In this document: positions 1 to 64,000 of the stretch, in pieces
Layout: every line of letters begins with the position of its first letter
How positions within the stretch are numbered: position 1 is the stretch's first letter
Origin: Oscillospiraceae bacterium
Lineage (GTDB): Bacteria > Bacillota > Clostridia > Oscillospirales > CAG-272
Assembly (NCBI GenBank): GCA_015063725.1
Contig: SVTP01000001.1
Coordinates: 38,410 to 102,409, forward strand
DNA: 64,000 nucleotides
Reading direction: 5' to 3'
The notes under the pieces: model-generated
What the model was told of the DNA's origin: nothing
Databases searched by the model: none
Seen by the model: the letters and a program-made list of their open reading frames with translations, nothing else
Program-made: the position numbers and the translations under genes

Positions 1-908
1 AAGGCAACTTTGACGATGCACAAACCGGTGTAAAGGTCATTTTCGGTGACGATACGATGGTGCAAAAGCTGAACGAGAACGGCTATTTCTTCTCTTCCGC
101 CAACTCCATCAACTGGGGACGTCTTGCTCCGCAGATCGTGTATTACGTATCCGCTTACTGCGATCTGCTCACCGAGGGCAAGTGTCACGCAGGCGATCCC
201 TTTAACGTTTGTGTTCCCACAGGCAACTTTGGCAACATCTTTGCCGCATACATTGCAAAATTGATGGGACTGCCGATCAACAAACTGATCTGTGCATCCA
301 ATGCGAACAATATCCTCACAGACTTTTTGCGCACCGGTACTTACGATCGCAACCGCGATTTTTATCTGACGATGTCTCCCTCGATGGATATTCTCATCTC
401 GAGCAACCTTGAGCGTCTGCTCTACTTCACCGCCGGCAGTGAAAAGACGGCTGACTATATGAAGCGGTTGAATACAAACGGTGTATACCACGTTGATGCC
501 GATGTTTTTGCAAAGCTCAGCGAAAACTTTGTTGGCTACTTTGCAGATGAAGAAACAACTGCCAATACCATCTGCAACTGTTGGGAGCAATACGGCTACC
601 TTGCCGATACGCACACTGCAGTCGCTATTTCTGCCGCAGAGCAATATATCAAAGAAAGTGGAGATATGCTCCCGATGGTCATCGACTCGACCGCAAGCCC
701 TTATAAGTTTGCCAACAACGTTTACCGCGCTGTTACAAAGAACGAGCCAGAGAGCGATCTTGCCGCTCTGGATGCTCTCGCCGAGGCGACAAGCACCGCT
801 ATTCCCTATCCTCTCTGCGGTCTTGCACAAAGAAAGGTCCGTTTTGATAAGGTAGTTGCAAAAGAAGAAATGGCTGCGGCTGTTCTTGAATATCTCGGCA
901 TCGAATAA
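1..908 (+). CDS. thrC: threonine synthase, C-terminal ~300 aa (5' end outside window)
   Basis: Frame 3 is open from nt 3 (GNFDDAQTGVKVIFGDD...) into ORF 57..908. The segments SANSINWGRLAPQIVYY, PTGNFGNI and DSTASPYKF are typical of PLP-dependent threonine synthase. Stop TAA at 906-908. Confidence 0.9.
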   Translation, partial: GNFDDAQTGVKVIFGDDTMVQKLNENGYFFSSANSINWGRLAPQIVYYVSAYCDLLTEGKCHAGDPFNVCVPTGNFGNIFAAYIAKLMGLPINKLICASNANNILTDFLRTGTYDRNRDFYLTMSPSMDILISSNLERLLYFTAGSEKTADYMKRLNTNGVYHVDADVFAKLSENFVGYFADEETTANTICNCWEQYGYLADTHTAVAISAAEQYIKESGDMLPMVIDSTASPYKFANNVYRAVTKNEPESDLAALDALAEATSTAIPYPLCGLAQRKVRFDKVVAKEEMAAAVLEYLGIE

Positions 909-924
909 GGCAAAAATAAAAGGA

Positions 925-946
925 CGGCACTGCAATTGCAATGCCG
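925..946 (-). terminator. hairpin terminator after the DUF1540 gene (between convergent thrC and DUF1540)
   Basis: CGGCACTGCAATTGCAATGCCG is a near-perfect palindrome. The T-rich run (TCCTTTTATTTTTG) follows on the minus strand. Confidence 0.55.
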
Positions 947-962
947 CCCCCCCGACGGAGTT

Positions 963-1148
963 TTAGAATTCCTTGGGCTTGAATGTTGCGCAGAGTGTAT
1001 CACCGGATGTGGATGCATTGTGAGGTCCTACGGCGATCTCATTTGCGGTGCAATGGGTATCACAATCGTGATAGTAGCAATTTTGTACGTTGCACTTGAT
1101 CCCCTTGATGTGCTTGCCGCAGCAATCCTCGTGCTTCTTCATTTCCAT
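963..1148 (-). CDS. DUF1540-like small cysteine-rich protein
   Basis: Product is MEMKKHEDCCGKHIKGIKCNVQNCYYHDCDTHCTANEIAVG... The C-x-V-x-N-C-x-Y-H / C-x-A-x-x-I pattern is the one I associate with DUF1540. Start moved to ATG 1148 because a GGGGGA RBS lies ~8 nt upstream. A hairpin follows the stop. Confidence 0.6.
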   Translation of the reverse strand: MEMKKHEDCCGKHIKGIKCNVQNCYYHDCDTHCTANEIAVGPHNASTSGDTLCATFKPKEF

Positions 1149-1253
1149 TTTTCTTTTCCCCCTTGCGGTTTTGTGCAAAAGACTGTGTTCTTTCGCTGAA
1201 ATTAGTTTTTCCGCAAAAGCGTAAATTTATACACTTTGAAAGGAGGTCCATTT

Positions 1254-1976
1254 GTGGCACTTTTCGTCATAGCCGATCTGCATCTGTCATCGGACGGTTC
1301 AAAATCTATGGAAAAATTCGGTTCGAGATGGACCGACTATATGGGACGGCTCAAAAAGAATTGGCATGCCGTTGTACATCCCGAGGATACCGTGATCATT
1401 CCCGGTGATATTTCCTGGAGCCTCAAGCTTGAGGAATCACTGGAAGATTTTCGTTTTTTGAATGCTTTGCCCGGCAAAAAGCTGATTGGCAAGGGCAACC
1501 ACGATTTTTGGTGGTCGACCGCCAGCAAAATGAAGGCTTTTTTCGCAGAAAACGAGCTTAATACAATCGACATTCTTTACAACAACGCCTATGACATGGG
1601 AGACTGCATTGTATGCGGAACTCGCGGCTGGTTTGTTGAGGAATCACAGCAGAACACGGTAGGAACAGTCGATTACAGTCGCATCATCAACCGCGAGATC
1701 ATTCGCTTACGTATGAGCCTTGACGAAGCCGTCCGGCTGCGCGGTGAGAGTGAGAAGCCGATCCTTCTCTTTTTCCACTTCCCGCCCGTTTGGTGCGATT
1801 TTGTTTGCCGTGAGATTCTGGACGTATTACACGAATACAATATTACAACCTGTTATCACGGACATATTCACGGCATGTACGGTGTGCCGCGAAAAATGCA
1901 ATATGAAGGCATTGACTTCATTATGTGTGCTGCCGATCACCTGCTTTTCTCCCCTTTGCCCGTTTTTTTGCCGTAA
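1254..1976 (+). CDS. metallophosphoesterase family protein
   Basis: VIADLHLS, PGDISW and GNHDFWW are calcineurin-like phosphoesterase motifs. Start set to GTG 1254, 7 nt after an AGGAGG RBS (1241-1246). Confidence 0.75.
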   Translation: MALFVIADLHLSSDGSKSMEKFGSRWTDYMGRLKKNWHAVVHPEDTVIIPGDISWSLKLEESLEDFRFLNALPGKKLIGKGNHDFWWSTASKMKAFFAENELNTIDILYNNAYDMGDCIVCGTRGWFVEESQQNTVGTVDYSRIINREIIRLRMSLDEAVRLRGESEKPILLFFHFPPVWCDFVCREILDVLHEYNITTCYHGHIHGMYGVPRKMQYEGIDFIMCAADHLLFSPLPVFLP

Positions 1977-2023
1977 AAGTATAATTAAAATGAAGTTTTG
2001 TACTTGAAATTTTGCAAAATCTA

Positions 2024-2052
2024 TTGACAAAATGCAAAAAAAATTATAAAAT
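2024..2052 (+). promoter_or_regulatory. sigma-A-type promoter of tig: TTGACA-17-TAAAAT
   Basis: TTGACA at 2024-2029, 17-nt spacer, TAAAAT at 2047-2052, ~50 nt upstream of the tig ATG. Confidence 0.6.
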
Positions 2053-2102
2053 ATTATCTGTATGTAAAAAAATTACCATAAACCATTTGGAGGACATTTG
2101 AA

Positions 2103-3380
2103 ATGAGTTTGATCAAATCCACAAAAGCCGAAAAGAGCACCTATAAGTTGGAGTTCTCGGTAGATAAGGCTACCTTTGATAAGGCAGTATCCAATTCCTA
2201 CCGCAAGCAAGTCGGCAAAATCGCAGTTCCCGGCTTCCGCAAGGGCAAGGCTCCCCGTTCTGTTATCGAAAAGATGTACGGCAAGGGATTCTTCTATGAA
2301 GATGCTATCAATGAGGTTCTTCCCGATGCTTTTGACGAAGCACTGAAGGAATCCAAGCTGGACATGGTTGGCCAGCCTGAGTTTGATGTCGTTTCTATCG
2401 ACGATAACGGCGTTGTGCTGTCTGCTATCGTTGCAGTGAAGCCCAACGTAAAGATTGCTGATTACCTTGGCATCGAGGCTGAAAAGACCGTTGCTGAAGT
2501 TACCGACGAAGAAGTTGAAAACGAGATCAACACCGTTCGTGAGCGCAACTCTCGCGAGATCGAGGTTACCGACGCTGCAGCCGTTATGGGCGACGTTTGC
2601 CACATCAACTACGAAGGCTTTGTTGACGGTGTTGCATTTGAAGGCGGCAAGGGCGAGGACTATCCCCTCAAGCTCGGCTCCGGCAACTTTATTCCCGGCT
2701 TTGAAGAAGAGATCGTTGGTCACAAGGTTGGCGAAGATTTTGACGTAAACGTTACCTTCCCCACCGAGTACCACGCAAAAGAGCTTGCAGGCAAGCCCGC
2801 TGTATTCAAGACCACCATCCTCAAGATCAAGCACATTGAGCTTCCCGAGCTTGACGATGATTTTGCAAAAGACGTTTCTGAATTTGATACGATCGATGAA
2901 TATCGCGCTGACGTAAAGGCAAAAATTGCTAAGAGACATGAAACCGAAGCCGATAACCGTTTTGAATCTGCTATTCTTGACACCTTGATTGAGAAGCTGG
3001 AAGCAGACATTCCCGAAGCTATGTTTGTAGCTGAGACCGAGAACTTTGTTCGCGACTATGACAACCGTCTGCGCATGCAAGGTCTCGACCTCAAGACCTA
3101 CTTCCAATACACCGGTATGACTCTTGATCAGCTCCGTGAGTCCCTCAGACCTCAGGCTGAAAAGCAAGTTAAGCTCCGTTTGGCTCTTGAGAAGATTGCA
3201 AAGACTGAAAAGCTCAAGGCTACCAAGACCGAGATCAATGCTGAGTACAAGAGAATTGCTGACGAGTACCAAATGGAAGTTGAAAAGGTGCGCGAGCTGA
3301 TTCCGGAAAACTCTATCGCTGAGGATATGAAGGTCAAAAAGGCGATGGATCTGGTTAAAGAGAACGCAATTATTAAGTAA
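2103..3380 (+). CDS. tig: trigger factor (ribosome-associated PPIase chaperone)
   Basis: 425 aa. N-terminal ribosome-binding region contains GFRKGKAP. FKBP domain has FEGG...IPGFEEEIVGHKVGE. RBS GGAGG; tig-clpP-clpX gene order. Confidence 0.97.
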   Translation: MSLIKSTKAEKSTYKLEFSVDKATFDKAVSNSYRKQVGKIAVPGFRKGKAPRSVIEKMYGKGFFYEDAINEVLPDAFDEALKESKLDMVGQPEFDVVSIDDNGVVLSAIVAVKPNVKIADYLGIEAEKTVAEVTDEEVENEINTVRERNSREIEVTDAAAVMGDVCHINYEGFVDGVAFEGGKGEDYPLKLGSGNFIPGFEEEIVGHKVGEDFDVNVTFPTEYHAKELAGKPAVFKTTILKIKHIELPELDDDFAKDVSEFDTIDEYRADVKAKIAKRHETEADNRFESAILDTLIEKLEADIPEAMFVAETENFVRDYDNRLRMQGLDLKTYFQYTGMTLDQLRESLRPQAEKQVKLRLALEKIAKTEKLKATKTEINAEYKRIADEYQMEVEKVRELIPENSIAEDMKVKKAMDLVKENAIIK

Positions 3381-3398
3381 GAACTCTTCATTCTATTT

Positions 3399-3430
3399 GA
3401 ACCGGAAGTCGCATCTGCTATTTCCGGTTC
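3399..3430 (+). terminator. hairpin between tig and clpP (terminator/attenuator)
   Basis: GAACCGGAA-N14-TTCCGGTTC followed by ATTATTT. Confidence 0.5.
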
Positions 3431-3461
3431 ATTATTTCATCAGAAAAGAGGTATTTGATTT

Positions 3462-4073
3462 ATGTTCGATCCCAAACTTTACACACAGGATGCCCTCGTT
3501 CCCATGGTTGTAGAACAAACTAGCCGCGGTGAGCGCTCCTACGATATCTTCTCGCGCCTGCTCAATGACCGCGTGATCTTCCTCTCCGATCAGGTCAATG
3601 ACACCATCGCTTCCCTGGTTGTGGCGCAAATGCTCTTTTTGGAAGCACAGGATCCCGATAAGGATATTTCCTTCTATATCAACTCCCCCGGCGGCAGTGT
3701 CAGTGCAGGTATGGCAATTTATGACACGATGAACTTCATTAAGTGTGATGTTTCTACCATTTGCATCGGTATGGCTGCAAGCATGGGTGCGTTCCTGCTC
3801 TCCGCTGGCGCCAAGGGTAAGCGTTTTGCTCTGCCTCACAGTGAGATCATGATCCACCAACCTCTGGGCGGCGCGAAAGGTCAGGCAACCGACATTGAAA
3901 TTCAGGCAAAGCAGATTTTGCGCATTAAGGCAACGCTCAATGACATTCTTGCCGCAAACACCGGAAAGCCCCTGGAGATCATTGAAAAGGACACCGACCG
4001 AGATAACTATATGACCGCACAAGAAGCGCTCGATTACGGACTGATCGACAAGATTCTCACCCATCGCCCCTGA
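3462..4073 (+). CDS. clpP: ATP-dependent Clp protease proteolytic subunit
   Basis: 203 aa with [25 protein letters not shown] (active-site Ser) and IMIHQPLGG (His). Confidence 0.97.
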
Positions 4074-4102
4074 CGATTTTTTGAAAGGATTTTTATCACC
4101 CT

Positions 4103-5416
4103 ATGGCAAACAAAAATAACGCAAACGGCGATCATCTGCGTCACTGTTCCTTTTGCGGAAGGAATGAGCATCAGGTCACATTCTTGATCCCCTCGCAGTC
4201 GGGCGCATACATTTGTGACCTTTGTGTGGAGCAATGCAGTGACCTTATTGAACAGATCGACACGCACGTGCCCGGTCTTGACAGTGGCAAAATGTCACTC
4301 TCTGAGCTTCCCCGCCCAATAGAGATTAAGGAAGAGCTTGATAAATACGTCATTGGGCAGGATGAGGCGAAGGTTGCCCTTTCGGTTGCCGTTTACAATC
4401 ACTACAAGCGCATTTTGACGATGCAAGCCAAAAAGCCCAAGAAAAAGGCAAAAAAGAATGAGATCCAAGAGCCGGAAACAAATGAAGAAGAGATCGAGCT
4501 CCAAAAAAGCAACGTACTCCTCTTAGGTCCTACGGGTGTTGGTAAAACTTATCTTGCCCAAACGCTTGCAAAAACACTTAAGGTTCCCTTTGCTATTGCC
4601 GATGCCACCACACTTACCGAAGCAGGCTACGTTGGCGAGGACGTTGAAAACATCCTTTTGCGACTGATTCAAGCGGCAGATTTTGATATTGAGCTTGCTG
4701 AGCGCGGTATTATTTACATTGATGAGATCGACAAGATCTCCCGCAAGAGCGAAAATCGCTCCATTACTCGCGACGTGTCGGGCGAAGGTGTCCAACAGGC
4801 GCTTTTGAAAATTCTGGAAGGCACTGTCTCCAACGTTCCCCCACAAGGTGGACGCAAGCACCCCAACCAGGAGTTCATTCAAATCGATACCAAGAACATC
4901 CTCTTTATTTGCGGCGGAGCGTTTGACGGGCTGGAGCAGATCATTCAAAAGAGAAAAGGCAGCCAAACCATCGGCTTTAGCGGTGAGATTAAGACAAAGT
5001 CCGAACGCAAGGACAGCGGCATTTACCGAGACGTTGTTGCGCACGACATTGTTAAGTACGGTCTTATCCCCGAGCTGGTTGGCCGTATCCCTGTGATGGT
5101 AGCCCTGAATGACCTTGATAAGGATGCTTTGGTGCGCATCCTTACAGAGCCTCGCAGCTCCCTGACCAAGCAGTATGTAAAGCTGTTTGAAATGGACGGC
5201 GTTAAGCTCGTCTTTACTCCCGAATCCTTGGAGGCGGTTGCATCCTTGGCTCTTGAGAGACATACAGGCGCGCGCGGCTTGCGTTCCATTTTGGAAAAGG
5301 CTATGACCGAAATTATGTATGAGGTTCCCTCTCGCGATGATATTCTCAGTGTGGAGATCACGCCTGAATGTATCCGCGGCACAGGCAAACCTGTTTACCT
5401 TTTGATCAACGAATAA
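4103..5416 (+). CDS. clpX: ATP-dependent Clp protease ATP-binding subunit ClpX
   Basis: N-terminal zinc ribbon CSFCG...CDLC, Walker [17 protein letters not shown], and a [12 protein letters not shown] pore-loop region. Confidence 0.97.
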
Positions 5417-5523
5417 GAAAAAAGCAGTCACATTAGGAGCGTACCCTAAAGGACGGTTTTGCAAGAATACGAAAAATTAGGAACAAAATAAAAAGATAGG
5501 CCAAAAACCTATCAAAAAAGTTT

Positions 5524-5554
5524 AAGGGCTGACGATTGCTTTTCGTCAGCCCTT
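5524..5554. terminator. bidirectional terminator between convergent clpX and the beta-propeller gene
   Basis: AAGGGCTGACG-N9-CGTCAGCCCTT, an 11-bp stem. Confidence 0.7.
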
Positions 5555-5641
5555 GATATTATCAAAGAAATGCCACGAATGGTTAAACCTGTGGCATTTC
5601 CGACAAGTAGTTTTTTTCAAATCATTGGACTCTGTCACCAA

Positions 5642-7555
5642 TTAATCAAAAAGCTTTTCTACCTTAAAGTCGTTGAAGCCGAATATATACATATATCCGT
5701 CTATATAAACACCGCGCATACATGCAGGCTCACCGTCAAGCTGTACGTTAACAAGCTCTACAAGTTTGTACTCGTCGAAATGAAGGAGAATATATCTACT
5801 TACCCCTTTGTCTATTACACCAACGCCCACGAATTGATTTTGACGGTCTATATAATAGGACTTATACTCGGTAGAATAATCCGTATCTTTCAGTTCATAC
5901 GAGCATACGGAACGAACACCGTCCTCGGTTTCCTCATACACTTCAACCTTAAAGCTACTCCAACTATCCCCTCTGCCAATGCCAAGGAGATAACCGTTTC
6001 CAAGGTTGATCAGAGAGGTTGAGAAGCCTTCAATCGTGCCGGTATCTTTATAGGCGATGTTGTTAAGATCGGACAGATCAAAGAAGAATACGGGGTCAGA
6101 AAGTTCGATAGAGGTACAAACGTATGCACTTTCCTTATCGAATCTTACCGACTGAATTTCCTCGCGTGGCGGTGCAAAATCAATTACCGAAGCCACGATC
6201 TCAAAGGTTGAAAGATCGATGCAGTACAAACTTGCGTTAGATTGTCCGGTAGCTGTTTGCAATATCTCGGCAGAAACAGTTCCGTTGCTATGATTCTGTT
6301 CTCTGATGGTTGTTGCATTGGTGGTTGTGAAAACACGAAGAATACCTTCATACTCATCCATGCTCCATTGATCCTTGACGTAACCTCTGACAGTAACATT
6401 TCCTTTTCTTTCAAAGTTATCGCCGCCATAGGTTAGACAAGAAATCTCCGTCATAGAGTTTCTTGTGGTTGTGCCATCCTCGTTTTCCGTTTTATCTGCG
6501 AAAACATGAGTTAAGAATACGTGGTTTTCGGAAACATACACATCCTCTGAATAGGAGAGATATGCTGCTGTCCCCTTGAGGTCAAGTGTATTCGCGTCGA
6601 GCTTCATCACAACAGTATAGCGCGTGTTGCTCAGCTTGTCGGGGGATACGATACCGCTTGCAGGAATGCTATGCGAGCCGTTGCCTTCATCAATTTGAGG
6701 AAGAAATGTGGTCTCATCATCGAAATTAAGTTCTTGCTTGTTGATAACGAACTCAGTTAAAAGCAGAATGTTTCCGTTTGTCATACGGGATGACATATAA
6801 TCACCCGTAATATTGAACTCATCCTTCTTCACAATGTTGACAGGATCGCTGACGTCAAGCGAAATCAAATTCACGCAGCGGTTTGAGTAGCTATCGGTTT
6901 TCGTATAATACTGAGTAACCACCGTCACGGTTTTGCAATCACTTGAAAGATAAAATTCCCATTGATCCAAGTAATCATTTTTACTACCGCCATAGAGAGT
7001 GTAGCTTCCAATCTCTGTTGTATTTTCTTTTTCAATGGAGTAGATGCGAAGCACTTCATTATCGAGATAATAAATATGTTTGTCGCTCCGCTTGATACGG
7101 TCGGCTTCGATAATTCCTTCTACTTGATTGTCGGTGATTTCTTGATAGCCACCTACTCCATTTGTTCCATCCAGCATATCTTCCCCGGGGGCAACAGATT
7201 CTGTTTTTAATCCGCCCAAGGCAATATCTCTAACGCCCAAAGCAATATCTCTAATCCCTGCCCACAACTTTGCCGCATTGTTCTTGTACTTTGGTTGCAC
7301 AAAAGTAAGTACGTTCAACTTCTGAATGAGTCCGTAATACTCACTGTCAGCATAATGCGATACATCGGGTGGAGTGGTGCTAAACGGAATAAAGAGCCAT
7401 AAGTTACAAATAACGAGTGCGAAGCACGCGCAAGCTGCAATGAGGGAAATAACCACCCTATTCCTTTTAGGTTGGATTACATTATCGGGATGTGCCTCAA
7501 CAACGTATTTGTCATCGGCAAGGCTTAAGCCACGATACCAATTCTTTTTCTTCAT
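5642..7555 (-). CDS. membrane-anchored extracytoplasmic beta-propeller-domain protein, sigma-factor-coupled (candidate anti-sigma/sensor)
   Basis: 637 aa with a short cytoplasmic N-terminus and one TM (VVISLIAACACFALVICNLWLFIPF). The long C-terminal region resembles the secreted beta-propeller family (COG4880-like, from memory). Its ATG overlaps the sigma gene stop (ATGA, 7552-7555). Confidence 0.65.
   Translation of the reverse strand: MKKKNWYRGLSLADDKYVVEAHPDNVIQPKRNRVVISLIAACACFALVICNLWLFIPFSTTPPDVSHYADSEYYGLIQKLNVLTFVQPKYKNNAAKLWAGIRDIALGVRDIALGGLKTESVAPGEDMLDGTNGVGGYQEITDNQVEGIIEADRIKRSDKHIYYLDNEVLRIYSIEKENTTEIGSYTLYGGSKNDYLDQWEFYLSSDCKTVTVVTQYYTKTDSYSNRCVNLISLDVSDPVNIVKKDEFNITGDYMSSRMTNGNILLLTEFVINKQELNFDDETTFLPQIDEGNGSHSIPASGIVSPDKLSNTRYTVVMKLDANTLDLKGTAAYLSYSEDVYVSENHVFLTHVFADKTENEDGTTTRNSMTEISCLTYGGDNFERKGNVTVRGYVKDQWSMDEYEGILRVFTTTNATTIREQNHSNGTVSAEILQTATGQSNASLYCIDLSTFEIVASVIDFAPPREEIQSVRFDKESAYVCTSIELSDPVFFFDLSDLNNIAYKDTGTIEGFSTSLINLGNGYLLGIGRGDSWSSFKVEVYEETEDGVRSVCSYELKDTDYSTEYKSYYIDRQNQFVGVGVIDKGVSRYILLHFDEYKLVELVNVQLDGEPACMRGVYIDGYMYIFGFNDFKVEKLFD
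7214..7255. repeat. 21-bp in-frame tandem duplication inside the beta-propeller gene
   Basis: GCCCAAGGCAATATCTCTAAC / GCCCAAAGCAATATCTCTAAT (2 mismatches) encodes IRDIALG-VRDIALG. Confidence 0.9.
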
Positions 7556-8103
7556 ACAAATATCCCTTCCTTCGTAAGATAATCTTTGAATTTACTTCTT
7601 GTTCTATGTAGAATAACACTGACATGACTTTCCGAAAGCTGCATACCGTCAGCAATATCCTTGACACTCATCGAATACCAATATCTACGCATAAATATAA
7701 TGCGAGTACGGACATCAAGGCTTTCAAGGAATCCATTGATTGCCTGCTTCAGTACATATTCATCCTCAATTGAAGCTTTTCCGTTTGGAATACATTCCCA
7801 ATATTCATCAATCGCACTTTTTACTTCTGCTCCGCGTTTTTGTGCGCTGTCATATCTGTATCGGTCGATAGCGATGTTTCGCGTAATACGAGCAAGAAAG
7901 CTTTGCAACCTGGTTGGTCTTTCGGGCGGCATAGCGTTCCATGCTCCGTTCAAAGTATCATTAACGCATTCGTCCGAATCTTCGTGTGAGTGAAGAATAT
8001 TGTATGCAATGGTGTAGCAATATTTACCGTATTTCCGCTCGGTTTCCCGAATAGCGTTTTCATTGCGTTCCCAATATAGCATAACGATTCTTTCATCTTC
8101 CAT
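7552..8103 (-). CDS. RNA polymerase sigma-70 family factor, ECF-like (regions 2 and 4 only)
   Basis: 183 aa. Region 2-like FLARITRNIAIDRYR and region 4 HTH SMSVKDIADGMQLSESHVSVILHRTRSKFKDYL. RBS AAGGAGG upstream. Confidence 0.85.
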   Translation of the reverse strand: MEDERIVMLYWERNENAIRETERKYGKYCYTIAYNILHSHEDSDECVNDTLNGAWNAMPPERPTRLQSFLARITRNIAIDRYRYDSAQKRGAEVKSAIDEYWECIPNGKASIEDEYVLKQAINGFLESLDVRTRIIFMRRYWYSMSVKDIADGMQLSESHVSVILHRTRSKFKDYLTKEGIFV

Positions 8104-8223
8104 ATAGTCACCTCCTTACGCCGTTCCTAAAGGCCTTTCACCTATATAGTCGAAAAAACAACTCAATATCTTACAGTATGAAGGAATTTTTTGGCTTGCA
8201 AAATCCTTTCTTGTAGATGCTTT

Positions 8224-8252
8224 ATTATATCATATTTTTATCAACTTTTCAA
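8224..8252 (-). promoter_or_regulatory. promoter of the ECF-like sigma operon: TTGAAA-17-TATAAT with TATGa extended -10
   Basis: Read on the minus strand: TTGAAA (8252..8247), 17-nt spacer, TATAAT (8229..8224). Leaves a ~120-nt leader. Confidence 0.55.
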
Positions 8253-8448
8253 TCTTTTCGGCTTTATTTGCTTTCTGCGATTCAAATTTTGACGGGCTTA
8301 CCGCTTTATTTGGTCATCTTTTTCGCTTTGTAGAATCAGTATCTATTCCTCAAAAGGCAACAGTTTTCTACTTTTACGGAGCACTATAGGTATACTTTTT
8401 CTTTCGTCATACTCTTATGTTATTCAGTTAAGGTTTCAAAAGAAAAAC

Positions 8449-8473
8449 ACGAGGAACACCGAAATGTCCTCGT
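8449..8473 (-). terminator. terminator downstream of the Cys-rich gene
   Basis: ACGAGGA-N11-TCCTCGT, followed on the minus strand by GTTTTTCTTTTG. Confidence 0.45.
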
Positions 8474-8571
8474 ATTTTTCTTCGCCTTCGCAATGCTCGT
8501 AAATTCTGAATCCTCGAAACTAACCTTAAGGGTACGAAGCATTGAGACTGCTTTTTGGTTTTCAGGGTTTA

Positions 8572-9453
8572 TCAACTGTTGCAACCGCATCTGCCGTGAT
8601 GCTCATGGCGATCATTCAGTTGCGGTATAGGTGTGCTTTGCGCGCAGAACTCGCCCGTTGGGAACGGCATATTGCGGAATACGCGGCAAGGATCGTCTTC
8701 TTCTACGGGTACACATTCCTTTTCGGGAATACAGTATTCGGTAGCCTGAATAAGATACTGCGCAGAGCGGACAATGCGAATGACCGAGAAAATGCCGAGG
8801 GATACTGTCAGGTAACGCTCGCCTCTGCCGTCACCACCGCCAAATCCACCAAAGCAGATGGGAGCTTCCATGCAGGAATGCACATGCTTCGGAAAATCCC
8901 CTTCGCAGCAGCAACAGCAGCAGTTGCACTCGCTGACGCGTTCTACGATACGCGTTCCCAGAAGAACGGGAGAAACCACCTCAACGATTGCGGTAGGCTC
9001 GTTTTCTTCCTCGCTTTCAGCAGGGGTGCAGCCACAGAAGTTCTCACCCGCCACGCCGTGGCTCTTGAAAACGCTGACGTTGCTCTCGCCACCGTAAAGG
9101 ATCACGCGCTTTTCGAGGACAGCAATACCCTCGATTTCTTGCGAGCGTCCTGCACAAACGCAAGCCTCAAATACAAGCTTTACGTAAAAACGAATGTTGA
9201 CCGAGTAAAATCCGCGGTTGAAGCGAACAGGGTCAATGTCGATACACGTCCAAACAATTTTTGCACTCTTGGCACGAATCGTGCTTGTGCGTTCCAAAAC
9301 TTCATTGCCAAAATCCGAAAGATAAACGCGCGCATTTTCAAAGCAATCGCGGTCGCGGCAGGAATCCAGAACGCGACTGGTATCAATGCAGACGGTCTCA
9401 CGGCCGGGATTACACCCGGGCACGCAAGAAAATTTATTTTCTGCCATAGCCAA
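8572..9453 (-). CDS. cysteine-rich protein of unknown function (25 Cys in 293 aa, CCCCCC run)
   Basis: Strong RBS AAGGAGA 7 nt before ATG 9453. A minus-strand hairpin terminator lies downstream (8449-8473). The overlapping plus-strand ORF 8542..9624 lacks an RBS and looks like antisense noise. No family recognised. Confidence 0.7.
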   Translation of the reverse strand: MAMAENKFSCVPGCNPGRETVCIDTSRVLDSCRDRDCFENARVYLSDFGNEVLERTSTIRAKSAKIVWTCIDIDPVRFNRGFYSVNIRFYVKLVFEACVCAGRSQEIEGIAVLEKRVILYGGESNVSVFKSHGVAGENFCGCTPAESEEENEPTAIVEVVSPVLLGTRIVERVSECNCCCCCCEGDFPKHVHSCMEAPICFGGFGGGDGRGERYLTVSLGIFSVIRIVRSAQYLIQATEYCIPEKECVPVEEDDPCRVFRNMPFPTGEFCAQSTPIPQLNDRHEHHGRCGCNS

Positions 9454-9596
9454 ATCTCCTTTGATGATAATTTCAGAGAACTACTCTCTTTGCTAATATT
9501 CTATGCCGAGCGCCGTGAATTGACACCCAAATCTTCCTTTTTTCGACCAAATCGTTTTTTTATTTGTTTTCCCAAAGAAAATTCGGCATTTTCCTC

Positions 9597-9625
9597 TTGC
9601 AATCCCCCCTTAAATCGTTTATAAT
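9597..9625 (+). promoter_or_regulatory. promoter of the TF-like lipoprotein gene: TTGCAA-17-TATAAT
   Basis: TTGCAA at 9597-9602, 17-nt spacer, TATAAT at 9620-9625. Confidence 0.6.
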
Positions 9626-9656
9626 ATAAGTAACAAACATAAGGTAGGTTTTTGAT

Positions 9657-11030
9657 ATGCTCAAAAAATTTTTAGTATTTGTTTTGCTTGCGGCAATGCT
9701 CGCGCTCTCATCCTGTCAGGTGGTTGAGGTTATTGACCACGGAACAACACCGCCACCTGCTGAGACTACCGCTCCACCAAAGGAATATGAGCCTTGGGGA
9801 CTTTGGCATTCTTATTTGACCTCGGGAGCGCTTGAGTTGAAGAAGGATAGCAACAAGGCAACACTATATTACCTCCAAACGGGATATTATGCATACACCA
9901 AAACCATAGAGGTAGACTGCGCGTATGACGGTAATGCCACATTTACCCTCTCGTTTGAAGGCGAGACGGTAACCTTTACCTTTGATAAGTTTGCAAACAC
10001 CCTGAAAACCTCGAATGCAACCTATCTGCATCAGGACAAAGCTCCCACCAAGCATCCCGTATATACCTATCCCGATTACACAAAATGGAATCCGTCCTCT
10101 TATTTGACTCTTGAGGATATTGATTTTACTGCAATCAATACGCTATTTTATGAAGGCGCGCCTTATGAGATCGCCTCGGCGGTTTATGGAAACGTTAAAA
10201 ACTTCCCCCTTTTGGAGAACCCCACCCGTCCTGCAAAAAACGGTGACGTTGTCAATATCGATTATTGCGGCAAATTGAACGGTGTCGCTTTTGAAGGCGG
10301 AACTGCCACGGGCGTACAGCTTTTTGTGTCTGATTATTTCGATACCGGATACATTCCCGGATTTACCAAGGGTATTGCAGGTCACGTAGTGGGTGATACT
10401 TTTGATGTGCCCGTCACTTTCCCTGAGAATTACCACGCAGCTGACCTTGCCGGCAAAGAGGTGGTATTTACCATGACACTCAATGGCATTGGTAATCTTG
10501 TTTTAACCGATGAGCAAGTACAGGAATACAAGGAGAACGACTATACTACCTATGCACAATGGCTGGAAGCTGAAAAGGAAGTCTACGTAAAGCATTTATT
10601 CCAGGAGTCCCTTATAAAAGCTACCAAAACTGTTTCTCCTCTGCCCGAAGAATCCTACCTGTATTTCTATCAAGAAATCCTTGATTATTATCACATGGTA
10701 GCGTATTACAATTCTATCGACTATGAAACACTCGCGTTTTATTACGGATTGAGTGAGACTGTGGTTATGAATGAAGCGGTAAAGCAAACGACTTATAATC
10801 TTGCTCTTTACGCTCTAATGGCAGAAAACGGTCTTGCTTGGAGCGAAGAAGACTTCAATGCAAAATATGATGCTTTGGTAGCTAAGTATTTAGAGGAACA
10901 AAAGAACGCCACCGAGGAAGATGCACGAAAATATGCAGACGGTTTTATTATGCAACTCAAGCATGAATTAACCGAGGAAACTGTCATTGCATGGGCAACG
11001 GAGCAAAGCTTCCCCACCACAACTGAATAA
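9657..11030 (+). CDS. lipoprotein with trigger-factor-like FKBP PPIase and C-terminal domains (exported TF paralogue)
   Basis: Signal peptide with lipobox [26 protein letters not shown]...[39 protein letters not shown] aligns closely with the tig product in this window. Own promoter and terminator. Confidence 0.8.
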   Translation: [457 protein letters not shown]

Positions 11031-11036
11031 AAAACG

Positions 11037-11076
11037 GACGGAAATTTTTGCATTTGTGAAAATTTCCGTCTTTTTT
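11037..11076 (+). terminator. terminator of the TF-like lipoprotein gene
   Basis: GACGGAAATT-N14-AATTTCCGTC followed by TTTTTT. Confidence 0.75.
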
Positions 11077-11110
11077 AGAAAATCTTATCTTTTTTTGCGA
11101 TAAACAACAG

Positions 11111-11139
11111 TTGACAAACGAGTAAAAATGTTGTATAAT
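11111..11139 (+). promoter_or_regulatory. ssrA promoter: TTGACA-17-TATAAT
   Basis: Perfect consensus hexamers at 11111-11116 and 11134-11139, ~18 nt upstream of the mature tmRNA 5' end. Confidence 0.75.
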
Positions 11140-11156
11140 AATTGGGCACACCGTAT

Positions 11157-11548
11157 GGGGGTGCAATGGTTTCGACGGGGACTTTGAAACACGATAAGCG
11201 TGGCGAGCCGGGTAATCTCGTAAACTGCCTAAACTTTTAAAAATAAACGACAACAATTCTGTTGCTATGGCTGCCTAATCTTTACGCATTAGCGTAAAGA
11301 TGGCAGTGCCGTGACCTGCGGGTCACCCGTTCCTCCGATGAGTACCACGGCTTCGGACTGAGCGTCATTTGAGTGGTGCACGTGCATCGGTCTTTCGCAC
11401 TTGAACCGATCATGCATAAAAGGGCTACCGGAAGGCAGAGCGTGTCTGTTCGCGCCGCCCGACGGGAATTTTAAATAACAGACTGTCCACGAAGAAAGTT
11501 GTGTGGATGGGTTTTCGGACAGGAGTTCGATTCTCCTCACTTCCACCA
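11157..11548 (+). ncRNA. ssrA: tmRNA (transfer-messenger RNA)
   Basis: 5' GGGGGUGCAAUGGUUUCGACGGGG pairs with 3' ...GGACAGGAGUUCGAUUCUCCUCACUUCCACCA to give an acceptor stem with G3:U and an encoded CCA. Internal tag frame ends ...AAC GAC AAC AAU UCU GUU GCU AUG GCU GCC UAA (..NDNNSVAMAA*). Consensus promoter upstream and a 20-bp hairpin downstream. Confidence 0.95.
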
Positions 11549-11590
11549 ATAAACAAGAGGAAGGCACATCGTGCCTTCCTCTTGTTTATT
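11548..11590. terminator. ssrA terminator, 20-bp perfect hairpin
   Basis: AATAAACAAGAGGAAGGCAC-ATC-GTGCCTTCCTCTTGTTTATT starts at the CCA end. Its symmetric A/T flanks could also stop minus-strand transcripts from 11771..12925. Confidence 0.8.
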
Positions 11591-11688
11591 GGCTAGAAGA
11601 TTACGGTATCGACTCCTGCTAATTTGCTTGCAAATTAGCATAACGCGCTACTGTGAGTTTCGAATTTTACTGCATTTGATGCGCGTTT

Positions 11689-11709
11689 GAGTTCTGATTC
11701 TCCTCACTC
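11689..11709 (+). repeat. partial copy of the tmRNA 3' end (T-arm region)
   Basis: GAGTTCtGATTCTCCTCACT versus genuine GAGTTCGATTCTCCTCACT (11523-11541). One inserted T, otherwise identical. Confidence 0.85.
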
Positions 11710-11730
11710 TTGCTTTTTCACCGCAGGTTT

Positions 11731-11757
11731 GAGTTCAGATTCTCCTCACTTCCACCA
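11731..11757 (+). repeat. near-complete copy of the tmRNA 3' end including CCA
   Basis: GAGTTCaGATTCTCCTCACTTCCACCA versus genuine GAGTTCGATTCTCCTCACTTCCACCA (11523-11548). One inserted A. Confidence 0.9.
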
Positions 11758-11770
11758 AAACTCCTCACAC

Positions 11771-12925
11771 TTATCCCTTCACCTTGCATTCCAGGGTATC
11801 GGTATTAAGAGCGCGGAGGAAGGCGGTCAAATTATAGACCTTGTATTCTCCAATAAAGTCACCATTATCGATTTCAACAATTTTTCCCTTGTAAGCCATC
11901 AGCTTTTTGGGGACGGGATTGACAATAACAATTTTGAGATTTTGGGAATCGTATCCAAAAGCCGTGACCGTCTCATAACTGTAAATTTTGAGGTCGCGGA
12001 TCTTAAGACTATGGAAAAAGTGCATTTCCCCATTTGGATGGATCGCCATTGGCAGCCCCCTTTTGGGAGCCGCGATCAACTTGCAGGAGTAGGTTGTATT
12101 CCCTTTGGTAAGCGAAAAGCTTTCTCCCTCGCAAGGAGTGAAGATAGAGCGATAAGGGTGCTTGATGTCAGAGACGCTATATCCCATTTGTGCAGAGGAT
12201 TCTTTGATTTGCTTGATTGCCTTTTTGCGAATGCTAAGCGCACGCAAAGGAGCGAACAAAACAAGAAAAAGAATCAAGATGACCACCAAAACAAACGTTG
12301 CAGGCGTCATAAAAAGCCATATAGCCTTAAAAGTAAGCGGTATGTACGCCAACATTGGCACAAGGACCGCGATCAGCACAGGGGCAAACAAGTAAATTGC
12401 CATTGTGTAGATAAAACTGCTTGCTTTGGTTTTCCCGTTCTCATATTTGCGCCACTTTCCCTCTTTTTGCCAGAGGTTGACGGTTGCAAGATGTGCTAAA
12501 AGGTTGATCAGCAAAAGCACCGGAAGAAATACCGCAAGGATTTTGAGTTTCTCAACGGTTTGAAAAATATCAAAATAAATCTCTGCCAGTTGCGGCTGCG
12601 TCAGCTCGATGGGAAACGCCAAAAACGGCAACACAAGTGCTGCGGATTCTACCCAAAACGACCAATGGGTAAAGAGGAACGCAAGGTTTGAAAAGAAGGA
12701 TTTTTGCGGCTTCTTTTCCAAAAAACTCTCGAAGAGCGGCTTGCAATAAATGGCTTTGAGACGAATAAAGGAATAGTAATACAAAACGGCTACACAGAGC
12801 GGAATATATTGCAATTCGAGCTCTCGCCAATCAATTGCTCCGTACCAAACGGTCGGCAACCAAACAACACCCGCAACCAACGTCAAAAGCCAAATAGCGT
12901 AGGAAAGATATCGATTGATTTTCAC
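11771..12925 (-). CDS. multi-pass membrane protein with ~150-aa soluble C-terminal domain, unknown function
   Basis: 384 aa. GTG start with GGAGG RBS 9 nt upstream. Perfect TTGACA-17-TATAAT promoter at 12956-12984. Several hydrophobic helices. Abuts the duplicated tmRNA 3' ends. Confidence 0.7.
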   Translation of the reverse strand: MKINRYLSYAIWLLTLVAGVVWLPTVWYGAIDWRELELQYIPLCVAVLYYYSFIRLKAIYCKPLFESFLEKKPQKSFFSNLAFLFTHWSFWVESAALVLPFLAFPIELTQPQLAEIYFDIFQTVEKLKILAVFLPVLLLINLLAHLATVNLWQKEGKWRKYENGKTKASSFIYTMAIYLFAPVLIAVLVPMLAYIPLTFKAIWLFMTPATFVLVVILILFLVLFAPLRALSIRKKAIKQIKESSAQMGYSVSDIKHPYRSIFTPCEGESFSLTKGNTTYSCKLIAAPKRGLPMAIHPNGEMHFFHSLKIRDLKIYSYETVTAFGYDSQNLKIVIVNPVPKKLMAYKGKIVEIDNGDFIGEYKVYNLTAFLRALNTDTLECKVKG

Positions 12926-12955
12926 AGTCTTTTACCTCCGTTATTCTCTTTCTCC

Positions 12956-12984
12956 ATTATAAACCGTGCGGGGCGCCTTGTCAA
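12956..12984 (-). promoter_or_regulatory. promoter of the orphan membrane protein gene: TTGACA-17-TATAAT
   Basis: Minus strand: TTGACA (12984..12979), 17-nt spacer, TATAAT (12961..12956). Confidence 0.65.
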
Positions 12985-13021
12985 TCAACTGCTGGTTGTA
13001 AGACCTATACGCTTGTTTGTA

Positions 13022-14962
13022 TCAGGTATCGAATTTGGGATGATTCAGGAGCAGATTGATAAAGAGTCCTCCAAGTACGGAACGTGCCTGGAAGCCGATC
13101 TGACGGGCGTTGACGGTATCGTACCAGTCGGTCATGGGAACGCGGTCAAGAGAGTCACGCGTCATGTTGGTCATCGACTTGTAGACGGCTTTGGTGTATT
13201 CGGGAACATCTGCCATAACAGTCGTCCAAGCCATCCAGTCAAGCTTGGTGTAGGTTGCGCGGCAGTCAAGCGGCACGCCGTATTCGTTCATTTTTTCGGC
13301 ATAAACCGAGATCTCCTCGCGTGCAACATCCTCGCCAAAGAGTCCAAGACCAAGGAGACGGTCCCAAACCATATTGTATTTCATGCTCCAGGTATCGTCG
13401 CGGTCAAAGGTCAGGCGCCAGCCGTTTCCATCTTGCTTTTTGGCGTCAAGCTTCCAACGTGCTGCCATATCCTTGGCAATGGCGGTGTACTTCTCTTCTC
13501 CAAAGAGCTGACCGAATGCGCCGAGTGCCACGATCGCCTTGATGCTGAGGTTGCAGTTTTGGGCAAGGTGACCTGCAAAGTCATCGGTGCAGAGCTGATT
13601 CTCGGGATTGTAGCCGTACTCAACGAGATAATCTGCCCATGCCTGTAAAATCTCTCTGTTTTCATCTGCCAAGGAGCGGTCACCGTCGGCGCGAGTGGCG
13701 GCGGCAACTGTCAGGATCGCGTTTCCGCATTCCTCAACGGGCATTTGATATTTGAGCTCGTTGTTGCCATAAACCTGACCGTTGCAAAGCGGATACTGTC
13801 CGCAGTCGTGCGGTGCAAAGGGATGAGGCCATGCCTCACTCTTGGCGTAATCGAAGATGGGGCGCATCATGCCGCGTACCAGCTCGGGATTGTAAATGAG
13901 ATAGAGCGGAATGGAAGGATAGGTAACGTCGAGCGTTGCCATGCACCCGTTAGAGAAGTTCTCCTTGGAGAAAAACATCATCTTGCCATCAATCTCACAG
14001 AGCTTGTGTGCCGCAACCGTTTGGCGGTAAGCAAGTGCACCAAGCTTTGCGTATTCGGGGGAAACCTTTTTCATCTTTTTGATGAGTTCCCTATCAAATT
14101 TGTCGCAAGCTGCACGCAATTCATACGCTTCCGCAACGGCAGCTTTGAGCATGGTATCAAAATCACCGTAAACAGTCTTATAGTAAGCATCTATATCACG
14201 GTGGAAGTATTGGATCGATTTGATATCATCGTATGCGAGCACAAATACGTCGGAGAGCTTTTCCGAAGTTGCGCGAAGGAGCGGAACGGTGTAGAATTTA
14301 ACGGGTTGTGTCAGGTCTGCGTCACTTCTCCATGGGTGAACGGTAAACTCGGAAATGCGATTGTTGAGCACGCCAAGGTTTGCATTGGGATGCACAAGGT
14401 GCAAATATCCCCAATCGATGCGAACGTTATCTCCTGAACGATTGAGAGGCTTTTGCTCGTGGTTGCCCATCCAAACGTGACCTTCCTTTTGGAAGCAATC
14501 AATCTCTTTGACGCAAGCACCGTCGCCGCAAAGGTAGGATGCGGCATCAAAGTATACGCTGAAGGTATGCCCTTCCTCACGAGGCGTAATATCGTAAAAG
14601 ATGTAGGAAACGGGGCGCGAGAATACCTCGGGGCGATCCAGCAAAAGAGGTGTCAGGAAGGTGACGCGAAGCTCGCATGCGGGATGTGTGAAGGTGTAAA
14701 CGGTGGACATGGGGTTAACGGTAACATCGGTCTGCTCCAGCGCGTTTCCTTCTGGAAAATAGCGATCGGTAACGGCAGTTTTGCCCATAAAACGGTACTT
14801 TTTGCCGTCGATCGTAATAAAACCGAACATAGATTGCAGCATGCCCGTCCAATGGCGGGTGTGATCGTCGGTCAGTTTATCGGTAAAGCTCCAAATGCTA
14901 AAATAAGGATCGTTTGCCACAAGCGGAATTGCCGTGGGGCGAAATTTTGTCGTTTTTTTCAT
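13022..14962 (-). CDS. glutaminase-A-like / DUF4965-DUF1793 family protein (probable glycoside-hydrolase-like enzyme)
   Basis: 646 aa. The N-terminus PLVANDPYFSIWSFTDKLTDDHTRHWTG...DGKKYRFMG matches the family annotated as glutaminase/DUF4965, as I remember it. No signal peptide. RBS GGAGA. Confidence 0.7.
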   Translation of the reverse strand: MKKTTKFRPTAIPLVANDPYFSIWSFTDKLTDDHTRHWTGMLQSMFGFITIDGKKYRFMGKTAVTDRYFPEGNALEQTDVTVNPMSTVYTFTHPACELRVTFLTPLLLDRPEVFSRPVSYIFYDITPREEGHTFSVYFDAASYLCGDGACVKEIDCFQKEGHVWMGNHEQKPLNRSGDNVRIDWGYLHLVHPNANLGVLNNRISEFTVHPWRSDADLTQPVKFYTVPLLRATSEKLSDVFVLAYDDIKSIQYFHRDIDAYYKTVYGDFDTMLKAAVAEAYELRAACDKFDRELIKKMKKVSPEYAKLGALAYRQTVAAHKLCEIDGKMMFFSKENFSNGCMATLDVTYPSIPLYLIYNPELVRGMMRPIFDYAKSEAWPHPFAPHDCGQYPLCNGQVYGNNELKYQMPVEECGNAILTVAAATRADGDRSLADENREILQAWADYLVEYGYNPENQLCTDDFAGHLAQNCNLSIKAIVALGAFGQLFGEEKYTAIAKDMAARWKLDAKKQDGNGWRLTFDRDDTWSMKYNMVWDRLLGLGLFGEDVAREEISVYAEKMNEYGVPLDCRATYTKLDWMAWTTVMADVPEYTKAVYKSMTNMTRDSLDRVPMTDWYDTVNARQIGFQARSVLGGLFINLLLNHPKFDT

Positions 14963-15016
14963 AGTTGTCTCCTCTTCTCTTTCGTAGAAAATGGATAAAT
15001 CATATAAGGTTGCAAA

Positions 15017-15061
15017 ATGGGCACGAAGTCGGAAAATGCTTTTTCGGATCTACGTGCCCAT
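15017..15061 (-). terminator. hairpin downstream of the decarboxylase operon
   Basis: ATGGGCACG-N27-CGTGCCCAT with an inner 7-bp helix. It lies 22 nt after the stop of 15083..16480. Confidence 0.4.
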
Positions 15062-15082
15062 CTTTTTACGGACTATTTTGTA

Positions 15083-16480
15083 TTAGATGGAATGAATGCC
15101 GTTTGCTTTATCAGCGTGCTCGGTATCAATTCCGTATTTTTTTGCCTTGCGGTACTCAAAGAACTTTTTGGATACCTCCGGGAACAATGCATAGGAAAGG
15201 ACGTCCTCATCCTGCTCAAGATACTGTGCGATCTCGCTTCTGAGTTGTTCAAGCTCGGGCTTGAGCGCATCTGCGGGACGGTAGTCGATGGGCTTTTCGT
15301 CACCGATGATCTTCTTGGTGAAAGCAGGATCGATCGCCACGGGCGTTTTACCGTAGTCACCGCGAACAATGCCTTTAAATTCCTTGGTAACGGTCTTGTA
15401 TCGCTCGCCCATAATGACGTTAAATACTGCCTGCGTACCAACGATCTGGGAGGAAGGCGTTACCAAAGGAGGATAACCGACGTCTGCGCGTACACGCGGA
15501 ACTTCCTCAAGAACCTCGGTCAGCTTATCGGACTTGCCTGCCTGTGCGAGCTGGCTCATCAGGTTGGAAAGCATACCGCCGGGAACCTGATAAACAAGCG
15601 CGTTTACGTCAACCTTAAGTGCTTTGGGGTTGAGCAATCCGCTTGCAAGATATTTTTCACGCAGAGGTGTAAAGTGCTTGGTGATCTTATCAAGATCGCC
15701 AAGGTTGATACCGGTATCGTAAGGCGTGCCTGCAAGAGCTGCGACCATTGCCTCGGTAGGCGGTTGAGAGGTACCCATAGCCATAGGCGAGATAGCGGTG
15801 TCAATCACATCAACACCTGCTTCAACGGCTTTCATCAGCGTCATAGAAGCCAAGCCTGCGGTATAGTGGGTGTGCAGTTGTACAGGAACCTTAACCGACT
15901 CCTTGATGGTCTTGACAAGGTCGTAAGCATCATAGGGCTTGAGAAGGCCTGCCATATCCTTGATACAAATGGAATCAGCGCCCATTTCCTCAAGCTGTTT
16001 GGCATACTTAGAGTAATACTCCATGGTATAAACAGGACCTGTGGTATAAGAGAACGCCGCTTGCACGTGTCCGCCTTCTTTTTTGGTTGCATTGATAGCG
16101 GTTCTCAAGTTACGGGGGTCGTTGAGCGCATCAAAGATACGAATAATATCAATACCGTTTGCAAGAGATTTTTGTACGAAATATTCTACAACGTCATCGG
16201 AATAGTGACGGTAGCCGAGGATGTTTTGACCGCGGAAAAGCATTTGCAATTTGGTGTTTTTAACCTTATCGCGAATGGCACGCAGTCTTTCCCAAGGATC
16301 CTCGTTAAGGAAACGCATGCAAGCGTCAAAGGTTGCACCGCCCCACGCCTCAAGGGAGTGGTAGCCAACCTTATCCATCTGCTCGAGAATAGGAAGCATC
16401 TCGGCAGTGGTCATACGGGTTGCAATCAGCGACTGATGGGAGTCGCGAAGCACTGTTTCTGTAATTTTTACTTTAGCCAT
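15083..16480 (-). CDS. oxaloacetate decarboxylase alpha / pyruvate carboxyltransferase (5S-type) subunit, without biotinyl domain
   Basis: 465 aa. ITETVLRDSHQSLIATRM...GYHSLEAWGGATFD is the HMGL-like carboxyltransferase domain. Last gene of the decarboxylase operon. Confidence 0.9.
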   Translation of the reverse strand: MAKVKITETVLRDSHQSLIATRMTTAEMLPILEQMDKVGYHSLEAWGGATFDACMRFLNEDPWERLRAIRDKVKNTKLQMLFRGQNILGYRHYSDDVVEYFVQKSLANGIDIIRIFDALNDPRNLRTAINATKKEGGHVQAAFSYTTGPVYTMEYYSKYAKQLEEMGADSICIKDMAGLLKPYDAYDLVKTIKESVKVPVQLHTHYTAGLASMTLMKAVEAGVDVIDTAISPMAMGTSQPPTEAMVAALAGTPYDTGINLGDLDKITKHFTPLREKYLASGLLNPKALKVDVNALVYQVPGGMLSNLMSQLAQAGKSDKLTEVLEEVPRVRADVGYPPLVTPSSQIVGTQAVFNVIMGERYKTVTKEFKGIVRGDYGKTPVAIDPAFTKKIIGDEKPIDYRPADALKPELEQLRSEIAQYLEQDEDVLSYALFPEVSKKFFEYRKAKKYGIDTEHADKANGIHSI

Positions 16481-16504
16481 TGTTTTACTCCTATCAGTTT
16501 AAAA

Positions 16505-17695
16505 TTAGCCAATGCAGGCAAGAAGAACACCTGCGGCTACGGCAGAACCAATAACGCCTGCCACGTTGGGTCCCATTGCGTGCATGAGAAGGAAGTTAGA
16601 AGGATCTGCCTTCTGTCCCTCTGCCTGTGCTACACGCGCCGCCATAGGAACGGCGGATACGCCTGCAGAGCCGATAAGGGGATTGATCTTGCCGCCTGTA
16701 AGCTTGTTCATGATCTTTGCCGTAATCAAGCCGCCGATGGTAGAAATGGCAAATGCGGTAAGACCAAGCGCAATGATTTTCAGGGTATTCCAATCCAAAA
16801 AGCTTTCGGCAGTGGCAGTTGCGCCAACAGATATGCCAAGGCATACGGTAACGGCATTCATCAGTCCGTTTTGCACGGTTTTGGAAAGGCGGTCGGTAAC
16901 ACCGCAAACATTGAGAATGTTACCAAACATCAAGCAACCGATCAGGGAAAGTGCCGAAGGCACGATCATACCTACAACCACGGTTACCATTACGGGGAAA
17001 ATCATTTTTTCCAGCTTAGAAACAGGGCGAAGCGCGGTCATCTTGATCTTTCTTTCCTTTTCTGTGGTCAAAAGACGCATAAGAGGCGGTTGGATCATTG
17101 GAATAAGCGCCATATAAGAATATGCTGCTATGGCAATTGCACCAAGAAGTGCAGGAGCCAAGGTTTTGGTAACATAGATAGCCGTAGGACCGTCTGCACC
17201 GCCGATGATACCGATGGAAGCCGCCTCGGCTACAGTAAAACCGAGAAAAACAGCGCCGGAAAAAGCAACGAAAACACCAAACTGTGCGCCCGCACCAATG
17301 AGCAGGCTTTTGGGGTTAGAAATAAGGGGGGTAAAATCTGTCATGGCACCGATGCCAATAAAAATCAGGCAAGGATACAGACCGGTTTTAACGCCGATGT
17401 AGAGGATGTCAAGCAACTCGCCCTTGTTCAGTATGTGAAGGTAATCAATGGTCCCCTCCGTCATATACCATTCGGAGTGGAAAAGCTCAACACCCGGAAT
17501 ATTTGTTAAAAGCATTCCTACGGCAATTGGGAGAAGCAACAGGGGCTCAAACCCACGGCCGATGGCAAGGTAGATCAGCACACCTGCGATGGCGATCATG
17601 ATGAGCGTTTTTACCGCCCCTTCCCAACCGTTTTCAAACAGCCGTGCGGCACCCGTGTCATTCAGAAATCTTTCAACGCTTTGAAGCAAATGCAT
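16505..17695 (-). CDS. sodium-ion-translocating decarboxylase beta subunit (OadB/MmdB/GcdB family)
   Basis: 396-aa polytopic membrane protein. GFEPLLLLPIAVGMLLTNIPG and IGGADGPTAIY are typical of the Na+ pump beta subunit. Confidence 0.9.
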   Translation of the reverse strand: MHLLQSVERFLNDTGAARLFENGWEGAVKTLIMIAIAGVLIYLAIGRGFEPLLLLPIAVGMLLTNIPGVELFHSEWYMTEGTIDYLHILNKGELLDILYIGVKTGLYPCLIFIGIGAMTDFTPLISNPKSLLIGAGAQFGVFVAFSGAVFLGFTVAEAASIGIIGGADGPTAIYVTKTLAPALLGAIAIAAYSYMALIPMIQPPLMRLLTTEKERKIKMTALRPVSKLEKMIFPVMVTVVVGMIVPSALSLIGCLMFGNILNVCGVTDRLSKTVQNGLMNAVTVCLGISVGATATAESFLDWNTLKIIALGLTAFAISTIGGLITAKIMNKLTGGKINPLIGSAGVSAVPMAARVAQAEGQKADPSNFLLMHAMGPNVAGVIGSAVAAGVLLACIG

Positions 17696-17746
17696 AAGAC
17701 TGTTTCCTTTCTGTAAAATTCAAAAAACGGAATTCTTCAAAAAGGA

Positions 17747-18142
17747 TTAGTTCATGGTAACAAGAACTGCATCGGTAGCAACAGATGCGCCTTGGGTTGC
17801 CTCAACAGATGCTACAACACCGTCTGCGGGAGCCATGATGTCGTTTTCCATCTTCATAGCCTCAAGAACGCAGAGGACGTCACCCTTCTTAACGGTGTCG
17901 CCAACCTTTACGTTGACCTTAATGATGGTGCCGGGCATGGGAGCTTTGATCGCATTTGCGCCTGCCTTGCCGGCGGGTGCAGCGGGAGCTGCTACGGGAG
18001 CGGGAGCAGCGGCTACGGGTGCAGGAGCTGCTACAGGAACAGGTGCTGCTGCGGGAGCAACGTAAGGAACCTGTACGCCATTGACTTCTTCAACTACTAC
18101 ATCATATACAACGCCATTTACAGTTACACGATAGTTTTTCAT
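17747..18142 (-). CDS. biotin carboxyl carrier protein of the decarboxylase
   Basis: 131 aa. Ala/Pro-rich linker followed by the biotinyl domain with the EAMKMEN attachment motif. Confidence 0.9.
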   Translation of the reverse strand: MKNYRVTVNGVVYDVVVEEVNGVQVPYVAPAAAPVPVAAPAPVAAAPAPVAAPAAPAGKAGANAIKAPMPGTIIKVNVKVGDTVKKGDVLCVLEAMKMENDIMAPADGVVASVEATQGASVATDAVLVTMN

Positions 18143-18193
18143 AATATTTTACCTTTAACCTTTCAAAATTAAGTTTTGTAGTTTGATGGGAGA

Positions 18194-18604
18194 TTATCTA
18201 CGGTATCCACGCTTGCGCTCTGCGCGCTTGAAGGACACCACGCGGAAAGGAGTTGTCTCTCCTGCTTCCGCTCTTGCGGCAGTGATCGCTGCCGTAATAG
18301 CCGCCACAACGGCTCCATCGTCCTCGGCTGCAGCAAGTGCTGCGGCAATGGCAGCGGCAATAGCTGCATCGTCTTGATTGGGAGTGGGGGCTATGGGAGC
18401 GGCCTTTTTGGGGCGAGGCTCCTTTTCTTTCTTTTCACCCTTGTGCAGGACAGCGTGCATAATTTCAATCATAGCCCACAAAATTGCGAGAACCGCAAAA
18501 ATAGTGACCATTCCCATAAGAGTAACCGTGCCCGCAGTGGATGCTCGTTCACCCCAGTTGATCGTTGCTGCCGCCGCCCTAAGGGCAACAGATATATTCA
18601 TCAT
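18194..18604 (-). CDS. OadG-family small membrane subunit of Na+-pumping decarboxylase
   Basis: 136 aa with one TM (VTIFAVLAILWAMIEIM), a lysine-rich segment and an Ala-rich tail. Positioned between the carboxyltransferase and BCCP genes. Confidence 0.7.
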   Translation of the reverse strand: MMNISVALRAAAATINWGERASTAGTVTLMGMVTIFAVLAILWAMIEIMHAVLHKGEKKEKEPRPKKAAPIAPTPNQDDAAIAAAIAAALAAAEDDGAVVAAITAAITAARAEAGETTPFRVVSFKRAERKRGYRR

Positions 18605-18619
18605 ATTTTTACCTCCCTA

Positions 18620-19981
18620 TCAAAGAGGAAGATTGCAATGCTTGCGCAAAGGTGTACCGCTATTTTTCATCATCAGCATATAAACGGCTGCGCAGATGCG
18701 TTGGCGGAGCTCGGTGGGAGCAACCACGTCATCAATGCTACCGTCGGCAGCAGCAGCCTCGGGAGATGCACACTCATTTGTCCACTTCTCGATAAGATCG
18801 GCGCGAGTAACTTCCTCGGTGATCTTGTCATTCCAAAGGAATGCAACAGCAGAAGCAGGAGCCATAACGCTGATCTCGGATGTAGGAAGTGCCAGAACCA
18901 TATCGGCGCCCAGTGCCTTGGAGCCCATGAGCGTGAAAGCCGCGCCGTAAGCCTTGCCGCAAACAACACCGATCTTTGCGGTGTCGGCAGTTGCATACGC
19001 CATTGCGAGCTTGCCAAGCTGTGCCGCCAGAGGTGCACCCTCAGACTCAGCATCGGTTGCAACGCCTACGCTATCAACCAGTGTGATGACGGGAATGGAA
19101 AAGCTATCGCAAAAGCTGATCAGCTTTGCAGCCTTCTTTGCGCCCTCGCAAGTGATCACGCCACCGTTTTTACCAGCATTGTTTGCAACAACACCGCAGG
19201 TAACGCCACCAAAGATGGCAATGCCTGTGATCATTTCCTCGGCGTAGGATGCGCCAAGCTCAACGAAGTCGCCGGCATCTGCAAGAGCGGTGATAAGCTC
19301 TTTGCCGCAAAGTCCATCGACCAGAGCAGTGCGGTTGATGTCATCGGTAATATCTTCAATCACTACGCCCTCCTCACAGTTGGAAGGAAGCATGGAGACA
19401 AGCTTAACAGCCGTTGCTACTGCATCGTCTTCGCTTTCGGTATTAATGGATGCAAGACCGTTTTCGGCGGTGTAATCGGGTGTGCCGATCTCCTTGCCTG
19501 CAAGGAACGGAGCATTTACGTAAAGCTCGGATTTCTCTTTGATGGTGATGACAACATCAAACATTGCCGCAACGGTTGCTGCCATACCTGCGCAAATGCC
19601 GTTGATAATGGCAATTTGCGGAATGACGCCAGAAGCGTCGCTGACAACCTTGAGAAGCTTTCCATATGCGGACAGAACGGATGCACCGTCGGTAACGGTA
19701 GCACCTGCGCTATCGAAGATGCCCACGACGGGAGCACCGTTCTTTTGCGCCATACCATAAAGCTTGGCAATCTTTTCTGCCTGAAGCGCGTCGATTGCGC
19801 CCTTCTTTCTATCACTGTCTTGTGCAAACGCATAAACCAGCTTGCCCCTCACGGCTCCGTAGCCGCAAACAACACCGGTCAGGTCGTCGCCTCTCTTCAT
19901 GTATGCGCCGGTCTCGACAAAGGTGCCGGGATCAAAGAGAGCGGCGATTTTTGCACAGCCTGCGGTTGTGCCTTTCTCCAT
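18620..19981 (-). CDS. acyl-CoA carboxyltransferase subunit (MmdA/GcdA/PccB 12S-type), substrate unassigned
   Basis: Start moved to ATG 19981 (MEKGTTAG...) because a GGAGG RBS lies 8 nt upstream. GVVCGYGAVRGKLVYAFAQD and GAPVVGIFDSAGA resemble methylmalonyl-CoA decarboxylase alpha / propionyl-CoA carboxylase beta. Confidence 0.8.
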   Translation of the reverse strand: MEKGTTAGCAKIAALFDPGTFVETGAYMKRGDDLTGVVCGYGAVRGKLVYAFAQDSDRKKGAIDALQAEKIAKLYGMAQKNGAPVVGIFDSAGATVTDGASVLSAYGKLLKVVSDASGVIPQIAIINGICAGMAATVAAMFDVVITIKEKSELYVNAPFLAGKEIGTPDYTAENGLASINTESEDDAVATAVKLVSMLPSNCEEGVVIEDITDDINRTALVDGLCGKELITALADAGDFVELGASYAEEMITGIAIFGGVTCGVVANNAGKNGGVITCEGAKKAAKLISFCDSFSIPVITLVDSVGVATDAESEGAPLAAQLGKLAMAYATADTAKIGVVCGKAYGAAFTLMGSKALGADMVLALPTSEISVMAPASAVAFLWNDKITEEVTRADLIEKWTNECASPEAAAADGSIDDVVAPTELRQRICAAVYMLMMKNSGTPLRKHCNLPL

Positions 19982-20064
19982 AAAGACGAACCTCCAATTT
20001 ACATATTTTTGATAAGATGAGTGCCAATTTTTCAAAAATTACCATCTTACCCCAGTTTAATGAA

Positions 20065-20093
20065 ATTATATCACAAAAAGGATAAAAAGTCAA
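20065..20093 (-). promoter_or_regulatory. promoter of the decarboxylase operon: TTGACT-17-TATAAT with TGTGa extended -10
   Basis: Minus strand: TTGACT (20093..20088), 17-nt spacer ending in TGTGA, TATAAT (20070..20065). Confidence 0.65.
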
Positions 20094-20202
20094 CGATACT
20101 TCCCTTTTTTATTATGAATAATATGTTAAGATTGGAAAAAGAAAAGCCCCGCACGAGGCGGTGCGATTGTGATCGCAATTTAACCGTTGTTTTATGTAAA
20201 GC

Positions 20203-20238
20203 AAAAGAACACCGCTCCCATGAGTGGTGTTCCTTTTG
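20203..20238. terminator. A/T-flanked hairpin, second terminator-like element downstream of the EEP gene
   Basis: AAAAGAACACCGCTC-CCAT-GAGTGGTGTTCCTTTT, ~11 bp plus A:T extension with one bulge. Confidence 0.5.
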
Positions 20239-20348
20239 TTATCTTCTATTGTATCCAAAGATTGTTGTAGGAGCTGCGATAATTGTAGTAGTGTTGCAGG
20301 TTTTCATCCACCAGTCTTGCAATTCTGATGGAACCTCGCCTTTGGAAT

Positions 20349-20385
20349 AAAAAAATGGCATACCTGCGATTGTGCAAATATGCCA
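20349..20385 (-). terminator. terminator of the EEP-family gene
   Basis: Minus strand: TGGCATA-N16-TATGCCA followed by TTTTTTTATT. It starts 14 nt after the stop. Confidence 0.65.
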
Positions 20386-20398
20386 AACTTTTTTCATT

Positions 20399-21181
20399 TT
20401 AGTCAATGCTTACATATCCGCAAACGGCATAGTGGTCGGAATAGTAGTATCCGCAGGCATCGTCGTCGGGGATGAGATAAGACTCCTTGGGGTCGGTCTT
20501 CATATTGGTGAAGATATAGTCGATCTTGTCCTTTGCGGGATTGATACGTCCAAAGGAGTGGAAGGTGGGCCCCACGTATTTGGTGACGTCCACGGTGCCG
20601 AGACGCCCGTTGGTTGCAAGATAGGTCTTGATAACGGGAGAATCGGGGGTTGCATTGAAGTCACCTGTGAGAACATACGGAAACGGTGACTCGCTGACAT
20701 CCTTTAAGAGGAGTGCCGACTCGACGATCTGTGCGGCGGTATCGGGGATATAGTCGAGGTGCACGTTGTAAAAGCTGAAGGGCTTATAGCAGGTGCGGTC
20801 AATCAGCTCTGCACAAACGAGAATGCGCGGGCAATCGCTCTGCCCCATTCCGTGCAGGCGGCTACCGGGGAGATTTTCCTCCAACGAGAGCCAACGTTCG
20901 CGGAAGGTATGGAGCAAAAAGCGGCTTTTGCGGAAGGCGATGGGAGTTCCCTCCCAGGAATAGTCATCCTTGCGACCGTGACCGAGAATGATATATTCGG
21001 GGAAAGTTTCCGACAGAAAATCTTGCATTTCTTCATCGATCTCCTGAAAACCGATGATATCCGGGTTCTCGCGGCGGATCACCTCTGCGATCTTTGGGCG
21101 GCGGTGACGGAACCAGTTATCGCCATCTACAGGTGTGTTGATGCGCATATTAAAGGTCATAACCTTGATTGGAGTAGACAT
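20399..21181 (-). CDS. endonuclease/exonuclease/phosphatase (EEP) family protein
   Basis: 260 aa with VMTFNMR, PDIIGFQE, GDFN and SDH motifs. RBS AGGAGG. Confidence 0.85.
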   Translation of the reverse strand: MSTPIKVMTFNMRINTPVDGDNWFRHRRPKIAEVIRRENPDIIGFQEIDEEMQDFLSETFPEYIILGHGRKDDYSWEGTPIAFRKSRFLLHTFRERWLSLEENLPGSRLHGMGQSDCPRILVCAELIDRTCYKPFSFYNVHLDYIPDTAAQIVESALLLKDVSESPFPYVLTGDFNATPDSPVIKTYLATNGRLGTVDVTKYVGPTFHSFGRINPAKDKIDYIFTNMKTDPKESYLIPDDDACGYYYSDHYAVCGYVSID

Positions 21182-21206
21182 ATTTGCATAAACCTCCTAA
21201 GGGTAA

Positions 21207-21235
21207 GAATGAGACTCCGCAAGGGAGTCTCATTC
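21207..21235 (-). terminator. hairpin after ispH/S1 gene
   Basis: GAATGAGACTCC-GCAAG-GGAGTCTCATTC, a 12-bp stem. The U-tract on the minus strand is weak. Confidence 0.45.
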
Positions 21236-21255
21236 GTGATTTTTTATTTTTGGAA

Positions 21256-23310
21256 TTACTCTGCAGTTTCTTCTGCGGGAGCTTCTTCTACAACTTCCTC
21301 GGTTGCAGCTTCCTCGGGCATAGCCTCTGCTGCCTCTGCTGCTTCCTCAAGGAGAGCGCGGATGGAAAGGCTTACCTTCTTCTTTTCGTCGTCGATCTCG
21401 ATGATGCGAGCATCAACAACCTGACCGATCTCAAGCAGATCTGCGGGCTTTGCAATTCTTTGCATAGCAATCTGGGAGATGTGGATAAGGCCGTCAACAT
21501 CGTCAATGATCTCTGCAAATGCGCCGAAAGGCATCATGTTAACGATCTTAACAGATGCGATATCGCCTACTGCATAGCGGGATTTAAAGATGTTCCAGGG
21601 ATTGGACTCTTCGGTCTTGTAACCAAGGGAAATTCTCTTCTTTTCGGGATCGAAGCTCTTAACAAATACGTCGAGCTCGTCGCCAACGGAAACAACCTCT
21701 GCAGGGTTCTTGATGCGCTTCCAAGACAGCTCGGTAAGGTGAACCATACCGTCAACGCCGCCGAGGTCTACAAATGCGCCAAAGCTGGTCAGGCTCTTAA
21801 CAGTGCCGTGGTAAGCCTTGCCTACCTCGATGTTTGCCCAGAAGTCAGCCTCTTGTGCACGGCGCTCTTCGCGTTGAACAACGCGGATGGAGCCGATAGC
21901 CTTTTTGGGAGCCTTGATTTCAATTACCTTGAAGGAAACAGTCTGACCAACGATGCTGGAGAGATCGCCATCCTTCGGAACACCGGTTTGAGATGCGGGA
22001 ACGAAGATGCGGTTTGCGTTGTGAAGAATAACAACGCCGCCTCTTACTGCCTCGGTTACCTTGCCCTCGAGAACGGTTTTGTTCTCGCAAGCGTCTACTA
22101 CGTTTTGCCAATTCTTATCGGCATCTGCTCTCTTTTTGGAGAGCTCTGCAACGCCTTCGATGTCGCTGACACGAATGACGAAGCCTTCGACTTGGTCGCC
22201 GTTTTTGAAGTTCTCAGTCAGCTTAAAAGCGGGATCGTCTGTGATCTGTTCCGCTTTTATGTAGCCGGTTACGCCCGCACTGAGGTCCAACTGAAGCTCA
22301 GCATCGGAAACGTGAGTAACTGTTCCGGTAACGACATCTCCTGTATTTAAAGTTAAGCATTGCGATTCGAGCATTTCTTCGAAATTTTCTTTCATAATTT
22401 CGCTCATGGTTTTATATACCTCCTGTATTTCCTCGCTTGGTGTCGATGCACCAGCGACGATTCCAACGTGTAAGGATGTGGCAAAGCAGCCGGCATCCAG
22501 CTCGGATGCCTCGGCGATCCACACCGTGTTGCCGCACTCCTCGCGGCAAATTTGATAAAGCTTTGCGGTGTTGGCACTCTTTTTGCCCCCCACCACCACG
22601 ATGCCATCGCACCGTGCTGCAAGCTCCCGAGCACACCTCTGGCGTTCTTCGGTCACACTGCATATTGTACCAAAAATTTTGGCATTTGTATATAGTTTTT
22701 TGAGAAATTTTTGGGTTTTGTCCCATTTGCACAAATTTTGCGTTGTTTGAACCGCCATTATGGGTATTTTGCCGTCGTTTTTTTGCTCTTTTCGGCAAGT
22801 CAGGGCGGTTTCCAAAGCCTCGACGGAGTCACAAACGTATTTTTCACCTGCAAAGCGACTCATCACTCCCTTGACCTCGGGATGCTCGGCATCCCCGATC
22901 AGGATGAAAAAGGCTTGCTCACTATCGGCTTCCTCAGCGATGCGGTGGATTTTTTTGACAAACGGACAGGTGCAATCCACAAGTGTAAAATGCGGATTCT
23001 GTTTTGCAATCGTTTGCAAATTTTTTTCAACAGAAAGCGAAATCCCATGCGCACGAATGATCAGCACGAACGGGTGCGCCTCGGTGGCTTCCTCTGCTCT
23101 TTTTGCGGCTTCATCTTCGTTTACAGAGATAATGCTGCGTGCTTCAAGAGAACGAATATAGCTTTCATTATGAATCAGTGGACCAAGTGTTGCAATCTTG
23201 CCGCCCTCGGGGAGCTTTTTCATAGCATCCTCAAGCGTTTCAACAGCTCTTTTGACGCCAAAACAAAAGCCTGCGTGCGGTGCGATCTCAACGGTACGTG
23301 TGCCCGTCAT
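21256..23310 (-). CDS. ispH: bifunctional 4-hydroxy-3-methylbut-2-enyl diphosphate reductase / ribosomal protein S1-like
   Basis: 684 aa. N-terminal IspH/LytB (HAGFCFGVKRAV) is fused to four S1 repeats (GxVxxVxxFGAFVDL..G.DGMVHLSE type). This fusion is known in Clostridia. The ATG overlaps the cmk stop. Confidence 0.92.
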   Translation of the reverse strand: MTGTRTVEIAPHAGFCFGVKRAVETLEDAMKKLPEGGKIATLGPLIHNESYIRSLEARSIISVNEDEAAKRAEEATEAHPFVLIIRAHGISLSVEKNLQTIAKQNPHFTLVDCTCPFVKKIHRIAEEADSEQAFFILIGDAEHPEVKGVMSRFAGEKYVCDSVEALETALTCRKEQKNDGKIPIMAVQTTQNLCKWDKTQKFLKKLYTNAKIFGTICSVTEERQRCARELAARCDGIVVVGGKKSANTAKLYQICREECGNTVWIAEASELDAGCFATSLHVGIVAGASTPSEEIQEVYKTMSEIMKENFEEMLESQCLTLNTGDVVTGTVTHVSDAELQLDLSAGVTGYIKAEQITDDPAFKLTENFKNGDQVEGFVIRVSDIEGVAELSKKRADADKNWQNVVDACENKTVLEGKVTEAVRGGVVILHNANRIFVPASQTGVPKDGDLSSIVGQTVSFKVIEIKAPKKAIGSIRVVQREERRAQEADFWANIEVGKAYHGTVKSLTSFGAFVDLGGVDGMVHLTELSWKRIKNPAEVVSVGDELDVFVKSFDPEKKRISLGYKTEESNPWNIFKSRYAVGDIASVKIVNMMPFGAFAEIIDDVDGLIHISQIAMQRIAKPADLLEIGQVVDARIIEIDDEKKKVSLSIRALLEEAAEAAEAMPEEAATEEVVEEAPAEETAE

Positions 23311-23975
23311 ATCTCGGTCTTTTCCTTAATCAAACGGATAATAGCCGCAGTGCACTCCTCGGGAGTCATCCAAGAGTTGTCAAACAACACGGCATCCTCG
23401 GCAGCTACTGCAGGGGCGACGGAACGGGTACTGTCGTTGCGGTCGCGTTCGATCATATCGGCAAGCACTTCCTCATAGGTGACTTCAATTCCCTTTGCAA
23501 CCAGCTCGTCGCGGCGACGCGTAGCGCGGCACTCGTCAGAGGCGGTCAAAAAGATTTTGACGTTGGCATCGGGCAAAATGACCGTACCGATGTCGCGACC
23601 GTCCATAATAACACTGTTTTCGCGTGCGATCTTGCGTTGCGTTTCCAAAAGGAAGGTGCGCACAGCAGGGATAGCGGAAACGGCAGAAGCGTACATTGAC
23701 ATTTCCGGGGTGCGGATGCGGTCACCGAGATCCTCACCGTTCAGGCAAACGATCTGGCGTCCGTTCTCATATTTGAGTTCCACCGAAATTTCGGGCAAAA
23801 GCGCCGCAACCCCCACGGGATCCTTGGGATCAACATCGCGAGAGCGTACAAAGTAGCCGATGGTGCGGTAGAGCGCACCGGTGTCTACATATATAATTCC
23901 CAATTCGCGGGCAACGGCTTTGGCAACCGTTGATTTACCTGCCCCACTGGGCCCGTCAATGGCAATTTGAATCAT
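23307..23975 (-). CDS. cmk: cytidylate kinase
   Basis: MIQIAIDGPSGAGKSTVAKAVARELGIIYVDTGALYR. Start set to ATG 23975 rather than GTG 24011, which would overlap the upstream gene. Confidence 0.93.
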   Translation of the reverse strand: MIQIAIDGPSGAGKSTVAKAVARELGIIYVDTGALYRTIGYFVRSRDVDPKDPVGVAALLPEISVELKYENGRQIVCLNGEDLGDRIRTPEMSMYASAVSAIPAVRTFLLETQRKIARENSVIMDGRDIGTVILPDANVKIFLTASDECRATRRRDELVAKGIEVTYEEVLADMIERDRNDSTRSVAPAVAAEDAVLFDNSWMTPEECTAAIIRLIKEKTEI

Positions 23976-24001
23976 AGTGCTTTTTCCTTTTTCATTAGAT
24001 T

Positions 24002-25264
24002 TTATCCCCACGCGGCAGAAGTACCTGCCACGGTGGCGGTGGAAAACGCGATTTGCAGATTGAAGCCGCCCGTATAGGCGTCAACATCCAAAACCTCGCC
24101 TGCGAAGTACAAGCCCTCAACAAGCTTGGATTGCATCGTTTTGGGGTCGATCTCCTTCACGCTGACACCGCCGCGTGTCACGATGGCTTCCTCCAAAGGG
24201 CGGAACCCAACAAGCGGAATGCGGATCCCCTTGAGAATGTGTACCATTCTCTCGCGCTCCTCGCGTGTGATGGAATTGACCTTTTTGCGCGGATCAATGC
24301 CGCACAGACCGATATAAGGAGCGATCATCTTTTGCGGCAAGAGGTCATCCAGCGCGTTGATAAGATCGCGGTTTTGATATTTTGAAAAATCCGAAAGGAT
24401 GCGTGCATCCAGCATTTTTTCATCAAGCGCGGGCTTGAGGTCAATATATGCCTCATATTTGCCCGGTGTGATGTCGGAAAGATGGGCTGATGCCGAGAGC
24501 ACCATAGGACCTGTCAGACCGTAGTGCGTAAAGAGCATTTCTCCAAAGTCCTCGTAAACCGTTTTTCCGGATTGCGTCAGCTTGATGGAAAGTGCAACGT
24601 TTTTTAGGGATAACCCCTGCAGAGATGCACACAACTTGCCCTGCGCCACAATGGGAACAAGAGACGGATGCAATGGTGTGACGGTATGCCCCAACATCGT
24701 GGCAAAGCGGTGACCGTCGCCATCCGATCCTGTCATCGAATAAGAGCGACCGCCCGTACAAATGATAACAGCATCGAACGCTTCTTCGGTTTGATCGTAG
24801 ACAAGACCGCAAATCTTTCCCTCAGCTATCTGAAGTCCACGCACGCGGCGATGAACGATTTGGACGCCTGCCTCGCGGCAGCGTCGCTCCATCGCGGATA
24901 CAATATCGGCGGCACGGTCGGAAACCGGGAAAACGCGCTTGCCGCGCTCTGTCTTCAGCGGTACGCCTGCATCCTCAAAAAAGGACATGGTATCAGCCGT
25001 AGAAAAACGAGCAAGAGATGCGTATAAAAAACGCGGATTGGTAGGAACATTGGCAAGGAATTCGTTATTATCACAGTTATTTGTGACGTTGCAACGCCCT
25101 TTGCCTGTGATGCGGAGCTTTTTGCCAACGCGATCATTTTTTTCAAACAGTGTAACGGTAGCTCCTGCCTCGGCTGCGGTAATGGCAGCCATCATGCCTG
25201 CGGCTCCGGCTCCGATTACGGCGACACGGCGCGCGTCAGTTGTGTTTTTTTGCATAGACGTCAT
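24002..25264 (-). CDS. NAD(P)/FAD-dependent oxidoreductase, HI0933/BaiN-like flavoprotein
   Basis: VAVIGAGAAGMMAAITAAEAG...GKKLRITGKGRCNVTN. Start uncertain (ATG 25264 or 25255). Either choice overlaps the 3' end of the upstream rpiR-family gene. Confidence 0.85.
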   Translation of the reverse strand: MTSMQKNTTDARRVAVIGAGAAGMMAAITAAEAGATVTLFEKNDRVGKKLRITGKGRCNVTNNCDNNEFLANVPTNPRFLYASLARFSTADTMSFFEDAGVPLKTERGKRVFPVSDRAADIVSAMERRCREAGVQIVHRRVRGLQIAEGKICGLVYDQTEEAFDAVIICTGGRSYSMTGSDGDGHRFATMLGHTVTPLHPSLVPIVAQGKLCASLQGLSLKNVALSIKLTQSGKTVYEDFGEMLFTHYGLTGPMVLSASAHLSDITPGKYEAYIDLKPALDEKMLDARILSDFSKYQNRDLINALDDLLPQKMIAPYIGLCGIDPRKKVNSITREERERMVHILKGIRIPLVGFRPLEEAIVTRGGVSVKEIDPKTMQSKLVEGLYFAGEVLDVDAYTGGFNLQIAFSTATVAGTSAAWG

Positions 25265-26102
25265 ATTGATCCCAAACCTCTTCGAGCACACGCAAACGCT
25301 CGCTGACCTCAGCCTCGCGCTCACGGGCAACTGCCACCACAAGTGCATTGATGATGCTCAAGGGGGCTACCAAAGAGTCCACAAAGGATGCCATATCACT
25401 GTAAGCAATCAGGAGCTGGTCAGCTTCTGCTGCAATAGGAGAAAATTTGCTATCTGTTAAGGCAATCACGTCAGCGCCTCTGCTCTTTGCATATTCTACG
25501 GCGTTGATGATACGCGAGGAATAACGCGGAAAGCTGATGGCGATCATGACGTCGCCCTTTCCGATCTGCATAATCTGCTCGAACATTTCACTGCCCGAGG
25601 TGGTTTGCACAAAACGGACGTTATCAAAGATCATGCGCAAGCTATGGTTGAGAAAGCCTGCAAGCGTGGACGAGGAACGCACGCCGATGATGTAGATATT
25701 CTTTGCATTCACAATGTTTTGCACTGCGGCATCAAAGGATTTATGATCGATCTCGGCAGCGGTCTGTCTGATTTTTTCAATATCCGAAGAAAGTACTTTT
25801 TCAAGTACGTCATTCTCACCAATGAGATTGTTGGTCACTTCCATACGTTGGAAAGAGGTCAGACGGCTGCGAATGAGCTTTTTGAGTTCTTTTTGCAGCT
25901 CGGGATACCCCTCATAACCAAGCTCGTTTGCAAAGCGCACAACAGTAGACTCGGAAACACCAACAATCGTGCCGAGTCGGGATGCGGTATAGTATGCGGC
26001 TTTGTCGTAATGTTCCAGAATGTATGCCGCTATTTGTCTCTGTCCTCTGGAAAAGGAGGACATGCCGTCTTCTATGATTTGAAGCAGGTCACCGTTGTTC
26101 AC
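25236..26102 (-). CDS. MurR/RpiR family transcriptional regulator (HTH + SIS domain)
   Basis: 288 aa. HTH_6 region (RQIAAYILEHYDKAAYYTASRLGTIVGVSESTVVRFANELGYEG) and a SIS domain. GTG start with GGGGAG RBS. Consensus promoter at 26148-26176. Confidence 0.88.
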   Translation of the reverse strand: MNNGDLLQIIEDGMSSFSRGQRQIAAYILEHYDKAAYYTASRLGTIVGVSESTVVRFANELGYEGYPELQKELKKLIRSRLTSFQRMEVTNNLIGENDVLEKVLSSDIEKIRQTAAEIDHKSFDAAVQNIVNAKNIYIIGVRSSSTLAGFLNHSLRMIFDNVRFVQTTSGSEMFEQIMQIGKGDVMIAISFPRYSSRIINAVEYAKSRGADVIALTDSKFSPIAAEADQLLIAYSDMASFVDSLVAPLSIINALVVAVAREREAEVSERLRVLEEVWDQYDVYAKKHN

Positions 26103-26147
26103 AGATGCTCACTCCCCTTTCCTCGCTGTCATTGCAATATCCCTTTT

Positions 26148-26176
26148 ATTATACCTCAAAAAGGAAAAAATGTCAA
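26148..26176 (-). promoter_or_regulatory. promoter of the rpiR-family gene: TTGACA-17-TATAAT
   Basis: Minus strand: TTGACA (26176..26171), 17-nt spacer, TATAAT (26153..26148). Confidence 0.65.
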
Positions 26177-26229
26177 CCAAAAAACAAAAAAATCGGGAAA
26201 TATTTTTTCATTTTTGTATATTTCATTCA

Positions 26230-26258
26230 TTGACAACAACGCTTGTCTGTGATATAAT
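26230..26258 (+). promoter_or_regulatory. purC promoter: TTGACA-17-TATAAT with TGTGa extended -10
   Basis: TTGACA at 26230-26235 and TATAAT at 26253-26258. The leader is only ~50 nt, so no riboswitch-sized leader. Confidence 0.7.
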
Positions 26259-26313
26259 TATCTCATAAATGCAAACTTTGCAAAAGGTGGCAAAATTGAA
26301 GGGAGAACACACC

Positions 26314-26997
26314 ATGAAAAAGATCTATACCGGAAAAACCAAGGATGTTTATGCACTTGATAACGGCAACGTTATGCTCAAATTTAAGGACGATTGCACC
26401 GGCAAGGACGGTGTGTTCGATCCCGGTGAAAACACCGTTGGTCTGACCATTGACGGCATCGGCAAGGCAAATCTGCAAACCTCTGTTTACTACTTCGAGC
26501 TTTGCAAAAAGGCAGGCGTAAAAACCCACTATGTTGGCGCTGACGTTGAGAATGCTACCATGGAAGTTCTCCCCGCAACTGTTTTCGGTCACGGGCTTGA
26601 GGTTATTTGCCGTCTGGTGGCAACCGGTAGCTTTATTCGCAGATATGGCGAATACATTGAAAACGGCACTCCCCTTGCCGGTGGATACGTAGAGTGCACC
26701 TTTAAAAACGATGAAAAAGGTGATCCGCTCGTAACTGCCGAAGGTCTTGCGGCTCTTGGCATTATGGATATGAAAATGTTTGAGAGCATGAAGGAACAGA
26801 CTCTTAAGATCACGAAAATCGTTGCTGACGACCTCAAAACCATTGGCCTTGACCTTTGGGACATCAAGTTTGAGTTCGGCTACAACAACGGCGAGGTTAT
26901 CCTCATTGATGAGATCGCTTCGGGCAATATGCGCGTTTACAAAGGCGACACCATCGTGGACCCCGTTGAACTGACAAAGCTGATTTTGAATAGATAA
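26314..26997 (+). CDS. purC: phosphoribosylaminoimidazole-succinocarboxamide synthase
   Basis: [18 protein letters not shown]...KFKDD.TG is a typical SAICAR synthetase N-terminus. Start at ATG 26314 after a GAAGGGAGA RBS. Confidence 0.9.
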
Positions 26998-26998
26998 C

Positions 26999-27038
26999 AA
27001 ACAAAAGCTCCCTACCAAGAGGCAGGGAGCTTTTGTTT
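26999..27038. terminator. bidirectional terminator between convergent purC and 27041..27793
   Basis: ACAAAAGCTCCCT-N10-AGGGAGCTTTTGT with A/T extensions. Confidence 0.75.
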
Positions 27039-27040
27039 AT

Positions 27041-27793
27041 TCAGGGCGCTTGAAACTCAACAATGGCTTTGTAAAGTGCTTTAAACTGCGTGTAAGTTTC
27101 TTCATTGGAAGATGCGCCCATGAAATAAGGATGTGTCAGGACGATGAGCGTATCGGCAGGTAGCACCTGCAGGGCTTCATAATACTGATAGATTGCGGTA
27201 TCCCCCAAGCGAATGGCATATTCATCGTATGCACCCGCGGGAGTGGTTTCAAAAATGTTTGCAAGCGGAACGGCAAGCTTTTCAGACATATGCTGCGCCT
27301 CGTAAACCGATGTATTGACCAGCCAAATGGAGCAATCCCCCGTCTCCATATACGAGGAAAGCTCTTTGAGTCGATTGACGTTCATTCCCTTTGCCATGTT
27401 GTAAGCAGCACCGTTAAAGTCTCCCGTCTCGGGATCTGTATAAAGTGCGCGCAGCTCTTCCTCGGTATAAAACGGATAGTCGGTAACGCCAACTGCAAGC
27501 GCCTCCTCGCCAAAGGTCTGTTTGGAAACCTCCGCAAACACGCGCTCAACCGCGGTTTTCTCCTCGCTTGTCATGGTGTAAGAGCCGCCAAACGTGATGT
27601 AGACGTCCTTGTGCGGCGTGGTAGTGCATTGCACGAGACAAACGATGGTAACAAACAAAAAGAAAGCGACCATAAGAATCGTCCATTTGTAGTGATACCA
27701 AAGATTTTCGAACCACAAAAAGACGGGGTGACGAATGGCAATGCCCTCGCCCGCAAGCTTTTCTTCCCTTTTATCAGGTTCTCTTTGCGACAT
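27041..27793 (-). CDS. hypothetical single-pass membrane protein
   Basis: Start moved to ATG 27793 (MSQREPD...), which has an AAGGAGG RBS. One TM (WTILMVAFFLFVTIVCLV). No family recognised. Confidence 0.65.
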   Translation of the reverse strand: MSQREPDKREEKLAGEGIAIRHPVFLWFENLWYHYKWTILMVAFFLFVTIVCLVQCTTTPHKDVYITFGGSYTMTSEEKTAVERVFAEVSKQTFGEEALAVGVTDYPFYTEEELRALYTDPETGDFNGAAYNMAKGMNVNRLKELSSYMETGDCSIWLVNTSVYEAQHMSEKLAVPLANIFETTPAGAYDEYAIRLGDTAIYQYYEALQVLPADTLIVLTHPYFMGASSNEETYTQFKALYKAIVEFQAP

Positions 27794-27813
27794 TTTTACC
27801 TCCTTGATAAAGG

Positions 27814-27847
27814 TGCGAGGTGTTGCGTTTTTTGTCAACACCTCGCA
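27814..27847 (-). terminator. 12-bp hairpin between greA and the downstream hypothetical gene
   Basis: TGCGAGGTGTTG-N10-CAACACCTCGCA. There is no clear U-tract on the minus strand, so it may be a partial terminator or a processing site. Confidence 0.35.
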
Positions 27848-27861
27848 TCACTTCGTCAGAA

Positions 27862-28344
27862 TTACTTTCTGGAAACCTCGAGCACCTTCATAACAAGGGT
27901 GCCGTTGGGAACCTCAACGGTGATCTCATCCCCTGCCTTTTTGTTGATCAGGGCTGCACCGATGGGAGATTGGTCCGAGATCTTGCCCTCTGCGGGATTT
28001 GCCTCGTTGGAGCCGACCAAAGCATAGGTAAACTCTGCATTCACGGTCTTGTTGAGTACCTTAACGGTGGAACCCAAGCTGATAACGCTGCTATCAATAT
28101 TGGACTCGTCGAGGATAACTGCATTTTCGATCAGTTCTTCGAGTTCTTTGATGCGTGCTTCATTCTTTGCTTGGTCGTTTCTTGCTGCATCGTACTCTGC
28201 GTTCTCGGAAAGGTCACCGAATCCGCGCGCAGTAGCAATATCGTTCTTGATCTTTTCGCGTTCTTCGTGTGTGCGGCGGTAGAGTTCGTCTACGAGCTCC
28301 TTATAACCTTGTTGTGTATAAAGTGTTTGTTTTACCTTAGCCAT
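27862..28344 (-). CDS. greA: transcription elongation factor GreA
   Basis: 160 aa with LTQQGYKELVDEL, GDLSENAEYDAA, and C-terminal SPIGAALINKKAGDE. Confidence 0.95.
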   Translation of the reverse strand: MAKVKQTLYTQQGYKELVDELYRRTHEEREKIKNDIATARGFGDLSENAEYDAARNDQAKNEARIKELEELIENAVILDESNIDSSVISLGSTVKVLNKTVNAEFTYALVGSNEANPAEGKISDQSPIGAALINKKAGDEITVEVPNGTLVMKVLEVSRK

Positions 28345-28385
28345 AATAATTCAATCTCCTTAAAACATATAAAAATGATGATGGA

Positions 28386-29831
28386 TCAGTTATTTTTGAC
28401 AGCCTCGATGGCTTTTTGCAATTGATTGTCCAGATGCTCGGGCAAGAGGTAGAAGTGATACTCCAGTGCCTCTTCTGACAACTCGACAGCATACCCCTCG
28501 GTAGGAGCGATACCAATATCGTGATAGGTGACGCCGCACGCAGTAACGTATGCGTGGGTAGTCATTTTGACGTAACCGTCAAACGCGCCTGCGGTCATAT
28601 TAGACAGGCTATAATAACGCTGCATAATACCCTTGCCAAAGGTGGTTTCGCCAACAATGGTAACGTTTTTGTGGTCACGCAGGCTTGCCGTAAAGACCTC
28701 GGCTGCACTTGCGGTGTTACCGTTGCAAAGAACGACCATATCAAGATTAGCAAACATGCCAACCTCTTCGGCTTCTACACTACAAGGGGCATACGTTCCG
28801 CTAAAGCTCTCTGCGCCCGCATAAACGGGATTGACGTGCCTGCCCTTGTTATCGACAGCAGTCAGGATCAGTTTGCCATCCTCAAGCAGGAAAGAAAGCA
28901 CTGCCTTGATAGATTGCAGATCTCCGCCGGGATTGTTGCGCACGTCAAAAATGAAGTGCTCAACCCCCTTTGCTTGCAATGCCTTAACAGCTTCCTTAAA
29001 CTGTACAGGCGTTTGCAGATCAAATTCCGAGAGATGGACAATGCCAACGCTTGCATCGGTTTCGGATACACGGTAGGTGACAGACTCTTTGGTGTAGGTG
29101 TTGCGAACGATTGCGGCTTCGATGATCTCATAGCCGCCGTTCTTATCGGGACGGAACGCAAGGAGCTTTGCGGTGCTGCCGATCTCTCCGCGAATAGCAT
29201 TCAGTGCCGGTGTGTAACCGCCAAGCTGAGCAACACTCTTATACTCTCCGTCAATTTCGATGGCATAAATGCTATCCCCCACGCGCAGATTGCTCTTTTG
29301 AGCAGGTGCATTTTTAAAAATGGTGATAATGTTAAAGGTCAAAAACTCCTGACCTTCCACAACCAGTGGCTCCTGCACAACGCTGACACCGATGCCAACG
29401 CCGGCGCCTGCATTGTCGCTGCTGAGAGCGGCATATTCTTCATCGGTGTAATAAGCGGCATAGTTGTCGCCTGTCGCCTCGGTGTATGCGCGCATAACCT
29501 GGTCGAGCATTTGCTCTTTGTCAAATTGGTTGGAATAGTAGGAATACTCCTCTAACAAGCTTGCCAGAATTTGCAGCTTGGTAAAGGAATCATCCTTCAA
29601 CGTATCACGCAAAACATCAATGGTTTGCTGCTGCTCTGCAATAATTTCAGAATCCTGTGCCCTTACCCATTTTGAGGTTAGAGTAAAGGTGAGCATCATG
29701 GTTGCCACAATGGCAACGCTCAGCAAAGCCAATAGAACGGTTAAGGAACAGCGCCATTCGCGCTTTTTGCGTCTTTTGGGTTGCTTTGGATATTCCATCC
29801 AGGAATAATCATTGTAATCGTTATAATCCAT
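28386..29831 (-). CDS. S41 family C-terminal processing peptidase, membrane-anchored
   Basis: 481 aa. N-terminal TM, PDZ-like region, and catalytic region NGNTASAAEVF ... TFGKG. Confidence 0.88.
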   Translation of the reverse strand: MDYNDYNDYSWMEYPKQPKRRKKREWRCSLTVLLALLSVAIVATMMLTFTLTSKWVRAQDSEIIAEQQQTIDVLRDTLKDDSFTKLQILASLLEEYSYYSNQFDKEQMLDQVMRAYTEATGDNYAAYYTDEEYAALSSDNAGAGVGIGVSVVQEPLVVEGQEFLTFNIITIFKNAPAQKSNLRVGDSIYAIEIDGEYKSVAQLGGYTPALNAIRGEIGSTAKLLAFRPDKNGGYEIIEAAIVRNTYTKESVTYRVSETDASVGIVHLSEFDLQTPVQFKEAVKALQAKGVEHFIFDVRNNPGGDLQSIKAVLSFLLEDGKLILTAVDNKGRHVNPVYAGAESFSGTYAPCSVEAEEVGMFANLDMVVLCNGNTASAAEVFTASLRDHKNVTIVGETTFGKGIMQRYYSLSNMTAGAFDGYVKMTTHAYVTACGVTYHDIGIAPTEGYAVELSEEALEYHFYLLPEHLDNQLQKAIEAVKNN

Positions 29832-29935
29832 TCTTGTTTCCCTTCAAATTATAAATCAGATATGACGTGCAGGTCTATAATACCGTATTTTATGGATATT
29901 CGCACGCACTTATGCGCAATGTATACAGTACGGAA

Positions 29936-29971
29936 GCGAAATGCCAGGCGTTCCCTGCATTTCGCTTTTTT
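29936..29971. terminator. 13-bp hairpin with T6 on the plus strand, 35 nt beyond the stop of the minus-strand PucR-family gene
   Basis: GCGAAATGCCAGG-CGTTC-CCTGCATTTCGC followed by TTTTTT on the plus strand. The minus-strand flank is TTCCGT. Confidence 0.55.
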
Positions 29972-30005
29972 CCTACTCTCAGCGATTTGATCGCGAGATG
30001 ATATA

Positions 30006-31091
30006 TCAGAACTTGATGGGCTTGGAATTGAGATACTTTTTAACCATGAGTGCTACCTTGAACGTGATAGCATGCTCAAACTCGCGCAGGTCAAGACCTG
30101 TCATCTTGCGGATCTTGTCAAGACGATAAACCAATGTGTTACGGTGTACAAAGAGCTTGCGGGATGTTTCGGAAACGTTGAGGTTGTTCTCAAAGAATGC
30201 CTGAATAGTTTGCAGAGTTTCGCGATCGAGAGACTCGAGGCTACCGCGCTTGAACACTTCTTGCAAGAACATTTCGCAAAGTGTGGTGGGCAGTTGGTAG
30301 ATCAGGCGGCCAATGCCGAGGTTTTCATAGCTGATGATGTTCTTTTCGTTTTCAAATACCTTGCCAACCTCAAGAGCAACTTGTGCTTCCTTGTATGCGC
30401 GGGCAAGATCCTTGATGTTCTCAACAACGGTGGAGATACCGATAGCTACCTGTGTATAGAACTCGGCAGAAAGTGTATCGGCAATGTTGGTTGCAATCTT
30501 TTCAAATTCCTTGTTTTCGGTGCCGGGCTTAACGTCCTTAACAAGCACGATATCGTGCTCGCCAACGCTTATGACGTAATCCTTTGCCTTTTCCGGGAAC
30601 ATGTTTTGCAGCATTTCAAACGGCAGCATATCGGTCTTGCCCAAGAACTTGATCAGGAAGATAACGCGCAGCTCGTTGGTGTTAAAATGCAGCTCCTTGG
30701 ATTTGATGTAGATATCACTGGGAAGAATGTTATCGAGAATAATATTTTTGATGAAAGAGCCTTTATCGTACTTTTCATCATAGAGGTTTTTGATGTTGCC
30801 CAGAGAAATAGCCAAAAGCTTGGACATCTTCTCTGCCATCTTATCCTCACCCTCAACAAAAACGATATAATCGGTTTTGGGGCCGTTGGTCATAGGGCGG
30901 TAGGTATAGCCGCCGCTGGTGATCACTTCGCTCGAGTAGCTGAGTTCATCGCGCACGCCCTGACGGATCTCGCCGATCTTGACAAGTTCAGAGCAAGAAA
31001 TAATGACGCCGTTTTCATCAACAACGCCGATAACGCGATCAATCGCATCCTTCATTTGGTGAATAACACCTTGAAACAACCTATTTGACAT
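30006..31091 (-). CDS. PucR/CdaR family transcriptional regulator
   Basis: C-terminal PucR HTH ETSRKLFVHRNTLVYRLDKIRKMTGLD. Start moved to ATG 31091 (MSNRLFQG), which has a GGAG RBS. Confidence 0.85.
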   Translation of the reverse strand: MSNRLFQGVIHQMKDAIDRVIGVVDENGVIISCSELVKIGEIRQGVRDELSYSSEVITSGGYTYRPMTNGPKTDYIVFVEGEDKMAEKMSKLLAISLGNIKNLYDEKYDKGSFIKNIILDNILPSDIYIKSKELHFNTNELRVIFLIKFLGKTDMLPFEMLQNMFPEKAKDYVISVGEHDIVLVKDVKPGTENKEFEKIATNIADTLSAEFYTQVAIGISTVVENIKDLARAYKEAQVALEVGKVFENEKNIISYENLGIGRLIYQLPTTLCEMFLQEVFKRGSLESLDRETLQTIQAFFENNLNVSETSRKLFVHRNTLVYRLDKIRKMTGLDLREFEHAITFKVALMVKKYLNSKPIKF

Positions 31092-31146
31092 AAATTCAAT
31101 CTCCTCTTGTGTTTTTTGAGAATAGGCTTCGTACAAAACTACCTAT

Positions 31147-31175
31147 ATTTTACACTATTTTTTGGCATTTTTCAA
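31147..31175 (-). promoter_or_regulatory. promoter of the PucR-family gene: TTGAAA-17-TAAAAT
   Basis: Minus strand: TTGAAA (31175..31170), 17-nt spacer, TAAAAT (31152..31147). Confidence 0.5.
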
Positions 31176-31250
31176 TAGGTTTTTGAATATTTCTTATAAA
31201 AATTTTTATTTTTTTTGGGCAGACTGCCTATGGTGGAAAAAATGAGGGTA

Positions 31251-31289
31251 AAAAAAGTGGTGGATTTTGGTTAAATCCACCACTTTTTT
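31251..31289 (-). terminator. terminator after rsmE
   Basis: AAAAAAGTGGTGGATTT-TGGTT-AAATCCACCACTTTTTT, a 17-bp stem. Confidence 0.75.
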
Positions 31290-31307
31290 GCTCATTTTGA
31301 TAGGATT

Positions 31308-32060
31308 TTAAGTCATTTCAAGGGCGTAAACAAGGCAAGCGAGCGCAAATCCCGACGCGGTCTCGGTACGCAGAATGCGTTTGCCGAGTCCAACGGGGAG
31401 TATACCCTTTTGGCAAATGGCTTCGGCCTCGGCAAGAGAAAAGCCACCTTCGCTGCCAATGATAAGTGCTATGGTCGGAGTTTCCTTATCAATTTTTGAG
31501 ATTGCTTTCTTCAAAGCCGTCGGGAGTGGTTCGGTTCCGTCCCCCTCGTAGCAAAAGAGTGCGATATCTGCCTCTGCAGCACGACGGCACATTTCGGCAA
31601 ACGATACGGTCGGGTTGACTGTGGGAACAATTCCTCTACCGCTTTGCTTGGCAGCTTCGAGCGCGATGCGCTGACGGCGCTCGACCTTCTTAGCTTCGTT
31701 CTCTCCCTTTGCGCGAACGATACAACGCTCGCTCTCAAAGGTAGTGATCTCGGAAGCACCGCACTCGACTGCCTTTTGGATCACGCTATCCAGCTTGTCT
31801 CCTTTGGGGAGCGCCTGAAAAACGTGTGCGTAGTAGGGCGGCTCGGTGTCGCTCTTGCGCGTTTCCAAAATTTTGGCAAGCACACGATCGGGCAAAAAAT
31901 CGGTCAGCTCACATTCATATTCATTTTTTTGCATATCGCATACGGTGATGCACTCCCCTGCCGCCATGCGGAGCGAGCGGGAGATGTGATGGGCATCGTC
32001 GCCCAAAAGCGTTACAACACCATCTTCAATTTGATTGGCGCGAATAAAAAATCTTGGCAT
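31308..32060 (-). CDS. rsmE: 16S rRNA (uracil1498-N3)-methyltransferase
   Basis: MPRFFI...DAHHISRSLRM N-terminus and C-terminal IGSEGGFS...LGKRILRTETA. Confidence 0.9.
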   Translation of the reverse strand: MPRFFIRANQIEDGVVTLLGDDAHHISRSLRMAAGECITVCDMQKNEYECELTDFLPDRVLAKILETRKSDTEPPYYAHVFQALPKGDKLDSVIQKAVECGASEITTFESERCIVRAKGENEAKKVERRQRIALEAAKQSGRGIVPTVNPTVSFAEMCRRAAEADIALFCYEGDGTEPLPTALKKAISKIDKETPTIALIIGSEGGFSLAEAEAICQKGILPVGLGKRILRTETASGFALACLVYALEMT

Positions 32061-32072
32061 AATCTTCTCCAA

Positions 32073-32873
32073 TTATTGTAAATCGATAAAGCGAGCGTAG
32101 ATTGAGGGAAGCTTGATACTGATTCCGTTGTGGCTCGTATTGCCTTCCAATTCACCGGCAACCTCACCCCAAACGGTAATTTTATCTCCAACAGCCAAGC
32201 GAGCTTGGTTTTCCTGACGGTAATCCATCACAAAAAACTCTAAAATCCGATCTTCTATCTGTATCTTACAGAGATAAACATCGGCGGTGAAGTATTCGTA
32301 TTCTTGTGTGTAATAATAACTCGAGGCAACTCCGGTTACAGTACATTCCATGCGAACGTATCTGCCAACGTAATCCTTACTGTTTCGGTAGAGCGCTTCG
32401 GCATCGAGCGTGGTACAAGCGGCACGGTAATCCACCTCGGAAAGCTCGAGATTGACGGGCGGTTCAGGCTCCCCTCTCAATCCCATAAAAAGTGTATCAA
32501 CAAAGCCGATCAGGTAAGCGCCAAAGAAATGAAAAAGCACAATAGCAACGGTTACAATAATCTTCCAATGCTTTTTCCAATGGCTGTTCCACATTAGGAC
32601 GATACCAACAATGGGGGCAAAAATAAGCATCAGCACAATGAACCACGCGCTATAATACCACGGCACGAATTGCACGCGCCCATTTCCGGCAGGGCGACGG
32701 TGTTTCTTTTGTTTGACCTCTTTGCGATTGCCTGCTCGGAACTCCTCGGGACACTCTTTTCCGCACAATGGGCAGCAATCGTCGGCAAAGAAGGTTTCGC
32801 AATCGGGACATTTATTCAATTCGGGAAAATCGCGTTCGCGATCCTCGGCAAAAAATCCAAGATCCGCTCCCAT
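32073..32873 (-). CDS. zinc-ribbon membrane protein, unknown function
   Basis: Start set at ATG 32873 (AGGAG RBS 7 nt upstream). CPDCETFFADDCCPLCGKEC zinc ribbon, two TM helices and a ~130-aa extracytoplasmic domain. Confidence 0.65.
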   Translation of the reverse strand: MGADLGFFAEDRERDFPELNKCPDCETFFADDCCPLCGKECPEEFRAGNRKEVKQKKHRRPAGNGRVQFVPWYYSAWFIVLMLIFAPIVGIVLMWNSHWKKHWKIIVTVAIVLFHFFGAYLIGFVDTLFMGLRGEPEPPVNLELSEVDYRAACTTLDAEALYRNSKDYVGRYVRMECTVTGVASSYYYTQEYEYFTADVYLCKIQIEDRILEFFVMDYRQENQARLAVGDKITVWGEVAGELEGNTSHNGISIKLPSIYARFIDLQ

Positions 32874-33018
32874 TCGGTGTCTCCTTTTCATCATTTTATT
32901 ATATATATTATGATACACCATTTGCAGGACTTTGTCAAGTGGATTTTTGAGCGGTATAATATTTGTCAAAATATTATAGGTCAAATTATGAACAAATCGT
33001 AACCTTTTAAAAATTCTC

Positions 33019-33047
33019 TTGAAAAGCACAATTCGCATGTGTATAAT
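33019..33047 (+). promoter_or_regulatory. pckG promoter: TTGAAA-17-TATAAT
   Basis: TTGAAA at 33019-33024 and TATAAT at 33042-33047. Confidence 0.6.
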
Positions 33048-33127
33048 ATATAATGGGTGATAAGGTGGCTTATTTTCCCACCATATTGTTTTTGATTAAA
33101 TTTTACATATAAAAAAGGAGCAAAACT

Positions 33128-34912
33128 ATGACCAACAACAAGTATGTTCTTGATTGGATCAAGTCCATGGCTGACATGGTAGGTCCTAAGGAGATCGTTT
33201 GGATTGACGGCAGCGAGGAGCAAACCGAAGCTCTGCGTGCCCAGGCTTGTGCTACAGGTGAGCTGGAAGCTCTCAACCCTGACGTTTACCCCAACTGCTA
33301 TCTGCACCGCACCGCCATCAATGACGTTGCTCGTGTTGAAGGCAGAACCTTTATCTGCACCTCCAAAAAAGAGGATGCCGGTAACATCAACAACTGGATG
33401 GACCCCAAGGAATGCTACGAAAAGCTTTCCAAGCTCTATAAAAATTCCTACAACGGCAAAACCATGTACGTTATTCCCTACTCCATGGGCGTTGTTGGAT
33501 CTGACTTTGCAAAGATCGGCATTGAGCTCACCGACTCCATTTACGTCGTTCTCAACATGCTCATCATGACTCGTGTTGGTACCAACGTAATCGAGGCTCT
33601 GGGTGATTCCCCCGAGTTCATCAAAGGTCTGCACGCTGTTGCTGACTGCGATGAAGAAAAGCGCTACATTTGCCACTTCCCCGAGGACAACACCATCTGG
33701 TCCGTAAACTCCGGCTACGGTGGAAACGTTCTGCTTGGCAAGAAGTGCTTTGCACTCCGTATCGCATCCTATCTTGGCCGTAAGGAAGGCTGGATGGCTG
33801 AGCACATGCTCATCCTCGGTCTTGAAAATCCTCAAGGTGAGATCAAGTATATCTCTGCTGCATTCCCCTCTGCTTGCGGCAAGACCAACCTTGCAATGCT
33901 CATTCCGCCCGAAATCTACAAGAAGGCAGGCTACAAGGTTTGGACCGTTGGCGATGACATCGCTTGGATCCGCGTAGGCGAGGATGGCAGACTTTATGCT
34001 ATCAACCCCGAAAACGGCTTCTTTGGCGTGGCTCCCGGTACCAACGAGCACTCCAACTACAACGCGCTCATGACCACCAAGAAGAACTGCATCTTCACAA
34101 ATGTTTGCCACAATTTGGATGACAACACCGTTTGGTGGGAAGGTCTTGACAACAATCCTCCCAAGAATGCTCTTAACTGGAAGGGCGAGAAATGGGATTA
34201 CACCAAGTACGACAAGGCAGACAAGGTCAACACCTCCGGTGCGCACCCCAACTCCCGCTTTACCGCAATGGCTACCAACTGCCCTTGCATCTCCTCCGAA
34301 TTCAATAGCCTCAAGGGCGTTCCGCTCTCCGCTATCATCTTCGGTGGCAGACGTGCAAAGACTGCTCCCCTGGTTTACGAATCCAAAAACTGGCAGAACG
34401 GTACTTTCGTAGGCTCTATCATGGCGTCGGAGACCACCGCAGCCGCTGCAGGTGCCGTTGGTGTTGTTCGCCGTGACCCCATGGCTATGCGTCCCTTCGT
34501 AGGCTACGATATGGGCGACTACTTCCAACACTGGCTCAACATGGGCAAAAAGATCCCCAACGCGCCCAAGATCTTCCACGTTAACTGGTTCCGCACCGAT
34601 GCTGACGGTCACTTCATTTGGCCCGGCTTTGGCGACAACATGAGAGTTTTGATGTGGATCCTTGACCGTTGCGACGGCAAGGTTGACGCAGTTGAAACTC
34701 CTATCGGCTTTGTTCCCAAGGCTGAGGACATCAACATTGAAGGACTTGAGGACGTTACCGTTGACACCATCCGCGAGCTGCTCACCATCGACAACGAGAG
34801 CTGGCTTGAGGACGTCGAAAACATCAAAGCGTTCTATAAGCAGGTTGGCGACCGCGTTCCCGCAGAGCTTTACGAAGAGCTTGCAGCGCTTGAAGCAAAC
34901 CTTAAAAAATAA
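33128..34912 (+). CDS. pckG: phosphoenolpyruvate carboxykinase (GTP)
   Basis: 594 aa with FPSACGKTNLAML (kinase-1a), WIGDDIAW-type DDIAWIR, and GAHPNSRF. Confidence 0.95.
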   Translation: MTNNKYVLDWIKSMADMVGPKEIVWIDGSEEQTEALRAQACATGELEALNPDVYPNCYLHRTAINDVARVEGRTFICTSKKEDAGNINNWMDPKECYEKLSKLYKNSYNGKTMYVIPYSMGVVGSDFAKIGIELTDSIYVVLNMLIMTRVGTNVIEALGDSPEFIKGLHAVADCDEEKRYICHFPEDNTIWSVNSGYGGNVLLGKKCFALRIASYLGRKEGWMAEHMLILGLENPQGEIKYISAAFPSACGKTNLAMLIPPEIYKKAGYKVWTVGDDIAWIRVGEDGRLYAINPENGFFGVAPGTNEHSNYNALMTTKKNCIFTNVCHNLDDNTVWWEGLDNNPPKNALNWKGEKWDYTKYDKADKVNTSGAHPNSRFTAMATNCPCISSEFNSLKGVPLSAIIFGGRRAKTAPLVYESKNWQNGTFVGSIMASETTAAAAGAVGVVRRDPMAMRPFVGYDMGDYFQHWLNMGKKIPNAPKIFHVNWFRTDADGHFIWPGFGDNMRVLMWILDRCDGKVDAVETPIGFVPKAEDINIEGLEDVTVDTIRELLTIDNESWLEDVENIKAFYKQVGDRVPAELYEELAALEANLKK

Positions 34913-34922
34913 TTTTGATTAT

Positions 34923-34954
34923 AAAATCCCTTCCCGATTCGGGAAGGGATTTTT
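34923..34954 (+). terminator. pckG terminator
   Basis: AAAATCCCTTCCCG-ATT-CGGGAAGGGATTTT followed by T. Confidence 0.8.
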
Positions 34955-34961
34955 GCTATGA

Positions 34962-35002
34962 AAAACAAAACAGACCTTCACAGAGAAGGTCTGTTTTGTT
35001 TT
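34962..35002 (-). terminator. terminator of the DUF1836-like gene (A/T-flanked, potentially bidirectional)
   Basis: AAAACAGACCTTC-ACAGA-GAAGGTCTGTTTT with flanking A5/T5. Confidence 0.75.
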
Positions 35003-35005
35003 TGT

Positions 35006-35584
35006 TTATGCTCCGAGATTTTCAAGGAGTTGGGTTGCGCGGCGCTTGAGCAGTGCGGAATAGTAGGTTACCACAATGATCTCAAGGGCACGGTTGAGGC
35101 GTTCGCGAGCGCCATCAAAGGGCTCAACGTAATCCTTGGTGATTTTTGCAACACAATCAGCAATCTCTTCCAGTGAGCAATCGCCGGTTTTGATAATATG
35201 CTCAAGAATGCTACAGATATAATCGTACAGACGAGAATCGGTGATGATATCATCGCTCGTATCCTCTATGTCACCGTTGATATACTGTACCAGGAATGCA
35301 ATGTGCTCCAGCTGCATGCAGGAACGCAGCATGTTGATGATGAGAATGTGCGCTACCTGATCCATATTATACTTTTTGAGTCTTGCGTTTGCTACCCAGC
35401 CGCGCTTTGTCCAGTTTTGCAAAGTAGAGCTATCAATACCGGAAATATCGCGGATCTGTGTGAGCATTACCCCCTCACTAACGAAGAAAACCTTTTTGAG
35501 AAAGGCTAAGCCTGTCAGGTTCTCCATTTCTGCCTTCTTCAACTTTGTTCCGGGGATATATTCGTCCAAAAAATGCAATTTCAT
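35006..35584 (-). CDS. DUF1836-like protein (putative HTH)
   Basis: 192 aa. The segment LTQIRDISGIDSSTLQNWTKRGWVANARLKKYNMDQVAHILIINMLR follows the DUF1836 pattern as I recall it. Perfect promoter at 35623-35651. Confidence 0.5.
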   Translation of the reverse strand: MKLHFLDEYIPGTKLKKAEMENLTGLAFLKKVFFVSEGVMLTQIRDISGIDSSTLQNWTKRGWVANARLKKYNMDQVAHILIINMLRSCMQLEHIAFLVQYINGDIEDTSDDIITDSRLYDYICSILEHIIKTGDCSLEEIADCVAKITKDYVEPFDGARERLNRALEIIVVTYYSALLKRRATQLLENLGA

Positions 35585-35622
35585 AATGTATCCTCCATTT
35601 CATATTATTTATCTCTACATAA

Positions 35623-35651
35623 ATTATATCACATAATCAGGGGATTGTCAA
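35623..35651 (-). promoter_or_regulatory. promoter of the DUF1836-like gene: TTGACA-17-TATAAT with TGTGa
   Basis: Minus strand: TTGACA (35651..35646) and TATAAT (35628..35623). Confidence 0.65.
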
Positions 35652-35698
35652 TCATAAAATTTCGATTTTTTTGTAAATATTTTTTATCTGTAATGCTA

Positions 35699-37600
35699 TC
35701 AGGACAAAATATCAGAGACTATGGCATCAGCATCCAGCCCAAAGCTCTTCCAAATAGGCTCGTTCCGTGTTTGAATGGCAAAATGCTCGCCCAGTGCCTT
35801 GATTGTGACGGTCTTATTTTGCATGACCTCATAATTTGCAAGAGCTGCCGAGAGCATCATACCCATGCCGCCTGCGCGGATCTCTTCCTCGAGGAACAGC
35901 ACGCGAGAGGATTGCTTTGGCAAAAGACTTGCCACCTCCCCGGCGATCTTTTCGTAAGGCTTGATCTGCTCCAGAAGCAAAATACCAACCTGTTTTCCCT
36001 GCTCTTTGAGCATGGTCTTTGCTTTGAGAGCTTCGGTTGTGATGCGTCCGTGCGTGACGATGACGGCATCAAGTCTCTCTGCCTCGCTCGCGGTATAGTC
36101 AGCGCGCACGCGCCCCGAAACGGTAGCCGCCACTGAATAAAATGCGTTTTTGATGTCCGCATTTTCGTATCCGTTGGGATAACGGATGGCAGTGGGAGTA
36201 TTTGATGCCAAGGCTTCCTCCAAGACGGAGTGGAGCGCTTGGTTGGTAATGGGAGAATAGATGCTGATATTGGGGATTTCGGAAAGGAATGCAACGTCAA
36301 AGATGCCGTGATGCGTGGGACCGTCGGCGGCATTGAGACCTGCACGGTCAATGCAGAACACGACGGGCAGGTTTTGCAGAGCGACATCGTGCACAATATT
36401 ATCGTAGGCGCGTTGCAAAAAGCTGGAGTAGATGGCAACCACGGGGCGGCATCCGTTTGCGGCAAGTCCTGCGGCAAAGGTGACAGCGTGGGGCTCGGCA
36501 ATACCAACGTCAAAAAAGCGTGTGGGATGCTCTGCTTGGAATGCGGAAAGCCCCGTTCCCGAGGTCATTGCGGCAGTAATGGCACAAATACGACCGTCCT
36601 TTTTTGCAAGCTTGGTCAGGTGTGCGCCCATCTCCTCGGAGAAATTGTGTCCGTCAGGATGCGTTGCTCCGGCAGGATGCAGGGCGTGGTAGCGATCGGA
36701 GTGCTCCTCGGCAGGGGCGTAGCCCTTCCCTTTTTTTGTGTGCAGATGGATCAGGCAGCTCTGTCCGCTGGCTTTGGCTTCTGTGAGCAGCTGCTCAACG
36801 GCGCGCTCGTCGTTGCCGTCAACAGGACCGAGATAGTAGAGCCCGAGGTTTTCAAAGGTGTTACTTCCATATAGCATGTCCTTGACGGCGATCTTTGCGC
36901 GCAAGAGACCGCGGAAGATGGGTTTGCCGATCAGCGGAATTTTTTGCAGGAAGTTTGCCGTTGCACGTTTGGTTTTGAAATATCCCTTTGCCGAGCGCAG
37001 CTTGGAAAGAGAAAGTGCCAAGCGCCCGATGTTTTGGGAGATCGACATCTCGTTTTCATTGAGAATAATGACAAGGCGCAGATCCTTGCGGCAGTTATTG
37101 AGTGCCTCGTGGATCATACCGCCCGTAAAAGCACCGTCGCCAAACACGCAAACGGTATACGCATCCGAGCCGCTGAGACGGTCTGCCTCGGCAAAACCGA
37201 GGGCGGCAGAAAGAGAGGTGGAGCTATGCCCTGTTCCAAAAGCATCGTGCTCGCTCTCGCTGCGTTTGGGAAAACCGCTGATGCCGCCGCCATGTCGCAG
37301 AGTGTCAAACACCTCGCGGCGCCCTGTGATCAGCTTGTGCGTGTAGCTTTGGTGACCGACATCAAAGATGATATGATCGTGGGGAGAAGAAAAGACGCGG
37401 TGAATGGCAAGTGTCATTTCAACTGCTCCAAGATTGGATGCGAGGTGTCCGCCGTTTTCTTCTACGCGCTCGATGATGGATGCGCGAATTTCGTCAGCCA
37501 ACGCGGATAACTCCTCGGCAGGCATATTTTTGAGGTCATCGGGGGTGTTGATGCACGCAAGATGCGGATAGCGACCGTTTTGTGCGATTTCGTTTGCCAT
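35699..37600 (-). CDS. dxs: 1-deoxy-D-xylulose-5-phosphate synthase
   Basis: 633 aa with GGHLASNLGAVE, FDVGHQSYTHK, GDGAFTGGM (TPP motif) and DRAGLNAADGPTHHG. Confidence 0.96.
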   Translation of the reverse strand: MANEIAQNGRYPHLACINTPDDLKNMPAEELSALADEIRASIIERVEENGGHLASNLGAVEMTLAIHRVFSSPHDHIIFDVGHQSYTHKLITGRREVFDTLRHGGGISGFPKRSESEHDAFGTGHSSTSLSAALGFAEADRLSGSDAYTVCVFGDGAFTGGMIHEALNNCRKDLRLVIILNENEMSISQNIGRLALSLSKLRSAKGYFKTKRATANFLQKIPLIGKPIFRGLLRAKIAVKDMLYGSNTFENLGLYYLGPVDGNDERAVEQLLTEAKASGQSCLIHLHTKKGKGYAPAEEHSDRYHALHPAGATHPDGHNFSEEMGAHLTKLAKKDGRICAITAAMTSGTGLSAFQAEHPTRFFDVGIAEPHAVTFAAGLAANGCRPVVAIYSSFLQRAYDNIVHDVALQNLPVVFCIDRAGLNAADGPTHHGIFDVAFLSEIPNISIYSPITNQALHSVLEEALASNTPTAIRYPNGYENADIKNAFYSVAATVSGRVRADYTASEAERLDAVIVTHGRITTEALKAKTMLKEQGKQVGILLLEQIKPYEKIAGEVASLLPKQSSRVLFLEEEIRAGGMGMMLSAALANYEVMQNKTVTIKALGEHFAIQTRNEPIWKSFGLDADAIVSDILS

Positions 37601-37650
37601 TGTGCGTCTCCTTTCTGCCCTGTTGGGCGATTTTTATGACATACCATAAT

Positions 37651-37679
37651 AGTATACCACGAAAAAGCAGAAATGTCAA
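37651..37679 (-). promoter_or_regulatory. dxs promoter: TTGACA-17-TATACT
   Basis: Minus strand: TTGACA (37679..37674) and TATACT (37656..37651). Confidence 0.6.
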
Positions 37680-37720
37680 TATTTTTGAAGATTGGAAAAT
37701 GATTTTTGAAAAAACAATTC

Positions 37721-37748
37721 AAAAAAGGATGCCGCAAAAGCGGCATCC
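37721..37748 (-). terminator. terminator of lipoprotein gene 37761..39143
   Basis: GGATGCCGC-AAAA-GCGGCATCC, followed on the minus strand by TTTTTT. Confidence 0.75.
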
Positions 37749-37760
37749 AAAAAGTGTTTC

Positions 37761-39143
37761 TTAGTAGTACATATTGGTATTGGGCGGTAAGGATTTGTAT
37801 TCTTCGGTGTTTCTTATAAAATCTACGATTTTGTAGTATGCGTAGCCGAATTCTTGATGAACTTCCCAGTCTGTATAAAAGTATGCAAGAACTTCCCCGT
37901 CGATTGTAAAATCAACCGTTTCCCCGTTGATCGTGTAACTGATTTCAATATCATAGTAAGGTTGTACGAGAACATTACCAACAACAAAATCTTCTTTGAT
38001 TTCTGTAAAGTTCGCATTATAGAACAATCGATAGATATCCATCAGCTCTTCGCGCGTCAAAACTAAAGTCGTTTCACACTTTGCACCCAATTTGTAATTG
38101 TAACCGTTTTCCAAATGCCCTGTTTTTGAATCGTATGCACCGTCAAATCCCCAGGTCAAGGAGAATGCGAAATCGTCGGGCAATTCAGCTGTTTTTGTTT
38201 CACCACAAATGTAGCAAGTGTAAAGTATAACTTCATTTTGGTCTACTTGTGTAACAACACCGTCATCGTAGCTGTGCGCAATAACGCAGTTGTGATGGTC
38301 TTGGTTCAGTTCAGCAAGAGTATCAAGTGTAATAATGCCTCTATCGAATGCTTCGTTCAAAGTAAGGAGTTTGCCTTGGTAGTATATGAGAATTTCTCTT
38401 TCGTTTGCATAAGTAAAGGTATATGGCGTACCCCATATCTTATCGCTCCAAATAAAATCGTCACCCTCCGCAAGCATAAAGGCATAGACATCATAGGTGT
38501 TGGAACCGGCGGTGTGCTGATATTTGCCGTAAATTTTTCCAATTTCAGGGGGTACTGCCCAATCGTTTTCTGCCATTACAGTAGTGGCTAAGATAGCACT
38601 TTCTGAAACATCCGGCAAAAAGTAGATAACTTCTCGCGTCCAAGCCAAGCTATCCCACAAGTTTGCAGTTGATGCCTTATCATCGAACACCAAAGCGTTT
38701 TCCAATATGGTAAACACATGGGATTTTTCAGGATTTTCAATAGCAAGAATAACCTGACCATCCTTGACTCGGTAAAAATTGCAGTACGGCTCCTCCGCAT
38801 CATCCGGATACTTCGCTTCAAAACGTCCGTTTTCGTAAAAAGTCAAAGAAATGGGCTCTGAACGGAGCGAATAAGGAAGATAATACGTGCCCATAGTTAA
38901 GCCGTTAATAACTTTTGGGGGCGTAACTTCGGGCGGTGTTTCCGGGGTTGTAACATCCTCCGTTGTGGTTTCTGCTGCTGTGCCCTCCGGCGTTGTCTCC
39001 TCTGGGGTCGTGCTCTCGGGCGTTGTTACATTCGGAGTAGTGGCATTGGGAGTTGTTCCCTCGGTTTGATTGCCTTGCAAACAACCCGAAAGAGCCGTCA
39101 AAAGTAGGGATGCGAGCAAAAGAACTGAAAATAGTCTTTGCAT
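37761..39143 (-). CDS. lipoprotein of unknown function with TTPxx-repeat linker
   Basis: 460 aa. Lipobox LTALSG-C and five TTPxx pentapeptide repeats. AAGGAGG RBS and terminator at 37721-37748. Preceded by a long structured leader. Confidence 0.75.
   Translation of the reverse strand: MQRLFSVLLLASLLLTALSGCLQGNQTEGTTPNATTPNVTTPESTTPEETTPEGTAAETTTEDVTTPETPPEVTPPKVINGLTMGTYYLPYSLRSEPISLTFYENGRFEAKYPDDAEEPYCNFYRVKDGQVILAIENPEKSHVFTILENALVFDDKASTANLWDSLAWTREVIYFLPDVSESAILATTVMAENDWAVPPEIGKIYGKYQHTAGSNTYDVYAFMLAEGDDFIWSDKIWGTPYTFTYANEREILIYYQGKLLTLNEAFDRGIITLDTLAELNQDHHNCVIAHSYDDGVVTQVDQNEVILYTCYICGETKTAELPDDFAFSLTWGFDGAYDSKTGHLENGYNYKLGAKCETTLVLTREELMDIYRLFYNANFTEIKEDFVVGNVLVQPYYDIEISYTINGETVDFTIDGEVLAYFYTDWEVHQEFGYAYYKIVDFIRNTEEYKSLPPNTNMYY
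38982..39056 (-). repeat. five 15-nt repeats encoding TTPNA-TTPNV-TTPES-TTPEE-TTPEG
   Basis: Read directly from the translation of 37761..39143, residues 30-54. It forms the linker after the lipobox. Confidence 0.85.
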
Positions 39144-39167
39144 AGTTTACCTCCTTAAAATTTGTGT

Positions 39168-39217
39168 AAAAAACAAAAAAGCGCAAAGATAGCCGTTATC
39201 AGCTCTACTCTTGCGCT
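39168..39217 (-). terminator. intrinsic terminator inside the 5' leader of lipoprotein gene 37761..39143 (attenuator-type)
   Basis: Minus strand: AGCGCAAGA-N19-TCTTTGCGCT (9 bp, one bulge) followed by TTTTTGTTTTTT. It ends 11 nt before the AAGGAGG RBS. Confidence 0.55.
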
Positions 39218-39339
39218 CTTATTTGACGATTTTTGTTGCCATCCGCAAAGTTGTTGGTGGCAAGCAAACACGTTTTGCACAGAGCAGAACTGTTTGAAAT
39301 CGTGTGATTTTTGATGTCACCTCAATATTTTACATTTTT

Positions 39340-39368
39340 ATTTTAGCATATTTTCTTTTGCCTGTCAA
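39340..39368 (-). promoter_or_regulatory. promoter driving the long leader of lipoprotein gene 37761..39143: TTGACA-17-TAAAAT with TATGc extended -10
   Basis: Minus strand: TTGACA (39368..39363), 17-nt spacer, TAAAAT (39345..39340). The start codon lies ~190 nt downstream. Confidence 0.6.
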
Positions 39369-39509
39369 GTGTTTTTTTGATCGAAAGGAAAAAAATGGTA
39401 AATTATTTTTCTTTTCCTTTCAAATTCCGACAAATTACGCAGGGCAAAAGTTCTATAATAATACAAAAAGGACAGCTATGCGCTCTCCGAAAAGAAAGGA
39501 CTGATCAAT

Positions 39510-40052
39510 TTGCTTTGCGAAAAATGCAAAAAAAGGACGGCTACCGTCTTTTACAATGAAAATCTCAACGGAAAGGTGCGATCCTACTCCCTTTGCGGCG
39601 AATGTGCCGCAAAATTGCACGAAAAGGGGGATATTGGAGATATTACCTCGATGCTTGGCAGCTTTGCCGATCCCTTTTGCGATCTACACGAAAACCTCTT
39701 TGGCGGCTTTTTTGGCATGGGTCCGCATACTGCCGTCAGCGGCAAAAAATGCCCCGACTGTTCCTCTACCTTTGCGCGCATCCGTGGGAGCGGTCGCGTA
39801 GGTTGCCCCACCTGCTATCGCGTCTTTGCCGAAGAGCTCGCACCAACGCTCCATACCGTTCACGGAACCACCACACATACGGGAGCAGTTCCTGCCCGTC
39901 ATCGCGCAAGACGTGCCAAGGCAGAGCGGCTCAAGCTGCTCAAGCGGCAAATGCAAGAGGCGATTGCAAAGGAAGATTTTGAGGTTGCCGCAACGCTTCG
40001 TGACGAGATCAAAAGCCTTGAAGACAACAAAAGAAAGGAGAGTGAAGCATAA
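39510..40052 (+). CDS. mcsA: protein arginine kinase activator McsA (UvrB/UvrC-motif, zinc-ribbon protein)
   Basis: 180 aa. Two CxxC pairs at the N-terminus, further CPDC/CPTC, and a C-terminal UVR motif (EDFEVAATLRDEIKSL). TTG start. Adjacent to mcsB. Confidence 0.88.
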   Translation: MLCEKCKKRTATVFYNENLNGKVRSYSLCGECAAKLHEKGDIGDITSMLGSFADPFCDLHENLFGGFFGMGPHTAVSGKKCPDCSSTFARIRGSGRVGCPTCYRVFAEELAPTLHTVHGTTTHTGAVPARHRARRAKAERLKLLKRQMQEAIAKEDFEVAATLRDEIKSLEDNKRKESEA

Positions 40053-41065
40053 TGGCTTGGTATAACACAACAGGACCTCTATCCGATACGGTCATCAGCT
40101 CGCGTGTGCGGCTTGCAAGAAACATAAACGGCTACCCCTTCCCCTCCCGTTTGGATGCCAATAACGCAAATGAGATCATTGAAAAGGTCTCTGCACCTTT
40201 GGAGAATGCAGGATTTCGGCGCATCAATTTTTCGGATATTTCCCCTATTATGGCAACGTCTTACGTAGAACGCCACTACGTCAGCCCCGAATTTGCCACC
40301 ATGGAAACACCGCACTCACTCCTTTTGCAAGAGGCAAACGGCTGCGCCGTAATGCTTTGCGAGGAGGATCATTTGCGCATACAGGCTATTCTTTCGGGAC
40401 TTTCTTTAGAAGAAGCTTACAAAAACGCCTCGGAGATTGAAAAACGTCTGGATGCCGATTTTGATTTTGCTTACAGTGACACGCTTGGCTATCTTACCCA
40501 CTGCCCCACCAACCTTGGCACGGGGATGCGTGCATCGGTAATGATGTTTCTGCCCGCACTCTCACGCGGCGGCTATATCGCATCTCTTGCCGCACAGCTT
40601 GCAAAGCTCGGTCTTGCCATACGCGGTCTGTTTGGCGAAGGCAGCGGCAGTGCGGGATGTATGTATCAGATATCCAATCAGATCACGCTCGGCGTGACGG
40701 AAAATGAGATCCTCTCAAAGCTGACCGAGGCGGTCAGACAGATCAGCGAGAGTGAAATGCAAGCGCGCAAGAACATTCAAGAGGACGCACTTGAAGCTTT
40801 GACGGATAAGGTTGGGCGATGTGTGGGCATACTAAAGCATGCTTATATGATTGGCACTGAGGAGTTCATCAGGCTCTTTTGTGAGGTACGGCTCGGCATC
40901 TCCAAAGGTCTTGTTTCGGGCATTACCTACGAGCAATTGGGCACACTTTTGGTAGAGGCGATGCCTGCCACCCTGACACTTTCCTCGGAGACAACTCCCA
41001 AGGGAGAAGTAGCACGCGACAAGCTCCGCGCCGCACGCATCAAGGCGGTCCTTGATGCCTCATAA
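40052..41065 (+). CDS. mcsB: protein arginine kinase McsB (ATP:guanido phosphotransferase)
   Basis: 337 aa with SSRVRLARNINGYPFP, CPTNLGTGMRASVM and a GEG...IS.Q.TLG-type region. Start overlaps the mcsA stop (TAATG). Confidence 0.93.
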   Translation: MAWYNTTGPLSDTVISSRVRLARNINGYPFPSRLDANNANEIIEKVSAPLENAGFRRINFSDISPIMATSYVERHYVSPEFATMETPHSLLLQEANGCAVMLCEEDHLRIQAILSGLSLEEAYKNASEIEKRLDADFDFAYSDTLGYLTHCPTNLGTGMRASVMMFLPALSRGGYIASLAAQLAKLGLAIRGLFGEGSGSAGCMYQISNQITLGVTENEILSKLTEAVRQISESEMQARKNIQEDALEALTDKVGRCVGILKHAYMIGTEEFIRLFCEVRLGISKGLVSGITYEQLGTLLVEAMPATLTLSSETTPKGEVARDKLRAARIKAVLDAS

Positions 41066-41086
41066 CACGCAGAGAAAGGATAGCAA

Positions 41087-43537
41087 ATGAAGAACAGATT
41101 TACGCAAAAAGCACAGAATGCGCTCAACTTTTCACTCGGGAGTGCATCGGACATGGGACACACCTACATTGGCTCGGAGCATCTTTTGCTCGGTCTTTGC
41201 CGTGAGGAAAGCGGTGTTGCCGCACACTACCTGCAAAGCCGAGGGGTTGATGCCGAAAAGGTGAAGAGTGCCATCATCCGTTTGGCAGGTGCGGGCGTCC
41301 CTTGCGAGGTTTCGGCAACCGATATGACACCGCGCACCAAAAGCATTATTCAGGCATCCTTTGCCGAGGCACAAAAGTGCGGTCAGGAATTGATCGGCAC
41401 CGAGCATTTGCTCCTATCCATCTTGCGCGAGCAGGATTCTGTGGCTGTGCGTATTTTGGAGAGCTTTCATATCTCTGTCAGCGATCTTTCAAGTGATCTT
41501 GCCGCTTATATCGGTGCTTCCCCCACTCTTGAGGGAGCAATTCCTATCAAAAATAAGACAGCAGAACGAAAAAGAGACAGTGTTCTCTCCTCTACTCAGG
41601 CACTCAAAAGCTATGCCCGAGATCTTTGCGAGCTTGCTGCGACGGGTAAGATTGATCCCGTGATCGGGCGCGATGGGGAGACAGAGCGGCTCATTCAAAT
41701 TCTTTCAAGACGGCAAAAGAACAATCCGTGCCTGATTGGCGAGCCGGGCGTTGGCAAAACCGCGGTCGTTGAAGGTCTTGCCACGCGGATTATAAGGGGG
41801 GATGTTCCCGAAAATCTGCTTGATAAAGCCGTGGTAACGCTTGACATCGCCTCTATGATCGCAGGTGCAAAATACCGCGGCGAGTTTGAAGAACGCTTTA
41901 AAAACGTGATGGAAGAGGTGCGCAAAAACCCGAATATCATTCTCTTTATTGATGAAATCCACACCATCATCGGTGCGGGAGCCGCCGAGGGAGCGGTGGA
42001 TGCCGCCAACATCATCAAGCCTGCCCTGGCACGCGGTGAATTGCAGGTGATCGGCGCAACCACTACCCCCGAATACCGTCGCCACATTGAAAAGGATGCG
42101 GCACTTGAGCGACGTTTTCAAGCTGTAACCGTAGGTGAACCCTCACGCGAGGATGCTTTGGCGATCCTTTTGGGGTTGCGTGAACGGTATGAGACGCATC
42201 ACAAGCTCAAAATTTCAGACGAGGCGCTTCGAGCTGCGGTGGAGCTTTCCGTCCGTTATATTGCCGATCGCTATTTGCCCGATAAAGCCATTGATCTGAT
42301 TGACGAGGCAGCATCGCGTCTGCGGATCCGCGCACACACCTCCCCCGACGGCATCAAAGCCAAGGAAGAAGAGCTTAAAGCGGTCTCACGAGAGAAAGAA
42401 ACGGCGATCCTTTCGCAAGAATTTGAAAGTGCCGCCGCTTTGCGCGATAAGGAGCAAGCCTTGAAAAAGGAGATCGAGGAAGAAAAACAGGAGTGGCGTT
42501 CTGCGCAAGAATCCAAAGAACTCTCTGTCAGTGAAGCGGACATTGCCGAGGTCGTTACACAATGGACAGGCATCCCCGTGCACAATCTTTTGAGTGAGGA
42601 AGAAGAACGTCTGCTCCACCTGGAAGAACATTTGAAGGCGCGCGTAATCGGTCAGTCGGATGCGATCGGTGCAGTTGCAAAAGCGATTCGACGCGGTCGC
42701 ATTGGGCTCAAGGATCCACGCCGTCCCATAGGTTCCTTCATTTTTATGGGACCGACGGGCATTGGCAAAACCGAGCTCGCTCGCGCGCTTGCCTTTGTGA
42801 TATTTGGGAGTGAGAGTGCGATGATCCGCCTTGATATGTCGGAATATATGGAAAAGCACAGTGTTTCCAAGCTCATCGGCTCCCCTCCCGGCTACGTCGG
42901 CTTTGATGAGGGCGGACAGCTGACCGAAAAGATACGCCGCAAGCCCTATTCGGTGCTTCTGTTTGACGAGATCGAAAAAGCGCATCCCGACGTATTCAAC
43001 ATCCTTTTGCAGGTGCTTGAGGACGGACATTTGACCGACTCGCAAGGGCGGCAGGTAGATTTTAAAAACACCGTCATCATCTTGACCTCAAACGTCGGTG
43101 CATCGGATCTTTCTGCTACAAAAACGCTTGGATTTGTCTCCGACTCTGCCGAGAGCGAGAAGAGCGAACGCCGCGAGAAAATGATGCGTGCATTGCGGTC
43201 GACATTCCGCCCCGAGTTTCTCAATCGAGTGGATGAGGTGGTTGTTTTTAACAGTCTTTCAAAAGAAGATATCACCTCTATCGCGCGCCTGATGCTGGAA
43301 GATGTGGTGGAGCGTTGCAGGGATATTGGCATTTCCCTTTCCTTCTCCCCGGCGGTTGCGGAGCTGCTTGCCGCCAAGGGATTTGATGAGAGCTGGGGCG
43401 CACGCCCCTTGCGCAGAACGGTGATGCGTCTTGTGGAAGACAGACTTTCCACCGATCTTTTAGAGGGGAAATTCGCCAAAGGTGACAGCGTTTTGGCAGA
43501 CGTAACCGATAATGAGATCGTGTTTGAGAAGAAGTAG
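41087..43537 (+). CDS. clpC: ATP-dependent Clp protease ATP-binding subunit ClpC
   Basis: 816 aa. Clp_N repeats ([14 protein letters not shown] / [10 protein letters not shown]), two Walker A motifs ([16 protein letters not shown]), a UVR-like middle domain, and an LGF ClpP loop. Confidence 0.95.
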
Positions 43538-43542
43538 AGATA

Positions 43543-43580
43543 AAGGACAGAGATTTTTGGTCTCTGTCCTTAATTTTTTT
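43543..43580 (+). terminator. clpC terminator
   Basis: AAGGACAGAGA-N7-TCTCTGTCCTT followed by AATTTTTTT. Confidence 0.8.
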
Positions 43581-43647
43581 CCAAAAAATCCACACAAGCG
43601 CCCAATTATATGTTATAATATAATTAACTATACAATTTAGGAGGTGC

Positions 43648-45861
43648 ATGATGAAAAGAAAGTCCAAAAAGCTTGTGCTGGCGCTGGTTTGCACTCTGCT
43701 TGCCGTATGTCTTGTTGGCGGTGTTATTCTGGTTGTCAGTGGAAACACTCGCTATTTTGAAGGCGAGGCAGAAGAATATTATCAATCTCTTCTTTCCCAA
43801 GGCTTTCCCGAAGAATATGCGCGCCCCTTAACGGAGTTACATCTGCTCCACCCCGAATGGAGCTTTACTCCCCTGCTCATTACCGAGGGCAATTCCCTTT
43901 ACCGTTGGGATTACGTCATCGATCAGGAAACCAAGGATGCCGAAACCAATTTGATCTCGGGCAATGACGACTATCGCGCTTACCGTCATGCAACCAATAA
44001 AGAAACCTATGATTCGGGCTACTATCAGGCATCGGTTGCGGCTGTTAAATACTTTATGGACCCGCGCAACTTTTTGAATGAAACCGACATCTTTCAGTTC
44101 TATGATCTTTCTGCCGCGCACACTGTCGGCATCGAAGAGGTCGAGGCAGTGCTTGTTGGCACGTTTATGAAGGATGCCACCTTGGAGAACGGCAAGACCT
44201 TTGCCGAATACTTCCTTGAGGTGGGACAGGCACTTGACGTCAATCCCGTTTATCTTGCCGTAAAAGCACGTCAGGAGCAAGGCGGCGACGGCATCTCTCC
44301 CGTTCTTGGCGGCAAGTGCGGCACGCTCCTTGCCGAGTATTATGAGAACGGCACGCAAACCTCCGAGAGCGGCAACAAGGTCCTCGCGCCCAGCGAAGGT
44401 TACACCGCCGAGGAACTCAAGGCGCTGGACGGCTACTACAATCTTTTCAATATCAAAGCAAGCGGAAACGGTCTGTTTGCCATTTATTACAATGCCATGA
44501 AGCGTGCTCAAAGCGGCACCGAAGATATGGCAGAAGCTTGGGGCTCCCCCGCTTGGGATACTCTTTGGAAGTCCCTTTGGGGCGGTACATATACCATTAA
44601 GACAAGCTTTATCGACCGCTACCAAAACACCATCTATTTGCAAAAATTCAACGTTGACAGTCGCGCATCTGACCGCAACTTCTGGGGACAGTATATGCAA
44701 AACGTGGCAGGTGCGCTGACCGAATCCCGTACCCTCTTTGGCGCGTTTGCGTCGTCGGGGGTTCTTGACGGACCTTGTAGCTTTGTCATTCCCGTTTATG
44801 AAGGGATGCCAAGTAAAGCTTGCGCCGATCCCGCAGGCGGACGTTGCTCCTATCTTGCCACCGCACCCGAAAAGTATGAAAGCTCCGCTTTCTTCTCAAG
44901 TCCCATTCTGCAAACGAGCAAAACCACCATTTATGATACTTTGCGCGTGCATAGCGATGACTCCATTCATCTTCGTGGTATTATGACACACTCCTACGGC
45001 GTTTTGCGCATTGAGTACCGTTGGGACAGCGGTGAGTGGCAAACACTTTGCGAGGGTGACAAATTTGACGTCAAGCTCCCAATCGAATTTGAGGTCGATA
45101 CCACTCACATTCTCACTCTGCGCACAATTGCAGGCTATGACCACACCGAGAGCACCAAAAAGTCGAATTGGTCGGTGTTGTCGGCAGTCTTTTACGTCAA
45201 CGTTGTGGAACGTCCCAAAATCAACATTTCCATTGAAGATAATGAAAACAAGACCGTAACTCTGCACCGAGCGGGAACGGCTTTTACCCTGCCCACCTGT
45301 GAGGAAAAGAATTTTGTTGGCTGGTACGGCTCGGATAATACCCTGATGCCCTCGGGCGGTGTGGTCTCTCCCGAGGCGGACGTTACCTACACGGCGCTTT
45401 ATATGCGCTTTGAGCAAATGCGCGGCGCTGCTTTAGTCTTTCCCGAGGATGAAACACATCTGCGCTTTTATGCCGCTGCCGAGATGGCTACTCTTGATAA
45501 AATTTCCGCAACGAATGCAACCGTTTCCTTTTTTGCCACTGTTGTGAGTGAGAACGGAGCGGAAGAAACCACTCCCGTAATGCTTGGCGGAAGCGAGGAT
45601 GCCTTTGACACTGCATGGCGCACTCTTTCGGCTGACACGAAAGCTCTTGACAAAAATTCTTATCACGCAAATTATTCTATGCGCTTTTGGGCACTTTACA
45701 CCTACTCGGACGGTAGTGTGCAAGCTTTTATGCCCGACGGCATATACTGTCAAAGAAGTGCGGCAGAGGTTGCAACCGCTGCCCTTGCGGATACGACAGT
45801 ACAATATGACAATGACATTATCGAACACCTGATGCAGATCGTGTCCGAGACGAACACTTGA
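43648..45861 (+). CDS. membrane-anchored N-acetylglucosaminidase-like cell-wall hydrolase (COG4193/GH73-related)
   Basis: 737 aa with an N-terminal TM. GFPEEYARPL..LHLLHPEWSF, YFMDPRNFLNETDIFQF and NPVYLAVKARQEQG resemble the glucosaminidase family, from memory. Confidence 0.6.
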   Translation: MMKRKSKKLVLALVCTLLAVCLVGGVILVVSGNTRYFEGEAEEYYQSLLSQGFPEEYARPLTELHLLHPEWSFTPLLITEGNSLYRWDYVIDQETKDAETNLISGNDDYRAYRHATNKETYDSGYYQASVAAVKYFMDPRNFLNETDIFQFYDLSAAHTVGIEEVEAVLVGTFMKDATLENGKTFAEYFLEVGQALDVNPVYLAVKARQEQGGDGISPVLGGKCGTLLAEYYENGTQTSESGNKVLAPSEGYTAEELKALDGYYNLFNIKASGNGLFAIYYNAMKRAQSGTEDMAEAWGSPAWDTLWKSLWGGTYTIKTSFIDRYQNTIYLQKFNVDSRASDRNFWGQYMQNVAGALTESRTLFGAFASSGVLDGPCSFVIPVYEGMPSKACADPAGGRCSYLATAPEKYESSAFFSSPILQTSKTTIYDTLRVHSDDSIHLRGIMTHSYGVLRIEYRWDSGEWQTLCEGDKFDVKLPIEFEVDTTHILTLRTIAGYDHTESTKKSNWSVLSAVFYVNVVERPKINISIEDNENKTVTLHRAGTAFTLPTCEEKNFVGWYGSDNTLMPSGGVVSPEADVTYTALYMRFEQMRGAALVFPEDETHLRFYAAAEMATLDKISATNATVSFFATVVSENGAEETTPVMLGGSEDAFDTAWRTLSADTKALDKNSYHANYSMRFWALYTYSDGSVQAFMPDGIYCQRSAAEVATAALADTTVQYDNDIIEHLMQIVSETNT

Positions 45862-45880
45862 GAAAGGATACCTCTCCACT

Positions 45881-46723
45881 ATGAAAACTCTTGGCTATTA
45901 TAACGGCAAAATTGACGAGCTCGACCAAATATGCGTGCCAATGCTTGACCGCGCAGGCTATTTTGGTGACGGCGTTTATGACGTGACGTTTTGCCGCAAT
46001 TATAAGGTCTATCAATTGCGTGAGCACGTTGAACGTATTTTTCAAAGTGCCGCTCTCATCAAAATATATCCCCAAATCACCCCCGACGAGCTTTGCGCGC
46101 TTGTAGAAGAGCTTGTTAAAAAGCTGGACGACGGTGAGCTGTGGGTATATCTTCAGTTCTCCCGAGGAACCGATTTTCGCAATCACGCTTTCCCCGAGAG
46201 TGCAAAACCCAATCTGTGGATCATGCTAAGACCCGCAAAAATTAAGGATACATACCGCCAATTGCGCGTGATCACTCGCAAGGACACCCGTGCCCTGCAT
46301 TGCAACATCAAGTCTCTCAATCTTTTGCCAAGTGTGTTGGCAACCCAGGCTTGCGTGGAAGCAGGTGTGGACGAGTGCATTCTCCACCGCGACGGTGTTG
46401 TGACCGAGTGTGCACACTCCAACGTTTCCATCCTGAAGAACGGGACGCTGATCACGCATCCTGCAAACGAACTGATTTTGGCAGGTACGGGGCGTGCGCA
46501 CCTGATCTCGGCTTGCCGTCATTTTGAAATCCCCGTTCTTGAACGCCCTTACACTTTGGAAGAACTCAAGGACGCGGATGAGGTCATCCTGACCTCTGCA
46601 TCGGCACTTTGTATGCGCATTATTGAGGTAGACGGCGCATCCGTTGGACAAAAAGCACCTCACACCCTCAAAGAACTGCAGGATTATCTTCTTGCCGATT
46701 TTATGGCAAAGACTGAAAAGTAA
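45881..46723 (+). CDS. dat: class IV aminotransferase, D-amino-acid transaminase-like
   Basis: 280 aa. DRAGYFGDGVYDV, REHVERIFQSA and a ...N.K.LN.L.. region are typical of fold-type IV aminotransferases. The Dat versus IlvE assignment is not certain. Confidence 0.7.
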   Translation: MKTLGYYNGKIDELDQICVPMLDRAGYFGDGVYDVTFCRNYKVYQLREHVERIFQSAALIKIYPQITPDELCALVEELVKKLDDGELWVYLQFSRGTDFRNHAFPESAKPNLWIMLRPAKIKDTYRQLRVITRKDTRALHCNIKSLNLLPSVLATQACVEAGVDECILHRDGVVTECAHSNVSILKNGTLITHPANELILAGTGRAHLISACRHFEIPVLERPYTLEELKDADEVILTSASALCMRIIEVDGASVGQKAPHTLKELQDYLLADFMAKTEK

Positions 46724-46751
46724 AATAAATTAAGCAAAGGAAGTATTCGTT

Positions 46752-47747
46752 TTGGCTAACGAAAAGAAAAACAAGCTGTTTGGCTTTTTTGATTACAACC
46801 GAGATAACCGCCCCGATGCGGTTGAGGAAGACACCACACCAACTATAAAAAGATATTTCAAGCTCCTTGGCAGACGCTTTTGGAAGCTGATAACCCTTAA
46901 TTTGATGATGCTGCCGCTCATCATTCCCATCCTGATCTGTTTTTACATCTATATTTCTGCAAAGCAAACTCCCGTTGCGGGTGAGGTGCTCTTTCCGCAG
47001 CTCTTGGGGGCAAATGCCGTTGGTGCTTCGCCAACCTCTACGCTCCTGTTTGATCTGTTTGGCGCACAACAGAATATTCCTGTGCTCACAACATGGTCTT
47101 ATATTGGCATGGGCATCTGCATCCTCTTTTTGGTCGTCACCTTTGGTTGGCAGAACGTAGGTGCCGCTTACATCGTGCGCAATATGGTGCGCGGTGAGCC
47201 TGTGTTTATTTGGTCGGATTACTTTTATGCCATTAAGCGCAACCTGAAGCAAGGATTTCTGCTTGGACTTTTGGATGCGGTCATTCTGTTTGTACTCGGC
47301 TTTGATATCGCCTATTTCTGGGGACGTACGGGCACTTTTACGCTCGATTTTGGCTTTTTTGCAACGCTTGCCCTCGTCTTTGTCTATTTCTTAATGCGTT
47401 TCTACCTCTATTTGATGCTTGTCACCTTTGACCTTTCCATCTTTAAAATCTTTAAAAACGCTCTTATCTTCTCCCTGCTTGGTTTCAAGCGCAATATTAT
47501 GGGCGTTTTGGGCATTCTCATGATCGTAGGATTCCACGTTTTTCTCCTGCTCTTGCTCATCTCCACTCCCCTGAGCGGTCTGCCGATCATTCTCCCCTTC
47601 CTCTGGTTTTTAGCAGCCGTAACCTTTACATCGGCATACGCGGCATATCCCATTATTGACCGCTATATGATCGCGCCCTATACAGGAAATGAAGACACCG
47701 AAGAGGTAGACGAAGAAGATTCCTCCAACGAAGAAGCAGACGCATAA
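46752..47747 (+). CDS. YesL/DUF624 family membrane protein with acidic C-terminal tail
   Basis: 331 aa. FWKLITLNLMMLPLIIPILI and YIVRNMVRGEPVFIWSDYFYAIKRNLKQ follow the DUF624 pattern. TTG start after an AAAGGAAG RBS. Confidence 0.65.
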   Translation: MANEKKNKLFGFFDYNRDNRPDAVEEDTTPTIKRYFKLLGRRFWKLITLNLMMLPLIIPILICFYIYISAKQTPVAGEVLFPQLLGANAVGASPTSTLLFDLFGAQQNIPVLTTWSYIGMGICILFLVVTFGWQNVGAAYIVRNMVRGEPVFIWSDYFYAIKRNLKQGFLLGLLDAVILFVLGFDIAYFWGRTGTFTLDFGFFATLALVFVYFLMRFYLYLMLVTFDLSIFKIFKNALIFSLLGFKRNIMGVLGILMIVGFHVFLLLLLISTPLSGLPIILPFLWFLAAVTFTSAYAAYPIIDRYMIAPYTGNEDTEEVDEEDSSNEEADA

Positions 47748-47832
47748 ACTTTTGGACTTTTTTCAATATTTGCGTAATGTCTCCCATCCGATTCTCGTTT
47801 ATTATAGTGAAGGACAAAAAAGGAGAAGAATC

Positions 47833-48588
47833 ATGAAAAGAATTACATCTATCTTACTTTTACTCACTACAATTTTATCAAGCATCCTGTTTACCGCTTG
47901 CGGGCACGAATGCACACTTGCCGAGGGGTGGAGAAACAATACGACTTCCCACTGGCACGCCTGCACCGATCCCGATTGTACCAAGCAAACAGATCTTGCA
48001 AACCACACATGGGATGTTGGCGTGATCACCAAGCGTGCAACGCAAGAAGCTCCCGGCGTAAAAACCTTTGTTTGCACCGAATGTATGTATCAAAAAACAC
48101 AAAATGTTGCTTTTCAAGGTCTGACCGAAGAAGAGTGGAACACCGCACTTTCCTCTGATCTGTTTATAAACTTCACCTGCAGTGAAAGAACAGTTTTGAA
48201 AAAAAGCGGAATGGAGATCGTCTCCATTATGACATATGAATTTGAGCAAGGAAAAGGTAAAATTACCGAAACCATTGCCGGTGAAACAGCATCGACTCTT
48301 CTTCCTCTTGAGAATCTTTCCGGATACCGCCAGGCAATTTGGATGTATTTGAGAATGATGACTGACTACCAAGATTACTACTACGAGGCAAGAAGCAAAT
48401 CCTACAAGCTCAAGGGCGTATTTACCGTTCCCACCTATGAGGTTCCGGTAGATACTGCGTCGGTTAAGTTCAAAAACGGCAGACTTTCGGAGATTTCCTA
48501 CACCTGCAAAGTTACCGTAGAAGGAACAATCTATTATCTGACCTCTACAATCAACGTCACCAATTACGACACCACCAAAATCAGTTGA
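47833..48588 (+). CDS. lipoprotein, unknown function (paralogue 1 of a tandem pair)
   Basis: Start at ATG 47833 (AAGGAGAAG RBS). Lipobox LFTA-C. SHWHAC...ANHTWDVGVITKRATQEAPGVKTFVCTEC is shared with the next gene. Confidence 0.75.
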   Translation: MKRITSILLLLTTILSSILFTACGHECTLAEGWRNNTTSHWHACTDPDCTKQTDLANHTWDVGVITKRATQEAPGVKTFVCTECMYQKTQNVAFQGLTEEEWNTALSSDLFINFTCSERTVLKKSGMEIVSIMTYEFEQGKGKITETIAGETASTLLPLENLSGYRQAIWMYLRMMTDYQDYYYEARSKSYKLKGVFTVPTYEVPVDTASVKFKNGRLSEISYTCKVTVEGTIYYLTSTINVTNYDTTKIS

Positions 48589-48638
48589 GATGCCACATGG
48601 CTTTCAAAATAAAATCTAAAAACAAAGAGGAGTAAAAA

Positions 48639-49448
48639 ATGAAAAAGATTACATCTATTATTTTGTTGCTCGTAATGCTTTTGAGCATGGCAATTCTTTC
48701 GGCATGTACCCCGGCTCACAAATGCACCCCCGATGAAGAATGGACATATGATGAAAATTCTCACTGGCACAAATGTGCAGAGCTCCCCTATGTAGAGCTT
48801 TTCGGCATCTCGTATATGGACCTTTTGAAAGCATCCTGCGCAGAAGTCTTTGACAAAGCCGATCACACTTGGGATGCCGGCACAATCACAACCCCCGCTA
48901 CACAAGAGGCTGACGGCATAAAGACCTTTACATGCTCCGTTTGCAACGGCACAAAGACCGAGCCCATTCCCTTTACCGGTATGACAAAAGAAGAATGGAA
49001 TGCTGTATTTGATGCAAAGCAGTTTGAAAACTTTACTTATACCGAGACCTCCGTTCTCAAAACGACCGGTATGGAAATGGAAACCGTTACTACTTACGAA
49101 TTTGAAAAGGAAAAAGCAAGAGCAACCGCAACCATTGCAGGTCAAACAGAAACTCAAAGCTTTGCCGCTGCTCAAGCAACCATACTCCGTTCCAATCTGT
49201 TGACCTCTCTTGAGCCTTTGGTGAAGTTTGAAAACTTCCGTTACGATGCAGCCACCAAATCCTACGTCCTCAAAGGCATCGTCATAATTTCTGCCCTGAA
49301 CGTAAAGGCTGACACCATGACACTGACGTTTGAAGATGGAAAACTGGTAAAGATGGTTTACACCTGCAAGATCACACAAAACGGCATAACCTTTGATGTA
49401 ACCTCCACTGTTCTCTTTACCGACTACGGCACCACCGTTGTGAAATAA
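48639..49448 (+). CDS. lipoprotein, unknown function (paralogue 2 of a tandem pair)
   Basis: Lipobox ILSA-C. SHWHKC...ADHTWDAGTITTPATQEADGIKTFTCSVC. Collinear similarity to 47833..48588 along the whole length. GAGGAG RBS and a shared terminator. Confidence 0.75.
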   Translation: MKKITSIILLLVMLLSMAILSACTPAHKCTPDEEWTYDENSHWHKCAELPYVELFGISYMDLLKASCAEVFDKADHTWDAGTITTPATQEADGIKTFTCSVCNGTKTEPIPFTGMTKEEWNAVFDAKQFENFTYTETSVLKTTGMEMETVTTYEFEKEKARATATIAGQTETQSFAAAQATILRSNLLTSLEPLVKFENFRYDAATKSYVLKGIVIISALNVKADTMTLTFEDGKLVKMVYTCKITQNGITFDVTSTVLFTDYGTTVVK

Positions 49449-49461
49449 TGAAAAACAAAAT

Positions 49462-49493
49462 AAAAAGAGCACTTCAATTGAAGTGCTCTTTTT
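49462..49493. terminator. bidirectional terminator between the lipoprotein pair and tsf
   Basis: AAAAAGAGCACTTC-AATT-GAAGTGCTCTTTTT. Confidence 0.8.
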
Positions 49494-49510
49494 ATTTATT
49501 GTAGAAAAAA

Positions 49511-50434
49511 TTATTTGCCAGCGGTCATCTTTGCGATTTCGTCTGCAAAGTTTTCTTCTCTCTTTTGGATGCCTTCGCCCTTTTCGAAGCGATAGAAATC
49601 AACGATCTTAATGTCGCCGCCCATTTCCTTAGCAGCAGCTGCTACGTATTGGCAAACCTTCATATCGTCGTCCTTAACGTAGGTCATATCGAGCAAGCAG
49701 TTGTTGTCGTAGAACTTGGAAATACGGCCTTCAACCATCTTCAGCTTGATTTGCTCAGGCTTCTTTGCGTTTGCAGGATCGTTAGCGATTTGAGCGAGGA
49801 GAATATTCTTCTCTTCTTCGATAACGGAAGCGGGAACGGTCTCGCGAGAGAGGTAAGGAGTGGGATATGCACCGATTTGGAGCGCAATGTTCTTTGCAAA
49901 GGTTGCAAAATCTGCATGATCTGCAACGTTGGTTTCGAACTTAGCGATAACACCAATGGAGCCGGTGCCGTGGATATAGGTGCTGGTGATGCCATCAACG
50001 ATAACGAAACGACGGATGGTGAGCTTTTCACCGATCTTGAAGATCATTTCCTTAATCTTAGCTTCAACAGTCATCTCTGCATCATATTGGCAAGCCATGA
50101 GAGCATCGATATCAGCAGGCTTTTGAGCGATGATGAGAGCGAGGAGCTCGTTTACAAACTCTTTGAAGGTTTCGTTCTTTGCAACGAAGTCGGTCTCGGA
50201 GTTAACTTCGATCATAGCGGTTACGTCGCCTTCTTTTGCGATTGCAACAACACCGTCAGCTGCAATTCTGGTAGCCATTTTGGATTCAGCCTTGAGCTCG
50301 CCCTTCTCGCGAAGGATCTTGATAGCAGCGTCGAGATCGCCGTCTGCTTCAACGAGTGCCTTTTTGCACTCCATCATGCCAATACCTGTTCTCTTGCGGA
50401 GTTCTGCTACGTCTTTTGCTGTAATATTTGCCAT
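49511..50434 (-). CDS. tsf: translation elongation factor Ts
   Basis: MANITAKDVAELRKRTGIGMMECKKALVEADGDLDAAI. Start at ATG 50434, with a GGAGG RBS 8 nt upstream. Confidence 0.96.
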   Translation of the reverse strand: MANITAKDVAELRKRTGIGMMECKKALVEADGDLDAAIKILREKGELKAESKMATRIAADGVVAIAKEGDVTAMIEVNSETDFVAKNETFKEFVNELLALIIAQKPADIDALMACQYDAEMTVEAKIKEMIFKIGEKLTIRRFVIVDGITSTYIHGTGSIGVIAKFETNVADHADFATFAKNIALQIGAYPTPYLSRETVPASVIEEEKNILLAQIANDPANAKKPEQIKLKMVEGRISKFYDNNCLLDMTYVKDDDMKVCQYVAAAAKEMGGDIKIVDFYRFEKGEGIQKREENFADEIAKMTAGK

Positions 50435-50460
50435 TTTTTTATCCTCCAAAATGTAGTGAA

Positions 50461-51192
50461 TTACTCTGCGTCTGCAGTCTCGGTTGCGGGAGCCTCAGTT
50501 GCGGTCTCTTCGCCTTGCTTGCCCTCGATGATAGCATCAGCGAGTGCAGAGGAGATGAGCTTGATAGCGCGGATAGCGTCATCGTTACCGGGAATTACGT
50601 AGTCAGCGTCGTCAGGATCGCAGTTGGTGTCAACGATAGCGATAACCGGGATACCGAGCTTCTTAGCTTCGAGAACTGCGTTTCTTTCCTTCTTGGGGTC
50701 AACAATGAATACTGCATCGGGAAGACGATCCATGGTCTTGATACCGCCGTAGCTCTTTTCAAGGTCAAAGATCTCTTTTTGCATGCTTGCAACTTCCTTC
50801 TTGGGAAGCAGATCAAAGGTGCCGTCCTCTTGCATTTTGTAGAGGTCGTTCAGACGATGAATGGATCTCTTGATGGTCTTGAAGTTGGTCATCATACCGC
50901 CGGGCCAACGAACGTTTACGTAGTACATGCCGCAACGGTTTGCTTCTTCCTTAATAGCCTCAGCAGCTTGCTTCTTTGTACCAACAAAGAGCAGAGTGCC
51001 ATTGTTCTCGGAGAGCTCACGAACAAAGTTGTAAGCTTCTTCAAACTTCTTTACGGTCTTCTGGAGGTCAATGATATAGATACCATTTCTCTCGGTGAAG
51101 ATGTACTCCTGCATTTTGGGGTTCCATCTTCTGGTGTGGTGTCCAAAGTGAACACCTGCTTCAAGCAGTTGCTTAATAGAAATAACAGACAT
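50461..51192 (-). CDS. rpsB: 30S ribosomal protein S2
   Basis: [27 protein letters not shown]. Start at ATG 51192 after a GAAGGAGG RBS. Confidence 0.96.
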
Positions 51193-51319
51193 TTTTATGT
51201 CCTCCTTCGGTTTTTTCCACCATCGCGACGCAGTTGCCAAAACCGCTTTGCGGCACCGATGCAACGCTCGTCCGATGTGTGTATTATTTTAACTGTGCTA
51301 TTTTTGCACAAGCGAAGAT

Positions 51320-51348
51320 ATTATATCACATAATATATATCTTTGCAA
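51320..51348 (-). promoter_or_regulatory. rpsB-tsf promoter: TTGCAA-17-TATAAT with TGTGa
   Basis: Minus strand: TTGCAA (51348..51343) and TATAAT (51325..51320). Leader is ~120 nt. Confidence 0.65.
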
Positions 51349-51382
51349 GCAAAATATTGTTTGTTTACAGTTTTTTTACAAT

Positions 51383-51676
51383 TTAATAGCGAATTCCCTT
51401 TCTTTTGGGGCGCGGACAGAGGCAATAGGACAGATCGGCAGGCGAAAGCCGCACCAAAATCGTGTCCTCGCCAAAGCATTCGATCTTATTCCAAGGAATG
51501 ATGATGTCATCTTCCCTCCCCATTCCAAACAGTCCGTCGCTCCCTGCAATCACAAGAGCCAGAATTTTAGCATCCTCACAGTCAAATTCAAAGTCGCTGG
51601 CGCAGCCAAGTCTGGTTCCGTCGCAGAGATTGATGATCTCCAATTTGCGCAAATCGTTGGTACTCCATCGTTTCAT
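51383..51676 (-). CDS. YlmC/YmxH family (PRC-barrel) sporulation-associated protein
   Basis: LRKLEIINLCDGTRLGCASDFEFD..ILALVI...IIPWNKIECFGEDTILV. ATG 51676 follows an AAAGGAGAG RBS. Confidence 0.85.
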   Translation of the reverse strand: MKRWSTNDLRKLEIINLCDGTRLGCASDFEFDCEDAKILALVIAGSDGLFGMGREDDIIIPWNKIECFGEDTILVRLSPADLSYCLCPRPKRKGIRY

Positions 51677-51730
51677 CACAAAATCTCTCCTTTATCGGTT
51701 TCTACTGCAATTCTATGCAGGAGGGGGAGA

Positions 51731-54445
51731 TTATTTGGCTGTCCGACCTAAAAAAGGCACCAAAAGATTTAAAATAAAGTAAAGCGCAGGGGTAAGTGGC
51801 AACAAGCACGCTGTCAGAGCAGTCCATGCGCCCATTCCTGTGATGGCTCCTACGGGGGCTATCAGGACAGACAGAAGGATGAGTACTGCCAAAGCGCCAA
51901 CCGAGATACCGCAAATCAGCAAGGTCTTTTTGGTTTCAGGTCTGACCTGTGCGCGGTATGCGATGCGAGACAAAACACAGATTTGCAAAAGCAGCAAGGA
52001 TACAAAGAAATAGGTTCTTATAGATTCCCGCGGCAAAACACCAACAAACGCAAGGATCACGCAGGTCAAAGCCGGAATTGCAATAGAGAGAATGCTCGGA
52101 ATCAGCAATTCTTTTGCGAAAAGTGTGCCAAAGAGGAACGTTTTATCCGTTGTGTTAGGACGTCTCAGGACCGATTGTGAAAGCGGAACATCGGAGAGGA
52201 AGTAGAGTGCCGCTATTTCGATAGCAAAACCCGAGAGGAACATTTGCAAGCTTGAGAAGAATCCGATCCCGGTACAAACCGCAAAAAGCATCAAAACAAT
52301 ACGCGCAAGCTGAGAGTGCAACCAGAATTGCAACAGCATTTGTGTTCGCACCTCTACCTCGCGACTGTGCGAGATGGTTTGAAGTGCGGCATAAGTGCCG
52401 CCTGCAAAGCGGTCGGCGCGCTCAATGATCACGTCGGCATGTCGGCGCAGCGTTTGTGATGTATTGCGACTCCCCTCCCTTCCCTCTTCGTCAGCTCCCT
52501 CACGGATGTTCTCCTCAGCATACTGCTTGAGATCAGTAACGGTATCGCAAGCAAAGGTGAGGATACCTGCACGCAAAAAGCAACGGTCATCGCTATTTCC
52601 GCCAAGTACGGCTATGCGGTGTCCGCTCTTCTGCAGTGTGGGCAGAAGAGCGGAAAGTTCCTCTTTGGAGAAGCCAATAAAGGTTCGGTGATTTTGCAAA
52701 AGAGTGGGGGTGAGCTTGGGATGCTCATCATTGCAATAGAGATAGGGCTCGGGCAAGTGGCAAACCTTGGCGTAATCGTCATCGGATAGGAAAAAGCGTG
52801 TAGGAATGCCCGAAAGAGCCAATTCCTCAACAACTGATGGCAACACCATACTCACTTCTTCACGCAGTGCAACAACACCTACAAGGGCGAGTGTTCCCTC
52901 GCCTCTTTCAGTTGCGATGCAAAGTGCACGGCAGCCGTTTTCTTTAATGTAGTTACAGTACTTCCGCAAGGTAGCGCGGTATTCGGGGGTAATCGCACGC
53001 ATCCGCACGCCGTCGGCATACAAAACACATTGGCGCAAAAGACTTCCGCTACTGTCAAAGAGATAACGCTTGCTTCCCTCTTGCAAAGTCGCCGTTACGC
53101 ATTGCCACGAGGGGTGATTGGGATATGTATCACCCTCGACTGCCTGTGTGCGAACCCTGAGTGCACCGACATCAAATCGGCAAAGCGAGGTGAGTTCGGA
53201 AAGGAATACCGTGTCAGATTCAGAAGAACCTGAACCGTTTGTGGAAGGCATACGCATATCCAACTCGTGACGCAAAAGCATTGCCTCGCATAAGGGGTAC
53301 AGATCGCTCTTTTCCCCCTCAGCATCTGCGCGGATCTCTTTATTTGCTACAAAAGCAGACCAAAAATGGGTAATGCCATCGCTAAGACCGCGCTTGCCGA
53401 TAACAAACAGATCGGTAACGCCTGCAAGCTTTTGCACACCACCCTCAGACTTGATAACTGCGCGATTTTTGGGCGGATTGTTCTCAAGGCACAACAAGCG
53501 GCCTCGAACAGATACCCAATGCAGATACAGGGAAAGCGTAGCAGGTGAAGATACGCCAACAAGAACGCAAAGAATAAAGAAATACTCGGCAAGTCCTCCC
53601 TCGGTGGGTGTTGTGAACAATCCGATCACGGTCAAAAGAGTTAAAAGAACAAAGGATAACAGTCCCCAAATACGCAGATAAGGACCGATCAGCCTTTGTG
53701 TGGGAGTTTGACCGTGCTTTTCTTGAATCTCCGCAGGGAGCGTAAAGGAGCGCATAGCACCCAGATAGGAGTTGAGCCCCGTAGCTACCAGAACCGCCCT
53801 TGCTTCGCCGCAAAGGATCTCTGATCCGCCAAAAAGCATATTCTCGGCAAGCGGTGCGTCCACGTGCATGCCCCATTCATAAGTGACGTCGGCACGCTTG
53901 GTATATTCCTTATAGATCGGTCTGCCTGCCTCATTTGGTAAAAGCGTCAGCACTCGCAGATCCTGCGAGGACAAAAGGCGGCAGTCTCCGGGAACAATAT
54001 CGCCGGCACCAAAAAGCAGGACGTCACCCTGAACAACGCGTGCGGCAGAAATACTGAACACTCTTCCGTCACGCAAAACGCGAACAGTCGGTGTTCGATA
54101 CTGTGCTACAGTGCGGGAAAATTCCTCGCATTTATACCAAACGCGCAGGAGGGCGAAAGTCAGCAAAGCAAAAACCACCACTGTGCATACAATTTGCAAA
54201 GGGGATAAAAACAGGATGGCGAGAAGTGCTGAGAAAAGCATCAAAAGCAAGGCAGGATCCAGCAACAAGCTCTTGATGGGCGACTTTCTTTTGGGCGCCA
54301 CATCGTCGAACAAGGGATTTCTGCCTTGTTTTTTGAAACGAGAACGAGCCGCCTTGCGGGAAAGCCCACAGGCGGCATCGGTATGCAAGCTTTGGCAAAC
54401 AGACAACGGAGTTGCCAGATGCCATCTCGAACCTTTTTCGTTCAT
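51731..54445 (-). CDS. P-type ATPase homologue (type IIA-like architecture) with all catalytic motifs degenerate: probable pseudo-ATPase membrane protein
   Basis: 904 aa. Cation_ATPase_N-like GLSRKAARSRFKKQGRNPL, A-domain LRDGRVFSISAARVVQGDVLLFGAGDIVPGD, and about 10 TM segments. However TGES is NEAG (171-174), PEGL is SPATL (300-304), DKTGT is GKRGL (350-354) and GDGVND is GGNSDD (615-620). Intact ORF with an AAGGAGA RBS. Confidence 0.8.
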   Translation of the reverse strand: MNEKGSRWHLATPLSVCQSLHTDAACGLSRKAARSRFKKQGRNPLFDDVAPKRKSPIKSLLLDPALLLMLFSALLAILFLSPLQIVCTVVVFALLTFALLRVWYKCEEFSRTVAQYRTPTVRVLRDGRVFSISAARVVQGDVLLFGAGDIVPGDCRLLSSQDLRVLTLLPNEAGRPIYKEYTKRADVTYEWGMHVDAPLAENMLFGGSEILCGEARAVLVATGLNSYLGAMRSFTLPAEIQEKHGQTPTQRLIGPYLRIWGLLSFVLLTLLTVIGLFTTPTEGGLAEYFFILCVLVGVSSPATLSLYLHWVSVRGRLLCLENNPPKNRAVIKSEGGVQKLAGVTDLFVIGKRGLSDGITHFWSAFVANKEIRADAEGEKSDLYPLCEAMLLRHELDMRMPSTNGSGSSESDTVFLSELTSLCRFDVGALRVRTQAVEGDTYPNHPSWQCVTATLQEGSKRYLFDSSGSLLRQCVLYADGVRMRAITPEYRATLRKYCNYIKENGCRALCIATERGEGTLALVGVVALREEVSMVLPSVVEELALSGIPTRFFLSDDDYAKVCHLPEPYLYCNDEHPKLTPTLLQNHRTFIGFSKEELSALLPTLQKSGHRIAVLGGNSDDRCFLRAGILTFACDTVTDLKQYAEENIREGADEEGREGSRNTSQTLRRHADVIIERADRFAGGTYAALQTISHSREVEVRTQMLLQFWLHSQLARIVLMLFAVCTGIGFFSSLQMFLSGFAIEIAALYFLSDVPLSQSVLRRPNTTDKTFLFGTLFAKELLIPSILSIAIPALTCVILAFVGVLPRESIRTYFFVSLLLLQICVLSRIAYRAQVRPETKKTLLICGISVGALAVLILLSVLIAPVGAITGMGAWTALTACLLPLTPALYFILNLLVPFLGRTAK

Positions 54446-54466
54446 AAATTCTCCTTTTATGGTTAC

Positions 54467-56794
54467 TTACATACAAAGAACGCTGATAGAGTCACCCTCA
54501 ACCGTTACCTTTGCCATACTATAGCTGTGCGTGTAGTCGGCAATGATCTTTTCGGCAAGGCGATCCTCAACTTCTTTTTGAATATAGCGGCGCATATTAC
54601 GCGCACCGAATTTGCGTGAGTAGGATGCTTTTGCAATCAGTGCCAAAGCTTCATCCGTATAAGTGAGTGCAATGGATTTTTCGGCAAGAGAGGTCTTGAG
54701 CTCCTCAAGCATGATGCGTGCGATGCTGACAAAGTCCTCCTCATCAAGCTGACGGAAGGTGATGATCTCATCCACGCGGTTGATGAACTCGGGGCGCAAA
54801 AAGCCCTCAAGAGCCTTTTGCGTTTTGCTCTCGGCGGCGGTCTGTTCGCTAACAGCAAAGCCTGCGGTAGCACCTGTGCGGTCGGAGCCTGCGTTGGTGG
54901 TCATGACAATAACGGTATTTTCAAAATTGACTGTTTTGCCGCGTGCATCGGTGATGCGACCGTCGTCAAGGATCTGCAAAAGGATATTGAGCACGTCGGG
55001 GTGTGCCTTCTCAATTTCGTCAAAAAGAACGATGGAATACGGACGGCGGCGGATCTTTTCGGTCAGCTGCCCTGCCTCGTCATAGCCAACATATCCGGGA
55101 GGCGCTCCGATAATGCGAGAAACACTGTGTTTTTCCATAAACTCGGACATATCGAGACGGATCAGCGTTTCGGGCGAATGGAAAAGCTCGTTTGCGAGCG
55201 TTTTGACAAGCTCGGTCTTTCCCACACCGGTAGGTCCTGCAAAAATAAAGGAAACAGGCTTTCTCTTGTATGCAATTCCCGCGCGGTGGCGCTTGATCGC
55301 CTTGGAAACTGCCGCAACTGCGGTATCCTGACCGACGATGTGCTCCTTGAGACGGCTCTCAAGGCGGTCAATCTGTGCAAATTCGTTCTCGGTAATGCTA
55401 GTTGCCGGAACACCCGTCCAAAGCTCGATCACATTTGCGATCTCTTCTTCGGTAAGGGTAACAGTCTGCGTTTCGGGTTCAATTTCAGCAAGGCGCTCGG
55501 AGAGCTTAAGCTCCTCGGCACGAACATTTGCAATCTCCTCATAGCGGCTCTGCTCTACCGAATCGTTGCCTGCGATCTCGCCCTCAAGCGCTTCTCTCTT
55601 TTGTTTGAGGTCAAGAAGTCTGTCGCGGATGCGATAGGACTCGTTGATGACTGCAGAGGAAAGCGAGAGTGCCGATGCGGCTTCGTCCAAAAGGTCGATC
55701 GCCTTATCGGGCAGATATCGGTCGGTGATATAGCGCTCGGAGAGCACAACGGCGCGACGCAAAACAGACTCGGGGACAATAACACCGTGGAATTCCTCGT
55801 AATAATGCTTAATGCCTGCGAGCATTTCCATCGTCTCCTCAACAGAGGGCTCATTGACGGTTACGGGCTGGAAGCGACGCTCGAGTGCGGAATCCTTTTC
55901 GATATATTTGCGGTATTCATTCAGGGTGGTGGCACCAATGATCTGTACCTCGCCGCGTGAGAGTGCGGGCTTGAGGATATTAGCGGCATTCACACTTCCC
56001 TCTGCATCCCCTGCACCAACGATATTGTGAACCTCGTCAATAACAAGAATGGCATTGCCAACGGCGTTGACCTCTGCCAAAAGACCGAGAATACGGGATT
56101 CAAACTGTCCGCGGAACTGTGTGCCTGCTACAAGAGCGGTCATATCCAACAGATAGATCTCTTTGCCTTGAAGCTTGTAAGGAACGTTACCGGATGCGAT
56201 GCGGATCGCAAGTGCCTCGGCAATGGCGGTCTTACCGACACCGGGTTCACCAATGAGGCATGGGTTATTCTTTTGTCTGCGGCAAAGAATTTGAATGACG
56301 CGCGAAAGCTCGCGATCACGACCGATGATCTGATCAAGCTTTCCCTCGCGCGCATATTGCGTGAGATTGCGACTGTATGTTGGCAAAAACTTAAGCTTTT
56401 TTTCTTCTTTTGCCCGCTTTTTATCGGATTTTTTATCGTTTGGATTGGCTTTGGGAGCATCGGGCAGATTGCCGTCAGGCTTTTGCGCAAAGAGTCCCGC
56501 ATCGCGGAAGAGCTTGGGGAGATCGATCGCAGGTGCACCGCCATCCTCGTTGTCGTCCGCATCGGAAGGAGTTTCGGTGTTTGCAAGCATTGCGTTGATA
56601 TCATCCTCGGCTCCCTCGAGCTGCTCGGGAGAAATGCCAAACTGACCCATAACGTTGCCAACGAGATTATCTACGGGCACGCCCATCTCTTTGGCACATT
56701 TGAGGCAGAGCCCCTTTGTGCTCTTTTCGCCGTTTTCCATTTTGGTCACAAATATAACTGCCATACGCTTATGGCATTGTGAACACATTACCAT
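54467..56794 (-). CDS. clpE: ClpE-type Hsp100/Clp ATPase (N-terminal zinc ribbon instead of Clp_N repeats)
   Basis: [12 protein letters not shown]...[11 protein letters not shown] zinc ribbon, two AAA+ modules ([16 protein letters not shown]) and an AGF ClpP-loop-like tripeptide. Start uncertain. ATG 56794 is preferred because the GTG 56839 alternative lies inside the hairpin at 56829-56860. Confidence 0.85.
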
Positions 56795-56828
56795 GGGAAT
56801 AAATGAGTCCTTTCTTTGGGATTTTTTG

Positions 56829-56860
56829 AAAAAGCCCACCGAAGAAACGGCAGGCTTTTT
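56829..56860 (-). terminator. intrinsic terminator after cvpA, only ~35 nt upstream of the clpE start
   Basis: Minus strand: AAAAAGCCTGCCG-TTTCTT-CGGTGGGCTTTTT, a GC stem with two G:U pairs and an A5/U5 clamp. Confidence 0.6.
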
Positions 56861-56889
56861 CGGGAACTATTTGGTCAGGGTTCTTTCTA

Positions 56890-57456
56890 TCAGGAGAAAA
56901 GATTACCCAAGAATTCAACAATAACCGTTTGCGAATAGATAACATCCTTAACATCCAAGAACTTGATGATGGAAGCAATAACAACGAGAACGATAGCGCC
57001 CATTACAGTACCGAAGATACCACCGAGAACATGGTTAGCGGTGCCGAGAATAGCAATCTTATCGGTGATCTTGGTCAGAAGCCAGCCAACGATAGCGAGT
57101 ACGATGAATGCCAGAATGAAGACCAAAACGTAACCGATAAGGTTGGAAATAATACCGGAAATCGATTGAGCCAGAGGAAGAACGCCCTCTTCTACCGTGC
57201 CGGGAGCGGGACGGAGAAAATCGGGCAACTTATCAGCAGCTCCCATACCTGTTTTATTCAACCAATCGTAAACGGGTTGGAAAACGAAACGGTCTTTGAT
57301 GAATTGACCTGCGATAGGACCTACAAAATATGTGATAAGGATGGCGAGCAGGAACTTAGCAGACTGGATCAAGCTCTTGATAAAGCCTCTTTTTGCGCCT
57401 ACTGCAATAAAGATCACAGCGATAAGTACAAACAGAATGTCGAGAATAAGTGGCAT
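56890..57456 (-). CDS. cvpA: CvpA family membrane protein
   Basis: MPLILDILFVLIAVIFIAVGAKRGFIKSL is a typical CvpA N-terminus. Four TM helices. ATG 57456 follows an AAAGGAG RBS. Confidence 0.85.
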   Translation of the reverse strand: MPLILDILFVLIAVIFIAVGAKRGFIKSLIQSAKFLLAILITYFVGPIAGQFIKDRFVFQPVYDWLNKTGMGAADKLPDFLRPAPGTVEEGVLPLAQSISGIISNLIGYVLVFILAFIVLAIVGWLLTKITDKIAILGTANHVLGGIFGTVMGAIVLVVIASIIKFLDVKDVIYSQTVIVEFLGNLFS

Positions 57457-57482
57457 AATTAAAATCTCCTTTTTAAAAATTT

Positions 57483-58712
57483 TTATGTGCGGAAGGTTAT
57501 GTAAACTGCCTTTTGCGGCGAACAAAGCAAAATCTCTTTGTCATCCAAGGCAAGCAACCTTTTACCGTCCGTTGCATATTCCTCAAAAGCGATCTCACCG
57601 CTTGCTATGTCAAGTCGGCTCACGCCGGCGTGATCGGTCCAGAACAATGCTCCTTCCCGATACGCAAGATCGGTAATGCTTTGCGGAATAACATCATTAT
57701 ACACTATTTTTCCGCTTTTGTCAAATATAATTATTATATTTTTTTCAGAAATTGCAGTTTTTTTCAAGCAAAGTGCCACACCGTCGCCCGAAAGGTCGGC
57801 AGTTGTGGGGATCTTCCCCTCAAAATCATGGAAAAACTCGACCTCCCCGTCAGCCGAAAGGTATGCCACCCCTGTGGTACAGAGGACTGCAAGCTTACCC
57901 GACTCGGTAAAATGGCACTGCATTCCCATAGAGGATGCGATCACATTTTCGGAGATAGAACTGCCCTTGCCCGGCTCTGCCAGCATTACAGAGGTAGAAA
58001 CGCCCCCCTTATTGGGCGTTACCGTCAAAATTGCGATGCGGTGACCGTCTGCCGAAATGGCGGCATCCAGCACGTTTCCGCCTTTTTTGTAAACGTTGAT
58101 GAGCGCAAATCGGTTGTTATAGAGATATACGGCAGAATTGGCATCACTCGCTGAGGAAATGATGGCGTACATGCCCGAATCCGAAATTGCCGCACCTGAA
58201 ATGGGATATTCCGTCTCACCTGCATGCATTTGCGTGTTGGCATTGTAAAGCGAGTACTGTTTGCCGCCACGCTCGTATACCAAGAGATATTTGCCCGAGC
58301 CTACGGCTACAGGATCGTTATACTGAATACCGTGGCTGACAAGCTGACGTCCCGTTGCCGAGAAGATGGTCACACCTGTATTCCCTGCCACCGCCAAGCC
58401 CTTGCGGTAGAGCGTAAAACTCTGCTCCTCATCGGTAGAATAAGAAAGAGAATCGTGCGAAAAGATATCCACACGCTCAGCAGATGCGTTCAGATCTTGA
58501 AAGAAATGATAAAAATTCTGGTAAGTAATGAGATTTGTGTTTGTTAAAAAGGCAAACACCACGAATGCAAACAAGGCAAGATAGAGGATGACTTGAAGAA
58601 TGCCCAGCCCTGCCGAGATATTTTCATAGTATTCATTTCCATCTTTTCCAACTGCTACCGCAGGTGCTACTGCAGATCTTGTTGCTTTGGGCTGTCTTTT
58701 TGAAAGCTTCAA
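57483..58712 (-). CDS. membrane-anchored repeat (beta-propeller-like) protein, DUF5711-like
   Basis: 409 aa. N-terminal TM (ILQVILYLALFAFVVFAFL) followed by a repetitive beta-rich region. The family name is recalled from memory only. Confidence 0.45.
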   Translation of the reverse strand: MKLSKRQPKATRSAVAPAVAVGKDGNEYYENISAGLGILQVILYLALFAFVVFAFLTNTNLITYQNFYHFFQDLNASAERVDIFSHDSLSYSTDEEQSFTLYRKGLAVAGNTGVTIFSATGRQLVSHGIQYNDPVAVGSGKYLLVYERGGKQYSLYNANTQMHAGETEYPISGAAISDSGMYAIISSASDANSAVYLYNNRFALINVYKKGGNVLDAAISADGHRIAILTVTPNKGGVSTSVMLAEPGKGSSISENVIASSMGMQCHFTESGKLAVLCTTGVAYLSADGEVEFFHDFEGKIPTTADLSGDGVALCLKKTAISEKNIIIIFDKSGKIVYNDVIPQSITDLAYREGALFWTDHAGVSRLDIASGEIAFEEYATDGKRLLALDDKEILLCSPQKAVYITFRT

Positions 58713-58729
58713 GGTGTTCCTCCTTTCCC

Positions 58730-59488
58730 TTAATACAAAACGCGGTTGAGATAAAGTCCGCAGGCGGGCACTGTCATGCCGGCACGGCTGCGGTCACATG
58801 AGGCGGTAATGGCGGGTATCTCGTCGGGATCGATCTTGCCAAGTCCCACATCAATGAGTGTTCCTGTGATGATACGCACCATATTGTAAAGAAATCCGTC
58901 GGCGCTGATGCGAAGGACAAGCAATTCCCCGTCTCTTTCCACCGAAGCAGATTTGACGGTGCGCACGGTTGTAGCAACCGTTGATCCTTGCGCCATATAG
59001 GCGGCAAAATCCTGTTTGCCCACAAGATGGGCGGCGGCTTGCCTCATGCGTGCCAGGGCGGCATCGTCCAAAACACGCGGCAAATGGTAGGCTCTGCCCT
59101 CCCAAAACGGATCGCGGACGGGGGCGTTGTAGATGCGATAGAGATATTCTTTTTCAAGCACGTCATAGCGTGCATGAAAATCGGATGGCACCCATTTGGC
59201 ATCAAAAACGCTAATATCGGGCGGCAGATGTGCCGAAAAAGCCAGGGGTACACGCTCGGGCGGCAAGGATGTGATGAGGTCATCACATCCCTTTTGTGCA
59301 ACCGTTGCGCAAAATTCGTTGGCATGCACACCGCTATCGGTGCGACTGCAACCAACAATGTCACAGTCATATCCAAAGAGCGTGTGCGCGGCCTCGTTCA
59401 GCTTTTGCTGAATGCTTGGCGCATTCGGCTGCACCTGATAGCCGCAATAATTGGTTCCGAGATATCGGACTTTGATAAAAAGCTTCAT
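58730..59488 (-). CDS. truA: tRNA pseudouridine(38-40) synthase
   Basis: MKLFIKVRYLGTNYCGYQVQ...GCSRTDSGVHA (catalytic Asp). Start at ATG 59488, 2 nt after the ecfT stop. Confidence 0.93.
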   Translation of the reverse strand: MKLFIKVRYLGTNYCGYQVQPNAPSIQQKLNEAAHTLFGYDCDIVGCSRTDSGVHANEFCATVAQKGCDDLITSLPPERVPLAFSAHLPPDISVFDAKWVPSDFHARYDVLEKEYLYRIYNAPVRDPFWEGRAYHLPRVLDDAALARMRQAAAHLVGKQDFAAYMAQGSTVATTVRTVKSASVERDGELLVLRISADGFLYNMVRIITGTLIDVGLGKIDPDEIPAITASCDRSRAGMTVPACGLYLNRVLY

Positions 59489-59490
59489 AA

Positions 59491-60312
59491 TCAGTTCATA
59501 ACGTATCCTAATTGAATTTGGTTGAGCAGAACAAGTCCTACGCAGATGGCAATACCGATCAGCATATAGACGACGTCGGATGCGTGCCACTTCATGACGT
59601 TAAGTCTTGTTCTCCCCTCTCCGCCGTGGTAGCAACGGCATTCCATGGCATCGGCAAGCTGGGTTGCACGATTGATCGCCGAGCTAAAAAGCGGGATGAG
59701 AATGGGAATGAGCGCCTTGACACGCTTGATGAGCGAACCGTTTGTAAAGTCGGCTCCGCGTGCCTTTTGTGCGTTCATGATCTTTTGTGTTTCCTCTGTC
59801 AGGGTGGGGATAAAGCGCAGAGTGATGGACATCATCATGGCAAACACGTGCACGGGTACGTGGAATACCTTCAGCGGTGACAGCAAGGATTCCAGCGCAT
59901 CGGTCAGGTCCATGGGTGTTGTGGTGTAGGTCAAAAAGACGCTGGTTGACGTAATGAGCACAAATATGCGCAAGAACATAAACAAGGCACGCCAAATTCC
60001 CTCGGCATAAATGCGGATCCCCCACACCTCAAGGAGCAGCTTCTCACCGGTGCCAAAAAAGATATTGATGACAACGGTAAAGCCGATGATAAAAAGCAGG
60101 GGCGCGATAGAGCGCACGATGGTTCTTAGGGGAATGCGGCTGATAAGGATCAGCGCGATGCCGATGCACAAAAGTGCCAAAAAGGAGACGGCACTCCGAC
60201 ACAAAAAGGTTGCTACGATAAAGGTGATGGCAACAAGGATCTTAAAGCGTGGATCCATTTTGTGAATGACGGAGTTTGCGGGATAGTACTGACCAAAGGA
60301 AATGCCCTTCAT
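59491..60312 (-). CDS. ecfT: energy-coupling factor transporter transmembrane protein EcfT
   Basis: 273 aa. The YYPANSVIHKMDPRFK N-terminus and the ARG..F coupling-helix region (QKARGADFTNG) are typical of EcfT. Confidence 0.92.
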   Translation of the reverse strand: MKGISFGQYYPANSVIHKMDPRFKILVAITFIVATFLCRSAVSFLALLCIGIALILISRIPLRTIVRSIAPLLFIIGFTVVINIFFGTGEKLLLEVWGIRIYAEGIWRALFMFLRIFVLITSTSVFLTYTTTPMDLTDALESLLSPLKVFHVPVHVFAMMMSITLRFIPTLTEETQKIMNAQKARGADFTNGSLIKRVKALIPILIPLFSSAINRATQLADAMECRCYHGGEGRTRLNVMKWHASDVVYMLIGIAICVGLVLLNQIQLGYVMN

Positions 60313-61265
60313 CGACCGTCACCCCCTCTCAAAAACAGCTCTTTGAGAGCGGCAGTAGCCTCGGCTACGGTATAGACGTTTTTAGGGGCATCGATGCCTC
60401 GCTCGCGCAAAAGACGCATCAAATGAGTGATCTGTGGCACATCAAGCCCTGTTTCGGCAAGCTCCTCAACGTGTGCGAATACTTCCTCACGCGTTCCTTG
60501 ACGCAGAATTTTCGCACCTGCGAGGACAACAACATCATCCGAATAGCGCGCCATATCCTCCATACTGTGGCTGACGATGAGCACCGTAGAGCCTGTTTTT
60601 CTTTGATATGCGCGGATGCCCTCAAAAATAAAGGTACGACCAAGGGGATCCAGTCCTGCCGCAGGCTCGTCCAACACCAGCACCTCGGGACGCATTGCGA
60701 TTACGCCTGCAAGGGCTACGCGGCGCTTTTGACCGCCTGAGAGATCAAAAGGAGACTTGTTTAAAAGCTCCTCTCCAACGTCACAAAAAGCGGCAGCTTC
60801 GAGAACACGTGTGCGGATCTCCTCCTCACCGAGCCCCATATTGCGAGGACCAAATGCGATATCGGCATATACGGTCTCCTCAAATAGCTGATATTCTGGA
60901 TATTGCATCACAAGACCGATGCGGAAGCAAAGCTTTGACTTTCTTTCGCGGATCTCTGCCTGCATTTTCTTTTTTCGTTTGCGTGGGGACAGGGGTGCGT
61001 ATTCTTCCCTCTCGCTCCACGCATCGTACACGTCGGTGACGGTACTGTTGATGTCGTATCCATCTATGAGCACCCTGCCGGCATTTGGCTTGATAAGCCC
61101 ATTGAGCAGCTGCATCATAGTGGATTTTCCGGAGCCCGTATGACCGATGATGCCGGTGATGCACCCCTCTCGGATGCCCAACGAGACGTCATCGAGCGCG
61201 ACCTGCTCGTATGGCGTGCCGCGACTGTAAACGTAGCTCACGTGATCAAGATATATCTTATCCAT
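60309..61265 (-). CDS. ecfA2: ECF transporter ATPase EcfA2 (with ~25-aa basic insertion)
   Basis: Walker A GHTGSGKST, signature LSGGQKRRVA, Walker B VLVLDEP. Insertion STVTDVYDAWSEREEYAPLSPRKRKKKMQAEI lies before the Q-loop. Confidence 0.9.
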   Translation of the reverse strand: MDKIYLDHVSYVYSRGTPYEQVALDDVSLGIREGCITGIIGHTGSGKSTMMQLLNGLIKPNAGRVLIDGYDINSTVTDVYDAWSEREEYAPLSPRKRKKKMQAEIRERKSKLCFRIGLVMQYPEYQLFEETVYADIAFGPRNMGLGEEEIRTRVLEAAAFCDVGEELLNKSPFDLSGGQKRRVALAGVIAMRPEVLVLDEPAAGLDPLGRTFIFEGIRAYQRKTGSTVLIVSHSMEDMARYSDDVVVLAGAKILRQGTREEVFAHVEELAETGLDVPQITHLMRLLRERGIDAPKNVYTVAEATAALKELFLRGGDGR

Positions 61266-61280
61266 TGTGTTCCTCTTTGG

Positions 61281-62156
61281 TTATTTTGCGTGTTTGGTAA
61301 AGGCTTTTTGCAAAAGATCGGCACAAGCCTCGGGAGATGACAGTGTTTCGCCGTCAATTGGGACGCCTGCGTCACGCAGGGCGTGGATAAGCTCGGCGCA
61401 TTGCGGAACCTCAAGCCCCACCTCGTGCAAAGCATCGCGCTGTGCAAAAATTTGGTCGGGCGTGCCATCCATCAGGAGCTTGCCATCGTTGATAACGATG
61501 ATGCGATCTGCCTCTGCCGCCTCGTTCATATAGTGCGTAATGTTGAGCACCGTCATACCGTGCTCGCGGTTGAGCTTGCGGATGGTATCGAGCACCTCGC
61601 GGCGTCCGCCGGGGTCAAGCATGGCGGTGGATTCGTCAAAAACAACACACTGCGGCATCATTGCAAGAATGCCTGCAATGGCAACACGCTGCTTTTGTCC
61701 GCCCGAAAGGCGATGCGGCTCGTGCTTGGCGTAAGGTGTCATACCAACGGTTTCAAGTGCATAATCGACACGGCGGCGGAGCTCCTCACGCTCGATGCCG
61801 AGGTTCTCGGGACCAAATGCAACGTCTTGCTCCACAACGGTGGCAACGAGCTGATTATCGGGGTTTTGAAAGACCATGCCAACGTTCTTGCGCAAATTGA
61901 GAATCTCCTCATCGGAAAGATCCTTGCGAGAAAGTTCAAGACCACCAACCGTCAATTCGCCCGACGTGGGCTCGAGTATATAGTTAAGAAGCTTTGCAAA
62001 GGTGGATTTGCCCGAGCCGTTGTGACCGAGCACCGCTACGTATTCACCGCGGCAAATATCCACCGAAAAGTTTTGCAGCGCGGGGTTCTCCTCTCTTCCC
62101 TCCTCGTCGGCATAGGAGAAGCAGAGATCCCGTGCATGAATGAAAATATCAGACAA
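61281..62156 (-). CDS. ecfA1: ECF transporter ATPase EcfA1
   Basis: Walker A GHNGSGKST, signature LSGGQKQRVAIA, Walker B CVVFDEST. Confidence 0.92.
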   Translation of the reverse strand: MSDIFIHARDLCFSYADEEGREENPALQNFSVDICRGEYVAVLGHNGSGKSTFAKLLNYILEPTSGELTVGGLELSRKDLSDEEILNLRKNVGMVFQNPDNQLVATVVEQDVAFGPENLGIEREELRRRVDYALETVGMTPYAKHEPHRLSGGQKQRVAIAGILAMMPQCVVFDESTAMLDPGGRREVLDTIRKLNREHGMTVLNITHYMNEAAEADRIIVINDGKLLMDGTPDQIFAQRDALHEVGLEVPQCAELIHALRDAGVPIDGETLSSPEACADLLQKAFTKHAK

Positions 62157-62178
62157 AACGGTTTTATCCTTTCAAGGG

Positions 62179-63051
62179 TTAGTTTTGGGGTTTGAGATAC
62201 CAACGCGAGCTTGCTCCGCAGGGCAAGAATGCGCCGGTTTGGGTAACCTTGAGTCCAAGCTCTCCCGACTCGATCACGCCGCCGTAGCGTGCGCGAACCT
62301 TCAGTTCCAAGAGATAGCTCATCGTCAAGGGAGAGAGTCCTGTGGTATAGGAGTTGACCAGGAAAAAGAGCGGTTCATCAGAGAGCAGTTGTGCGGTGAG
62401 TGTGATAAGCTCGTTGATGCTTTCCTCTAGCTTCCAGACTTCACCGCCGGGACCTCTGCCGTAAGAGGGCGGGTCCATAATGATGCCATCGTAATGGTTG
62501 CCGCGGCGGATCTCACGCTCAACAAACTTTTTGCAGTCGTCAACAATGTAGCGGATGGGAGCTTCGGCAAGTCCTGAGAGCGCGGCATTCTCCTTTGCCT
62601 GCGCAACAATGCCCTTGGAAGCATCAACGTGCACCACGGATGCCCCTGCTTTTGCGGCAGCTACCGTTGCACCGCCTGTGTAAGCGAAAAGATTGAGCAC
62701 CTTAATGGGACGTTTTGCCTCACGAATGAGCCCCGAGAACCAATCCCAGTTAGCAGCCTGCTCGGGAAAAAGCCCCGTGTGCTTAAAGCCCATCGGGCGC
62801 AGAACAAAGCCAAGGTCGCCGTACCCGATCTTCCAGGATTCGGGCAAATTGTTCTTTACCCATGCGCCGCCGCCAGAGTGAGAACGACGGTAAATACCGT
62901 CGGCTTTTTTCCAAGCGGGATGCTTGGCAACCCCTTTCCAGATGATCTGCGGATCGGGACGAATGAGGATCAGGTTCCCCCAACGCTCCAGCCTTTCGCC
63001 GTCCGATGTATCAAGTAATTCATAATCTTTCCAATTCTCAGAAAACCACAT
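62179..63051 (-). CDS. class I SAM-dependent methyltransferase (RlmI/RlmK-like, no PUA domain)
   Basis: 290 aa. VLNLFAYTGGATVAAAKAGA (motif I) and IIMDPPSYGRG (motif IV DPP). Confidence 0.8.
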   Translation of the reverse strand: MWFSENWKDYELLDTSDGERLERWGNLILIRPDPQIIWKGVAKHPAWKKADGIYRRSHSGGGAWVKNNLPESWKIGYGDLGFVLRPMGFKHTGLFPEQAANWDWFSGLIREAKRPIKVLNLFAYTGGATVAAAKAGASVVHVDASKGIVAQAKENAALSGLAEAPIRYIVDDCKKFVEREIRRGNHYDGIIMDPPSYGRGPGGEVWKLEESINELITLTAQLLSDEPLFFLVNSYTTGLSPLTMSYLLELKVRARYGGVIESGELGLKVTQTGAFLPCGASSRWYLKPQN

Positions 63052-63069
63052 AATCTCTATCCTTTTCGC

Positions 63070-63567
63070 TTATTTGTTGAAGTACTGTGCAAGTCTTGAT
63101 GCGCCGCTGTGCGCGTGACAAATGGCAATGGCAAGTGCATCGGCTGTGTCATCGGGGCGCGGCGGCTTGGGGAGCCCCAAGAGCATTGTCACCATCGAGA
63201 TGACCTGTCTCTTTTCCGCTCTGCCGTATCCAACCACCGCTTGCTTGACCTGCGGCGGTGTGTATTCAAAGATGGGGACGCAGGCAAGCTCGGCAGCAAG
63301 CAGAATAATACCCCTTGCCTCGGCTACGCGAATACCCGTTGTAATGTTGTTGGTAAAGAAAAGCTCCTCGACTGCCATGGCATCGGGATGATACTTTTCG
63401 ATCAGCTCGTTCATCCCCTCAAAAATGAGGCGCAGACGTTCTTCGGTGCGCGTTCCCTTGGGAGTGTTGATAGAACCGTAAGCTATTGTGCGGAACTTTG
63501 CGTTCTGATATTCGATAACTCCCCAACCGACAATTGCAAGTCCGGGGTCAATGCCCAAAATGATCAA
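63070..63567 (-). CDS. ruvC: crossover junction endodeoxyribonuclease RuvC
   Basis: IILGIDPGLAIVGWGVIE ... DAMAVEELFF ... DDTADALAIAICHA. TTG start after an AGGAGAA RBS. Confidence 0.92.
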   Translation of the reverse strand: MIILGIDPGLAIVGWGVIEYQNAKFRTIAYGSINTPKGTRTEERLRLIFEGMNELIEKYHPDAMAVEELFFTNNITTGIRVAEARGIILLAAELACVPIFEYTPPQVKQAVVGYGRAEKRQVISMVTMLLGLPKPPRPDDTADALAIAICHAHSGASRLAQYFNK

Positions 63568-63606
63568 AATCGTTCTCCTATCCTGTGTACATAAATATCC
63601 AAGATA

Positions 63607-63635
63607 ATTATAACACCTTTCTCTCTAAAAGTCAA
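63607..63635 (-). promoter_or_regulatory. ruvC-operon promoter: TTGACT-17-TATAAT (TGt extended -10)
   Basis: Minus strand: TTGACT (63635..63630) and TATAAT (63612..63607). Confidence 0.6.
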
Positions 63636-63688
63636 ACAATTTATGCGTATTTTTTTGGAAAAAGCTGATAAAATTTGTATAAAGTCGG

Positions 63689-63717
63689 TTTACAGGACGC
63701 TTTTTTTATGTTATAAT
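63689..63717 (+). promoter_or_regulatory. promoter of the DUF951 gene: TTTACA-17-TATAAT with TATGt extended -10
   Basis: TTTACA at 63689-63694 and TATAAT at 63712-63717. Confidence 0.55.
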
Positions 63718-63752
63718 AAGTTGATACTGTATTTTAGGAGTGAGGAAACCGT

Positions 63753-63968
63753 ATGACTATTCTTCCCCTGCACCCCGAGGACCGCGTTCAAATGAAAAAG
63801 CCCCACCCCTGCGGCGGCAAGATCTTTCGTATTTTGCGCGTTGGCAGCCAAGTGCGCGTAGTGTGTGAAAGCTGCGGACGGGATATGACCTTGGACCGAG
63901 TCAAGCTTGAAAAAGCGATCAAGCAAATTTTAACAACTGCTACCGATTCCCCCACAGGAAGTAACTGA
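63753..63968 (+). CDS. DUF951 family small protein
   Basis: 71 aa. MKKPHPCGGKIFRILRVGSQVRVVCESCGRDMTLDR matches the DUF951 pattern. Confidence 0.8.
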   Translation: MTILPLHPEDRVQMKKPHPCGGKIFRILRVGSQVRVVCESCGRDMTLDRVKLEKAIKQILTTATDSPTGSN

Positions 63969-63981
63969 GGAGATACTGGAT

Positions 63982-64000
63982 ATGGAAAACGAAAACAAAA
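63982..64000 (+). CDS. 5' end of an unidentified CDS (runs off the window)
   Basis: ATG 63982 (MENENK...) is preceded by a GAGGAG RBS. Only 19 nt are visible, so no product call is possible. Confidence 0.3.

Follow-up and report, generated by a model that had tools for sequence, protein, structure and literature searches.

The untranslated leader of a gene for a 460-residue lipoprotein probably acts as a lineage-specific, cis-acting transcription attenuator of that monocistronic gene, and may also release a short RNA. Within the window, meaning the whole stretch of 64,000 nucleotides that was analysed, an intrinsic terminator is located between the promoter and the start codon of the lipoprotein gene with no gene in between, and an alternative helix that excludes this terminator is stronger than expected by chance (Table 1). 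An earlier reading of the DNA from its letters, referred to here as the sequence-only reading, had described this architecture as a promoter followed by a long leader with a mutually exclusive terminator and antiterminator, a description now backed by statistics and by conservation among relatives. The helices, their energies, their competition and their conservation were all computed, and a trans-acting factor that would set the choice between the two outcomes is postulated.

Table 1. Features of the lipoprotein gene, its leader and the flanking genes, in coordinates of the window
Feature	Position	Strand	Description
Sigma-70-type promoter	39340..39368	minus	-35 TTGACA 39368..39363; 17-nt spacer; extended -10 TGc 39348..39346; -10 TAAAAT 39345..39340
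Predicted transcription start	near G39333	minus	
Leader 5' segment	39297..39333	minus	first ~15 nt variable; conserved blocks GGUGAC and AAAAUCAC
Small hairpin AAAUC-ACAC-GAUUU	39310..39297	minus	within the leader 5' segment
Hairpin P1, candidate anti-antiterminator	39265..39296	minus	CAAACAGUU, 13-nt loop, AAC(G)UGUUUG
Antiterminator 5' strand (strand A)	39277..39292	minus	CAGUUCUGCUCUGUGC; overlaps the 5' stem and loop of P1
Part of strand A	39292..39284	minus	CAGUUCUGC
Hairpin P2	39236..39263	minus	UUGCCACC, 11-nt loop, GG(A)UGGCAA
A-rich linker	39218..39235	minus	variable; 4-nt indel between variants
Intrinsic terminator	39168..39217	minus	38-nt imperfect hairpin 39217..39180; U6GU6 tract 39179..39168
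Terminator 5' arm (strand C)	39216..39200	minus	GCGCAAGAGUAGAGCUG; partner of strand A
Terminator 3' arm	39195..39180	minus	
Spacer and RBS	39144..39167	minus	AAGGAGG at 39156..39150, before the ATG at 39143
Lipoprotein gene	37761..39143	minus	460 aa; signal peptide with LSGC lipobox, Thr/Pro/Glu-rich linker, Cys-containing globular part
Lipoprotein gene 3' terminator	37727..37748	minus	
dxs promoter	37679..37651	minus	follows the lipoprotein gene terminator
mcsA start (TTG)	39510	plus (divergent)	heads the mcsA-mcsB-clpC operon

A check of the sequence found all of the minus-strand features of the sequence-only reading in place. Among them is the promoter, which had been read as TTGACA-17-TAAAAT with a TGc extended -10 element and which matches at 11 of 12 positions in addition to the TG; it is the top promoter-like site in a scan of the 3 kb at 37500..40500. 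Genome and assembly look-ups returned the leader in seven distinct variants, always at this locus and all carried by related uncultured Eubacteriales MAGs (the window, L014, L001, L026, L020/21, L008 and L011/12/13). The promoter is kept in all seven variants as well as in L016, a lineage without the leader element, and wherever the lipoprotein gene occupies this site the promoter is conserved too. As had been claimed, there is no upstream gene on the minus strand that the terminator could serve, the neighbour being the divergent mcsA-mcsB-clpC operon. No recognisable promoter was found downstream of the terminator, in front of the lipoprotein gene. Within the leader 5' segment, pairing between GUGA and UCAC amounts to -0.4 kcal/mol (z +0.24) and is not significant alone. 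A sigma-54 promoter, a CtsR box and a CsrA GGA site were considered as further elements and dropped, with no match to any of the three by eye. As a separate observation, the 8-mer CAAAAAUC occurs twice on the minus strand of the leader, in the 5' block (39313..39306) and in the pre-terminator linker (39235..39228). Its conservation in L001-type variants is only partial (AAAAUC versus AAAAUG), and the pair could be a protein-binding repeat or the product of chance.

The terminator hairpin (AGCGCAAGA...UCUUUGCGCU) has a predicted energy of -15.1 kcal/mol (z -2.6) and is a stable, G+C-containing hairpin followed directly by a U-tract that ends 11 nt before the RBS, exactly as the sequence-only reading had it. 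The length and imperfections of its stem are the only reason why a simple terminator scanner overlooked it. The hairpin is present in all seven variants with energies of -15 to -18 kcal/mol. A fold of the leader cut off at the U-tract brought out another structure, overlooked in the sequence-only reading, in which strand A pairs with the whole 5' arm of the terminator through 16 bp interrupted by one bulged A. The energy of this antiterminator duplex, calculated with RNAduplex, is -25.4 kcal/mol, and that of the terminator 3' arm as a duplex with the same 5' arm is -15.5 kcal/mol. Across 2000 dinucleotide-preserving shuffles of the upstream sequence the best duplex had a mean energy of -11.9 kcal/mol (sd 2.2, minimum -21.2), and not one shuffle equalled the observed value. 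The antiterminator domain as a whole (39292..39200) folds with -33.4 kcal/mol (z -4.25), with none of 200 shuffles as good. In every one of the seven variants the strand A segment is the best partner of the terminator 5' arm (-16.8 to -25.4 kcal/mol); its distal half falls in the leader's most variable 5-mer, and in L008 the antiterminator helix is weakened to -16.8 kcal/mol.

The antiterminator strand proposed in the sequence-only reading was a different one, the 7-mer CUUUGCG. This 7-mer is indeed present at 39250..39244, within the loop of P2, but its duplex with the terminator 5' arm (-8.1 kcal/mol) is weaker than the mean of the shuffles, and an antiterminator role at this chance level was rejected. 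The real antiterminator candidate is strand A, at 39292..39277, paired with 39216..39200.

Strand A doubles as the 5' stem and loop of hairpin P1 (-9.6 kcal/mol, z -2.8). All nine stem pairs of P1 are kept in all seven variants with a single A-U to G-U change, and the variation is concentrated in the loop. A competing hairpin in the same region, GCAAA-CGUG-UUUGC, had been put forward earlier; although the window sequence can form it, four of the seven relatives have lost its closing pair, whereas the pairing of CAAACAGUU with AAC(G)UGUUUG is kept in seven of seven, and the former is probably replaced by P1. The second hairpin of the earlier description, UUGCCA-N16-UGGCAA, was confirmed at 39263..39236 and is invariant in all relatives. 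It corresponds to P2 (-8.0 kcal/mol, z -2.3), which is nested inside the antiterminator domain and whose stem shows one wobble and one break as the only changes among the seven variants, with a variable loop. Taken together, P1, the strand A helix and the terminator give a three-way layout of anti-antiterminator, antiterminator and terminator, as is usual for kinetic attenuators that include an anti-antiterminator.

Under hard constraints, the whole leader of the window is equally stable in the terminator fold (-42.5 kcal/mol) and in the antiterminator fold (-42.6 kcal/mol). In the relatives the terminator fold ranges from -44 to -48 kcal/mol against -36 to -45 kcal/mol for the antiterminator fold, the two lying within 1-12 kcal/mol of each other. 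Compared with shuffles, the fold of the whole leader is only marginally better (z -1.7). Equilibrium folding of growing transcripts gave P1 and P2 up to 39208, an antiterminator that is favoured once the transcript reaches 39200 (-37.0 versus -24.1 kcal/mol), and the terminator only once its 3' arm is complete at 39180 (-39.6 kcal/mol).

On the basis of these folding calculations the following sequence of events is proposed. Transcription would start near 39333 at the near-consensus promoter, and P1 and P2 would fold first. The 5' arm of the terminator would then emerge with two possible partners. Pairing with strand A would open P1 and create the 16-bp antiterminator, allowing the polymerase to read into the gene, while a 5' arm that waits for its 3' arm would form the terminator and a ~165-nt RNA would be released at the U-tract. 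The choice would be made in the interval of ~20 nt that separates the making of one arm from that of the other, depending on what stabilises P1 and strand A or opens them. Equilibrium folding suggests that the antiterminator prevails as long as the 3' arm is unfinished, and on this basis an effector would most plausibly promote termination by keeping P1 closed. The balance leans towards an RNA-binding protein or other macromolecule as the effector and away from a small metabolite, since the leader shows no complex conserved aptamer core and the element is confined to one locus in one clade.

The mcsA-lipoprotein intergenic regions of L001 and L008, for which pairwise comparisons were run, are ~83-84% identical to that of the window. 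When the columns of the leader were classified by the fold of the window sequence alone, 19-23% of paired columns varied compared to 42-49% of unpaired columns (Fisher p 0.0017 and 0.0005). In the same sequences four-fold degenerate sites vary at 46% in the lipoprotein gene and 62% in mcsA, and by this comparison the unpaired positions of the leader look about neutral and the stems constrained. Within the terminator, the 5' arm is nearly invariant among the seven variants and changes are found in the inner 3' arm and the loop; the 5' arm must pair with two partners and is hence constrained. Covariation, which the sequence-only reading had proposed as a check, gave no statistically meaningful signal. 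The covariation term of RNAalifold was +1.13, and 143 of 500 shuffles matched the covariation score observed in a separate test; in both named structures 93-98% of cells pair, yet no measure exceeds the shuffles. The sole compensatory change is a C-G to U-A replacement in the antiterminator of L011. The analysis lacks power because the divergence is shallow and the seven variants are too close (at least 83% identity), and the conservation of the helices could largely reflect shared ancestry.

An attenuator or insulator that operates constitutively, with folding kinetics setting a fixed and lower expression of the lipoprotein and no signal involved, would fit the near equality of the two folds. 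It would also account for the lack of an aptamer-like conserved core and of covariation, and for a narrow distribution in which the L016 lineage does without the element. This alternative is nevertheless doubtful, since three interlocking conserved helices, with stems that vary about half as often as neutral sites, would be an over-elaborate means to an effect that a weaker promoter would equally give.

A search of the whole window against Rfam 15 at gathering thresholds returned only a tmRNA on the plus strand (11157..11548; RF00023, 151 bits) and an overlapping permuted-tmRNA match (10972..11278), the weaker of the two and probably a side effect of the same tmRNA gene. No family reached threshold for the leader, which agrees with the earlier statement that it resembles no known class. 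In a permissive scan of 39050..39560 the best match was MIR1520 (22.8 bits, gathering score 53), all E-values were at least 0.19, and neither PyrR nor Trp-leader families were matched. The T-box family RF00230 gave no match even at E <= 10, and comparison by eye with the consensus motifs of RAT/LicT, ANTAR, TRAP and PyrR found none of them. The only cis-regulatory family among the sub-threshold matches was the trpB ncRNA motif RF04312 (21.1 bits versus a gathering score of 59, E = 1.6). The A-rich linker UCAAAUAAGA and the terminator after it align to the 3' half of this model, but the 5' hairpin of the model is unmatched and the downstream gene is not trpB; membership was rejected as a chance-level resemblance driven by the terminator.

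It is quite unlikely that P1, P2 and the conserved 5' blocks constitute the sensor of an undescribed riboswitch or RNA-sensor class that switches the lipoprotein by means of a ligand. The suggestion of an unclassified riboregulator in the sequence-only reading holds for the attenuator layout but not for a metabolite-aptamer riboswitch, given the lack of covariation, the single locus in one narrow clade, and the absence of the element both from L016, a sister lineage with the same promoter and gene, and upstream of distant orthologues. No covariation-backed aptamer recurring across taxa or genes was found in the seven close variants of this locus, a sample of low power. The conserved blocks and stems described above are what a sensor of this kind would be built from, and the class, if real, would so far be confined to one clade of uncultured gut Eubacteriales.

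The leader has no conserved open reading frame among the seven variants, consistent with the earlier claim that it holds no plausible one. There is no frame that starts behind a Shine-Dalgarno sequence and stays open in every variant, and indels of 1 nt and 4 nt shift the frames. A 41-aa ORF in the leader (39280..39155) is without a Shine-Dalgarno sequence, and the 4-nt indel breaks its frame in relatives. Ribosome-mediated attenuation through a leader peptide, which would call for a conserved short ORF with a Shine-Dalgarno sequence over the alternative helices, is highly improbable. In several variants frames do stay open across the leader as far as a UAA directly ahead of the terminator, and the codon at 39280 is GTG, TTG or ATG in six of the seven. 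Against this, none of the candidate starts has a Shine-Dalgarno sequence ahead of it, the putative start reads CGG in L014, the long frame meets a stop at its second codon in the window and in L014 and L011, with a second stop in L011, and the frames differ between variants through the same indels. An antisense ORF of 50 aa on the plus strand (39162..39314) was also rejected, with its frame not conserved and no Shine-Dalgarno sequence.

The distribution of the element among relatives is narrow. L016 has the gene order and the promoter of the window (TTGACA-17-TATTCT in a TATGC context), its 5' UTR is just ~45 nt long, and a ~150-nt element that includes the terminator is absent. Because the promoter of L016 drives the gene through this ~45-nt UTR, the ~150-nt element can be regarded as an added regulatory module. 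The close relatives L017-19, L022-25 and L027 have no lipoprotein gene, and dxs is directly divergent from mcsA. Upstream of the distant orthologues (L002-L010, L028, L029) the leader element is absent, and these genes either have a promoter of their own and a short UTR or belong to operons. Conservation upstream of orthologues, which the sequence-only reading had singled out as informative, therefore extends to the seven close variants but not to L016 or the distant orthologues. Searches of the window and of 217 kb of related DNA with blastn-short and a covariance model of the 5' domain (R1) detected no second copy of the element, BLAST gave no match in plasmids or phages, and a metagenome scan with GCAAAACGTGTTTGNTTGCCAC gave 0 matches. 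A three-block pattern of antiterminator and terminator, which matches all known variants among the loci collected, gave 0 matches in viral contigs and 0 in JGI metagenomes; the latter result is weak, as the JGI contig L026, an exact match, was not returned.

The element has its own promoter and terminator, which are necessary, and not sufficient, for a small RNA. Both are strong and delimit a discrete ~165-nt RNA with conserved hairpins, its stems are under constraint, and the short products of terminating riboswitches or attenuators are able to act in trans, so that both roles can coexist. Riboswitch-derived trans-acting RNAs exist, for example SreA and SreB of Listeria, and by analogy the ~165-nt terminated fragment of the leader would accumulate and could act in trans. 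That the leader is solely an independent small RNA acting in trans, with the lipoprotein expressed only through incidental read-through, is unlikely, because the 16-bp antiterminator makes sense only if read-through matters; an internal helix of this length that destroys its own terminator is hard to explain for a pure small RNA. Furthermore, the lipoprotein gene has no other recognisable promoter, with only 11 nt between the U-tract and the RBS, the same promoter is that of the gene in L016, and the element was never found away from the lipoprotein gene.

Three-helix attenuators and riboswitch platforms of the Firmicutes include the trp/TRAP and pyr/PyrR leaders of B. subtilis and the SAM, purine and T-box platforms. 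Like these, the present leader runs untranslated from a promoter to an intrinsic terminator close in front of the RBS, its antiterminator shares a strand with the terminator, and an upstream hairpin shares a strand with the antiterminator. It differs in that no sensor is recognisable: it has no T-box sequence, (G/U)AG triplet array or PyrR loop. The strand that serves as anti-antiterminator is located downstream of the antiterminator strand, in a local hairpin, rather than upstream, and the leader element comes from one locus in one clade only.

According to Naville and Gautheret (2010, PMC2965389), who catalogued orphan and 'mobile' attenuators through an analysis of premature terminators, unannotated and fast-evolving attenuators are numerous and are sometimes acquired through mobile DNA, with terminators of insertion sequences and prophages becoming 5' regulators in a 'mobile attenuator' scenario. 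The lipoprotein leader resembles those attenuators as an unannotated, fast-evolving 5' terminator between promoter and gene that is present or absent between close lineages. Unlike the attenuators of that screen, for which recurrence across gene families or species was a requirement, the leader element does not recur, and unlike the mobile attenuators presented there, it shows no connection with insertion sequences or prophages. A non-functional relic of an insertion that carried a terminator along, such as the tolerated or exapted 3' end of a mobile element or former gene, is improbable as an explanation. A relic would suit the lineage-specific insertion of the entire lipoprotein cassette between mcsA and dxs, the presence of the ~150-nt element in one sister lineage and its absence from another, and the conversion of insertion-sequence and prophage terminators into 5' regulators that has been described (PMC2965389). 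A relic would not be expected to show significant antiterminator complementarity or constraint specific to stems. Plasmid, phage and viral collections contain nothing similar to the element, the 217 kb of related DNA hold no second copy, and no coding remnant is conserved. On the question of insertion or deletion, the similarity of the L016 UTR to the terminator 3' arm was not significant (p 0.43).

If confirmed, the attenuator would be one more orphan among many unannotated 5' regulators of Firmicutes, and would illustrate how closely related gut bacteria can acquire or lose a ~150-nt regulatory module while the promoter and RBS on either side stay fixed. Conditional expression of this hypervariable, mosaic surface lipoprotein could then bear on envelope biology and on phage or host interaction in uncultured Clostridia. 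Without an effector the general importance of the attenuator is limited, and it opens no long-standing question.

The lipoprotein gene is a monocistronic cassette because it has both its own promoter and its own 3' terminator. Its product has no Pfam domain, and its 63 homologues all come from uncultured Clostridia/Eubacteriales assemblies. The Thr/Pro/Glu-rich linker is disordered, and the AlphaFold model of the globular part is confident (pLDDT 83, pTM 0.76). A comparison to the PDB returned no match at E <= 0.001, and one sub-domain resembles the Mago fold with a TM-score of about 0.5 relative to the target. With no domain or fold match, the lipoprotein therefore gives no clue to a ligand. 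The protein is fast-evolving, hypervariable and mosaic when compared with L014, L001, L008, L016 and L022-L027. In L014 the intergenic region and the 5' end of mcsA are nearly identical to the window, with just 72% DNA identity in the lipoprotein gene; the L001 lipoprotein carries an insertion of ~270 aa, and the ORF of L008 is cut to 233 aa.

The gene was also observed to be a lineage-specific cassette between mcsA and dxs that is absent from several close relatives. In L029 (502..2668) a distant orthologue with 50% identity belongs to an operon of overlapping genes, in which it follows an ECF-type sigma factor (Sigma70_r2/r4_2) and a protein of 83 aa, a possible anti-sigma factor; this arrangement hints at an envelope-stress connection of the lipoprotein family.

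Hairpins were also noted at the neighbouring genes. The mcsA-mcsB-clpC operon has no ctsR in front of it (window 39144..41087), and neither a CtsR heptad repeat nor a CIRCE element was recognised in the mcsA-lipoprotein intergenic region. The only good TATAAT of the mcsA promoter is ~20-21 nt from the nearest TTGACA-like hexamer, an unusual spacing. A stem-loop in the mcsA 5' UTR (39469..39489, plus strand) is positioned directly after the predicted mcsA transcription start, between the TATAAT at 39455..39460 and the RBS GAAAGGA, and is also found in L001, L008, L011, L014, L016, L017, L020, L022, L024 and L027. Its stem carries compensatory substitutions (GGACA...UGUCC, GGGCUC...GAGCCC, GGGC...GCCC and GGACAGCC...GGCUCUCC) between flanks, AAUACAAAAAGG and AAAAGAAAGGA, that are invariant among relatives. 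At the 5' end of the mcsA-mcsB-clpC mRNA this hairpin probably has a stabilising or regulatory role; read on the opposite strand, it has a U-run after it. A small hairpin of the dxs 5' UTR, just before the RBS (37617..37640, minus strand), has the sequence GCCC-AACA-GGGC in the window and shows pairing-preserving variation in L017, L022, L024 and L027, for example GCCC-UUGU-GGGC and UGCC-AUGA-UGGC(A). Hairpins adjacent to the RBS within 5' UTRs seem to be common in this clade.

Follow-up and report, generated by a model that had tools for sequence, protein, structure and literature searches.

A conserved family of P-type ATPase homologues without catalytic motifs, encoded beside a ClpE-type unfoldase gene in uncultured gut Clostridia

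The phosphorylated Asp and the TGES, KGAPE, TGD and GDGVND motifs are required in the mechanism of the HAD superfamily and of the P-type ATPases. The protein described here (the pseudo-pump) resembles SPCA1/PMR1, SERCA, LMCA1 of Listeria and YloB of B. subtilis in its length, domain order, 10-TM fold and unwound M4 helix, and it has in common with the type IIA (P2A) pumps a Cation_ATPase_N segment and the actuator signatures GLSxxxAxxRxxxxGxN and GDxVPxD. Unlike those pumps, it has no phospho-Asp, TGES, KGAPE or DPPR, it has lost most of TGD and GDGVND, and its Ca2+-site residues are replaced. It also differs from true pumps in that its gene lies beside a gene for a ClpE-type unfoldase (55 of 56 loci).

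Proteins that keep a catalytic fold for other purposes are known. Tim50 of mitochondria is a HAD pseudophosphatase that lacks the nucleophilic Asp and now provides a membrane machine with an interaction domain. However, Tim50 is small and single-pass with an FCP1-like domain, whereas the pseudo-pump has the whole body of a 10-TM pump, A, P and N domains included. Tim50 works with a translocase, and the partner proposed here is an AAA+ unfoldase. The Na,K-ATPase has a non-pumping scaffold or receptor role, in which the P-type body serves as a membrane platform for protein-protein interactions (PMC6152704). That enzyme is catalytically competent and its scaffold role is additional, whereas the pseudo-pump forms a conserved family of its own in which catalysis appears, from the sequence, to be genetically abolished. 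Another full-length P-type ATPase homologue, P0094 from a MAG of the same bacterial group (Oscillospiraceae), likewise lacks DKTGT, TGES and GDGVND, but it is ∼17% identical to the pseudo-pump, is found in the context of a LytTR two-component system and BofC_C with no clp gene, and represents a separate lineage.

Known ClpE proteins are soluble, clpE of B. subtilis is controlled by CtsR, and to our knowledge no membrane partner of a ClpE protein has been described. The ClpE proteins of Bacillus, Streptococcus and Lactococcus have their hallmarks in common with the partner of the pseudo-pump, namely a zinc ribbon, absence of Clp_N, two AAA modules and a ClpP loop. In contrast to the B. subtilis gene, the clpE gene studied here has no CtsR box and lies in an operon with the dead pump. 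The TM anchor of FtsH is part of the protein itself; the proposed complex of ClpE and the pseudo-pump would be a functional analogue of such a membrane-anchored AAA+ protease. We found no description of this pseudo-pump in the literature, and public databases label it as an active pump.

Motifs and fold of the pseudo-pump

The window, which is the whole stretch of 64,000 nt that was analyzed, carries the pseudo-pump gene (51731..54445) on its minus strand, as it does every feature given below with coordinates. The gene starts with ATG and encodes 904 aa plus a stop codon, with the A/P/N/10-TM architecture and no catalytic motifs; its start lies 21 nt past the stop of the upstream clp gene, and reading of the sequence shows a strong Shine-Dalgarno element, AAGGAG (54451..54456), with 5 nt between its end and the ATG. 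An earlier, sequence-only reading of this DNA had described an intact ORF with a good ribosome binding site and a type IIA layout, and the first two descriptions were borne out directly; the residue positions that it quoted were all exact. The N-terminal motif that it listed is present (GLSRKAARSRFKKQGRN, residues 27-43) but has one more spacer residue than had been noted. LRDGR occupies residues 124-128, VVQGDVLLFGAGDIVPGD residues 137-154, ATGLNSYLGAM residues 221-231 and TPTQR residues 247-251.

At the DKTGT position the protein has FVIGKRGLSD (residues 347-356; 53378..53407), in which Gly350 replaces the phosphorylated Asp. Alignments place NEAG (residues 171-174; 53924..53935) at the TGES dephosphorylation loop and DSSGS (residues 464-468; 53042..53056) at the KGAPE nucleotide-binding position; DPPR is absent, with ALRE at residues 526-529. 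SPATL (residues 300-304; 53534..53548) stands at the M4 PEGL position, with the Pro kept and the Ca2+-site Glu changed to Ala, and both phmmer and alignments put FLSDD (residues 552-556; 52778..52792) at the MITGD position and GGNSDD (residues 615-620; 52586..52603) at the GDGVND position, where the last Asp alone is kept. The claim that every catalytic signature is lost does not hold for each single residue, since P301 of PEGL, D555/D556 of TGD and D620 of GDGVND remain. No DKTG, TGE or DxT[GA] occurs anywhere in the 904-aa protein, and its sole DKT is indeed in the C-terminal membrane region (residues 767-769). DKTGT was also absent from all 54 full-length syntenic relatives aligned and from all 68 degenerate hits screened. 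These motif correspondences were reproduced in three independent ways (phmmer against SPCA1, MAFFT with true pumps, and the full-length structural match), and in the profile, family and fold alignments alike the residue that falls on the phospho-Asp is Gly. Together these alignments rule out that an Asp or a TGES had been misaligned.

Pfam matches to the pseudo-pump were limited to Cation_ATPase_N and E1-E2_ATPase (61.4 bits, cut-off 28.1); the scan gave no match to Hydrolase (PF00702) or Cation_ATPase_C. The Cation_ATPase_N segment (PF00690) covers residues 8-75 (54221..54424), and the E1-E2_ATPase region (PF00122, 1.1e-16), consisting of the actuator domain flanked by M2-M4, covers residues 118-309 (53519..54094) and contains an invariant GDxVPxDCR. 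All NCBIfam P-type models scored far under their cut-offs: the general model TIGR01494 gave 27.1 bits against a cut-off of 62.3, and subfamily models fell 10-fold or more below (62.6 bits against 798.3 for the PMR1-type model TIGR01522). The AF2 model (pLDDT 86.7, pTM 0.85) contains a complete type II P-type ATPase fold with 10 TM helices, including an M4 helix broken at S299-P301 (helices H285-298 and H301-320). Foldseek matched it over its full length to SPCA1, SERCA, Na,K-ATPase and MgtA with probability 1.0, E ∼1e-33 and 14-18% identity; TM-scores of the best matches were 0.58-0.66, and SPCA1 and SERCA were the closest structures. Homology and fold (PF00122, AF2, Foldseek) therefore place the protein in the P-type ATPase superfamily. 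It has none of the sequence marks of a functional P-type ATPase (DKTGT, TGES, HAD signatures/KGAPE or a score above a curated cut-off), and it lacks the M4, M5 and M6 Ca2+ ligands and the equivalog score of a type IIA Ca2+-ATPase.

The residues of the former cation site have changed as well. Besides the change of the M4 Glu to Ala, the NxxE of M5 has become QxxR, and the NxxTD of M6 has become GxxxE, with Gly in place of Asn. In M5 (HSQLAR, residues 690-695; 52361..52378), Arg695 replaces the cation-site Glu equivalent to SERCA E771, and most of the 54 syntenic members have SQxxR/K where true pumps have NxxE. In M6 (GFAIE, residues 739-743; 52217..52231), the acidic residue equivalent to SERCA D800 is kept and is likely the salt-bridge partner of Arg695; the M5 Arg and M6 Asp/Glu are conserved across the family. 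From the lost motifs and the replaced cation site, we infer that the pseudo-pump is catalytically dead, that is, neither phosphorylated nor able to occlude Ca2+.

We considered the possibility that the protein is an active transporter or ATPase with non-canonical chemistry, using another acidic nucleophile or driven by a gradient. Precisely where the Asp was once phosphorylated, the family conserves a motif of its own, GxxGxSDGxxH (G350, D356, G357 and H360 vary little or not at all), which makes Asp356 a conceivable nucleophile, and a few members have an Asp at the nucleophile position itself (ITDRSAFSD in L027, L029 and L030; LDHSATSDG in P0077). However, the Asp nucleophile, TGES, KGAPE and most of TGD and GDGVND were lost together, no Hydrolase profile matched, and the residues at the catalytic motifs drift freely between subclades, unlike those of a conserved alternative active site; the TGES column, for example, is not conserved within the family. 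We regard such chemistry as very unlikely.

Selection and descent of the pseudo-pump family

Searches recovered 77 full-length relatives, below which scores dropped abruptly, from 334 bits to the 82 bits at which true pumps begin, and ∼195 clusters at 50% identity were found at E<1e-30. Full-length syntenic orthologues occur in dozens of species, and close ones align without gaps over 904 aa. Comparison with six orthologues gave ω values of 0.10-0.15, alike in the A/TM, P/N and C-terminal TM regions; across gapless 904-codon alignments, ω was 0.21 at dS 0.08 and 0.10 at dS 0.73, and the dead P/N headpiece fell in the same 0.10-0.21 span as the other regions. Purifying selection thus maintains the pseudo-pump in uncultured gut Clostridia, throughout a deep clade, in line with the intact frame and good ribosome binding site that the sequence-only reading had taken to argue against simple decay.

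An inactivated gene left to drift would lose its catalytic motifs in just this way, and so a decaying pseudogene or an annotation artefact was also considered. The low ω in every region, the number of intact full-length ORFs and clusters, the strong ribosome binding site, the confident fold prediction and the conserved synteny all contradict this explanation, which we consider refuted by the selection and conservation data and hardly credible.

In a neighbor-joining (NJ) tree, the 54 Clp-linked members were separated from the true pumps in 100 of 100 bootstraps, although only 10 outgroup pumps were used with this method and long-branch attraction is possible. All Clp-linked members lack DKTGT, and all are from uncultured gut Clostridia. 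The best sequence matches of the pseudo-pump by phmmer were SPCA1 and LMCA1. A less-degenerate sister clade retains the M4 Glu and the N-domain profile PF13246, and its best curated model is the PMR1-type IIA2 Ca2+-ATPase; a type IIA ancestry, first suggested from the layout of the sequence, is supported only by this model ranking in the sister clade. The best explanation is that the pseudo-pump is a dead descendant of a type IIA (SPCA/PMR1/YloB-like) Ca2+-ATPase.

Conservation within the protein was uneven, being highest in the N-terminal segment plus A domain (0.69, versus 0.50-0.58 elsewhere). W8, L20, G27 and L28 of the N-terminal segment are invariant, and almost every residue that does not vary in the broad family belongs to the E1-E2_ATPase region. 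C-terminal tails are specific to subclades (RTAK or other basic ends) and are not conserved family-wide; the RTAK tail (residues 901-904; 51734..51745) is conserved only in the closer subclade.

Linkage of the pseudo-pump gene to clpE

The gene directly upstream (54467..56794) encodes a ClpE-type AAA+ unfoldase of 775 aa by Pfam and NCBIfam, with the ATG at 56794 taken as the start; called mechanically, the ORF reaches a GTG at 56839, and the counterpart in L083 was called as 775 aa. Its Pfam domains are AAA, AAA_lid_9, AAA_2 and ClpB_D2-small, with no match to Clp_N. NCBIfam holds no curated ClpE model against which the partner could be scored; assignment to the ClpE-type Clp/Hsp100 unfoldases follows from the ribbon, the AAA modules and the xGF loop. 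A motif survey located a 30-residue N-terminal Cys4 zinc ribbon (56696..56785), and an AGF ClpP loop lies at residue 659. The zinc ribbon, intact Walker A and B motifs in both modules and the xGF loop were found in 49 of 49 partners, and ClpE therefore looks active as judged by its motifs. The linker is otherwise variable but contains a short conserved linear motif, GGAPAIDxPKLF (a 13-residue stretch here, 56507..56545), which is a candidate docking peptide. A canonical mcsA-mcsB-clpC operon is present elsewhere in the window, indicating that the ClpE encoded here is a separate, dedicated unfoldase, and no CtsR box was found at this clpE.

Of 56 evaluable loci, 55 have a ClpE-type gene directly upstream of the pseudo-pump, and this holds at identities as low as 20%; none of 11 true pumps has such a neighbor. 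Gaps between the two genes are mostly −10 to +30 nt, and many are 4-nt stop/start overlaps. The sequence-only reading had proposed to check whether clpE and ylmC invariably accompany the degenerate form; linkage is essentially constant for clpE and partial for ylmC, which is downstream in 40 of 55 loci. At a single locus, L043, the pseudo-pump has no upstream clpE. No fusion proteins of ClpE and the pseudo-pump were found, and an apparent fusion in L026 was rejected as a run of N bases.

The gene immediately downstream (51383..51679) encodes a PRC-barrel protein of the YlmC/YmxH family (TIGR02888, 67 bits, cut-off 44.2). Upstream of clpE is a Pfam-assigned gene for a CvpA (Colicin_V family) membrane protein (56890..57525), syntenic in most loci, and the head of the syntenic block is a gene for a DUF5711 membrane-anchored protein (57483..58712; Pfam and synteny). 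A perfect sigma-70 consensus, TTGACA-17-TATAAT (57696..57724), lies upstream of cvpA and, as a consensus match, is a candidate promoter of cvpA-clpE-pseudoATPase-ylmC. The terminator scan found no terminator-like sites in the clpE/pseudo-ATPase or pseudo-ATPase/ylmC gaps; weak matches lie inside clpE (55199-55186) and inside the pseudo-pump gene (54097-54081, 54031-54017 and 52902-52881), and a strong intrinsic terminator follows tsf (49458..49497). PADLOC anti-phage models gave no match for the pseudo-pump, DUF5711 or YlmC, and generic AAA matches only for ClpE.

Possible roles of the pseudo-pump

The loss of pump chemistry, the selection on the protein and its near-constant adjacency to ClpE indicate that the pseudo-pump probably has a new, non-pumping role. 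We tentatively favor a role as a dead-pump membrane scaffold working with ClpE, a reading to which we give a little less than an even chance. From the gene arrangement, the pseudo-pump is co-transcribed, and often translationally coupled, with the zinc-ribbon ClpE. Its cytoplasmic headpiece would dock or regulate ClpE (with or without ClpP) at the membrane, chiefly through the highly conserved N-terminal and actuator module. A Clp machine tethered to the membrane would result, serving regulated proteolysis or the quality control of membrane or envelope proteins.

Several observations run counter to a ClpE scaffold. Operon adjacency may reflect co-regulation only, and L043 has a pseudo-pump and no upstream clpE. 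Between subclades the pseudo-pump is 17-27% identical and ClpE 57-95%, and such faster evolution of the pseudo-pump would be unusual for a tight obligate partner. In addition, the TM domain is constrained like the headpiece, which pure cytoplasmic docking does not obviously need.

A possible but rather doubtful alternative is that the pseudo-pump has an autonomous membrane function and is only co-expressed with ClpE. It might sense ions, protons or a ligand, act as a passive conduit, or be a structural protein of the envelope or spore membrane, and its gene would belong to a housekeeping or stress operon that also holds clpE, cvpA, DUF5711 and ylmC. The TM regions are constrained as strongly as the headpiece, and the conserved pairing of M5 Arg with M6 Asp/Glu, like the kept M4 Pro and the broken helix there, suggests that the membrane core still matters. 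The less-degenerate clade with its M4 Glu and PF13246 also fits this alternative, as do the arrangement at L043 and an operon that codes for two further membrane proteins as well as a sporulation-family protein (YlmC/YmxH). However, clpE linkage is far tighter than that of any other neighbor (ylmC included), involves many stop/start overlaps and holds to ∼20% identity; the canonical ion-coordinating residues are replaced; and conservation peaks in the cytoplasmic N-terminal segment plus A domain, not in the membrane core.

The linkage data would equally suit a pseudo-pump that serves ClpE as a dedicated substrate, decoy or inhibitor. ClpE would then bind the dead pump and sequester or remodel it, and the pump would act in regulation and not as an anchor, possibly keeping ClpE inactive at the membrane until stress. 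The subclade-specific tails (RTAK or other basic ends) could be recognition tags, and fast evolution fits a regulatory rather than a catalytic partner. We consider this improbable: the tail is not conserved family-wide and a 904-aa, 10-TM protein would be a costly decoy, although the data do not separate this explanation from the scaffold model.

Returning to the scaffold, a more specific and bolder version of it, which we offer as a speculation with an appreciably smaller chance of being right, is a previously unrecognized two-component machine for membrane proteolysis or remodelling, in which a dead Ca2+ pump is the dedicated membrane receptor or adaptor for ClpE-ClpP. Docking of the ClpE zinc ribbon, or of the GGAPAID linker motif, would fall to the conserved actuator and N-terminal module, and E1/E2-like domain movements might gate or present membrane substrates. 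Such a machine, if it exists, would be a counterpart of FtsH in function, assembled from a fossil ion pump.

A pump body stripped of its catalytic motifs

The pseudo-ATPase ORF (51731..54445, minus strand) begins with ATG, encodes 904 aa and is preceded by a Shine-Dalgarno sequence, AAGGAG, that ends 5 nt ahead of the ATG, with the stop of the upstream gene just 21 nt away. The sequence-only reading had described an intact ORF with a good ribosome binding site, whose product was a full-length P-type ATPase homologue with every catalytic signature lost; the ORF and binding site were confirmed, and all residue numbers given for the replaced segments proved exact when the protein was re-read. These segments are NEAG (residues 171-174), SPATL (300-304), FVIGKRGLS (347-355, containing Gly350), DSSGS (464-468), ALRE (526-529), FLSDD (552-556) and GGNSDD (615-620). 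The sole DKT lies at residues 767-769, and DKTG, TGE and DxT[GA] have zero occurrences across the entire 904-aa protein. Pfam reported E1-E2_ATPase (61.4 bits) and Cation_ATPase_N and nothing else, so the profile comparison proposed in that reading returned neither a Hydrolase nor a Cation_ATPase_C match, and every NCBIfam P-type model, the general TIGR01494 among them, scored far under its cut-off.

One explanation for the missing motifs, raised in the earlier reading itself, is that conserved residues had been misaligned rather than lost. Three independent alignments (phmmer, MAFFT and the AlphaFold2 model with its structure match) agree on loss. Comparison with human SPCA1 by phmmer aligned residues 16-277 strongly and, in a second and weak stretch, paired ALRE with DPPR, FLSDD with MITGD and GGNSDD with GDGVND. 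In a MAFFT alignment with bona fide pumps, NEAG occupied the position of TGES, SPATL that of PEGL (Glu replaced by Ala, Pro kept) and FVIGKRGLS that of ICSDKTGTLT. Because the three alignments agree, we conclude that the type II pump body is intact and its chemistry is gone. The claim that every signature is lost was nevertheless too broad; the motifs are gone, but the Pro of PEGL, the Asp of TGD and the final Asp of GDGVND are still present. The protein fails each functional test applied, lacking DKTGT, TGES, an HAD profile match and the Ca-site residues and falling below the curated cut-offs. Judged by established P-type/HAD chemistry, it should be unable to run a Post-Albers cycle, because the Asp nucleophile, the TGES loop and most Mg/phosphate-binding residues are missing.

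The AlphaFold2 model, built from an alignment of 46 family sequences, was confident throughout (pLDDT 86.7, pTM 0.85) and showed ten TM helices with the M4 break at S299-P301. SPCA1, SERCA (a comparison suggested by the sequence-only reading), Na,K-ATPase, MgtA and LMCA1 were matched over the full length (probability 1.0, E ∼1e-33, 14-18% identity), with TM-scores of 0.58-0.66 for the best matches. At the M5 Ca site most members of the family have replaced Glu with Arg or Lys (SQxxR), and the acidic residue in M6 is retained; we infer that these residues form an intramembrane salt bridge filling the former cation site. The window's clade also carries a family-specific motif, GxxGxSDGxxH, at the old phosphorylation site. 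A conserved motif at this position would suit an active enzyme with non-canonical chemistry, but several essential elements have gone together, and we regard such an enzyme as very improbable.

Selection and descent of the family

A search of 5.8 billion proteins identified 77 full-length relatives (∼900 aa, 30-97% identity), all of which lack the Hydrolase domain, and beyond these the scores dropped sharply, from 334 bits to the 82 bits of the first true pumps. An exhaustive search of representatives returned 195 clusters (50% identity) at E<1e-30, and full-length matches continued without a break to ∼24% identity.

Loss of the motifs would by itself be compatible with a pseudogene. Compared with six orthologues, dN/dS was 0.10-0.15 and uniform across residues 1-335, 336-690 (the dead P/N headpiece) and 691-904, and less saturated pairs gave 0.21 (dS 0.08) and 0.10 (dS 0.73) in 904-codon alignments without gaps. 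Control genes from the same loci gave 0.03-0.04 (ClpE), 0.04-0.08 (YlmC), 0.07-0.12 (DUF5711) and 0.15-0.30 (CvpA). We therefore conclude that the pseudo-ATPase gene is under clear purifying selection, looser than that on the unfoldase and typical of its membrane-protein neighbours. The check on orthologue conservation proposed earlier (overall dN/dS 0.10-0.21, close orthologues gapless) thus contradicts decay, and together with the conservation data it refutes the pseudogene explanation, to which we assign a negligible probability.

Per-domain conservation peaked at 0.69 (N-terminal segment) and 0.68 (actuator domain), with other regions at 0.50-0.58, and nearly all positions that are near-invariant in the broad family fall within these two parts (W8, L20, G27, L28, P119, R125, G140, D141, G148, D149, P152, D154, C155, R156, K183, N202, G213 and G223). 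In this family, nature has in effect tested which parts of a pump body stay constrained once catalysis goes: the N-terminal segment and actuator domain are conserved, and the remainder drifts to 17-27% identity with the fold kept.

The 54 full-length Clp-linked proteins form one clade, separate from 10 true pumps, with a bootstrap of 100/100 in a neighbour-joining tree (vectorised Kimura distances) whose limited outgroup leaves room for long-branch effects. Identity between subclades of the clade is just 17-27%; the figure for true pumps from archaea to cyanobacteria is 42%, and the linked ClpE proteins are 57-95% identical. Motif decay is graded. The Flemingiibacterium-like clade keeps LTG and the M4 Glu (MSEL), reads CRGDA for KGAPE and IMTTD for MITGD, and still matches the N-domain and C-terminal profiles of Cation_ATPase, and the window's clade has the most eroded motifs; Asp-Lys-Thr at the phosphorylation site is absent from every subclade compared. 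The model that fits the less-degenerate clade best is that of PMR1-type IIA2 Ca2+-ATPases (216 bits, with a cut-off of 798), which supports derivation of the family from a Ca2+ pump of type P2A. The most economical account is that phosphorylation was lost once, long ago, in a pump that was linked to clpE before or soon afterwards, and that the sequences then drifted under a constraint that was new and weaker.

Several apparent exceptions and additions were examined separately. A "DKTG" and a "TGES" found at two loci (L033 and L031, respectively) lie away from the aligned motif positions and are chance occurrences. The C-terminus RTAK was considered as a universal degron or docking tail and rejected; it is conserved only in the subclade at ∼30% identity or more, and distant members end differently. 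A second degenerate P-type ATPase of 876 aa, P0094 (L081:6001-8631, Oscillospiraceae MAG GCA_031262985.1), reads ILVGSDIFLDSS at DKTGT and SNKSSDNN at GDGVND and lacks TGES. It is flanked by a LytTR two-component system on one side and by a BofC_C sporulation-type gene with a PBP on the other; as its context differs, with no clp neighbour, and its identity is ∼17%, it was assigned to an independent degenerate lineage, and pseudo-pumps may have more than one origin in the Oscillospiraceae group. An otherwise canonical P-type ATPase of cyanobacterium PCC 7702 (L062:7998-10763, KB235926.1), with GDGVND intact, reads ICSGKTGTLT at the phosphorylation site, an Asp-to-Gly change that reflects either a sequencing error or very recent inactivation.

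Linkage to a ClpE-type unfoldase gene

A scan of 185,579 species genomes with a family-only alignment returned 80 loci (a mixed alignment offered no conserved stretch to scan with). Apart from the cyanobacterial L062, all hits without DKTGT were from MAGs of uncultured gut Clostridia, Eubacteriales or Oscillospiraceae, whose hosts include ruminants and humans and whose named bins include "Eubacterium sp. CAG:180", Ca. Flemingiibacterium and Ca. Colimorpha. The loci and clusters examined included no cultured carrier, the family loci and named copies all being from MAGs or metagenomes. The outcome goes further than the sequence-only reading had proposed: the dead pumps are a large, ancient and selected family, found among the loci recovered only in uncultured gut Clostridia.

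The conserved gene block is DUF5711 - cvpA - clp - pseudo-ATPase - ylmC - rpsB - tsf. The sequence-only reading had asked whether the degenerate form is always linked to clpE and ylmC; a clp gene lies directly upstream in 55 of 56 evaluable degenerate loci, and the ylmC linkage holds in part (directly downstream in 40 of 55). Neither gene neighbours any of the true pumps recovered by the scan (0 of 11). The distance from Clp stop to pump start is mostly −10 to +30 nt, with numerous 4-nt overlaps. A terminator scan of the window revealed no terminator-like sites in the clp/pump or pump/ylmC intergenic gaps, weak matches inside both the clp and pseudo-ATPase ORFs, and a strong terminator after tsf. 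A perfect (12/12) sigma-70 consensus, TTGACA-17-TATAAT (57696-57724, minus strand), is located a short way upstream of cvpA, within the 3′ portion of the DUF5711 ORF, and may be an internal promoter for cvpA-clpE-pseudoATPase-ylmC. We conclude that dead-pump genes are almost invariably operon-coupled to a ClpE-type unfoldase gene.

The partner Clp lacks Clp_N and combines a deeply conserved N-terminal Cys4 zinc ribbon (49/49 partners) with two AAA modules, both with intact Walker A/B motifs, and an xGF ClpP loop, which by sequence is the architecture of ClpE. The mechanical gene call (54467-56839, minus strand; GTG at 56839, 790 aa) probably starts 15 codons too early; because orthologues begin MxMC, three residues ahead of the zinc ribbon, the ATG at 56794 is the likely start (775 aa). 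The linker from zinc ribbon to AAA1 is acidic/basic and highly variable apart from a short motif (56507-56545, minus strand; containing GGAPAIDxPKLF) conserved at the same position in ∼50 loci, which looks like a docking peptide for a partner.

Elsewhere in the window is a canonical operon of mcsA (UVR), mcsB (ATP:guanido phosphotransferase) and clpC (Clp_N and UVR) (39510-43537, plus strand), so the ClpE here is an additional, dedicated unfoldase. No ctsR gene lies immediately upstream of that operon, and regulation by CtsR was set aside when a direct-repeat scan of the window gave matches only at chance level and none near the clpE operon. Directly 3′ of clpC is a 737-aa ORF (43648-45861, plus strand) with no Pfam match at E<=0.001. 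Two tandem paralogous lipoprotein-like ORFs (47752-48588 and 48639-49448, both plus strand; 278 and 269 aa), neither with a Pfam match, each have a signal peptide and lipobox-like Cys and have in common a Cys/His-rich block, HxWDxGxITxxATQExxGxKTFxCxxC. Membership of the pseudo-pump in a defence system was rejected after PADLOC gave no match.

Proposed function and significance

Our favoured but tentative model, to which we give slightly less than an even chance, is that the dead pump is a membrane-embedded scaffold working with ClpE, in which the conserved N-terminal and actuator module would dock or regulate ClpE(-ClpP) at the membrane. Two observations weigh against it: the pump evolves far faster than ClpE, and there is no natural fusion of the two, the one candidate (L026:1-3750, a 1249-aa ORF) being an assembly artefact in which a masked N run bridges the two genes. 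A distinctly less probable explanation is that the pseudo-pump has an autonomous membrane role and is only co-expressed with ClpE, as the constraint on its TM regions and the one locus without clpE upstream would allow; however, linkage to clpE is far tighter than to other neighbours. At that exceptional locus (L043:188-1870), the sole evaluable one where clpE does not precede the pseudo-ATPase, an unrelated 560-aa ORF lies upstream, and ylmC and rpsB are still downstream. The same linkage data, along with subclade-specific tails, would also fit a ClpE substrate, decoy or sequestering regulator, but the tail is not common to the whole family and a decoy would be costly, and we consider this unlikely.

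Few enzymes have been studied as thoroughly as P-type ATPases. Because DKTGT usually serves to define and catalogue them, a whole pump without the motif would be overlooked. Among the nearest conceptual precedents are HAD-fold pseudophosphatases of the Tim50 type. Another is Na,K-ATPase, which is catalytically active and also has a "non-pumping" role as a scaffold (PMC6152704). In the open-access literature searched, neither a naturally occurring family of dead P-type ATPases nor a membrane partner of ClpE is described, and terms for dead P-type ATPases are absent from a comprehensive 2023 review by Palmgren.

By fold and descent the pseudo-pump belongs to the P-type ATPase superfamily, derived from P2A pumps, and the pseudo-ATPase interpretation first made from the sequence is supported by motif loss, retained fold and selection; we rate the family as a pseudoenzyme branch of P2A ATPases, which fills a gap in the pseudoenzyme catalogue. 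All public copies that bear a name are called "cation-transporting P-type ATPase" or "Ca2+-transporting ATPase", and such misnaming would inflate the predicted cation-export capacity of gut Clostridia genomes. A partner or adaptor of ClpE-type unfoldases has long been missing, and the pseudo-pump is now a specific candidate that can be put to the test; the two together could form a membrane-tethered Clp system of a new kind.
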